A stretch of 16,402 nt of DNA. It comes from a virus. Taxonomy: Duplodnaviria > Heunggongvirae > Uroviricota > Caudoviricetes. Where the stretch lies: the IMG/VR virus record IMGVR_UViG_2681813262_000007. The stretch is one strand, 5' to 3'. How positions within the stretch are numbered: the stretch's first letter is position 1; every line of letters begins with the position of its first letter. Positions 1-16,402 of this stretch are shown one piece after another. A model generated the notes under the pieces. That model had not been told where the DNA came from. It was given only the letters and a program-made list of their open reading frames with translations, and did not search any database. A program made the translations under genes and the position numbers.

Positions 1-125
1 GAACCGTTCTGACAGCTTCGGCTTTGAACTCTTTAGAGTAACGTTGGGTTTTTCTGCTCATTATTAGCTCCTTCTGATGCCATTCTATTTCAGGAAGGAG
101 TGTCCGTTAAACTCAGGCTACCTCA
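1..125 (-). mobile_element. Outward end of an IS3-family insertion sequence: terminal inverted repeat plus first 20 codons of transposase OrfA, truncated by the window edge
   Basis: Minus-strand ATG at 61..59 preceded by GGAG RBS; translation MSRKTQRYSKEFKAEAVRTV resembles IS3-family OrfA N-termini (helix-turn-helix region). Minus-strand sequence from 125 begins TGAGGTAGCCTGAGTTTAACGG, consistent with an IS3-type terminal IR (TG...). Only about 60 nt of coding sequence is visible, so the family call is by recollection. Confidence 0.5.
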
Positions 126-132
126 TCCTTCC

Positions 133-161
133 AGGCCCATCCGCTCCGGTGGGCCTTTTTA
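133..161 (+). terminator. Rho-independent terminator-like hairpin immediately outside the IS end
   Basis: 7-bp GC-rich stem aggccca/tgggcct (133-139 / 150-156), 10-nt loop, followed by a T5 run (156-160). Confidence 0.35.
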
Positions 162-408
162 CTGCAGAAAACAGGTTCCCCGTTAAATGCTATGTTGCTC
201 ACAATTCAGTAAGTTGACAGTTGCCTGTCAGACTGGGCATTTGTTAAAAAAATTTCGCATGGTGAATCCCCCTGAGCGGAGGGGCGACTGGTGACGGTAT
301 AATCTCTGATTATCAAAACGAGAATGACGCGGGTTTAGTGGCACCGGGCTGAACTCACCGGGAGGCACCCGGCACCATGTGCATGATGATACAGATACGC
401 GGCTTTAG

Positions 409-466
409 CCCCTCTCCGGAGGGGTTTTCTTGTGGGCAAAAAAAGCCCGCGCTGGGAGACGCGGGC
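409..466. terminator. Pair of back-to-back GC hairpins: plus-strand terminator (409-431) and a possible minus-strand terminator (438-466)
   Basis: cccctc-tccg-gagggg followed by ttttctt (plus strand). Then A7 + gcccgcg-ctgggaga-cgcgggc, which on the minus strand reads as GC stem + T7. Confidence 0.4.
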
Positions 467-659
467 GGCAAGGAATAAACAATAAAACGTGAAGTAATAT
501 TTCAGCTGGCGAATAATACCCCATAGTAATCACTCTGCGCAACTGCGCGGTCTTTTTCGAATTGCGGGCTGTCGTCTCTCTTCTGCCATTGTCCTGTAAC
601 TTCCGGACTTCAGCCCGCTCCTTATTTTACTCACAATATTATCCCGGCCGGGAGGATTC

Positions 660-2441
660 ATGGCATTTAAACACTATGACGTGGTCAGGGCGGCATCGCC
701 GTCAGACCTTGCGAAACGACTGACACAAAAACTGAAGGAGGGCTGGCAGCCGTTTGGTAGTCCGGTGGCCATAACCCCTTATACCCTGATGCAGGCGATT
801 GCAGCAGAAGGTGATGTGGTCGTCAGTGGTGCAACTGAGCCGGAGTGGTACTACGTCATCGTACTGGCCGGGCAATCCAATGCCATGGCTTACGGTGAAG
901 GTCTTCCGCTTCCGGATTCATACGATGCGCCCCATCCGCGCATTAAGCAACTGGCCCGTCGTAACACAGTGACTCCCGGTGGTGAAGTATGCGTATTTAA
1001 CGACATCATTCCTGCTGACCATTGTCTGCATGATGTTCAGGATATGAGTACGATTAACCATCCCCGGGCTGACCTGAGCAAAGGGCAGTACGGCTGTGTC
1101 GGACAGGGCTTACATATTGCCAAAAAACTGCTTCCGTATATCCCTAATAATGCGGGGATCCTGCTGGTACCATGCTGTCGTGGTGGTTCGGCATTCACCC
1201 AGGGCACGGAGGGGACATTCAGCGAGTCCACGGGAGCCAGTCAGGATTCGGCTCGCTGGGGAGTGGGTAAGCCGTTATATCAGGATCTGCTTTTCCGCAC
1301 GAAGGCAGCATTGCAGAAAAACCCGAAAAACGTTTTGCTGGCGATATGCTGGATGCAGGGGGAATTCGATATGACGAATGCCAGTTACGCCCAGCAGCCA
1401 GCAGCATTTCTTGCAATGGTACAGCAGTTCCGTGCTGACCTTGCCGGGCTGGCAGCGCAGTGTCACGGTGGAAGTCCGGCATCAGTCCCCTGGATTTGTG
1501 GCGACACGACATACGCGTGGAAACAAGAACACGGTACGCAATATGAAGTGGTATATGGTGCATATAAAGGTAAAGAATCCCAGCAGATTTATTTTGTTCC
1601 CTTTATGACCGATGGTAGCGGAGTTAATACACCGACAAACAACCCGTCAGAAGATCCTGATATTGCCGGGTCTGGTTATTACGGTTCGGCATCCCGAACG
1701 AACAAAAACTGGGTATCATCAAATCGCCCGACGCATTTCAGCTCATGGGCGCGTCGTGGCATTATTCCCGATCGTATGGCAACTGCTATTCTGAACGTAG
1801 CCGGTCGCACCTTAGCCTTCATTAGTGGTAAGGCACCGGAAATCAAACCCTCGCCCGGCGGCGACACGCCATCGGGGCCGTCTGAAGATGCATCCATTCA
1901 GTTGTCAGATGGTGTATTTAAGATCACCAAGCAGAGCAATAAAGCCTGGTCCCTGACGCGCCCGGTGGATGACGCAGTCTCCCTGCTGACACGGGGTGGC
2001 AGACTGAGCTGTAAGTTTCGACTGTCAGGCGCACTGACCAACAACCAGTTCGGTCTGGGAATTTATCTGTATACCGATGTAGCGTTACCTGACGTCGTGG
2101 CGATGACCGGGACTGGTAACCCGTTCCTGATGTCGTTCTTCACCCAGACCACAGACGGCAAACTGAATCTGATGCATCACAAGAAAGCCGGAAACACAAA
2201 GTTGGGCGAGTTCGGGAATTACAGTAACGACTGGCAGACGCTGGAGCTGGTGTTCACCGCCGGCAGTGCCACGGTTACTCCGAAACTGAATGGAGTGGCT
2301 GGCCCGGCATTCCAGGTCATAAAAGACAGTCTGACAGTGGGACTAAATGCACTGACGCTGACGGATATTACCAAAAATGCAACGTATGGCGTTGAGATAG
2401 AAAGTCTGGTGCTGGAGATAAATGCACCGGCATCATCATAA
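660..2441 (+). CDS. nanS: Prophage-encoded sialate O-acetylesterase (NanS-p-like): N-terminal DUF1737-like domain, SASA/SGNH-type esterase core, C-terminal ~200-aa putative carbohydrate-binding domain
   Basis: 593-aa ORF with GGAGG RBS (651-655). Contains the GQSN serine motif ([16 protein letters not shown]) and a later WMQGEFD block typical of sialate O-acetylesterases. Architecture and position (upstream of the holin) match NanS-p morons of E. coli lambdoid and Stx prophages. Family assignment is from memory, not a search. Confidence 0.8.
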
Positions 2442-2525
2442 AAAGTGAGCCAGTCAAATGGAAGGTATCGTTAAACTCACCGGTAGTGTCAGTGGGTCGT
2501 CTGAGACGCCTGCATGAGTTATCAG

Positions 2526-2557
2526 AGCCATCAGTACTTAACTGGTGGCTTTTTTAT
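2526..2557 (+). terminator. Rho-independent terminator between the esterase gene and the holin (tR'-like position)
   Basis: 10-bp stem agccatcagt/actggtggct (one G-U pair), 5-nt loop, followed by tttttt (2551-2556). Confidence 0.5.
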
Positions 2558-2590
2558 TGTTGTCAGCTTCCGGATAACGGGAGACGGGGT

Positions 2591-2806
2591 ATGTACCAGA
2601 TGGAAAAAATCACAACAGGTGTGTCATACACCACGTCAGCGGTGGGAACGGGCTACTGGTTCCTGCAGTTGCTGGACAGGGTTTCCCCGTCTCAGTGGGC
2701 GGCAATAGGCGTGCTGGGGAGTCTGCTGTTTGGGCTGCTGACATATCTGACTAACCTGTATTTCAAAATCAGAGAGGACCGTCGTAAGGCTGCACGGGGA
2801 GAGTAA
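2591..2806 (+). CDS. S: Class II pinholin (phage 21 S21 / Stx-phage S family), dual-start motif MYQM
   Basis: 71 aa, two TMDs (SAR-like TMD1 [22 protein letters not shown]; TMD2 [23 protein letters not shown]), C-terminal [13 protein letters not shown] nearly identical to remembered S21. GGGAGACGGGG RBS upstream. The 2486 start in the ORF track is an upstream extension across the terminator and is not credible. Confidence 0.85.
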
Positions 2807-2810
2807 TTCA

Positions 2811-3161
2811 ATGACTCAAAACTATGAACTGATTGTGAAAGGGATCCGCAATTTTGAGAATAAAGTTACGGTAACTTTAGCGTTACGGGACAAAAAACGC
2901 TTTGACGGTGAAATTTTTGACCTGGACATCTCGCTGGACCGTGTTGAAGGTGCCGCGCTGGAGTTTTATGAGGCAGCAGCCAGAAGGAGCATCAGACAGG
3001 TCTTCCTGGATGTTGCTGCCGGGTTATGTGAAGGGGATGAGCAGTCGCCGGAAAAGCGCCCCGTAATTTTAGAGGCGCAGAATGTGTGGATAACCTACAA
3101 AGGAAAGCTACCAGGAAGAATTACTGGTTCTCTGAAGACTCCTCCGGAATCACAACCTTAA
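2811..3161 (+). CDS. Hypothetical 116-aa soluble charged protein inserted between holin and endolysin; possibly YdfR/DUF1327-like
   Basis: ATG 4 nt after the holin stop, GGGAGA RBS, no TM segment. A gene of similar size occupies the same holin-lysozyme slot in E. coli prophage Qin (ydfR) as I recall it; sequence homology not verified. Confidence 0.65.
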   Translation: MTQNYELIVKGIRNFENKVTVTLALRDKKRFDGEIFDLDISLDRVEGAALEFYEAAARRSIRQVFLDVAAGLCEGDEQSPEKRPVILEAQNVWITYKGKLPGRITGSLKTPPESQP

Positions 3162-3224
3162 GTCACTGACCAGAACAGATAAACCTGTCCGTGGGCAGAA
3201 ACCGATAAATCCTGATAAATATCC

Positions 3225-3758
3225 ATGAACGCAAAAATCAGATACGGCCTGTCGGCTGCCGTTCTGGCACTGATTGCCGTCGGTGCGCCCGCGCCTGATA
3301 TTCTCGACCAGTTTCTGGATGAAAAAGAGGGTAACCACACTACGGCATACCGCGATGGTTCCGGCATCTGGACCATCTGTCGGGGGGCCACGATGGTGGA
3401 TGGAAAACCCGTTTTTCCCGGTATGAAACTGTCGAAGGAAAAATGCGACCAGGTCAACGCCATTGAGCGTGATAAGGCGCTGGCATGGGTGGAGAAAAAC
3501 ATCAAAGTGCCATTGAGCGAACCCCAGAAAGCGGGGATCGCGTCATTCTGTCCGTACAACATTGGTCCCGGTAAGTGTTTCCCGTCGACGTTTTATAAAC
3601 GAATTAATGCAGGTGATCGCAGGGGAGCGTGTGAGGCGATTCGCTGGTGGATTAAGGACGGTGGCAGAGACTGCCGTATTCGTTCAAACAACTGCTACGG
3701 TCAGGTATCCCGTCGTGACCAGGAGAGTGCGCTGGCGTGCTGGGGTATCGACAGATAA
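3225..3758 (+). CDS. R: SAR endolysin (T4-lysozyme-like muramidase, GH24, R21 type)
   Basis: 177 aa. N-terminal weakly hydrophobic Gly/Ala-rich signal-anchor-release domain (LSAAVLALIAVGAPAP); catalytic E-X8-D-X5-T triad (E GNHTTAYR D GSGIW T). Pairs functionally with the pinholin. Confidence 0.9.
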   Translation: MNAKIRYGLSAAVLALIAVGAPAPDILDQFLDEKEGNHTTAYRDGSGIWTICRGATMVDGKPVFPGMKLSKEKCDQVNAIERDKALAWVEKNIKVPLSEPQKAGIASFCPYNIGPGKCFPSTFYKRINAGDRRGACEAIRWWIKDGGRDCRIRSNNCYGQVSRRDQESALACWGIDR

Positions 3759-3850
3759 GCAGAATATTTTGCTGAAAAATAAGGCATGGCCACGCGGGCG
3801 GATAACACGAAATCCTGCGAACTGGCGAAACGTAAGTGAATAAAAGTAAA

Positions 3851-3887
3851 AACCCCGTTTGTTGGCAGCAAGCGGGGTTTTGTTTTT
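3851..3887 (+). terminator. Strong rho-independent terminator downstream of the endolysin
   Basis: 11-bp stem aaccccgtttg/caagcggggtt (one G-U), 7-nt loop, followed by ttgttttt. Confidence 0.6.
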
Positions 3888-3952
3888 ATGGCAGTAAGCT
3901 ATGGGAGGCTGCCTTGATTGATTTTAGCAAACTGATTAGGGAGTTGCGACTC

Positions 3953-4048
3953 ATGATTAGTCAATTACCAAACTGGAAATTTTTGCTGGTCTGGAGCATC
4001 CCTTTTTTATGGGTAGTATCCCAGTTAATTGTGGCAATTAAGGGGTAG
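3953..4048 (+). CDS. Putative 31-aa hydrophobic peptide (MISQLPNWKFLLVWSIPFLWVVSQLIVAIKG)
   Basis: ATG with AGGGAG RBS 9 nt upstream; single predicted TM helix. Caveat: the locus is T-rich, which favours hydrophobic codons by chance. Confidence 0.3.
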   Translation: MISQLPNWKFLLVWSIPFLWVVSQLIVAIKG

Positions 4049-4050
4049 CT

Positions 4051-4182
4051 ATGTCAGACAAACTCATAACGCCGGCAAAGGTCCTGTGTGTGATTGTCGG
4101 TATTTCATTTTCACTAATGCTGGTTGCTCTTTTTCTGTCCCTCGCCTGGGTGATGTTGTCTTCGTCGGGGCTGCTGGGGTGA
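4051..4182 (+). CDS. Putative 43-aa single-TM peptide (MSDKLITPAKVLCVIVGISFSLMLVALFLSLAWVMLSSSGLLG)
   Basis: ATG 2 nt after the previous stop with AAGGGG RBS; clean TM helix. Too short for the 60-aa ORF track and in a different frame from track ORF 4029..4301. Confidence 0.4.
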   Translation: MSDKLITPAKVLCVIVGISFSLMLVALFLSLAWVMLSSSGLLG

Positions 4183-4184
4183 CA

Positions 4185-4301
4185 GTGACTGATGACATCA
4201 GCAGAGCGCTGGCTTTTGCTATTAAGTGGGTGGCTGTTGGTATTGCTGTGTCTCCGATGCTATATGGGCTGGCAAAACTGGTCATTGCGCTGAAATCGTG
4301 A
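4185..4301 (+). CDS. Putative 38-aa hydrophobic peptide, GTG start (MTDDISRALAFAIKWVAVGIAVSPMLYGLAKLVIALKS); paralog of the next peptide
   Basis: GTG 2 nt after the previous stop. N-terminus and core align with the 4313..4399 peptide (MTDDISRALAFAIKWVAV vs [18 protein letters not shown]), and the conservation is at the protein level in this frame. Confidence 0.4.
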   Translation: MTDDISRALAFAIKWVAVGIAVSPMLYGLAKLVIALKS

Positions 4302-4312
4302 ACTTTAAAAAG

Positions 4313-4399
4313 ATGAGTGCTGAACTTATTCGGGCAATGGCATTTGCCATTCGTATTGTGGCCATTGCTGTTCTGGTCTGGGCAATCCGTTGGTGGTGA
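4313..4399 (+). CDS. Putative 28-aa hydrophobic peptide ([28 protein letters not shown]); paralog of the previous peptide
   Basis: ATG start; stop falls 1 nt before the Rz ATG; paralogy with 4185..4301. Weak RBS. Confidence 0.4.
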
Positions 4400-4400
4400 T

Positions 4401-4868
4401 ATGAACCGTGTTCTGTGTGTGGTGATTATTGTCATGCTGGTGGCCTGTGGTGCGCTTAGTCTGGGGCTGAATCATTACCGTGATAACGCCATTACCTACA
4501 AAGCCCAGCGCGACAAAAATGTCAGAGAACTGAAGCTGGCGAACGCGGCAATTACTGACATGCAGATGCGTCAGCGTGATGTTGCTGCGCTCGATGCAAA
4601 ATACTCGAGGGAATTAGCCGATGCGAGAGCTGAAAATGAAACTCTTCGCGCTGACGTTGCCGCTGGTCGTAAGCGCCTGCGTATCAACGCCACCTGTCCA
4701 GGTCCCGTGCGTGAAGCCACCGGCACCGCCCGCGTGGATAATGCAACCGGCCCCCGACTGGCAGACACCGCTGAACGGGATTATTTCACCCTCAGAGAGC
4801 GGCTGATGACGATGCACAAGCAACTGGAAGGGGCGCAGGAATATATCCGCACTCAGTGCCTGAAATAA
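4401..4868 (+). CDS. Rz: Rz i-spanin (inner-membrane spanin subunit)
   Basis: 155 aa; N-terminal TM ([18 protein letters not shown]) and coiled-coil periplasmic domain. Closely resembles remembered lambda Rz ([17 protein letters not shown]...[24 protein letters not shown]). The 4317 start in the track is an upstream extension. Confidence 0.9.
4621..4806 (+). CDS. Rz1: Rz1 o-spanin (outer-membrane lipoprotein), embedded in the +1 frame of Rz
   Basis: 61 aa with signal peptide and lipobox (LVVSAC), proline-rich mature region ([30 protein letters not shown]) matching lambda Rz1. An alternative start at 4636 is possible. Confidence 0.85.
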
Positions 4869-5059
4869 GTTTTGCTGATGCGCGGTATTGTCGCCGTATC
4901 CCCGCATTAACAGAGACCGCAGCCCGACCGGGAGACTCCTCTGCGCGAGTGTGCGGGGATAATCAAAAACGATACACACCGGGGTTTACCGCGTTAACGG
5001 AGCGCGGCGTTGTCCCCTCATAGTCGCCAGTCCGGTGCGATGGTGGAAGAAACCGGACT

Positions 5060-5133
5060 ACATTGAAAATGATAACCATTATCATTTTTGCGGGTCCTTT
5101 CCGGCGATCCGGGCCGTTACGGGGCGGCGACCT
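5060..5133 (+). other. cos: cos site: cosQ-like region and cosN (12-nt cohesive end GGGCGGCGACCT at 5122-5133)
   Basis: Sequence ...gggtcctttccggcgatccgggccgttacg|gggcggcgacctcgcgggttttcgctatttatgaaaatttt closely matches the remembered lambda right-end/left-end junction (lambda left end begins GGGCGGCGACCTCGCGGGTTTTCGCTATTTATGAAAATTTT). Confidence 0.8.
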
Positions 5134-5170
5134 CGCGGGTTTTCGCTATTTATGAAAATTTTTAGGGAAA

Positions 5171-5287
5171 AATCAGATCCGTTCTTCTTCTTTTTAACTG
5201 ATTGATTATCAATAGAATTTTAAAAATATAAAAGGATCTGACAAAGGCTGTTTTTGTTAGAAAACGCCATTTTCAGATCCTTTCTGG
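5171..5287 (+). promoter_or_regulatory. cosB: cosB: three terminase small-subunit binding elements (R3 5171-5187, R2 inverted 5231-5247, R1 5271-5287) flanking an AT-rich candidate IHF site (I1, ~5195-5230)
   Basis: Core cagatcc repeated at 5174-5180 (+), 5236-5242 (inverted) and 5274-5280 (+), the same R3-I1-R2-R1 arrangement as lambda cosB; lies between cosN and the Nu1 start. Confidence 0.65.
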
Positions 5288-5302
5288 TTCCCGGGGGAGT
5301 GT

Positions 5303-5851
5303 ATGAACGTCAATAAGAAAAAACTGGCCGATATTTTTGGCGTTGATGTCAGGACCATCACCGCCTGGCAGAGTCAGGGGTTACCACTAGTTTCTGGTGG
5401 AGGGAAAGGGACTGAATCAGTTTTTGATACAACTGCTGCCATTCAGTGGTATGCGCAGAGGGAAGCTGATATTGAAAACGAAAAACTCCGTAAAGAGATC
5501 GAGGATTTGAGGGCTGCCAGCGAATCAGACCTTCAGCCCGGCACCATTGATTACGAACGTTACCGACTGACGAAGGCACAGGCCGATGCACAGGAGCTGA
5601 AAAATGCTCGTGAGGAAGGCCTTGTCCTCGAGACGGAGTTATTTACCTACATCTTTCAGCGAGTGGCACAGAATATATCAGGGATCCTTGTCCGTGTCCC
5701 TCAGACACTGCAGCGTAAATACCCTGATATATCACCCGTACATCTTGATGCTGTGAAAACTGAAATCGCGAAAGCATCCGATGTGGCTTCTGAAGCCGGT
5801 GAGAATGTGCGCAGGTGGATTGATGATTTCAGACGAACTGAGGGCGGCTAA
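5303..5851 (+). CDS. nu1: Terminase small subunit (gpNu1)
   Basis: 182 aa; N-terminal winged-HTH region [29 protein letters not shown] and [29 protein letters not shown] closely match lambda Nu1. GGGGGAG RBS. Confidence 0.95.
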
Positions 5852-7751
5852 TTCTGCAGGAGCGATAGCAACCGGCCTCCTTGCGCTAAAAATTCCTGTC
5901 CCTCTGACGACAGTTCAGTGGGCAGATCGACATTATTACCTTCCGAAAGAGTCATCTTACACCCCGGGGCGGTGGGAAACACTGCCGTTTCAGGTTGCCA
6001 TCATGAACAGCATGGGGAATGACCGGATCCGCACTGTTAATCTGATTAAATCTGCCCGTGTTGGTTATACAAAGATGTTGCTGGGAGTGGAGGCTTATTT
6101 TATTGAGCATAAATCACGCAACAGCCTTCTTTTCCAGCCCACGGATTCTGCTGCTGAAGATTTTATGAAATCTCATGTGGAACCCACGATCAGGGATGTG
6201 CCGGTTTTACTCGATCTTGCACCGTGGTTTGGGCGTAAACATCGTGATAATACCCTCACGCTGAAACGTTTTTCATCGGGCGTGGGCTTCTGGTGCCTGG
6301 GCGGGGCTGCCGCTAAAAACTACCGTGAAAAATCCGTGGACGTGGTCTGCTATGACGAACTTTCCTCGTTCGAACCGGATGTCGAAAAAGAGGGTTCGCC
6401 AACCCTGCTTGGGGATAAACGTATTGAGGGCTCTGTATGGCCCAAATCCATTCGCGGCTCGACGCCTAAAATCAAAGGCACCTGCCAGATCGAAAAAGCG
6501 GCCAACGAGTCGGCGCATTTCATGCGTTTTTATGTGCCCTGCCCACACTGTGGGGAGGAGCAGTATCTGAAATTTGGCGATGAATCCACGCCTTTTGGCC
6601 TTAAATGGGAGAAGGACAGCCCCGAAAGCGTTTTCTACCTCTGTGAACATCATGGCTGCGTGATCCATCAGTCTGAGCTTGACCAGAGCAACGGGCGGTG
6701 GATCTGTGAAAACACGGGGATGTGGACCCGTGACGGTCTGACGTTTTTCAGCGCCGCGGATAATGAAATTCCGCCGCCGCGCTCCATCACGTTCCATATC
6801 TGGACGGCGTACAGTCCGTTCACCACCTGGGTACAGATAGTCTATGACTGGCTGGATGCACTGAAAGATCCCAACGGCCTGAAAACCTTTGTGAACACCA
6901 CGCTGGGCGAGACCTGGGAAGAGGCCGTGGGCGAAAAACTCGATCACCAGGTACTGATGGATAAGGTCGTGCATTACACGGCGGCGGTGCCAGCCCGGGT
7001 GGTTTATCTGACGGCGGGCATTGACTCGCAGCGAAACCGTTTTGAGATGTATGTCTGGGGATGGGCACCGGGAGAGGAAGCTTTTCTGGTGGATAAAATC
7101 ATCATTATGGGCCGTCCCGATGAGGAAGAGACGCTGTTACGTGTGGATGCGGCGATCAACAAAAAATACTGCCATGCAGACGGAACCGAAATGACCATTT
7201 CCCGTGTCTGCTGGGACACCGGGGGGATCGATGGTGAAATTGTCTATCAGAGGTCAAAAAAACACGGTGTTTTCCGGGTGCTGCCGGTAAAAGGCGCATC
7301 TGTCTATGGCAAGCCGGTGATCACCATGCCGAAAACCCGCAATCAGCGGGGCGTGTATCTGTGTGAAGTGGGGACGGACACCGCAAAAGAAATTCTCTAT
7401 GCCCGTATGAAAGCCGATCCCACGCCTGCGGATGAAGCCACGTCGTATGCCATCCATTTTCCTGATGATCCGGAGATTTTTTCGCAGACAGAGGCGCAGC
7501 AACTGGTCGCGGAAGAGCTTGTGGAGAAGTGGGAAAAAGGAAAGATGCGTCTGCTGTGGGATAACAAAAAGCGGCGTAACGAAGCGCTGGACTGCCTGGT
7601 GTATGCCTATGCGGCATTACGTGTGTCCGTGCAACGCTGGCAGCTTGATCTGGCTGTACTGGCAAAATCCCGGGAAGAAGAGACGACCCGGCCAACCCTT
7701 AAAGAACTGGCAGCGAAGCTGTCCGGAGGAGTGAATGGTTACAGTCGCTGA
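5823..7751 (+). CDS. A: Terminase large subunit (gpA)
   Basis: Near-collinear identity to remembered lambda gpA ([25 protein letters not shown], [30 protein letters not shown]...). Start chosen at the ATG at 5823 to give a lambda-like overlap with Nu1; the ORF is open from 5781, so the start is uncertain by up to 42 nt. Confidence 0.9.
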
Positions 7752-7941
7752 ACTGCAGGCGCTGCGTCAGGCGCGCCTTGATTTATTAACCGGTAAACGG
7801 GTGGTGTCTGTCCAGAAAGATGGTCGCAGAATTGAATATACGGCGGCTTCTCTGGATGAGCTTAACCGGGCGATCAATGATGCGGAGTCGGTACTGGGGA
7901 CAACCCGACGTCGCCGTCGTCCGCTGGGAGTGAGGTTATGA
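7735..7941 (+). CDS. W: Head-tail connector/joining protein gpW
   Basis: 68 aa; LTGKRVVSVQKDGRRIEYTAASL ... RRRRRP matches lambda gpW. Confidence 0.9.
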   Translation: MVTVAELQALRQARLDLLTGKRVVSVQKDGRRIEYTAASLDELNRAINDAESVLGTTRRRRRPLGVRL

Positions 7942-9530
7942 AACGAACGCCTGTCCTGATTGATGTGAACGGCGTTCCGCTTCGTGAGAGTCTCAGCTAC
8001 AACGGGGGCGGCGCAGGATTTGGCGGGCAAATGGCGGAGTGGTTGCCACCGGCGCAGAGTGCCGATGCAGCCCTGCTGCCTGCGTTGCGTCTGGGGAATG
8101 CCCGGGCAGATGATCTGGTGCGCAATAACGGGATAGCGGCTAATGCGGTGGCCCTGCATAAGGATCATATTGTCGGGCATATGTTTCTGATCAGCTACCG
8201 TCCGAACTGGCGCTGGCTGGGGATGCGGGAGACTGCGGCAAAAAGTTTTGTCGATGAGGTGGAGGCGGCCTGGTCAGAATACGCAGAAGGGATGTTTGGC
8301 GAGATCGACGTGGAAGGGAAACGCACGTTTACGGAATTTATCCGTGAAGGTGTGGGCGTTCATGCGTTTAACGGCGAAATCTTTGTGCAGCCGGTCTGGG
8401 ATACGGAAACCACGCAGTTATTCCGTACGCGTTTTAAAGCCGTGAGTCCGAAACGGGTGGACACGCCAGGACGCGGTATCGGGAACCGTTTTCTGCGGGC
8501 CGGTGTGGAGGTTGATCGATATGGCCGTGCCGTTGCGTACCATATCTGTGAGGATGATTTTCCTCGCTCCGGGAGTGGACGATGGGAACGGATCCCGCGT
8601 GAACTACCCACCGGGCGTCCGGCCATGCTGCATATTTTCGAGCCGGTGGAGGACGGGCAGACCCGTGGAGCCAATCAGTTTTACAGCGTTATGGAACGGC
8701 TGAAGATGCTGGATTCCCTGCAGGCAACACAGCTTCAGTCGGCCATAGTGAAGGCGATGTATGCAGCGACGATTGAAAGTGACCTTGATACCGAAAAGGC
8801 CTTTGAATATATCGCCGGTGCGCCGCAGGGGCAGAAGGATAATCCGCTTATTAATATTCTGGATAAGTTCTCCACCTGGTATGACACGAATAGCGTGACG
8901 CTGGGCGGTGTCAAAATTCCGCACCTTTTCCCCGGTGATGATCTGAAACTTCAGACCGCGCAGGATTCAGACAATGGATTTTCGGCGCTTGAACAGGCGC
9001 TGCTGCGGTATATCGCCGCCGGTCTTGGCGTTTCCTACGAACAGTTGTCCCGTGATTACTCGAAGGTCAGTTACTCAAGTGCCCGCGCATCCGCCAATGA
9101 GTCGTGGCGCTATTTTATGGGGCGGCGAAAATTTATTGCGTCCCGGCTGGCCACGCAGATGTTTTCCTGCTGGCTGGAAGAGGCACTTCTTCGGGGGATT
9201 ATTCGTCCGCCACGGGCACGGTTTGATTTTTATCAGGCGCGATCAGCCTGGTCACGGGCTGAGTGGATTGGAGCCGGAAGAATGGCCATTGACGGGCTCA
9301 AGGAGGTTCAGGAATCAGTGATGCGCATTGAGGCCGGACTGAGCACGTATGAGAAAGAGCTGGCGCTGATGGGCGAGGATTATCAGGACATTTTCCGCCA
9401 GCAGGTCAGGGAATCTGCAGAGCGGGAAAAAGCCGGACTCTCACGTCCGGTGTGGATAGCGCAGGCGTATCAGCAGCAGATAGCGGAGAGTCGCAGGCCG
9501 GAAGAGGAGACAACACCACGTGAGACGTAA
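7938..9530 (+). CDS. B: Portal protein (gpB)
   Basis: 530 aa in the lambda gpB position and of matching size; ATGA overlap with the W stop. Confidence 0.9.
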   Translation: MKRTPVLIDVNGVPLRESLSYNGGGAGFGGQMAEWLPPAQSADAALLPALRLGNARADDLVRNNGIAANAVALHKDHIVGHMFLISYRPNWRWLGMRETAAKSFVDEVEAAWSEYAEGMFGEIDVEGKRTFTEFIREGVGVHAFNGEIFVQPVWDTETTQLFRTRFKAVSPKRVDTPGRGIGNRFLRAGVEVDRYGRAVAYHICEDDFPRSGSGRWERIPRELPTGRPAMLHIFEPVEDGQTRGANQFYSVMERLKMLDSLQATQLQSAIVKAMYAATIESDLDTEKAFEYIAGAPQGQKDNPLINILDKFSTWYDTNSVTLGGVKIPHLFPGDDLKLQTAQDSDNGFSALEQALLRYIAAGLGVSYEQLSRDYSKVSYSSARASANESWRYFMGRRKFIASRLATQMFSCWLEEALLRGIIRPPRARFDFYQARSAWSRAEWIGAGRMAIDGLKEVQESVMRIEAGLSTYEKELALMGEDYQDIFRQQVRESAEREKAGLSRPVWIAQAYQQQIAESRRPEEETTPRET

Positions 9531-11025
9531 TCTTTCACACATTATTGCAGCAGCATTCAATGAACCGCTGCTTCTGGAGCCCGCCTATGCGCGGGTTTTC
9601 TTTTGCGCGCTGGGGCGCGAGATGGGGGCAGCAAGTCTTTCGGTACCGCAACAGCAGGTACAGCTTGATGCTCCCGGGATGCTGGCTGAAACGGACGAGT
9701 ACATGGCCGGAGGTAAACGACCGGCCCGTGTTTACCGGGTGGTGAACGGTATTGCGGTACTGCCGGTGACCGGCACGCTGGTGCACCGGCTGGGGGGGAT
9801 GCGGCCATTTTCCGGAATGACTGGCTATGACGGCATTGTCGCCTGTCTTCAGCAGGCAATGGCAGATAGCCAGGTGCGGGGCATACTGCTGGACATTGAC
9901 AGTCCGGGCGGGCAGGCCGCCGGCGCGTTTGACTGCGCTGACATGATTTACCGCCTCCGGCAGCAGAAGCCGGTCTGGGCACTGTGTAATGACACGGCCT
10001 GTTCTGCGGCCATGCTGCTGGCGTCGGCCTGCTCCCGACGGCTGGTTACCCAGACATCCCGTATCGGTTCCATTGGCGTGATGATGAGCCATGTCAGCTA
10101 TGCCGGTCATCTGGCGCAGGCCGGTGTGGATATCACGCTGATTTACTCAGGGGCGCACAAGGTGGATGGCAATCAGTTTGAAGCGTTGCCGGCAGAGGTT
10201 CGCCAGGACATGCAGCAGCGGATTGATGCGGCGCGCCGGATGTTTGCCGAAAAAGTGGCGATGTTTACCGGTCTGTCTGTTGATGCAGTCACGGGAACAG
10301 AGGCCGCTGTTTTTGAAGGTCAGTCCGGCATTGAGGCCGGGCTGGCGGATGAATTAATCAATGCGTCGGATGCCATCAGTGTGATGGCCACGGCGCTGAA
10401 CAGTAATGTCAGAGGAGGCACTATGCCGCAATTAACTGCAACGGAAGCCGCCGTGCAGGAGAACCAGCGAGTGATGGGGATCCTGACATGCCAGGAAGCG
10501 AAAGGACGTGAACAGCTTGCCACGATGCTGGCAGGGCAACAGGGCATGAGCGTTGAACAGGCCCGGGCGATTCTGGCCGCGGCGGCACCGCAGCAGCCGG
10601 TGGCATCCGCGCAGAGTGAAGCCGATCGCATTATGGCGTGTGAAGAAGCGAACGGTCGTGAACAACTGGCGGCAACGCTGGCGGCGATGCCGGAGATGAC
10701 GGTGGAAAAAGCCCGCCCGATCCTGGCGGCTGCACCACTGGCGGATGCCGGGCCCTCACTTCGTGATCAGATCATGGCCCTGGATGAGGCAAAAGGGGCA
10801 GAAGCGCAGGCTGAAAAACTGGCGGCCTGCCCGGGAATGACCGTGGAGAACGCCCGGGCTGTGCTGGCTGCGGGATCAGGTAAGGCCGAACCGGTCTCTG
10901 CATCCACAACCGCCCTGTTTGAACATTTCATGGCGAATCATTCACCGGCAGCGGTGCGGGGTGGCGTGTCACAGACGTCAGCAGACGGTGATGCGGACGT
11001 GAAAATGCTCATGGCCATGCCATGA
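9520..11025 (+). CDS. C: Head maturation protease / minor capsid protein C (S49/ClpP-like peptidase) with an extended C-terminal scaffold region
   Basis: 501 aa; N-terminal 300 aa match lambda gpC (AFNEPLLLEPAYARVFFCAL, NGIAVLPVTGTLV, GILLDIDSPGG, RRLVTQTSRIGSIGVMM, ITLIYSGAHKVDGN). The C-terminus carries three tandem ~45-aa repeats. Confidence 0.9.
   Translation: MRRNLSHIIAAAFNEPLLLEPAYARVFFCALGREMGAASLSVPQQQVQLDAPGMLAETDEYMAGGKRPARVYRVVNGIAVLPVTGTLVHRLGGMRPFSGMTGYDGIVACLQQAMADSQVRGILLDIDSPGGQAAGAFDCADMIYRLRQQKPVWALCNDTACSAAMLLASACSRRLVTQTSRIGSIGVMMSHVSYAGHLAQAGVDITLIYSGAHKVDGNQFEALPAEVRQDMQQRIDAARRMFAEKVAMFTGLSVDAVTGTEAAVFEGQSGIEAGLADELINASDAISVMATALNSNVRGGTMPQLTATEAAVQENQRVMGILTCQEAKGREQLATMLAGQQGMSVEQARAILAAAAPQQPVASAQSEADRIMACEEANGREQLAATLAAMPEMTVEKARPILAAAPLADAGPSLRDQIMALDEAKGAEAQAEKLAACPGMTVENARAVLAAGSGKAEPVSASTTALFEHFMANHSPAAVRGGVSQTSADGDADVKMLMAMP
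10423..11025 (+). CDS. nu3: Scaffolding protein Nu3-like, translated in-frame from an internal start within C
   Basis: Internal ATG at 10423 preceded by a strong AGAGGAGG SD (10411-10418) with 4-nt spacing, analogous to lambda Nu3 nested in C; 200 aa including the three repeats. Confidence 0.6.
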   Translation: MPQLTATEAAVQENQRVMGILTCQEAKGREQLATMLAGQQGMSVEQARAILAAAAPQQPVASAQSEADRIMACEEANGREQLAATLAAMPEMTVEKARPILAAAPLADAGPSLRDQIMALDEAKGAEAQAEKLAACPGMTVENARAVLAAGSGKAEPVSASTTALFEHFMANHSPAAVRGGVSQTSADGDADVKMLMAMP

Positions 11026-11061
11026 AGTCAGTGCTGACCATCAATATGAGGTTTTAACAAA

Positions 11062-11409
11062 ATGGTGACGAAAACCATCACTGAACAGCGTGCGGAAGTA
11101 CGTATTTTTGCTGGTAATGATCCGGCTCATACCGCCACAGGCAGCAGCGGGATTTCTTCTGCAACACCGGCTCTGACGCCCCTGATGCTGGATGAAGCCA
11201 CCGGGAAACTGGTGGTCTGGGATGGACAGAAAGCCGGTAGTGCGGTTGGCATACTGGTACTGCCGCTTGAAGGCACAGAGACGGTGCTGACCTATTACAA
11301 GTCGGGGACCTTTGCGACGGAGGCAATCCGCTGGCCTGACAGTGTGGATGAACACAAAAAGGCAAATGCCTTTGCCGGCACAGCCCTGAGTCACGCGGCT
11401 CTGCCATAA
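11062..11409 (+). CDS. D: Head decoration protein (gpD)
   Basis: 115 aa; NDPAHTAT, TPLMLD, KLVVWDG, VGIL, YKSGTF, AFAGTA match lambda gpD. Confidence 0.9.
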   Translation: MVTKTITEQRAEVRIFAGNDPAHTATGSSGISSATPALTPLMLDEATGKLVVWDGQKAGSAVGILVLPLEGTETVLTYYKSGTFATEAIRWPDSVDEHKKANAFAGTALSHAALP

Positions 11410-11417
11410 CACGTTAT

Positions 11418-11437
11418 CAGGCCACCATGGTGGCCTG
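11418..11437. repeat. Perfect 20-bp palindrome (caggccaccatggtggcctg) in the D-E intergenic region
   Basis: Directly visible in the sequence; could form an RNA hairpin or protein-binding site. Confidence 0.5.
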
Positions 11438-11466
11438 ACTGATTTCTGAATGAAAGGAACTGATTT

Positions 11467-12495
11467 ATGGGATTGTTTACGACCCGCCAGTTACTCGGTT
11501 ATACCGAACAAAAAGTGAAATTCCGTGCGCTGTTTCTGGAGCTGTTTTTCCGCCGTACGGTGAATTTCCACACCGAAGAGGTGATGCTGGACAAAATTAC
11601 CGGAAAAACGCCGGTGGCGGCCTATGTCTCCCCGATCGTTGAAGGAAAAGTGCTTCGCCATCGCGGTGGTGAAACCCGCGTGTTACGTCCGGGCTACGTC
11701 AAGCCGAAACACGAATTTAATTACCAGCAGGCGGTTGAGCGCCTTCCTGGTGAAGATCCGGCTCAGCTGAACGACCCGGCCTACCGTCGTCTGCGTATCA
11801 TTACCGATAACCTCAAACAGGAAGAGCACGCCATTGTCCAGGTGGAAGAAATGCAGGCGGTGAATGCCGTGCTGTATGGCAAATACACCATGGAAGGGGA
11901 TCAGTTTGATACTGTCGAGGTGGATTTCGGGCGCTCTGAAGGAAATAACATTGAGCAGGCTGACGGTAAAAAATGGTCTGAGCAGGACCGTGATACGTTT
12001 GATCCGACGCATGATATTGACCTCTACTGCGATCAGGCCAGCGGCCTTGTGAATATCGCCATTATGGACGGTACGGTCTGGCGTCTGCTGAATGGCTTTA
12101 AGCTGTTCCGCGAAAAACTGGATACCCGTCGCGGCTCAAATTCACAACTCGAAACGGCAGTGAAAGATCTGGGCGCAGTGGTGTCCTTCAAGGGGTATTA
12201 CGGCGATCTGGCCATTGTGGTGGCGAAAACGTCTTATGTGGCAGAGGACGGTACCGAAAAACGTTATCTGCCGGAGGGCATGCTGGTGCTGGGGAATACG
12301 GCGGCAGAGGGGATTCGTTGCTATGGTGCCATTAAGGATGCACAGGCGTTGTCTGAAGGAGTGGTGGCTTCTTCCCGTTACCCGAAACACTGGCTGACCG
12401 TGGGCGATCCGTCCTGTGAATTCACCATGACGCAGTCCGCTCCGCTGATGGTGCTGCCGGATCCGGATGAGTTTGTGGTGGTACAGGTGAAATAA
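11467..12495 (+). CDS. E: Major capsid protein (gpE)
   Basis: 342 aa; YVSPIV, PGYVKPKHE, VEEMQAV, EKLDTRRGSNS-LETAVKDLG, MVLGNT, QSAPLM-L-DPDEFV-VQ match lambda gpE. Confidence 0.95.
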   Translation: MGLFTTRQLLGYTEQKVKFRALFLELFFRRTVNFHTEEVMLDKITGKTPVAAYVSPIVEGKVLRHRGGETRVLRPGYVKPKHEFNYQQAVERLPGEDPAQLNDPAYRRLRIITDNLKQEEHAIVQVEEMQAVNAVLYGKYTMEGDQFDTVEVDFGRSEGNNIEQADGKKWSEQDRDTFDPTHDIDLYCDQASGLVNIAIMDGTVWRLLNGFKLFREKLDTRRGSNSQLETAVKDLGAVVSFKGYYGDLAIVVAKTSYVAEDGTEKRYLPEGMLVLGNTAAEGIRCYGAIKDAQALSEGVVASSRYPKHWLTVGDPSCEFTMTQSAPLMVLPDPDEFVVVQVK

Positions 12496-12503
12496 TCCGT
12501 GAG

Positions 12504-12532
12504 CGGGGGCGAAATGCCCCCGTGTCTTTTTT
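12504..12532 (+). terminator. Terminator-like hairpin just after the major capsid gene
   Basis: 7-bp G/C stem cgggggc/gcccccg, 5-nt loop gaaat, followed by tgtctttttt. Confidence 0.5.
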
Positions 12533-12546
12533 CACAGGAGGCTGAG

Positions 12547-12930
12547 ATGGCAACAAAAGAAGAAAATCTGAATCGTCTTCGTCAACTGGCTGGCCTGCTG
12601 GGGCGCGAGGCGGATATGTCGGGGAGTGCTGCGGATATTGCTCAACGTGTGTCTGAGTGGGAAGAGGAGCTTGCTGTTTCCCCGGAGGGCATTATGCACT
12701 CTGATGAGAGCGGGGCTGATCAAAATCACACAGACGATGGTGAGCAGTTGAACAACACGGATGCTCCGGATGATGTTAAAGCCGTCCGGGTACGGAAGTG
12801 CCTGCAAGTAATGGGGTATTGCCCGGAGACAGGTCGTCCCGTTGAGCTGGCGTTACGGGGTATGCGTGTTCTGGTGCCATCATCACTGGCAACGGCCATG
12901 ATACAGCACGGAACGGCTGAATATGCGTGA
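12547..12930 (+). CDS. FI: DNA packaging / head assembly protein gpFI
   Basis: Position between E and FII; acidic central region as in lambda FI. ATG at 12547 with AGGAGG RBS chosen over the track's upstream GTG at 12499, which lies inside the terminator hairpin. Sequence similarity to lambda FI is weak. Confidence 0.7.
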   Translation: MATKEENLNRLRQLAGLLGREADMSGSAADIAQRVSEWEEELAVSPEGIMHSDESGADQNHTDDGEQLNNTDAPDDVKAVRVRKCLQVMGYCPETGRPVELALRGMRVLVPSSLATAMIQHGTAEYA

Positions 12931-13276
12931 TTTTCAGAATGCCTTTGATGCTGCCCTCGCCGGGGTAGACAGTACGATCGTTGAAGTGATGGGGCTCTGT
13001 GCGCAGTTCACCTCGGGGGCACAGTGTGGCAGCGAAGTTCAGGGGGTTTTTGACGATCCGGAGTCGCTGGGGTTTGCCGGTGGCGGGGTCCGTATTGAAG
13101 GAAGCAGCCCGTCATTATTTGTGCGGACGGATACGGTTCGTGCCGTGCGGCGTGGTGACACGCTGACCATTAATGGTGAGACATTCTGGGTGGATCGTGT
13201 TTCTCCGGATGACGGGGGCAGCTGTTATCTCTGGCTCAACCGTGGGCAACCACCCGCAGTTAACCGGCGACGATAA
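12923..13276 (+). CDS. FII: Head-tail joining protein gpFII
   Basis: 117 aa; GVFDDPE, GVRIEGSSPSLFVRTD, RRGDTLTI, FWVDRVSPDDGGSC-LWL-RG-PPAVNRRR match lambda gpFII. Confidence 0.9.
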   Translation: MRDFQNAFDAALAGVDSTIVEVMGLCAQFTSGAQCGSEVQGVFDDPESLGFAGGGVRIEGSSPSLFVRTDTVRAVRRGDTLTINGETFWVDRVSPDDGGSCYLWLNRGQPPAVNRRR

Positions 13277-13290
13277 ACGCAGGGTGAATT

Positions 13291-13866
13291 ATGGCGATAA
13301 AAGGGCTTGATCAGGCGATTGACAATCTGAGCCGGGTTCGTAAAAACGCCATTCCGGCTGCTTCTGCAATGACCATTAACCGCGTGGCCACAACGGCGAT
13401 TAATCAGTCTTCGTCACAGGTTGCCCGGGAAACCAGGGTGAGACGGAAACTGGTAAAGGAACGGTCCAGACTGAAACGGGCGACGGTCAGAAATCCGAAT
13501 GCCAGAATTATCGTTAACCGCGGTGATCTCCCTGTGATTAAGCTGGGGATCAGAATGCTGGGGCGTCGTCCGAACAGCATACTCAAAGCCGGTCAGCATC
13601 GTTATCAGCGGGCATTTATCCAGCGATTAAATAATGGGCGCTGGCATGTTATGCAACGTCTTCCCCAGGCCAGATATGAGGAGGGCAATGACGACAAGGG
13701 AAGGAAAAAGCGTAATCGCCTTCCCATTCAGGTGGTGAAAATCCCGATGGCGGCCCCACTGAAACAGGCATTTGATGAGAATGTTGACCGTATCCGGCGT
13801 GAACGCCTGCCTAAAGAACTGGCATACGCGCTGAAACAACAACTGAGGATTGCGATAAAACGATGA
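13291..13866 (+). CDS. Z: Tail completion protein gpZ
   Basis: 191 aa; MAIKGL, SQVARET-VRRKLVKER-RLKRATV-NP-ARI-VNRGDLPVIKLG, NGRWHVMQR, ERIRRERLPKEL match lambda gpZ. Confidence 0.9.
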   Translation: MAIKGLDQAIDNLSRVRKNAIPAASAMTINRVATTAINQSSSQVARETRVRRKLVKERSRLKRATVRNPNARIIVNRGDLPVIKLGIRMLGRRPNSILKAGQHRYQRAFIQRLNNGRWHVMQRLPQARYEEGNDDKGRKKRNRLPIQVVKIPMAAPLKQAFDENVDRIRRERLPKELAYALKQQLRIAIKR

Positions 13867-14258
13867 AACACACTGACATTCGTGCCGCAGTGCTGGATGC
13901 ACTCGAGCAGCATGAACACGGGGCGACGCTGTTTGATGGTCGCCCCGTTGTTTTTGACGAAGAGGATTTTCCTGCGATCGCGGTTTATCTGACGGATGCA
14001 GAGTATACCGGTGAAGAGCTGGATGCAGATACCTGGCGGGCCACGCTGCATATTGAGGTGTTTTTACCGGCACAGGTACCGGATTCAGAGCTTGATCAGT
14101 GGATGGAAAGCCGGATTTACCCGGCGATGACCGCGATCCCGGCACTGGCAGGACTGATTACCACGATGGTTACGCAGGGCTATGAGTATCGTCGTGATGA
14201 CGATATGGCGTTATGGAGTTCTGCAGATCTGACTTATTCCATTACATACGAGATGTGA
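13863..14258 (+). CDS. U: Tail terminator protein gpU
   Basis: 131 aa, near-identical in outline to lambda gpU ([65 protein letters not shown]). Confidence 0.95.
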
Positions 14259-14265
14259 GGACGAT

Positions 14266-15018
14266 ATGGCAACACCAAATCCCCTTGAGCCGGTAAAAGG
14301 TGCCGGCACCACTCTGTGGGTTTACAACGGCAAGGGTGATGCTTATGCAAACCCGTTGTCAGACGATGACTGGCAGCGACTGGCTAAGGTGAAGGATCTG
14401 ACGCCGGGCGAGATGACGGCAGAATCCTACGATGATAACTACCTGGATGATGAAGACGCGGACTGGACCGCGACCGGGCAGGGGCAGAAATCTGCAGGTG
14501 ATACCAGTTTTACGCTGGCCTGGAAACCGGGAGAGGAAGGCCAGAAAGGGCTTATAGGCTGGTTTGAAAGCGGCGATGTCCGGGCCTATAAAATCCGTTT
14601 TCCGAATGGCACGGTGGATGTGTTTCGTGGCTGGGTCAGCAGTATCGGTAAGGCCGTGACGGCGAAAGAAGTGATCACCCGCACGGTGAAAGTCACTAAC
14701 GTGGGTAAACCTTCTGTAGCGGAAGAACGCAGCAAAATTACGCCGGTCAGTGCGATTAAGGTGACGCCGACATCCGGTACGGTGGCAAAAGGGAAAACAA
14801 CCACCCTGACGGTTTCTTTTGAGCCGGAAAGTGCAACCGACAAGACGTTCAGAGCGGTTTCCGCCGATCCGTCGAAAGCCACCATTAGTGTGAAAGATAT
14901 GACAATTACGGTAAACGGCGTGGCGACAGGTAAGGTGCAGATCCCTGTGGTGAGCGGAAATGGTCAGTTCGCCGCAGTGGCTGAAGTCACCGTTACTGAA
15001 GCGGGCGCTGCAGGGTAA
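14266..15018 (+). CDS. V: Major tail tube protein gpV with C-terminal Ig-like (Big_2) domain
   Basis: 250 aa; [105 protein letters not shown] match lambda gpV. Confidence 0.95.
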
Positions 15019-15031
15019 ACGGAGGTAATAC

Positions 15032-15463
15032 ATGTTTCTGAAAACAGAACAATTTGAATATAACGGTGTGTCTGTCACGCTTTCCGAATTGTCTGCGCTG
15101 CAGCGTATCGAGCATCTTGCCCTCCTGAAACGGCGTGCAGAACAGGCAGAATCCAGCGGCAACCTGCAGGTAAGCGTGGAAGATCTCGTCAGAACCGGCG
15201 CGTTTCTGGTGGCGATGTCCCTGTGGCATAACCATCCACAGAAAACGCAGTCACCGTCAATGAATGAGGCCGTGATGAAGATAGAGCAGGAAGTGCTCAC
15301 CACCTGGCCTGCCGATGCCATTGCCCGGGCGGAAGACGTGGTGTTGTGCCTGTCCGGGATGATCGAAGCTGTTCGTCCGGATACTGATATTACTGAAGTG
15401 GCGAAAAATAACACGCTGACTGATGATGATTTTTCTGCGGGAAAGTCTTCGACGGCGAGCTGA
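15032..15463 (+). CDS. G: Tail assembly chaperone gpG
   Basis: 143 aa; MFLKTE-FE-NGV-VTLSELSALQRIEHLAL-KR-AEQAES, TGAFLVAMSLWHNHPQKTQ-PSMNEAV--IEQEVLTTWP match lambda gpG. Confidence 0.95.
   Translation: MFLKTEQFEYNGVSVTLSELSALQRIEHLALLKRRAEQAESSGNLQVSVEDLVRTGAFLVAMSLWHNHPQKTQSPSMNEAVMKIEQEVLTTWPADAIARAEDVVLCLSGMIEAVRPDTDITEVAKNNTLTDDDFSAGKSSTAS
15439..15445 (+). other. Programmed -1 ribosomal frameshift slippery heptamer G GGA AAG, producing the G-T fusion
   Basis: The heptamer GGGAAAG sits in the G frame as gcG GGA AAG, identical to the lambda G/T slippery site. The downstream ORF (15490..15903) is in the -1 frame relative to G. Confidence 0.8.
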
Positions 15464-15489
15464 ACTTTGCCCTCAGACTGGCGCGTGAG

Positions 15490-15903
15490 ATGGGGAGACC
15501 CGACTGGCGCGCCATGCTTGCCGGGATGACATCCACCGAATATGCCGACTGGCACCGTTTTTACCGCACGCATTATTTTCAGGATACCCAGCTGGATATG
15601 CATTTTTCCGGGCTGACGTACGCTGTACTCAGCCTGTTTTTTTGCGATCCGGATATGCATCCCTCTGATTTCAGTCTGCTTGTCCCCCGGCATGAGGAAG
15701 AGCAGGTGGAGAGGCCGGATGAGGACAAAATGCTGATGCAGAAAGCGGCAGGACTTGCCGGAGGCGTCCGGTTCGGTGGGGACGGAGGGCGCGATATTTT
15801 ATCGTCTGCGGATGTGGCGGATGTCATGGTGGATGAAGCCGCATTAATGATGGCTTCAGCGGGGATTCCGGGAGGTGTGAGATATGTCCCAGCCGGTTGG
15901 TGA
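15490..15903 (+). CDS. T: gpT portion of the G-T frameshift fusion chaperone (expressed as G-T from 15032 through the -1 frameshift at 15439-15445)
   Basis: ORF in the -1 frame relative to G, following the conserved slippery site; position before the tape measure gene as in lambda. Confidence 0.8.
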   Translation: MGRPDWRAMLAGMTSTEYADWHRFYRTHYFQDTQLDMHFSGLTYAVLSLFFCDPDMHPSDFSLLVPRHEEEQVERPDEDKMLMQKAAGLAGGVRFGGDGGRDILSSADVADVMVDEAALMMASAGIPGGVRYVPAGW

Positions 15904-16402
15904 TCTTGTTATTGACCTGAGTCTGGATGCTGTCCGTTTCGATGAGCAGATGAGCCGGGTAAGGCGTCATTTTTCAGGTCTGGATACCGACGCCAGAAAA
16001 ACCGCCAGTGCTGTTGAACAGGGCCTGAGCCGCCAGGCGCTGGCTGCACAAAAAGCCGGGATTTCCGTCGGGCAGTATAAAGCGGCCATGCGAACCCTGC
16101 CCGCACAGTTTACGGATATCGCCACGCAGCTTGCCGGTGGTCAGAATCCCTGGCTGATCCTGCTGCAACAGGGCGGTCAGGTGAAGGACTCCTTCGGCGG
16201 GATGATCCCCATGTTCAGGGGGCTTGCCGGTGCGATCACCCTGCCGATGGTCGGGGTCACCTCGCTGGCGGTGGCGACAGGTGCGCTGGTGTACGCCTGG
16301 TACCAGGGAGATTCCACGCTTTCAGCGTTTAATAAAACGCTGGTCCTTTCCGGCAATCAGGCGGGACTGACGGCAGATCGTATGCTGGTCCTGTCCAGAG
16401 CC
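15883..16402 (+). CDS. H: Tail tape measure protein gpH, N-terminal 173 codons (continues beyond the window)
   Basis: ATG at 15883 with GGAGGTG RBS; MSQPVGDLVIDLSLDAVRFDEQMSRVRRHFSG...QALAAQKAGISVGQYKAAMR-LPAQFTD-ATQLAGGQ-PWLILLQQGGQVKDSFGGMIPMFRGLAGAITLPMVG closely matches the lambda gpH N-terminus. No stop before the window end. Confidence 0.9.

Follow-up and report, generated by a model that had tools for sequence, protein, structure and literature searches.

The open reading frame at positions 660 to 2,441 of the stretch of 16,402 nucleotides analysed here (the window, taken at its full length) had been read in an earlier note as a NanS-p-type sialate O-acetylesterase 'moron' at the site that holds the toxin genes in Stx phages, which raises the questions of what this gene encodes, how its position relates to stx, and whether this particular copy still serves a function. 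[quoted passage not shown] Published work already covers the gene family, where its members lie, the fact that non-Stx prophages carry them too, what the enzymes do and part of the structure, and the private deletion and IS600 are minor features at the level of the strain. The annotation as such adds little, since nanS-p has been well described and characterised biochemically, part of the protein has been crystallised, and E. coli genomes with a near-identical copy number in the hundreds. What can be corrected, however, are the criteria by which the family is recognised, namely a Ser-His dyad instead of a catalytic triad, and a location of stx upstream of nanS-p instead of its replacement by nanS-p.

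Domain architecture and active site

The gene at 660..2441 (+) is a real open reading frame of 593 codons with an ATG start that is preceded by the Shine-Dalgarno sequence GGGAGGA, and its product of 593 aa is assigned to phrog_143 of the PHROGs collection with 1092 bits. Three Pfam domains, all with matches exceeding the curated cut-offs, make up the protein. These are an N-terminal DUF1737 (PF08410, E = 1e-15; 666..809 (+), residues 3-50), which according to allele comparison is the 'ITPYTLMQ' loop allele with Tyr41, SASA (PF03629, E = 1e-12; residues 66-262) and DUF6645 (E = 2e-19; residues 443-553). In the protein search against NanS and NanS-p that had been suggested in the earlier note, the SGNH type II or SASA catalytic domain as a whole (834..1796 (+), residues 59-379) matches the crystal structure of NanS/YjhS (3PT5) with an E-value of 4e-122 and 57% identity, and the C-terminal domain matches that of a phage NanS-p (6YP6, E = 1e-29; see below). 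The initial reading as a NanS-p-type sialate O-acetylesterase with a GQSN motif and a DUF1737-like N-terminus is thus borne out by the reading frame, by Pfam and by both structural matches. That the core might be most similar to another, unrelated SGNH hydrolase family, which would have spoken against this reading, is excluded, NanS being the best match.

With respect to the active site, the GQSN motif comprises residues 71-74 (870-881), and in the 3PT5 alignment Ser73 as the nucleophile, His359 as the general base and Gln72 of the oxyanion hole align with Ser19, His301 and Gln18 of NanS. Gln72 and Ser73 (873-878), Q233-G234-E235 (1356-1364) and His359 (1734-1736) are invariant among 24 family members. 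The latter residue lies in a block IV which reads RPTH as in phage 86, a variant noted by Pascal et al. for the NanS-p of this Stx2 phage (PMC10462455). NanS itself uses Ser19 and His301, with Gln18 in the oxyanion hole, and has no block-V Asp (PMC9063846, PMC9487903). Judged by the alignment, the esterase is likewise a Ser-His dyad enzyme without Asp. A missing Ser-His-Asp arrangement, proposed at the outset as a sign against the assignment, was therefore mis-specified, as it would wrongly reject genuine NanS enzymes.

In a Foldseek search with the model of the undeleted homologue, the two best matches in the PDB were 3pt5 (top) and 6yp6. The catalytic domain has a mean pLDDT of 62-65 in the AlphaFold models of both the deleted and the intact protein, owing to the shallow alignment of 24 sequences; the models were used for the C-terminal domain only, and the active-site argument therefore rests on the sequence alignment with 3PT5.

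Several nanS-p alleles, some of them from non-Stx prophages, are reported to have esterase activity, to support growth on Neu5,9Ac2 and to be induced together with the late genes (PMC8065619, PMC10462455). By analogy with these close homologues, upon induction the gene may be transcribed from pR' as one of the late genes, with Q acting as antiterminator; since Q, pR' and the tRNAs would lie upstream of IS600 and outside the window, we infer transcription within the late operon from relatives only. As the N-terminus of the esterase lacks a hydrophobic signal sequence, the protein would be released at lysis and/or be carried on virions. It might then de-O-acetylate the Neu5,9Ac2 of mucin at the 9-position, and the sialic acid would thereby become usable by sialidases and the Nan pathway, to the benefit of the bacterial population.

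The C-terminal deletion and the IS600 element

The catalytic domain is followed by an interdomain linker rich in Pro, Ser and Gly (1827..1895 (+), residues 390-412), which is evident from alignments and has a pLDDT below 50 in both models, and by a lectin-like jelly roll (DUF6645; 1896..2438 (+)). Although the C-terminal domain had been described as uncharacterised, a homologue has been crystallised, i.e., the C-terminal jelly roll of the phi24B NanS-p (6YP6), which is matched by residues 419-589 (E = 1e-29) and to which the window domain is ~34% identical. The model of the intact homologue superimposes on 6YP6 with a TM score of 0.84 and an rmsd of 2.2 Å over 217 columns, and the structures that match it next best are L-type lectins and the lectin domain with which the V. 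cholerae sialidase binds sialic acid. It has been proposed that the jelly roll targets the enzyme to glycans (PMC8065619), and four aromatic residues of phi24B, Y510, Y515, Y540 and F611, have been put forward as candidates for carbohydrate binding (PMC10462455). Three of these positions are aromatic in the window protein (F464, Y469 and F494), the fourth being Val560.

Compared with the allele of 617 aa, the window protein lacks IRTISLLPTAGDAAAQGWSIKNGG after Ser412, which, as mapped by alignment, amounts to the first 24 residues of the jelly roll, with the linker ending at the junction. At the DNA level, this corresponds to a clean in-frame loss of 72 bp at 1895|1896 with 2 bp of microhomology, and besides the deletion the protein differs from the APEC O18 allele by two substitutions, L->V560 and A->T575. 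Three of the lost residues, S417, G429 and W430, are each shared by at least 90% of 24 homologues. When the intact protein is modelled, the lost segment forms, with a pLDDT of 74-92, a strand at 414-418 and the greater part of a hairpin at 431-440, and according to this model the first two beta-strands of the jelly roll (414-418 and 431-433) fall, like the conserved Trp, in the deleted stretch. The shortened domain is still modelled at a pLDDT of ~80 by AlphaFold, which is a poor judge of stability. Because of the loss of the Trp and of these two predicted strands, the deletion has probably weakened or destabilised the substrate-targeting jelly roll while leaving the catalytic core intact. Since NanS is active without any C-terminal domain, the esterase core should in turn stay active.

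The deletion is private to the window copy, having been found nowhere else in the searched sets. Exact scans of species-representative genomes and of metagenome contigs gave no match to the junction, the exact protein of 593 aa was not found in a collection of ~15 billion proteins, the additional 72 bp are present in all of the top E. coli matches listed, and the best 80 viral loci are all undeleted.

Different in-frame internal deletions occur in other singleton nanS-p alleles (P0010, P0012, P0015, P0019, P0024 and P0026), some of which remove catalytic parts including the His region, and one viral nanS-p locus carries an early frameshift (L038 10001-10080). Sporadic decay therefore appears to be common among the multiple prophage copies of nanS-p.

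On its upstream side, the window begins with the left end of an IS600 element (IS3 family; 1..125 (-)), which is 97-99% identical to annotated E. coli IS600 copies and whose translated orfA runs from 61 off the left edge (MSRKTQRYSKEFKAEAVRTV). Homology to the prophage backbone begins at 125, so that the end of the element lies 535 bp upstream of the esterase. Not one complete E. coli genome, out of 5,426, spans this junction of IS600 and prophage, and an exact scan of species-representative genomes gave no match to it, which would agree with an origin from Shigella or from a draft genome. IS600 would therewith stand between the gene and wherever Q and pR' lie.

From the loss of conserved residues and of two predicted strands, and from the proximity of IS600, it might be concluded that the window copy is a decaying and non-functional allele, in which a misfolded C-terminal domain inactivates or destabilises the enzyme and IS600 severs its Q-dependent transcription. 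This possibility, which we consider a real one though not the probable one, would also agree with the sporadic in-frame deletions and frameshifts of other singleton alleles, and with a junction missing from the representative genomes, the metagenome contigs and the listed E. coli matches as well as a protein missing from the ~15 billion. However, the frame is open through all 593 codons and every catalytic residue has been kept, and chromosomal NanS functions without a C-terminal domain, 3PT5 representing the core alone. Terminators inserted into the path of a Q-modified polymerase are generally read through. Only two substitutions, besides the deletion, set the protein apart from the APEC O18 allele, and any loss of function would therefore have to be recent. 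With the gene taken as a NanS-p esterase of an stx-negative late operon, the deletion and IS600 fit a slowly decaying prophage, and the natural in-frame deletion allele could offer a ready-made test of the contribution of the jelly roll.

The DUF1737 allele and the virion

A further alternative arises from the N-terminal domain. It was recently reported that gp84 of phi24B, a NanS-p, is an abundant virion protein which decorates the capsid via DUF1737, whereby DUF1737 hexamers plug the central hexons of the T=9 podovirus capsid via the loop residue Tyr42, and which is later processed (bioRxiv 10.64898/2026.04.10.717836). By analogy, the label 'moron' given to the window gene is questionable. 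Of the autonomous cassette that this label implies, with a promoter and a terminator of its own, the downstream terminator is present; on the + strand of 1-3300, a consensus scan, being weak evidence either way, revealed no sigma-70-like promoter. Following this line of thought, the esterase would primarily be a structural protein for the decoration of the capsid and not a 'moron' of benefit to the lysogen, with DUF1737 docking to the head and displaying the esterase and the lectin for, e.g., adherence to mucus or de-acetylation of receptor glycans.

The DUF1737 of the window is another allele than that of phi24B, as its loop is three residues shorter, the linker is shorter as well, and the SISSP motif is missing; the features that characterise the gp84 type (Tyr42 loop, Gly54-SISSP, T=9 933W-like capsid) are not found in the window. 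Phage 86 has a phi24B-type DUF1737 but is 98-100% identical to the window protein over residues 151-400, and this switch at the N-terminus points to a mosaic joint at the domain boundary. In 160 related viral loci (L004-L163, IMG/VR), which stem from two allele-biased searches, the alleles were classed by loop motif (window-type TPYT[LM]MQ versus phi24B-type GYGAEF) and compared with the packaging module downstream. The window-type loop is accompanied by 51 siphovirus-type modules (33 lambda-type and 18 YYZ-type) and by none of the 933W type, in contrast to 26 modules of the 933W type and a single one of the YYZ type for the phi24B-type loop. After dereplication, the counts are 44:0 versus 1:24 (p ~1e-17, Fisher's test, without phylogenetic correction). 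Chimeras that combine a window-type loop with a phi24B-type C-terminal domain have siphovirus modules in all seven of seven cases, and phage 86 represents the reciprocal case; therefore, the virion type follows the N-terminal allele and not the C-terminal domain, even though the latter is physically nearer.

Capsid decoration as the primary role thus finds an argument not only in the phi24B hexamers on the capsid hexons (bioRxiv 10.64898/2026.04.10.717836) but also in a loop allele that tracks the virion module (51:0 versus 1:26), which in the seven chimeras and phage 86 goes along with the N-terminus. Nevertheless, we consider it unlikely for the window prophage, whose head is of the lambda gpE/gpD type and not a T=9 podovirus capsid as in phi24B, and in whose allele the anchor loop is shorter and no SISSP processing motif is present. 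In addition, the window-type allele occurs together with two capsid proteins that have no detectable sequence similarity to each other, gpE and the YYZ-type HK97-like MCP, which argues against a specific docking. Finally, as the association is without phylogenetic correction, linkage within the backbone and a gene-conversion patch extending from SASA to the holin could mimic it. The more general notion that DUF1737 is a capsid-docking module with an allele matched to the type of virion, even in lambda-headed and toxin-free prophages, is likewise rather doubtful. If true, however, the 'NanS-p moron' would be a head-decoration protein showing a sialate esterase and a lectin on the particle, and the allele-module association (44:0 versus 1:24) together with the chimeras would be the evolutionary footprint of capsid matching. 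The allele-module loci offer comparative support for the recent claim that ties DUF1737 to the phage capsid, and if this link is true, the numerous nanS-p genes of pathogenic E. coli would have to be seen in a different light.

Genomic neighbourhood, stx and known relatives

Returning to the reading as a NanS-p esterase of a late operon, the gene lies upstream of the lysis cassette (2591..4868 (+), Pfam) as initially described, and is directly followed by a P21-type class II holin (2591..2806 (+)), DUF1327/YdfR (2811..3161 (+)), a lysozyme (3225..3758 (+)) and Rz (4401..4868 (+)) with the embedded Rz1 (4621..4806 (+)). The gap between endolysin and Rz contains two or three short open reading frames (3836-4301 (+)) for hydrophobic, membrane-like peptides of 70, 90 and 43 aa, in a position taken in the Stx phages 86 and YYZ-2008 by the anti-repressor gene ant. 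Further downstream resides a packaging and head module of the lambda type (5303..12495 (+), Pfam), consisting of Nu1, gpA, the lambda portal, an S49 protease, gpD and gpE. There are no tRNA genes in the 16.4-kb window.

Upstream, the esterase has as its neighbour a gene for a prophage sRNA of the STnc100 family (228..437 (+)), which is related to PasD and matches Rfam RF02076 over its full length (161 bits versus a gathering score of 47). On the other side, the spacer that separates the esterase from the holin (2442..2590 (+)) contains the terminator already noted, a hairpin of 12 pairs with a U-run at 2524-2552 in the consensus scan. The RNA of 2442-2560, which ends in this 12-bp hairpin, has a minimum free energy of -38 kcal/mol (z = -3.2), with 0 of 200 shuffles being as stable. 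The 149 bp of the spacer are conserved at 98-99% in ten phage records; in the comparison with YYZ-2008, which contains PasA (bioRxiv 10.64898/2026.05.13.724894), only the terminator region is similar, with one compensatory pair. The spacer has no match in Rfam. A recurrent order of pasD/STnc100, sialic acid esterase, pasA/pasC, holin and lysozyme has been described (bioRxiv 10.64898/2026.05.13.724894), and as the spacer occupies the position reported for the Hfq-binding sRNAs PasA/PasC, the terminator at 2524-2552 may belong to an sRNA gene as its 3' end, making the structured RNA a candidate of the PasA/PasC type on the basis of fold, conservation and position.

A match to OmrA-B on the minus strand at 438-526 (25 bits, E = 0.08) is below the gathering score and was dismissed as probably due to chance; it is adjoined by a terminator-like hairpin on the same strand (466-445).

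With respect to stx, blastn and tblastn searches with stx1A/B and stx2A/B over the 16.4-kb window gave matches at chance level only, which confirms the absence of toxin genes stated previously. The view that the esterase occupies the toxin-gene position of Stx phages, in turn, has to be revised. Phage 86 has stx2A and stx2B first, then the esterase and the holin (stx2AB at 1-1241, esterase at 1727-3622), and the Stx1 phage YYZ-2008 has Q ahead of stx1A and stx1B, which are again followed by the esterase and the holin; therefore, nanS-p is a conserved downstream neighbour of stx and not an occupant of its slot. DNA homologous to what follows stx in both phages starts at ~199 of the window, i.e., 46-54 bp past the stxB stop codons, while 125-198 matches the APEC O18 prophage and has no match to the Stx phages. 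Within this segment, which fills the stx slot of the stx-negative relatives, the consensus scan revealed a terminator-like hairpin of 9 pairs followed by TTTTT (133..156 (+)). The stx-negative APEC O18 prophage has a second STnc100-like copy of ~70% identity just after its tRNA cluster (L002 5606-5820), and the stx slot of this lineage is therefore filled by a duplicated sRNA-like element.

A scar of stx is seen neither in the window nor in the corresponding stretch of the APEC O18 prophage, and stxA/stxB between Q/tRNAs and nanS-p are not found within the window, the sequence left of 125 being IS600. Among the viral loci, stx lies upstream in 2 of 73 with the window-type loop and in 27 of 60 with the phi24B-type loop. 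The idea of a toxin-lost Stx phage derivative, in which IS600 would mark an IS-mediated deletion of stx, was rejected as highly improbable: although the end of IS600 (125) lies only ~75 bp left of the start of post-stx homology and IS elements between stx and nanS-p have been reported for some Stx2a phages (PMC10462455), there is no stx remnant in the window, 125-198 is collinear at 98-99% identity with IS-free stx-negative prophages (tRNAs, STnc100-like copy, segment), stx precedes only those 2 of 73 loci with the window allele, and the head is of the lambda type as opposed to the 933W type in 26 of 27 alleles of the phi24B type, the class most often having stx upstream. Because of this collinearity, IS600 has entered a backbone that was already stx-free. 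Of the two origins offered in the earlier note, an stx-negative relative or a toxin-lost derivative, the latter has no support, the same stx-free arrangement being widespread.

At least 80% of window 1-2600 is covered at one place in 720 of the 5,426 complete E. coli genomes. These relatives carry undeleted copies of 99% identity, mostly stx-negative and annotated as 'SASA family carbohydrate esterase', in the context Q, tRNA, esterase and holin. Upstream of the position equivalent to 125, the 99% identical backbone of the stx-negative relatives continues with the diverged STnc100-like copy, tRNA Ile/Arg/Arg, a methyltransferase and Q.

Amongst the closest known systems is the undeleted 617-aa allele of stx-negative lambdoid prophages (e.g., APEC O18, WP_000874516.1; cluster P0001 with 3,161 member sequences), which is 99% identical. 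Prophages of this type share with the window the flanks from 125 through the holin and the lambda-type head module, and differ in that the window lacks the 24 residues and has the substitutions at 560 and 575, and in that IS600 is found where the relatives run on to tRNA Ile/Arg/Arg, the methyltransferase and Q. Chromosomal NanS (YjhS, 3PT5) has in common with the esterase the SGNH type II fold of its 57% identical core, the Ser/His dyad, the oxyanion Gln and the lack of a catalytic Asp; unlike the window esterase, it has neither DUF1737 nor jelly roll, and its gene belongs to the nan regulon instead of a prophage late operon.

The NanS-p proteins of 933W (L0105/z1466), phi24B (vb_24B_21/gp84) and phage 86 (gp03) have the same order of DUF1737, SASA and DUF6645 and the same position, with the stx/tRNA region on one side and holin S on the other. 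With 617-657 aa they are longer than the 593 aa of the window protein, which is shorter because of its private deletion of 24 aa where the jelly roll begins. The phi24B/933W-type DUF1737 has Tyr42 and Gly54-SISSP, in contrast to the siphovirus-associated 'ITPYTLMQ' and the short linker of the window, and at ~34% identity to the C-terminal domain of phi24B the window protein keeps three of the four proposed binding aromatics as aromatics, V560 being the exception. The gp03 protein of phage 86, by comparison, is 98-100% identical to the window protein over residues 151-400 and 451-550 and shares RPTH in block IV; in this phage, as in YYZ-2008, the esterase is preceded by stx, which is missing upstream of its counterpart in the window.

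What the first reader, a model, noticed from the sequence alone, without database searches (positions are those of the whole stretch)
2811..3161. Uncharacterised 116-aa gene wedged between pinholin and SAR endolysin
The ORF starts 4 nt after the holin stop with a good RBS and is therefore co-expressed with the lysis genes, yet it has no TM segment and no recognisable catalytic motif. A gene in the equivalent holin-lysozyme slot exists in E. coli prophage Qin (ydfR, DUF1327) as I recall, and its function is unknown. A soluble protein made at the moment of lysis is a plausible candidate lysis regulator or a released effector, but that is speculation.
Basis: partly seen in the sequence, partly recalled or inferred. 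Interest (0 to 1): 0.55.

Follow-up and report, generated by a model that had tools for sequence, protein, structure and literature searches.

The report
YdfR-family gene in prophage lysis cassette
The 116-codon gene between the holin and the lysozyme is real, but it is a copy of a known, very common E. coli prophage gene (YdfR / DUF1327) of unknown function, and it looks like optional cargo in the late operon, not a core part of the lysis machinery.

Summary
ORF 2811-3161 (+) starts 4 nt after the stop of a phage-21-type holin, behind GGGGAGAG. It has no membrane segment and is under purifying selection. It matches Pfam DUF1327 (E 7.5e-43), and RefSeq already annotates an identical gene as 'YdfR family protein'. 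Related DNA is in 4305 of 5426 complete E. coli genomes.

What this work adds:
- The protein is modular. A conserved N-domain (residues 1-75) is predicted as three strands plus a helix. The C-terminus is swappable; here it is a 32-residue 'B' module.
- The gene is optional. Phage 933W has R at exactly this start, using the same Shine-Dalgarno.
- Its GC is low (47% against 53-55% in neighbours).
- Yersinia-type homologues of the N-domain lie among tail genes.
- Many relatives carry a convergent small gene just downstream. The window does not.

These points weaken a lysis-specific role. The only experimental lead is a 2026 paper: residues 1-72 of K-12 YdfR, 81% identical to the window protein over residues 1-74, bind the catalytic half of RNase E and co-purify with RNA. 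My best guess, at modest confidence, is a late-expressed cytoplasmic binder of host RNase E or RNA. Already known; interest is moderate to low.

The parts
2796..2803 (+). Shine-Dalgarno-like GGGGAGAG inside the last holin codons, 7 nt before the ATG of the gene
   Evidence: Sequence. In 933W the same motif serves R, which starts 4 nt after the S stop.
2811..3161 (+). YdfR-family (DUF1327) coding sequence, 116 aa, soluble, pI 5.55
   Evidence: ORF. PF07041 E 7.5e-43. PHROG 406/2091, function unknown. dN/dS below 1. Identical to RefSeq 'YdfR family protein'.
2811..3035 (+). Conserved N-domain (residues 1-75): three antiparallel strands (5-14, 18-27, 34-43) and one helix (50-72). Acidic (pI 5.0), with the conserved motif EG..LE(F/Y)YE.
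   Evidence: AlphaFold2 block-mean pLDDT 79-94 over residues 1-70. 81% identical to K-12 YdfR residues 1-74. It is the only part shared with the Yersinia-type homologues.
3036..3050 (+). Linker (residues 76-80, DEQSP). This is the point where the C-terminal architectures of family members diverge.
   Evidence: pLDDT below 50 for residues 76-84. Alignments A1/A2 show different C-termini after about residue 75.
3051..3146 (+). C-terminal 'B' module (residues 81-112, EKRPVILEAQNVWITYKGKLPGRITGSLKTPP). It is conserved among Escherichia copies and absent from K-12 YdfR and phage Evi. In P0147 it occurs without the N-domain.
   Evidence: Alignments. dN/dS mostly 0.14-0.6, and dS is much lower than in the N-domain, so it is an intragenic mosaic. 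Low model confidence, no secondary structure predicted.
3151..3174 (.). Indel point. Here relatives (E. ruysiae L007) carry about 297 extra bases with a convergent 92-aa gene (phrog_2411). The window has no such gene.
   Evidence: blastn boundaries: window 2783-3150 and 3175-3300 against L007 3973-4340 and 4638-4764. ORFs. PHROG. tblastn of partner proteins against the window found nothing.
3162..3224 (+). 63-nt spacer before the lysozyme gene. Its last ~28 nt (…CCTGATAAATATCC) are a conserved, AU-rich R leader without a Shine-Dalgarno, shared by other insert-bearing cassettes.
   Evidence: Sequence comparison with Evi, L006 and L012.
2591..2806 (+). Context: phage 21-type class II holin (71 aa; second start at codon 4 gives 68 aa)
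   Evidence: PF04971 E 9e-33, phrog_9876 holin. Sequence.
3225..3758 (+). Context: lysozyme with an N-terminal signal-anchor-release-like segment
   Evidence: PF00959 E 2e-24, phrog_7 endolysin. About 90% or more identical to 933W R by eye.
4401..4868 (+). Context: Rz spanin, with an embedded Rz1-like lipoprotein ORF at 4621-4806
   Evidence: PF03245 E 2e-51, phrog_13. ORF list.

Best explanation
The gene is an ordinary member of the YdfR/DUF1327 family. This is a small, soluble, cytoplasmic accessory protein of Escherichia lambdoid prophages. It is carried as optional cargo at the holin-lysozyme junction of phage 21-type lysis cassettes.

It is transcribed with the late operon and translated from the ribosome-binding site that serves the lysozyme gene in insert-free cassettes. 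The conserved N-domain (residues 1-75, three strands plus a helix) is the functional unit. The C-terminus is an exchangeable add-on.

The most likely activity of the N-domain is binding to the catalytic N-terminal half of host RNase E, and/or to RNA, late in infection. It would then act on RNA decay, not on the timing of membrane or wall disruption.

Shown: family membership, modular structure, optional presence, and placement outside lysis cassettes in other phages. Taken from a paper on the K-12 orthologue: RNase E and RNA association. Inferred: that this copy does the same, and that this matters for the phage.
For: Identity:
- PF07041 at 145 bits.
- 81% identity to K-12 YdfR over residues 1-74.
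- RefSeq annotates an identical gene.

Optional cargo:
- In 933W the S stop plus 4 nt is the R start, with the same SD.
- 371 phage records match the cassette DNA, but only 101 encode a DUF1327 protein.
- GC is 47.3% and GC3 is 47%, against 53-55% and 55-64% in the neighbours.
- The content between the N-domain and R is highly variable.

Not lysis-specific:
- N-domain homologues of 72-94 aa lie between tail genes I and J (L002, L014, L016) or M and L (L003).
- Reciprocal tblastn covers all 72 residues at E 3e-8 to 2e-6 among the listed hits.
- The named sources are Yersinia.

RNase E and RNA (PMC13232886):
- YdfR(1-72) was recovered three times from a genomic two-hybrid library.
- Full-length YdfR gave signal with Rne(1-597).
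- Rne(1-598) co-eluted with Strep-YdfR but not with the negative control.
- The eluate held DNase-resistant nucleic acid.

Cytoplasmic and soluble.
Against: - The RNase E link rests on one study of an orthologue with a different C-terminus. There was no nuclease-treated in vitro test for YdfR, so RNA bridging is possible.
- Overexpression changed few transcripts and did not affect growth.
- Full-length YdfR did not give a two-hybrid signal with full-length RNase E.
- The N-domain is acidic, which is unusual for a direct RNA binder.
- In Escherichia the gene is always glued to the phage 21-type holin, even where the lysozyme is replaced (phiSTEC1575-Stx2k). A holin-related role is therefore not excluded.
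Confidence: 0.4

Rival explanations
1. Cytoplasmic lysis regulator. The acidic N-domain binds the basic cytoplasmic tail of the pinholin (…[13 protein letters not shown]) or the lysozyme before its release, and so tunes lysis timing. This would be analogous in logic to T4 RIII or P1 LydB (named from my own knowledge).
For: - Position and translational set-up inside the cassette.
- In every Escherichia/Shigella locus examined the gene directly follows a phage 21-type holin with the same 4-nt junction. This holds even where the downstream lysin is an M15 peptidase with other holins.
- In K-12 and Tritos its stop overlaps the R start (ATGA), which couples R translation to it.
- The K-12 ydfR deletion scored as an envelope-leakage hit in the CPRG screen (PMC3879167 supplements).
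Against: - Cassettes without it are widespread and functional (933W).
- Homologues lie in tail modules.
- The tight linkage to the holin can be explained by the 4-nt junction leaving no room for recombination.
- The CPRG hit can be a polar effect of the resistance cassette on the downstream lysozyme rrrQ (inference).
- There is no sequence relation to any family annotated as a lysis function.
Confidence: 0.2
2. Part of a mobile accessory module that benefits the lysogen or the phage in conflicts with other phages or with host defence (exclusion, defence or counter-defence). It would normally work with the small convergent gene found next to it in many relatives. The window carries a partner-less version.
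For: - A convergent gene of about 100 aa (phrog_25324), 60-70% identical, sits next to the 72-aa N-domain gene in three different genomic contexts: Evi lysis cassette, tail M/L, tail I/J.
- All 14 IMG/VR loci retrieved through that partner carry a DUF1327 gene about 30 nt away on the other strand.
- Other copies are followed by different convergent small genes: phrog_2411, 2572, 6806 and 10490, and also phage 86 orf6 and phiSTEC1575-Stx2k gp47.
- Low GC and mosaic structure.
Against: - No match to any PADLOC defence model.
- The partners belong to several families with no significant mutual similarity; the best cross-family match is 30% over 60 residues, E 0.006 in a seven-sequence database. 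The slot may simply be a hotspot for cargo.
- The window and YYZ-2008 lack any partner, yet the gene is still under purifying selection.
- No own promoter is predicted for the DUF1327 gene.
- 11 of the 14 loci are near-identical to Evi, so the number of independent observations is small.
Confidence: 0.2
3. Passenger with little function of its own. Its main effect is on expression of the lysozyme gene, which loses the strong SD and is left with an AU-rich, SD-less leader or an ATGA overlap.
For: - The insert takes over R's SD.
- R in insert-bearing cassettes has a conserved SD-less leader.
- C-termini are patchwork, and truncated or frameshifted variants are common in databases.
Against: - Purifying selection on both the N-domain and the B module.
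- The N-domain is conserved between Escherichia and Yersinia at 39-45% identity over its full length.
- Related DNA is present in 79% of complete E. coli genomes, up to 8 places per genome.
Confidence: 0.1

Closest known systems
E. coli K-12 YdfR (b1555, Qin prophage; Pfam DUF1327 / PF07041; RefSeq 'YdfR family protein')
   Same: Same family and same slot: essQ holin, 4 nt, ydfR, then rrrQ lysozyme. The N-domain is 81% identical over residues 1-74. It is also soluble and of unknown function.
   Different: The C-terminus is unrelated. K-12 has …EKLSEKVESYLQHQYSFKIENPANKHERPHHKYI, and the window has the B module. K-12 ydfR overlaps rrrQ by ATGA, whereas the window has a 63-nt spacer.
Phage proteins that target RNase E: phiKZ Dip (gp37), T4 Srd, T7 gp0.7 (named from my own knowledge; PDB 5ft0 is Dip)
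   Same: A small phage-encoded protein reported, for the K-12 orthologue, to associate with RNase E. Like Srd, it associates with the N-terminal half (PMC13232886).
Cytoplasmic lysis regulators T4 RIII and P1 LydB (from my own knowledge)
   Same: A small soluble protein encoded in or beside a lysis cassette.
   Different: No homology: Pfam, PHROG and NCBIfam return only DUF1327 and unknown-function families. Homologues occur outside lysis cassettes. No lysis phenotype is known.
Lambdoid 'morons' (extra genes such as bor, lom, cor inserted between conserved late genes; concept from my own knowledge)
   Same: Present or absent between conserved neighbours, atypical GC, found at different late-operon positions in different phages.
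   Different: Classical morons carry their own promoter and terminator. None is predicted here, and the gene instead uses the neighbour's ribosome-binding site.
Double-stranded RNA-binding domain (dsRBD, alpha-beta-beta-beta-alpha)

Membership tests
YdfR / DUF1327 (PF07041) | Match to the Pfam model above its gathering score | tested here: met
   145.1 bits against a cut-off of 25, E 7.5e-43. Residues 1-112 match model positions 1-92 of 93.
YdfR / DUF1327 (PF07041) | Homology to the name-giving protein, K-12 YdfR | tested here: met
   BLASTP: 81% identity over residues 1-74, E 2e-46. No similarity after residue 74.
YdfR / DUF1327 (PF07041) | Location directly after a phage 21-type holin in a lambdoid lysis cassette (typical, not required) | tested here: met
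   The Yersinia-type members break this rule.
RNase E N-terminal-half binding proteins (as reported for K-12 YdfR) | Physical association with RNase E residues 1-597/598 | not testable with these tools
   Known only for K-12 YdfR, by two-hybrid and co-purification (PMC13232886). The interacting segment 1-72 is the part conserved in the window protein.
Holin-associated lysis regulators (antiholin-type) | Sequence relation to a family annotated as a lysis function | tested here: not met
   Pfam, PHROGs and NCBIfam give only DUF1327 and unknown-function families.
Holin-associated lysis regulators (antiholin-type) | Change of lysis timing when removed or overproduced | not testable with these tools
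   No experiment is available. The K-12 CPRG hit is ambiguous.
Classical moron | Optional insertion between conserved genes, with atypical composition | tested here: met
   933W lacks it at the same junction. GC is 47% against 53-55%.
Classical moron | Own promoter and terminator | tested here: not met
   No promoter-like or terminator-like site is predicted on the + strand in 2590-3760. The consensus scan is crude.
dsRBD | Profile similarity and the full alpha-beta-beta-beta-alpha fold | tested here: not met
Known anti-phage defence systems (PADLOC-DB 2.0) | Match to any defence protein model | tested here: not met
   No hit at E <= 1 for the protein or for three of the convergent partner proteins.

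The most novel reading that the evidence does not exclude
The conserved DUF1327 N-domain may be a new family of temperate-phage modulators of RNase E. It would be made from the late transcript of lambdoid prophages, including Stx-converting ones, and would alter decay of the long late mRNA, which in Stx phages also carries the toxin genes. The variable C-terminal modules and the convergent partner genes would tune or counteract it. This would make one of the commonest uncharacterised prophage genes of E. coli a regulator of RNA turnover, and possibly of toxin yield.
Probability: 0.2. Interest if true: 0.65.

Novelty: already known. Interest (0 to 1): 0.35.

Why it matters
Sequences related to this gene are found in about four of five complete E. 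coli genomes, often at several places per genome, and in many Shiga-toxin phages. Yet nobody knows what the gene does. If the RNase E link of the K-12 orthologue holds for the family, it would add a temperate-phage, late-expressed player to the short list of phage proteins that act on the host RNA degradosome. It could also bear on expression of the late transcript that carries stx. If the gene instead tunes pinholin or lysozyme action, it would be a new kind of cytoplasmic lysis regulator. As it stands, the window copy is an ordinary member of a known family and adds no new kind of system.

Tried and rejected
- Sequence search of solved structures: no relative.
- NCBIfam and PADLOC: no hits.
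- Remnant of the convergent partner gene in the window: none.
- Own promoter or terminator for the gene: none predicted.
- Host of the tail-located homologues by DNA similarity to isolated phages: no match. This was resolved through protein names instead, which are Yersinia.
- A 3128-aa repeat protein (P0162) that HMMER lists at E 4.8e-8. Each repeat scores only 29 bits and the total comes from six near-identical copies, so I treat it as unproven.
- A distant-relative scan of species genomes using an alignment that included the Yersinia-type sequences failed for lack of a conserved stretch. The narrower alignment found only Escherichia and Shigella, plus two probably mis-binned MAGs.
- The 'released effector' idea: there is no signal peptide, no secretion-related feature, and no supporting data.

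Full report
**Observation.**
The ORF is there as described. It runs from 2811 to 3161 on the + strand and encodes 116 aa. The holin stop TAA is at 2804-2806, four bases (TTCA) follow, and then comes the ATG. GGGGAGAG at 2796-2803 ends 7 nt before the start.

The upstream gene (2591-2806) is a phage 21-type class II holin (PF04971, E 9e-33) with two starts, M1 and M4. The downstream gene (3225-3758) is a phage lysozyme (PF00959). It has an Ala/Gly-rich N-terminal segment, and E35, D44 and T50 are in place. That these residues form the R21 catalytic triad is from my own knowledge. Rz with an embedded Rz1 follows at 4401-4868.

The protein has no hydrophobic stretch (highest 19-residue hydropathy mean 0.69) and no signal peptide-like N-terminus. 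Its pI is 5.55.

It is a real gene:
- Pfam DUF1327 scores 145 bits against a cut-off of 25.
- dN/dS against homologues is 0.24-0.47 in codons 1-75 and mostly 0.14-0.6 in codons 81-113.
- An identical gene is annotated as 'YdfR family protein' in RefSeq.

The consensus scan finds no promoter-like site, and no terminator-like site on the + strand, between the holin start and the lysozyme stop. Co-transcription with the lysis genes is therefore the simplest reading.

**How common it is.**
- DNA related to the gene is found in 4305 of 5426 complete E. coli genomes, at 8347 places and up to 8 per genome. The near full-length form is in 1903 genomes.
- Among 50,697 phage records, 101 encode a relative. 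All are Escherichia or Stx-converting phages.
- The family is nevertheless tiny in sequence space. HMMER against 1.84 billion cluster representatives gives 65 hits at E <= 1e-3.
- A scan of one genome per prokaryotic species gives 8 loci. All are Escherichia or Shigella, apart from two MAGs labelled Veillonella and Bacillota that carry the same E. coli-type cassette and are probably mis-binned.
- K-12 Qin has essQ-ydfR-rrrQ-rzpQ with the same 4-nt holin junction.

**Anatomy.**
Alignments show a conserved N-domain up to about residue 75, followed by unrelated C-termini in different copies:

| Copy | Architecture |
|---|---|
| Window | N-domain + 32-residue module B (EKRPVILEAQNVWITYKGKLPGRITGSLKTPP) |
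| 176-183 aa forms | N-domain + B + a predicted coiled-coil-like tail |
| K-12 YdfR | N-domain + a different 29-residue tail |
| Phage Evi | N-domain alone (72 aa) |
| P0147 | Module B without the N-domain |

The window protein is 81% identical to K-12 YdfR over residues 1-74 and unrelated after that.

There are two deeply diverged N-domain alleles (MTQNYEL… and MKKKYEL…) with dS above 1.3. They share nearly the same B module (dS 0.1-0.3), so the gene is an intragenic mosaic.

AlphaFold2 predicts strands at 5-14, 18-27 and 34-43 and a helix at 50-72, with block-mean pLDDT of 79-94 over residues 1-70. Residues 76-116 are of low confidence and have no secondary structure.

No solved or predicted structure matches at a meaningful level:
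- Foldseek best E is 0.008 in BFVD and 0.055 in PDB.
- Sequence search of PDB finds nothing.

**The gene is optional cargo.**
In phage 933W the lysozyme gene R starts 4 nt after the S stop, behind the same GGGGAGAG. In the window, the YdfR-family gene sits exactly at that start and uses that ribosome-binding site. R is pushed 414 nt downstream. It is left with an AU-rich leader without a Shine-Dalgarno (…CCTGATAAATATCC ATG), and this leader is shared with other insert-bearing cassettes.

The gene's GC content is 47.3% (GC3 47%), against 53-55% (GC3 55-64%) in its neighbours. Of 371 phage records that match the cassette DNA, only 101 encode the protein.

The stretch between the N-domain and R is a variable slot:
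- K-12 and Tritos have an ATGA overlap with R.
- YYZ-2008 and the window have a short spacer.
- L007, L008, phage 86, phiSTEC1575-Stx2k and Evi have one or more small genes on the opposite strand.

Against E. ruysiae L007 the window is collinear, except that L007 has about 297 extra bases at window 3151-3174. Those bases hold a convergent 92-aa gene.

**Homologues outside lysis cassettes.**
The most distant family members are 72-94 aa, essentially the N-domain with at most a short tail.
- In L002, L014 and L016 the gene lies between tail genes I and J. In L003 it lies between M and L.
- A reciprocal tblastn with the L014 protein hits the E. coli phage genes over all 72 residues, at 39-45% identity and E 3e-8 to 2e-6 among the listed hits.
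- The named sources of these proteins are Yersinia enterocolitica and Y. rochesterensis.

The conserved domain is therefore not tied to a lysis cassette.

**A recurrent convergent neighbour.**
In L003, L014 and phage Evi the 72-aa gene is followed by a convergent gene of about 100 aa. The three copies are 60-70% identical to each other. The gene belongs to phrog_25324, of unknown function, and has no Pfam match.

All 14 IMG/VR loci retrieved through this partner have a DUF1327 gene about 30 nt away on the other strand. Eleven of the 14 are near-identical to Evi, so the independent lineages are few.

Other copies have different convergent small genes: phrog_2411, 2572, 6806 and 10490. Their mutual similarity is insignificant. 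No partner, or remnant of one, is in the window. None of these proteins matches a known defence model.

**What the literature says.**
Full-text searches found one paper mentioning DUF1327, only in passing, none with 'YdfR family', and one substantive study of YdfR: PMC13232886 (RNA Biol 2026). That study reports:
- YdfR(1-72) was recovered three times from a genomic two-hybrid library with RNase G as bait.
- It gave stronger signals with RNase E constructs.
- Full-length YdfR gave signal only with Rne(1-597).
- Rne(1-598)-FLAG co-eluted with Strep-YdfR but not with a negative control.
- The eluate held much DNase-resistant nucleic acid.
- Overexpression changed few transcripts and did not slow growth.
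- No nuclease-treated in vitro pull-down was done for YdfR.

The K-12 ydfR deletion is listed among the hits of the CPRG envelope screen (PMC3879167 supplements). The resistance cassette of such deletions can drive the downstream lysozyme gene rrrQ, so a polar effect is a plausible cause. That is my inference.

**Most likely mechanism.**
The gene is a late-operon accessory gene whose functional unit is the N-domain. The only tested activity of that domain is association with the catalytic half of RNase E and with RNA. The tested segment is 81% identical to the window protein over residues 1-74. I therefore rank 'cytoplasmic binder of host RNase E or RNA during late infection' first, at about 0.35-0.4.

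The rivals are:
- A cytoplasmic regulator of the pinholin or lysozyme (about 0.2). The invariant linkage to the phage 21-type holin in Escherichia supports it, including in a phage where the lysin is replaced. The tail-located homologues and the insert-free cassettes weaken it.
- A conflict-related module that normally works with a convergent partner (about 0.2).
- A near-neutral passenger that mainly changes lysozyme translation (about 0.1). Purifying selection and conservation between genera weaken this one.

**Comparison with known things.**
The gene is a member of YdfR/DUF1327 by every test. It is not a dsRBD: hhalign gives 0.2% probability (with the dsRBD alignment validated). It is not related to any family annotated as a lysis function. 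It meets the presence/absence and composition criteria of a moron, but not the own-promoter/terminator criterion.

**Verdict.**
The gene and family are already known and annotated, so novelty is 'already known'.

What this analysis adds is the modular structure, the exact insertion geometry relative to insert-free cassettes, the homologues in tail modules, and the recurrent convergent neighbour. Interest is moderate to low (0.35). The gene is very common and uncharacterised, and it now has a testable lead, but the window copy is an ordinary one.

Noticed in passing
window 228-437 (+): Full-length match to Rfam STnc100 (RF02076): 161 bits against a gathering score of 47, E 8.5e-37. It ends at a terminator-like hairpin (407-426, followed by a T-rich tail), upstream of the esterase gene. 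It may be the short leader transcript of the late operon, but that is a guess.
   Followed up: no
window 3849-3881 and 3950-4400 (+): The 640-nt gap between the lysozyme and Rz genes opens with a strong terminator-like hairpin (15 pairs, then GTTTTTAT). It also holds several small ORFs for hydrophobic peptides, e.g. 4051-4182 (43 aa) and 4226-4399 (57-aa ORF from a GTG; its C-terminal part [28 protein letters not shown] looks like the peptide). Some of them resemble each other. RefSeq annotates three 'hypothetical proteins' at the corresponding place, and 933W has the ant gene in this slot.
   Followed up: partly
L004 2744-3040 (-), L003 696-1001 (-), L014 4249-4548 (-), L018-L031: An uncharacterised protein of about 100 aa (phrog_25324, no Pfam) is encoded convergently, about 30 nt from the 72-aa DUF1327 gene, in three different genomic contexts. 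This holds in 14 of 14 loci retrieved through it. It may be a two-gene module.
   Followed up: partly
L007 4311-4589 (-), L008 4500-4766 (-), L002 5282-5506 (-), L016 4244-4576 (-): Other DUF1327 copies are followed by different convergent small genes (phrog_2411, 2572, 6806, 10490; 74-110 aa) without significant mutual similarity. The slot after the N-domain may be a cargo hotspot, or the partners may be very distant relatives of one another.
   Followed up: partly
P0147 (112 aa): This protein carries the C-terminal B module (EKRPIILEAQRVWITYKGKLPGRITGSLKTPP) behind a coiled-coil-like N-terminus and has no DUF1327 N-domain. The B module therefore moves independently.
   Followed up: no
P0162 (3128 aa): A giant repeat protein hits residues 6-57 of the query six times (33% identity, 29 bits each; summed E 4.8e-8). 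This may be a chance effect of near-identical repeats or a very remote relative of the three-strand part.
   Followed up: partly
window 660-2441 (+): 593-aa protein with DUF1737, a SASA sialate O-acetylesterase domain and DUF6645. It is the NanS-p-type esterase typical of Stx-like lambdoid prophages. No stx genes or tRNA genes are in the window.
   Followed up: no
L032 (phiSTEC1575-Stx2k) 1281-3299: A phage 21-type holin and the DUF1327 gene are followed by two more holin genes and an M15 peptidase, not by the usual lysozyme. This looks like a hybrid or double lysis cassette.
   Followed up: no
L010 and L012 (genome contigs): MAGs labelled Veillonella parvula and Bacillota carry an E. coli-type holin-ydfR junction. 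These contigs are probably mis-binned.
   Followed up: no
window 2524-2552 (+): A terminator-like hairpin (12 pairs plus a T-run) lies about 40 nt upstream of the holin start, inside the late operon.
   Followed up: no

Follow-up and report, generated by a model that had tools for sequence, protein, structure and literature searches.

Organization of the lysis locus

The window (the whole stretch of 16,402 nucleotides analyzed here, IMG/VR virus record IMGVR_UViG_2681813262_000007, Caudoviricetes) contains a lysis cassette in which four small ORFs, O1 to O4, lie between the genes for a SAR endolysin and the spanin Rz (Table 1). The positions of these four consecutive ORFs, first reported in a sequence-only reading of the same DNA, were confirmed, and the stop-to-start distances along the series O1, O2, O3, O4 and Rz are 2, 2, 11, and 1 nt. 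The pinholin is annotated as a class II holin in E. coli 55989, and the Rz1-homologous ORF of locus L097 corresponds to PF06085 Rz1. Also, the block is present in isolated phages, for example, PhiR5_1 and vB_EcoS-569R3.

Table 1 Features of the lysis locus, with positions in the window and the evidence for each assignment.
Feature	Position	Strand	Evidence
S21-type class II holin (pinholin), 71 aa, MYQM dual-start motif	2591..2806	+	Pfam PF04971 E=9e-33; PHROG holin families
SAR endolysin R (phage lysozyme, weakly hydrophobic N-terminal signal-arrest-release helix)	3225..3758	+	Pfam PF00959; phrog_7 endolysin
Intrinsic-terminator-like hairpin (A-run, 15-bp stem, T-run)	3849..3891	+	RNA fold -23.8 kcal/mol, z = -4.8
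O1, probably 44 aa from TTG	3914..4048	+	phrog_6632 matches long form
O2, 43 aa, predicted single-pass membrane peptide	4051..4182	+	phrog_4906 E=4.5e-21
O3, 38 aa from GTG	4185..4301	+	phrog_1115, phrog_3246, phrog_4493
O4, 28 aa	4313..4399	+	Same PHROGs as O3
Rz (i-spanin), translationally abutted to O4	4401..4868	+	Pfam PF03245 E=2e-51; phrog_13
Rz1 (o-spanin lipoprotein), inside Rz, +1 frame	4621..4806	+	ORF listing; LVVSAC lipobox read from sequence

The strong terminator that had been noticed after R is real, its stem spanning 3849-3881 with the T-run directly after it. A similar hairpin is found 5' of O1-family genes in every genomic context examined, four unrelated ones in all, being located about 30 nt 5' of O1 in the Enterobacter, Citrobacter, and SEN34 loci; in loci L098 and L100, a hairpin lies 3' of the endolysin gene. 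No terminator was found between the small ORFs and Rz, and a consensus scan, which is a weak test, gave no sigma-70-like promoter on the + strand between 2400 and 5400. Rfam applied to the whole window returned the STnc100/tR' late-leader element (228-437) alone, without any match in the small-ORF region. Both results are in line with late expression. The small ORFs belong to the late, Q-antiterminated transcript of a lambdoid prophage, and the hairpin would stop transcription that is not antiterminated.

A 123-aa minus-strand ORF (4064-4435) was considered as an antisense gene and discarded, being the usual stop-poor antisense of a hydrophobic coding sequence. Its frames show a higher pN/pS than the sense frame, and such a gene could not outlast module shuffling.

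These signals bear on whether the peptides could be type I toxin-like membrane depolarizers, restrained by an antisense RNA or by the 5' terminator, with a role in addiction, in abortive infection, or in depolarization independent of the holin. O1 to O4 are small and hydrophobic, resembling peptides of the Hok/Ldr/Ibs/TisB class, and read-through into a toxic gene would be prevented by the 5' terminator. At 4057-4028, a site weakly resembling an antisense promoter is present; however, it matches at 9/12 in the same weak kind of scan, which is within chance expectation, and it is missing from the other O1 contexts. Moreover, Rfam shows no antitoxin sRNA family in the window, and the genes are operon-packed and translationally coupled instead of being stand-alone loci with long structured leaders. 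The lack of an antisense or promoter signal weakens the toxin-antitoxin reading, which we consider very unlikely.

Coding status and membrane character of the small ORFs

According to the sequence comparisons, all four ORFs are genuine genes. In every family, pN/pS is lower in the annotated frame (0.12-0.46) than in any of the other five, for which values between 0.24 and 11.1 were obtained overall. By family, the values are 0.31-0.36 for O1 (next-lowest frame, 0.59), 0.46 for O2 (0.56), 0.12-0.18 for O3 (0.24; binomial p down to 2e-7), and 0.39 for O4 (0.63), the latter with homologues in loci L098 and L091. Length and frame are maintained across hundreds of loci, and synonymous changes are in excess. 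At a shorter evolutionary distance, 77 near-identical loci show nine SNPs and one indel in the 515-nt ORF block, compared with 24 SNPs, and indels in addition, in the 60 nt immediately 5' of it (one further near-identical locus ends at a contig end).

A single hydrophobic helix had been predicted for each peptide. In a simple position-independent sum of Hessa-scale values, this is clear for O2 (-3.5) and O4 (-0.9), whereas O1 (+1.4) and O3 (+2.8 to +3.4) are marginal, with scores resembling that of the SAR domain of endolysin R (IRYGLSAAVLALIAVGA, +2.7). Homologues occur in Escherichia, Salmonella, Enterobacter, Citrobacter, Klebsiella, and Providencia, and the PHROGs matched over most of their profiles (6632, 4906, and 1115/3246/4493) are all listed as "unknown function." Neither Pfam nor NCBIfam, holin and antiholin families included, gave a match for any of the four peptides. 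Likewise, spanin features are missing from these peptides of 28 to 44 aa, which have almost no extramembrane segment, and hence no periplasmic domain able to span the distance between the membranes as in an i-spanin, and no lipobox as in an o-spanin.

The earlier lengths of 31, 43, 38, and 28 aa hold for the ORFs as listed, but O1 is more likely longer. The 31-aa form (ATG, 3953-4048) is the C-terminal part of a 44-aa form starting at TTG 3914, which has a GGGAGG Shine-Dalgarno sequence 5 nt upstream. Since the conserved O1 N terminus, IDFSKLIRELR, lies 5' of ATG 3953, the most likely product, judged from conservation, is the 44-aa one, and this long form matches phrog_6632 with E = 1.3e-12. 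It would comprise an amphipathic N terminus followed by one hydrophobic helix. The PGAP calls of a 70-aa O1 and a 51-aa O3 probably have wrong starts.

O2 is the most widespread module, located directly 5' of the spanin gene in most arrangements, Stx phages included. Among the 103 cluster representatives of its family, 42 have a length of exactly 43 aa. The O2 alignment was also scanned against species-representative genomes, from which the families prove to be absent, the sole match being a contig of 328 nt that contaminates a Xanthomonas assembly. The possibility of O2 being a duplicate of the Rz transmembrane domain was discarded (shuffle p=0.016 over 18 comparisons, not significant).

There is published evidence of expression for one O2 homologue. 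XECs191, a "novel small gene" of E. coli O157:H7 Sakai, is among 465 translated intergenic ORFs (Hucker et al. 2017, PMC5597208), with RNA-seq and RIBOseq signal in uninduced LB cultures (30.0 and 12.6 RPKM, RCV 0.43) and a predicted inner-membrane location with one transmembrane segment (PMC5597208). We find that it is the 49-aa form of O2 (MMGWLMISDKLITLVK...), located between ant and Rz; its sequence is that of the 933W variant, which shares about 65% identity with O2 across the 43 residues of the latter. In that report, XECs191 appears without a link to the lysis cassette, a function, O1, O3, or O4 partners, or module shuffling.

O3 is an N-terminally truncated member of a 48/60-aa family (MSKYKRILLRLTMKNGLELKAPVTDD...AFAIKWVAVGIAVSPMLYGLAKLVIALKS) with members in E. 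coli and Salmonella, lacking the first 10 to 22 residues. Its PHROG match has E = 3e-24, compared with 8e-41 for the 60-aa form and 3.8e-6 for O4, and an AlphaFold2 model predicts one continuous long helix for the family. O3 and O4 had been described as paralogs, and this stands: the score of the pair was not attained in any of 2000 composition-preserving shuffles (p<=0.0005), and both match the same PHROGs. O4 differs from O3 by an internal deletion of about 10 residues, and natural intermediates exist (P0082, P0087, P0111). A profile search with the O3/O4 alignment against 1.84 billion representatives retrieved 14 proteins, all of them small, and nothing larger or annotated. Homology of O3 to the second transmembrane domain (TMD2) of the pinholin was also evaluated and rejected; the shuffle test gave p=0.004, but the hhalign probability of the O3 family against the S21 holin profile is 2%, and the DNA similarity is not significant.

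Junctions between modules

Each module ends in the signal for the next gene. The final codons of O1 (AAG GGG TAG) form the ribosome-binding site of O2 (AAGGGGTAG at the O1 end), and those of O4 (TGG TGG TGA) form the Shine-Dalgarno sequence of Rz (TGGTGGTGA at the O4 end); an ATG follows the RWW-stop by 1 to 8 nt in most of about 170 loci. Because the module ends double as the ribosome-binding site of the next gene, insertion would not be polar on the spanin.

This design raises the question of whether the peptides themselves matter. They could be inert, either translated spacers relaying ribosomes across the 640-nt gap to Rz through translational coupling and protection from polarity, or selfish or neutral remnants in slow decay. 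The stop-start distances of 1 to 11 nt and the Shine-Dalgarno sequences encoded at module 3' ends are what a relay would show, conservation of the C-terminal motifs (RWW-stop, IKG-stop) is partly explained at the DNA level, and some copies are decayed or frameshifted (L089, L075, L238, P0089, P0090, P0093). However, a relay ORF does not need a conserved peptide, and purifying selection acts far from the junctions: pN/pS in the O3 core is 0.03-0.15 at pS up to 0.69, O2 residues 12 to 30 are nearly invariant while synonymous sites vary, and the N-terminal motif of O1 is kept across six genera. Inert peptides therefore seem an improbable explanation.

Mosaicism of the endolysin-to-spanin slot

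The slot between endolysin and spanin is a recombination hotspot with a mosaic content. At least 12 arrangements were found, involving six small-ORF families (O1 to O6) and five endolysin types, with ant/Rha-type genes shuffled as well; examples are ant-O2-Rz (933W), O3L-O2-Rz, O6-O3-O5-O4-Rz, O5-O3-O2-lipoprotein, and O3L-O2-O3-O4-Rz. The small ORFs thus behave as the cargo module that had been supposed. The companion proposal, that the module replaces a larger gene carried at this place by Stx phages, was right about that gene, which is ant in 933W, P13374, and the Sakai prophages, but failed on the replacement, since in all of them ant is accompanied by an O2 homologue directly before Rz. 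In the K-12 prophages DLP12 and Qin, no homologues are found and the endolysin and Rz genes overlap. Some part of a 644-nt query (window 3759-4402) was matched in 2068 of 5426 complete E. coli genomes, and at least 80% of it was covered in 587.

This mosaicism decides the fate of one alternative, namely that the ORFs are a single multi-pass membrane gene, such as a LysA-like four-helix protein, split by frameshifts. Four hydrophobic helices do follow one another in frames 2, 1, 0, and 2. However, the modules occur elsewhere alone or reordered, each with its own start, stop, and Shine-Dalgarno sequence; searches with O1, O2, and O3 gave no longer protein except mis-called overlapping ORFs of up to 90 aa, and the profile search of the representative library described above returned its 14 small proteins alone. 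We reject a decayed gene as extremely improbable. With high confidence, the locus can be described as four separate, portable micro-genes of translated type, each with one hydrophobic helix and its own start and ribosome-binding site and each abutting the next gene.

The families differ in how closely they keep to the lysis cassette. Considering the 80 best matches per scan, to which the census of contexts is biased, all 80 O3-family loci sampled from IMG/VR lie after an endolysin or before a spanin-type gene, O2 and O4 sit before Rz or a 60-aa lipoprotein gene, and none of the three was seen outside lysis cassettes in about 240 loci. The neighboring lysis genes are diverse: S21 pinholin with SAR lysozyme, HP1-type holin with lysozyme, and holin_8 plus holin_3_7 with GH108, M15, or GH19 endolysins. 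On the other hand, of the O1-family loci sampled, roughly half are located between the baseplate genes V and W/J of SEN34-like myovirus prophages, and a single one, in Citrobacter, has tail genes I and J as its neighbors. O5 likewise occurs among such baseplate and tail genes. Among tail genes, O1 and O5 are always behind a terminator-like hairpin, sometimes as arrays (O5-O1-O1) beside Rha/ORF11CD3 (Rha/ant) cargo. O1 is then the more promiscuous late-operon passenger.

Possible functions of the peptides

The sequence-only reading had suggested, as possible functions, the tuning of lysis timing or the action of membrane-targeting toxins. From this distribution, a tentative reading, best suited to O2, O3, and O4, is that the peptides are late-expressed accessory inner-membrane peptides that modulate lysis. 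They would be made only late in the lytic cycle and inserted N-in into the inner membrane, where helix-helix contacts would tune those steps of lysis that take place at the membrane, possible points of action being the trigger time of the holin or pinholin, the release of the SAR endolysin, or the action of the spanins. The presence of O2, O3, and O4 in lysis cassettes alone favors such a role. The peptides would be accessory and not essential because K-12 lambda-type cassettes do without them, and the association of the modules with unrelated holins and endolysins argues against one specific phage partner. The occurrence of O1 among tail genes weakens this reading for O1, and, given the O1 and O5 loci among baseplate and tail genes, a position in the lysis cassette may reflect no more than a permissive insertion site. 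The decayed or frameshifted copies also count against a role in lysis.

The serious rival, somewhat unlikely in our judgment, is that the modules are moron-type cargo unrelated to lysis, mobile late-operon passengers at an insertion-tolerant junction; the peptides could act, for example, in superinfection exclusion, in blocking re-injection into lysing cells, or in modulating a host membrane protein. Classical morons in the late operons of lambdoid phages (bor, lom, cor, HK97 gp15) are autonomous units, with a promoter of their own and a terminator 3' of the gene, and their expression takes place in the lysogen. Like them, O1 to O4 are small accessory genes between conserved late genes, variably present (overlapping genes in K-12 versus at least 12 fillings of the slot) and moved by recombination. 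The O1 loci among baseplate and tail genes, the O5-O1-O1 arrays with their Rha/ORF11CD3 neighbors, the hairpin that accompanies O1 in four unrelated contexts, the equivalent slot occupied by ant in Stx phages, and the indifference of the modules to holin and endolysin type are all consistent with cargo. However, O1 to O4 are unlike classical morons in having the hairpin upstream, no detectable promoter, and a 3' end that supplies the next ribosome-binding site. No promoter of their own being detected, they would not be expressed in the lysogen, where exclusion morons usually act. Moreover, PADLOC gave no match for O1 to O6 or the 60-aa lipoprotein, and the restriction of O2, O3, and O4 to lysis cassettes speaks against general cargo.

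A more specific form of lysis modulation, which we regard as doubtful at best, would be a shuffled toolkit of terminator, ribosome-binding site, peptide, and ribosome-binding site by which enterobacterial temperate phages retune lysis, with the peptides as trans-acting mimics of the transmembrane helices of lysis proteins. O3 and O4 would mimic TMD2 of the pinholin through a W-x-A-x-G-x3-S small-residue face, acting as anti-pinholin or co-pinholin, and O2 would mimic the Rz anchor (VLCV...MLVA). If true, these would be lysis-clock regulators of a new class, found at least partly in about 38% of complete E. coli genomes, with Stx phages among the carriers.

Lysis timing sets the burst size of phages and, in Stx phages, also toxin release, and the textbook view takes the cassette of pinholin, SAR endolysin, and spanin as complete. 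Were the peptides to modulate the action of holin, endolysin, or spanin, this paradigm system would gain a fourth layer, a tunable one, and the recombination hotspot at the endolysin-spanin junction would be explained. Even without a role in lysis, the design of the module (5' hairpin, weak non-ATG start, and 3' end doubling as the ribosome-binding site of the next gene) illustrates a way in which translationally coupled operons can take up micro-genes while the following genes are spared polar effects.

Comparison with known systems

P2 LysA and PBSX XhlA are additional membrane proteins whose genes neighbor those of holin, endolysin, or spanin; they modify lysis timing or assist the holin. 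LysA has about 140 aa and several transmembrane segments, whereas XhlA has a soluble N terminus and a C-terminal transmembrane segment, a layout shared with the small ORFs. Both are larger than O1 to O4 and come from different hosts and phage groups, and family searches gave no sequence relationship with the small ORFs.

A functional parallel is found in phages with SAR endolysins. The releasin of Mu, gp25 (DUF2730), is a small membrane protein that is reported to control the release of the SAR endolysin (Chamblee et al. 2022, PMC9239132). In this case, Mu is without a holin, whereas the cassette of O1 to O4 has one, and Pfam gave no DUF2730 match for the four peptides at E<=1.

Lcc6 of the Shewanella phage LambdaSo, a protein of 65 aa with a single transmembrane segment, is required for lysis by pinholin and SAR endolysin, being needed at the holin step and harmless when expressed alone (bioRxiv 10.1101/2024.01.23.576932). 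Comparing by description only, O1 to O4 are likewise tiny peptides with a single predicted transmembrane helix, encoded with a system of pinholin, SAR endolysin, and Rz/Rz1. However, Lcc6 has an N-terminal transmembrane segment and a 43-aa cytoplasmic tail, whereas the hydrophobic helix of O1 to O4 is at the C-terminal end. Also, Lcc6 is encoded near int/xis and not in the lysis cassette, and it is essential there, whereas O1 to O4 are dispensable for the cassette type. As best we can infer by analogy, the small ORFs would be modulators of lysis, for which Lcc6 and the Mu releasin offer the precedent.

Organization of the lysis region

In this lambdoid prophage late region, an ORF check recovered the four consecutive small ORFs (O1-O4) that the sequence-only reading had placed between the SAR endolysin gene R and Rz. 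Also, the strong terminator it had noted after R is present as a hairpin, with an RNA fold of -23.8 kcal/mol (z = -4.8 vs shuffles). Over the 644 nt around the ORF block, several genomes, including E. coli 55989, are 100% identical, and among 5426 complete E. coli genomes some part of this query (window 3759-4402) is matched in 2068, with coverage of 80% or more in 587. The 593-aa ORF fills the cargo position between late leader and holin, which is the stx position in Stx phages. Moreover, the YdfR/DUF1327 gene, which cassettes that are otherwise alike may have or lack and which is interrupted in 55989 itself, marks a second variable slot within the lysis cassette.

Features of the lysis region in the window
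Feature	Position	Strand	Details
STnc100/late-leader element	228-437	+	Rfam RF02076, full-length match, 161 bits
593-aa cargo ORF	660-2441	+	phrog_143, unknown function; homologue in 55989 annotated DUF6645-containing
S21-type pinholin	2591-2806
YdfR/DUF1327 gene	2811-3161	+	between holin and endolysin
SAR endolysin R	3225-3758
Region of interest	3849-4399		hairpin and O1-O4
Hairpin	3849-3881		15 bp, A- and T-runs at flanks
O1	3953-4048		ATG; 31 aa; 2 nt to next gene
O2	4051-4182		43 aa; 2 nt to next gene
O3	4185-4301		GTG; 38 aa; 11 nt to next gene
O4	4313-4399		28 aa; 1 nt to Rz
Rz	4401-4868
Rz1	4621-4806		inside Rz
Nu1	from 5303 onward

Gene models

Database entries as hypothetical proteins already existed for the ORFs, and translation of one had been reported. 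O2, O3 and O4 are PGAP hypothetical proteins in 55989, O3 being called as a 51-aa form with a CTG start that overlaps O2 (related locus L001, 4388-4543), and some genomes, but not all, have an O1 call, which starts at a GTG, is 70 aa long and crosses the terminator hairpin (L002, 1578-1790); these RefSeq/PGAP starts for O3 and O1 are probably wrong. O1 lacks annotation in most genomes, and the 933W RefSeq record likewise leaves its O2 homologue unannotated. O1 falls in phrog_6632, whose profile extends over residues upstream of ATG 3953, and its homologues in Citrobacter, Enterobacter, Klebsiella, Providencia, Salmonella and phage SEN34 all share the N-terminus M/V-IDFSKLIRELR, which places the O1 start most likely at TTG 3914, 5 nt after GGGAGG, for a predicted 44 aa. 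O3 makes up the last 38 residues of a 48/60-aa family (MSKYKRILLRLT-MKNGLELKAPVTDD...); its GTG, 2 nt past the O2 stop, corresponds in that family to a codon for an internal Val. The long form (O3L; locus L095, 3001-3183; database proteins P0042 and P0071) has one start at M/V1 and, 12 codons further in the same frame, another at M13, both with a Shine-Dalgarno-like sequence, and a strongly basic N-terminal extension (KYKRILLRL); this arrangement is reminiscent of holin/antiholin dual-start motifs.

Coding evidence

Across 77 near-identical loci from IMG/VR and GenBank (one further locus stops at its contig end), the ORF block carries 9 SNPs, 5 of them synonymous and 4 not, and one disrupting indel. 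In these loci (24 haplotypes), the 60 nt from the R stop codon to the hairpin hold 24 SNPs and indels. This 3' untranslated stretch (3759-3832), far more polymorphic than the downstream ORF block, is ~85% common to the R-ant spacer of Stx phages. Among diverged copies, the annotated frame has the lowest pN/pS of the six in each of the O1-O4 families, the other five ranging from 0.24 to 11.1 overall.

Selection and hydropathy. pN/pS, Nei-Gojobori, summed over pairs of diverged copies; p, binomial, synonymous excess in single diverged pairs; hydropathy, Hessa-scale values summed without position weighting
Sequence	pN/pS, annotated frame	pN/pS, next-lowest frame	p	Hydropathy sum
O1	0.31-0.36	0.59	5e-5	+1.4
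O2	0.46	0.56	0.006-0.04	-3.5
O3 (core for annotated frame and p)	0.12-0.18	0.24	2e-7	+2.8 to +3.4
O4	0.39	0.63	0.015	-0.9
Rz TMD				-3.2
R SAR domain				+2.7

In the O2 family (103 cluster representatives, 42 exactly 43 aa), residues 12-30 are almost invariant and the codons there vary. Moreover, the O2 homologue of 933W/Sakai is catalogued as a translated small gene, XECs191, a predicted inner-membrane protein with one TM, which in LB gives 30.0 RPKM in RNA and 12.6 RPKM in RIBOseq (RCV 0.43; PMC5597208). The pN/pS values, the O2 variants and the translation of XECs191 indicate that the frames are conserved in relatives, the opposite of what the sequence-only reading had named as grounds for a spacer or a decayed gene; the latter is one of the less likely explanations. 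A 123-aa minus-strand ORF (4064-4435), spanning O2-O4 and the Rz start, was rejected as a gene, being an expected side effect of coding for hydrophobic peptides; comparable long antisense stretches without stops are found in other arrangements too.

A mosaic slot

Between endolysin and spanin genes lies a hotspot of mosaicism, with at least 12 fillings; in the DLP12 and Qin prophages of K-12 the endolysin and Rz genes overlap, with nothing between.

Fillings of the endolysin-to-spanin slot (O4L, long form of O4)
Arrangement	Where found
ant-O2-Rz	933W, P13374
ant-like-O1'-O2-Rz	Stx1a_NIID112183 (L006)
ant-like-O1'-O2-O3-O4-Rz	PhiR5_1
O3L-O2-Rz	commonest arrangement in O3 sample
O3L-Rz	Salmonella, HP1-type holin
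O3L-O4-Rz	locus L110
O3L-O2-O3-O4-Rz	locus L182
O6-O3-O5-O4-Rz	loci L097-L099
O5-O3-O2-lipoprotein	holin_8/holin_3_7/GH108 cassette
O4L-lipoprotein	M15 cassette
O1-spanin	Enterobacter, GH19 endolysin
O1-O2-O3-O4-Rz	window type

O5 (49/65 aa, no PHROG match) and O6 (50 aa, phrog_12997) are further small hydrophobic-tail families (L098, 2862-3014 and 3176-3325; L100, 2807-3004), and O5 ends within an ATGA, in which its stop and the following start codon overlap. Rz is absent from the cassettes that combine holin_8 and holin_3_7 with a GH108 or M15 endolysin; there, the small ORFs are followed by a 60-aa lipoprotein (phrog_7528, unknown function) with lipobox LVGC, whose mature portion of ~30 aa contains three Cys (L100/L102, 3279-3461; L091, 2063-2245; L118; L129).

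O2, O3 and O4 occur in lysis cassettes only (~240 loci). O1 differs. SEN34-like myovirus prophages account for about half of its sampled loci, which are placed between baseplate V and W/J, sometimes as O5-O1-O1 arrays, some decayed, adjoining an Rha/ORF11CD3 gene; in one Citrobacter locus, O1 is flanked by tail genes I and J. At such sites the hairpin accompanies O1 (L090, phage SEN34, 1900-2140; L194, L222, L238; L108, 3380-3640), with Rha/ORF11CD3 or lipoprotein as neighbour cargo. The lysis and tail hotspots are populated by the same cargo types. This promiscuity of O1 and O5, together with the ant/Rha neighbours, favors the main rival to a role in lysis, namely moron cargo unrelated to it, which we consider somewhat less likely than such a role.

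Cassette design and expression

A terminator-like hairpin lies ~30 nt upstream of the O1 GTG/TTG start in all four unrelated O1 contexts, and the O1 leader is partly conserved between Enterobacter prophages and SEN34. The end of O1, IKG-stop, is AAGGGGTAG, the Shine-Dalgarno of O2, and the same AATTAAGGGGTA, there intergenic, also stands before O2 in L100; in most of ~170 loci, an ATG comes 1-8 nt past RWW-stop (TGGTGGTGA). Module ends double as ribosome-binding sites, which explains the common C-terminal motifs at the DNA level and shows how a polar effect on the spanin is avoided. Relay ORFs or remnants are a less likely reading of the cassette.

The STnc100 match looks like the lambdoid late-promoter leader/tR' region, placing the downstream genes, the small ORFs included, in the Q-dependent late transcript. 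Since, moreover, a consensus scan (weak evidence) found no sigma-70-like promoter on the + strand at 2400-5400, expression of O1-O4 is expected to rely on the Q-antiterminated late transcript, and the hairpin would block other read-through. In the literature searched, we found no description of the shuffling of several micro-gene families in the endolysin-spanin slot, of the micro-gene cassette architecture or of the corrected gene models.

Paralogy and helices

The proposed paralogy of O3 and O4 holds, the observed score being reached by 0/2000 shuffles and PHROGs being in common. The long O4 form of phage phiSTEC1575-Stx2k has the same N-terminal extension as the O3 family, P0082, P0087 and P0111 are chimeras or intermediates of the two, and O4 looks like O3 minus ~10 internal residues. 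For the 60-aa O3 form, AlphaFold2 predicts a short N-terminal helix followed by a single unbroken helix over residues 22-59 (mean pLDDT 77). O3 KWVAVGIAVSPMLYGL (4227-4275) resembles pinholin TMD2 (2693-2740; shuffle p=0.004), and database protein P0092 (554-nt ENA contig) is a chimera in which holin and O3 are fused at precisely this segment; given an hhalign probability of 2%, homology was not accepted, leaving chance, convergence or assembly artefact. A resemblance of O2 to the Rz anchor was likewise not accepted as homology.

Possible function

The peptides have no matches in Pfam, NCBIfam or PADLOC, the PHROG families they match are all labelled "unknown function", and a profile search of 1.84 billion proteins returned only 14 relatives, all small; type I toxins are among the less likely readings. 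Tentatively, we prefer to see the peptides as late accessory inner-membrane proteins that may modulate membrane steps of lysis, because O2, O3 and O4 are strictly associated with lysis cassettes across five endolysin types and coupled to the spanin start, and because the O2 helix is near-invariant, which suggests specific packing. This possible role in lysis also has precedent in Lcc6 of LambdaSo and the releasin of Mu.

Follow-up and report, generated by a model that had tools for sequence, protein, structure and literature searches.

The three tandem modules found in the C-terminal part of the prohead protease/scaffold protein encoded by the analysed stretch of DNA (16,402 nt, hereafter the window) are, as judged by alignment, the Tri boxes already known from bacteriophage 21. 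The triplication is therefore a previously described and ordinary feature, since the boxes are already annotated in phage 21 and are carried by about one third of the complete E. coli genomes. We consider it very probable that the repeat of the window is the triplication known as the Tri boxes from gp5/gp6 proteins of the phage 21 type, which are homologues of lambda C/Nu3, the modules being putative interaction units of these proteins. Having been marked in M81255.1 for decades, and being present in such a fraction of the E. coli genomes, the repeat has little weight as a discovery. Newly seen are the range of one to four copies, the in-frame deletions of the middle copy, the prediction of a three-helix fold, the distribution of a module without a curated model, and a trade-off between modules and linker. 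A widespread uncurated domain of S49 protease/scaffold proteins, predicted to fold independently, may be of modest value for work on phage assembly.

Genomic context and organization of the protease/scaffold gene

The window covers the late region of a lambdoid prophage of E. coli. Genes for a NanS-p-like esterase, lysis, the small and large terminase subunits and W precede portal B, C/Nu3, D, E, FI, FII, Z, U, V, G and T, which follow the order of lambda. Of the complete E. coli genomes, 656 contain a single match that spans 80% or more of its 16.4 kb. The features relevant to this work are as follows (the strand is given for those of the protease/scaffold gene).

7938-9530: portal gene, directly 5' of the protease/scaffold ORF
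9520-11025, plus strand: prohead protease/scaffold ORF of the lambda C / phage 21 gp5 type, 501 aa, with a GTG start that overlaps the end of the portal gene
9955-10398, plus strand: Peptidase S49 domain, aa 146-293 (Pfam PF01343, E = 1.5e-34)
10413-10418, plus strand: AGGAGG Shine-Dalgarno sequence, 4 nt before the internal ATG, read from the sequence
10423-11025, plus strand: nested in-frame Nu3/gp6-like scaffold ORF, 200 aa, from a putative internal start (ATG at 10423)
10468-10590, plus strand: module R1 (Tri1 box), aa 317-357, HMM score 78.8, predicted three-helix domain
10591-10626, plus strand: linker 1 (PQQPVASAQSEA), predicted to be flexible (pLDDT <50 at Nu3 residues 57-63)
10627-10743, plus strand: module R2 (Tri box), aa 370-408, from local alignment and module HMM
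10744-10767, plus strand: linker 2 (DAGPSLRD), mean pLDDT of 61 at Nu3 residues 101-110
10768-10881, plus strand: module R3 (Tri3 box), aa 417-454, from local alignment and module HMM
10882-11022, plus strand: C-terminal tail of ca. 46 aa (…TALFEHFMANHSP…DADVKMLMAMP), common to protease and scaffold, from alignment
11062-11409: D-like (decoration) gene, 3' of the protease/scaffold ORF
11467-12495: E-like major capsid gene, 3' of the D-like gene

The 501-aa protein is 54% identical to lambda C and matches the phrog_53 family of head maturation proteases with E = 6e-229, and its match to PF01343 (119.6 bits, for a cut-off of 24.9) places an S49 (SppA-like) peptidase domain within the first two thirds of the chain. 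In a head operon with the order of lambda, its gene is flanked by the portal gene on one side and by the decoration and major capsid genes on the other; the major capsid protein of the window has 342 aa, versus 341 aa for lambda E, to which it is 61% identical. The internal ATG is in frame and preceded by a ribosome-binding site, and at the same AGGAGG a putative ribosome-binding site of gene 6 has been annotated in both M81255.1 and OL657228.1, two records of phage 21 in which the counterpart of the nested ORF is called gene 6 or scaffolding protein. A single frame is thus predicted to give a 501-aa S49 prohead protease and a 200-aa scaffold with their C-terminus in common. The region singled out in a sequence-only reading of this DNA (10423-11025) corresponds exactly to the nested ORF, and the scaffold of about 200 aa proposed there agrees with the length of this AGGAGG-preceded frame.

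The same reading had taken lambda Nu3 to be a protein of 131 aa. This value holds if translation starts at the ATG at 5342 (Met309 of C), which is preceded by an AGGAGG located 5 nt upstream and aligns with the nested start of the window, but it does not agree with the RefSeq annotation, in which nu3 begins at 5132 and has 201 aa, with no visible Shine-Dalgarno sequence at that start. The inconsistency between the two lambda nu3 starts (5132, 201 aa, and the Shine-Dalgarno-preceded 5342, 131 aa) is worth flagging. Taking the shorter form, the net gain of the scaffold of the window over lambda Nu3 is of 69 aa rather than the ca. 100 aa of two full modules, because the linker that precedes the first module is of ca. 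21 aa in the three-copy protein versus ca. 61-67 aa in lambda-type proteins.

The three modules

The triplication itself was borne out, as the three peptides on which it had been proposed are all found in the translation of 9520-11025. Local BLOSUM62 scores between pairs of R1-R3 ranged from 84 to 103, for a mean of ca. 25 and a standard deviation of ca. 5 in shuffled sequences (z = 12.5-15.5), and the observed score was reached by none of 2000 shuffles. Moreover, three PHROG profiles built on lambda-type, single-copy Nu3 proteins (phrog_8399, phrog_8940 and phrog_17040) each align to three separate parts of the protein. The units are spaced by 53 and 47 aa and contain a folded core of ca. 40 aa, so that the earlier description of a module of about 45 aa was a fair one. 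A self-comparison reveals the repeat clearly in the protein, but repeat finders run on the DNA are blind to the module period: Tandem Repeats Finder reported no repeat of that period, an exact-seed repeat finder rendered only short families at chance level, none of them with the period of the module, and R1-R3 were found to have no repeat of more than 25 nt in common. This is due to the copies being only 58-68% identical in nucleotide sequence.

Identity with the Tri boxes of phage 21

The ORF aligns without gaps over its 1506 nt with that of phage 21 (M81255.1 and OL657228.1) at 97.1% nucleotide identity, and it is 98.7% identical to that of Escherichia phage 204576; at the protein level, 488 of the 501 residues (97.4%) are the same as in phage 21 gp5. 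In M81255.1 ("Bacteriophage 21 head gene operon") three repeat_region features are annotated in gene 6, named "Tri1 box", "Tri box" and "Tri3 box" and bearing the note "function unknown; putative". When transferred through the ungapped alignment, they coincide with the three modules.

Tri1 box, M81255.1 5542-5645: window 10490-10593, coincides with R1
Tri box, M81255.1 5682-5792: window 10630-10740, coincides with R2
Tri3 box, M81255.1 5823-5936: window 10771-10884, coincides with R3

Near-identity to gp5 is accompanied by three segments at the annotated positions. The two genes also agree in the length of their products (501 and 200 aa) and in the internal ribosome-binding site and start; the differences are 13 amino acid substitutions, seven of them located in or between the modules, and the background of the window, where the E. 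coli prophage bears a NanS-p-like esterase as well as another lysis region. In OL657228.1, the complete phage 21 genome of 2022, the pair is annotated as capsid protease/scaffolding protein and scaffolding protein. The repeat is not discussed in the announcement of that genome (PMC9119081), and no paper with the term Tri box was found in our literature search.

Counting with a local module HMM on the genes of named phages rendered one copy in lambda, phi80 and HK225, and three copies in phage 21, Gifsy-1 and the window. The lambda peptide cited in the sequence-only reading is exact and is found once, at aa 360-399 of lambda C. Whether three copies could be a standard feature, as that reading had contemplated against its own claim, has two answers, since they are so in the whole lineage of phage 21 and Gifsy-1 but not in lambda. 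The lambda-type systems (lambda C/Nu3, phi80 gp5/gp6, HK225, and N15 gp5/gp6) have an S49 protease with a nested scaffold and an AGGAGG-ATG at the homologous position, and they share with the window the module, the kind of C-terminal tail and the gene order, but they bear one module instead of three, a scaffold of 131-137 aa instead of 200 aa, and the longer, low-complexity linker before the module. On the other hand, the Gifsy-1 protein STM2605 of Salmonella, a lambda gpC homologue of 498 aa, has three modules at the same positions and a linker of ca. 21 aa; it differs from that of the window in its Nu3 part, which is ca. 60% identical, and in a short extra extension at the C-terminal end of the tail.

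Distribution and copy number

A search of 1.84 billion representative proteins with a profile built from 19 modules (E <= 0.001) yielded 1460 representative clusters, defined at 50% identity. Among the best 150 of these clusters, 137 contain one full copy, 10 contain two and three contain three; the corresponding figures for proteins of at least 380 aa are 53, 1 and 1. Since 137 of the 150 best clusters are single-copy, one copy is the rule and three a minority state, although one that is very successful in E. coli prophages. The S49 prohead proteases and scaffolds that match usually carry a single module, located at their C-terminal end. Loci related to the 200-aa protein were, among the matches found, in Escherichia and Shigella only. 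Our initial set of homologues consists mostly of partial proteins, so that copy counts taken from it mean at least that number.

Several related prophage proteins have lost the middle copy, partially or as a whole, and always in frame. R1 and R2 are fused, by exactly one unit, in one relative (P0022), R2 is altogether missing from another (P0019), a third bears a 30-aa deletion within R2 (P0013), and three more (P0008, P0009 and P0026) share a 19-aa deletion within R2, between two CTGGCGGC octamers that in the window are located at 10666 and 10723. At the other end of the range, the protein P0025, from E. coli GCA_032727965.1 (locus L007), has the same architecture with four modules, its head genes being joined to genes of a contractile-tail baseplate. 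Its copies 2-4 register in the DNA as a tandem repeat of 138 nt (3.7 copies, 77% matches), and this expansion must be recent because those copies are still detectable as a DNA repeat. The capsid protein that accompanies it is equal in length to that of the window and 83% identical to it; copy number does not seem, therefore, to visibly track the type of capsid protein. The natural versions with one, two, three and four copies that are found beside nearly identical capsid proteins constitute a ready series for tests of valency and of tether length.

The linker between the protease domain and the module has a median length of 61 aa in single-copy proteins (range, 35-110) and measures 17-21 aa in multi-copy proteins, a relation that would fit with a role as tether but rests on few independent lineages. 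The total length after the protease domain is of 145 aa (median) in the former versus 176-208 aa in the latter. Given these short multi-copy linkers, the extra modules would partly stand in for the long low-complexity linker of the single-copy proteins.

Divergence of the copies

R1, R2 and R3 are 54-63% identical to each other in amino acid sequence, and 58-68% in nucleotide sequence. Third codon positions are only 34-43% identical between copies, which is close to saturation, and 9-13 of the 19-22 codons for conserved residues, about half of them, show synonymous differences. The motif A-x-G-R/A-E, LA, M-T, A…L-A-A is nevertheless kept by every copy in proteins that are down to ca. 45% identical, and in alignments of the three-copy relatives down to that same identity the copies occupy fixed positions. 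Taken together, such a nucleotide identity with near-saturated third positions indicates that the triplication is ancient and has been maintained by selection acting on the protein. Moreover, R1 orthologues are 70% identical across the three-copy proteins, versus 53% for R1 compared to R2 or R3, which, together with the fixed positions, implies that the triplication predates the split between phage 21 (Escherichia) and Gifsy-1 (Salmonella).

The 603-nt segment that encodes the scaffold recurs, with an identity of 92-100%, in 1865 of the 5426 complete genomes of E. coli, some of which contain as many as five matches, and is also present in 19 phage records. The Illumina and Sanger assemblies of phage 21 are identical (PMC9119081).

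Predicted structure

An AlphaFold2 prediction on the alignment of modules rendered three short helices with a pLDDT of 92.5 and a pTM of 0.71, arranged as helix, EAKGRE loop, helix, PGMT loop and helix; the most conserved positions are those of the loop that joins helices 1 and 2 (E-A-K-G-R-E) and of the P-G-M-T turn before helix 3. In the model of the complete 200-aa protein each module keeps the three-helix shape, with a pLDDT of ca. 70-80, the linkers are poorly defined, and the pTM of the model is 0.27, as would be expected for beads that fold independently. The modules are thus predicted to be arranged as beads on a string, separated by flexible linkers rich in Pro, Ala and Gln.

No match was found in Pfam for aa 300-501 at E values up to 1, nor in NCBIfam for the 200-aa protein at E values up to 0.1, and the region of the modules is covered only by PHROG families of whole proteins. 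When the 200-aa protein and the module profile were searched against the sequences of the PDB, only chance matches were obtained (Lac repressor, a haemoglobin, and designed repeat proteins). A match of 10 residues, AKGREALAEK, to chain Un of 9hqv was likewise attributed to chance, since 9HQV is the mitoribosome of Toxoplasma. In predicted fold and size the module may resemble the domains of staphylococcal protein A, the GA modules, UBA/CUE domains and domain III of RuvA. Protein A and the GA modules are built of tandem domains on flexible linkers.

Role of the modules

Small helical elements at the C-terminus, such as the helix-turn-helix of P22 gp8 and those of P2 gpO and Mu I/Z, tie scaffold or protease to the coat. 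In phages of this type the C-terminus of the scaffold is common with that of the protease by way of a fusion or of nested genes, and the elements are single, not tandem. Lambda Nu3 has been reported to contact itself, C, the portal protein B and the capsid protein E (PMC3224144). In the phage 21-type proteins, the shared C-terminal region would take both scaffold and protease into the assembling procapsid, the module may be a protein-interaction unit within that region, and three copies would provide each scaffold or protease chain with more binding sites, or with a longer reach. The altered scaffold valency suggested in the sequence-only reading would thus be a reasonable possibility. The geometry of the capsid is probably unchanged in spite of the three copies, and the suggestion that the triplication could alter capsid assembly finds no support in the sequences compared.

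The divergence of the copies weighs against two other explanations. That an assembler had collapsed or expanded a tandem repeat, a possibility against which the sequence-only reading had cautioned, can be discarded: at 58-68% identity, and escaping Tandem Repeats Finder, DNA copies so diverged could not possibly have been confused by an assembler, the same 603 nt recur in the 1865 complete E. coli genomes and the 19 phage records, and phage 21 has been sequenced three times independently (M81255, Sanger, and Illumina), the two latter assemblies being identical. Nothing was found that would point to an artefact. It could also be thought that the boxes act at the level of DNA or RNA, as sites for a CII-type protein or in translational control, the peptide repeat being secondary. 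The name "box" given to them in GenBank would fit with this idea, as would the annotation in OL657228.1 of two CII-type sites (TTGYN6TTGY) on the minus strand, one of them inside R2. These sites are, however, simple pattern matches, found in one of the three copies only, and what is conserved are the amino acids, with third positions so variable, about half of the conserved codons changed synonymously and no repeat above 25 nt shared by the copies. A role at the DNA level is, because of this, very unlikely.

An explanation with more in its favour, though still an unlikely one in our opinion, is that the modules are mainly spacers, whose number sets the distance from the protease, or from the N-terminus of the scaffold, to a capsid-binding tail, with no binding role of their own; the extra copies would then take over from the long linker, rich in Ser, Thr, Ala and Gln, that lambda-type proteins have. 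The inverse relation between linker length and copy number (a median of 61 aa versus 17-21 aa) is what such spacers would produce, the length after the protease domain differs by less than two modules (145 versus 176-208 aa), and both natural in-frame deletions of R2 and a form with four copies occur together with capsid proteins that are very similar. An inert spacer, however, would not need the same motif to be kept in every copy while synonymous sites became saturated, and the lambda-type linker is itself of low complexity and poorly conserved. The role as spacers is weakened by this strict conservation. It can also be the case, although we regard this as somewhat more doubtful than the spacer role, that the module represents an uncurated domain family whose copy number, from one to four, is a dial that is still evolving and tunes valency, or the packing of protease and scaffold per procapsid, rather than being neutral variation in length. 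If this were true, both the recent gain that led to four copies and the repeated in-frame losses affecting R2 would be tuning events.

The tail that follows the last module has 38-68 aa in nearly all of the complete relatives measured, whatever the number of copies, two relatives having longer extensions. That of the window resembles the lambda tail, TALDRLMQ…DAVNDLLNTPV, and helices are predicted in it, with low confidence, at Nu3 residues 160-173 and 190-196. By BLAST alignment and by eye, the first helix of the tail (TALFEHFM; TALDRLM in lambda) looks like the first helix of the module (EADRIMA, LRDQIMA). The stretch of similarity is very short; a degenerate start of a further module was considered as its origin.

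Variation in the number of scaffold modules

A protease/scaffold protein with four modules (P0025) was found to be encoded at positions 1-1043 of a locus from E. coli GCA_032727965.1, where the last three module copies form a 138-nt tandem repeat at the DNA level (3.7 copies, 77% matches). At this locus lambda-like head genes precede contractile-tail baseplate genes (gp25-like and J-like), indicating that the phage is a mosaic.

In some relatives sequence is lost from module R2, the second of the three that the window carries. In the window the octamer CTGGCGGC occurs twice within R2, in identical form and 57 nt apart (10666-10673 and 10723-10730), and a 19-aa in-frame deletion flanked by these octamers is found in three proteins of related E. 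coli prophages, P0008, P0026 and P0009, the last of which represents 53 member sequences. In other relatives R2 is missing exactly (P0019 and P0022) or in part (P0013).

Two putative binding sites for 'transcription factor CII' are annotated inside the scaffold ORF of phage 21 (OL657228.1), one of them within module R2; these annotations come from a match to the pattern TTGYN6TTGY.

Putative CII sites in OL657228.1 (phage 21 locus coordinates)
2409-2422 (about 10428-10441 of the window), minus strand, putative CII site
2643-2656 (about 10662-10675 of the window), minus strand, putative CII site

Start of lambda nu3

In RefSeq NC_001416, lambda nu3 starts at the ATG at 5132 (2633 of the extracted lambda locus) and its product has 201 aa; no Shine-Dalgarno sequence is visible before this codon. 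The ATG at 5342 (2843 of the locus), whose product would have 131 aa, is preceded by AGGAGG and aligns with the scaffold start of both phage 21 and the window.

Other features of the window

The G/GT -1 frameshift arrangement of lambda is matched in the window by a slippery heptamer, a G-like ORF whose stop lies 15 nt past the heptamer (18 nt start-to-start), and then a T-like ORF. The V, G and T genes are overlapped by a long antisense ORF, for which no PHROG match was found; it is probably spurious, a frame that stays open in GC-rich coding sequence.

G/T region
15032-15463, plus strand, G-like ORF
15439-15445, plus strand, GGGAAAG heptamer
15490-15903, plus strand, T-like ORF
14359-15693, minus strand, antisense ORF (444 aa)

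A NanS-p-like prophage esterase is encoded upstream of the lysis cassette, in which the true start of the holin ORF is probably later than listed. The small- and large-terminase ORFs as listed overlap by 71 nt; the listed start of the latter probably lies upstream of the real start codon.

Esterase, lysis and terminase ORFs
660-2441, plus strand, NanS-p-like esterase (593 aa; DUF1737, SASA sialate O-acetylesterase domain, DUF6645)
2486-4868, plus strand, whole lysis cassette
2486-2806, plus strand, holin
2811-3161, plus strand, DUF1327 ORF between holin and endolysin
3225-3758, plus strand, phage lysozyme
4317-4868, plus strand, Rz-like spanin
5303-5851, plus strand, small terminase as listed
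5781-7751, plus strand, large terminase as listed
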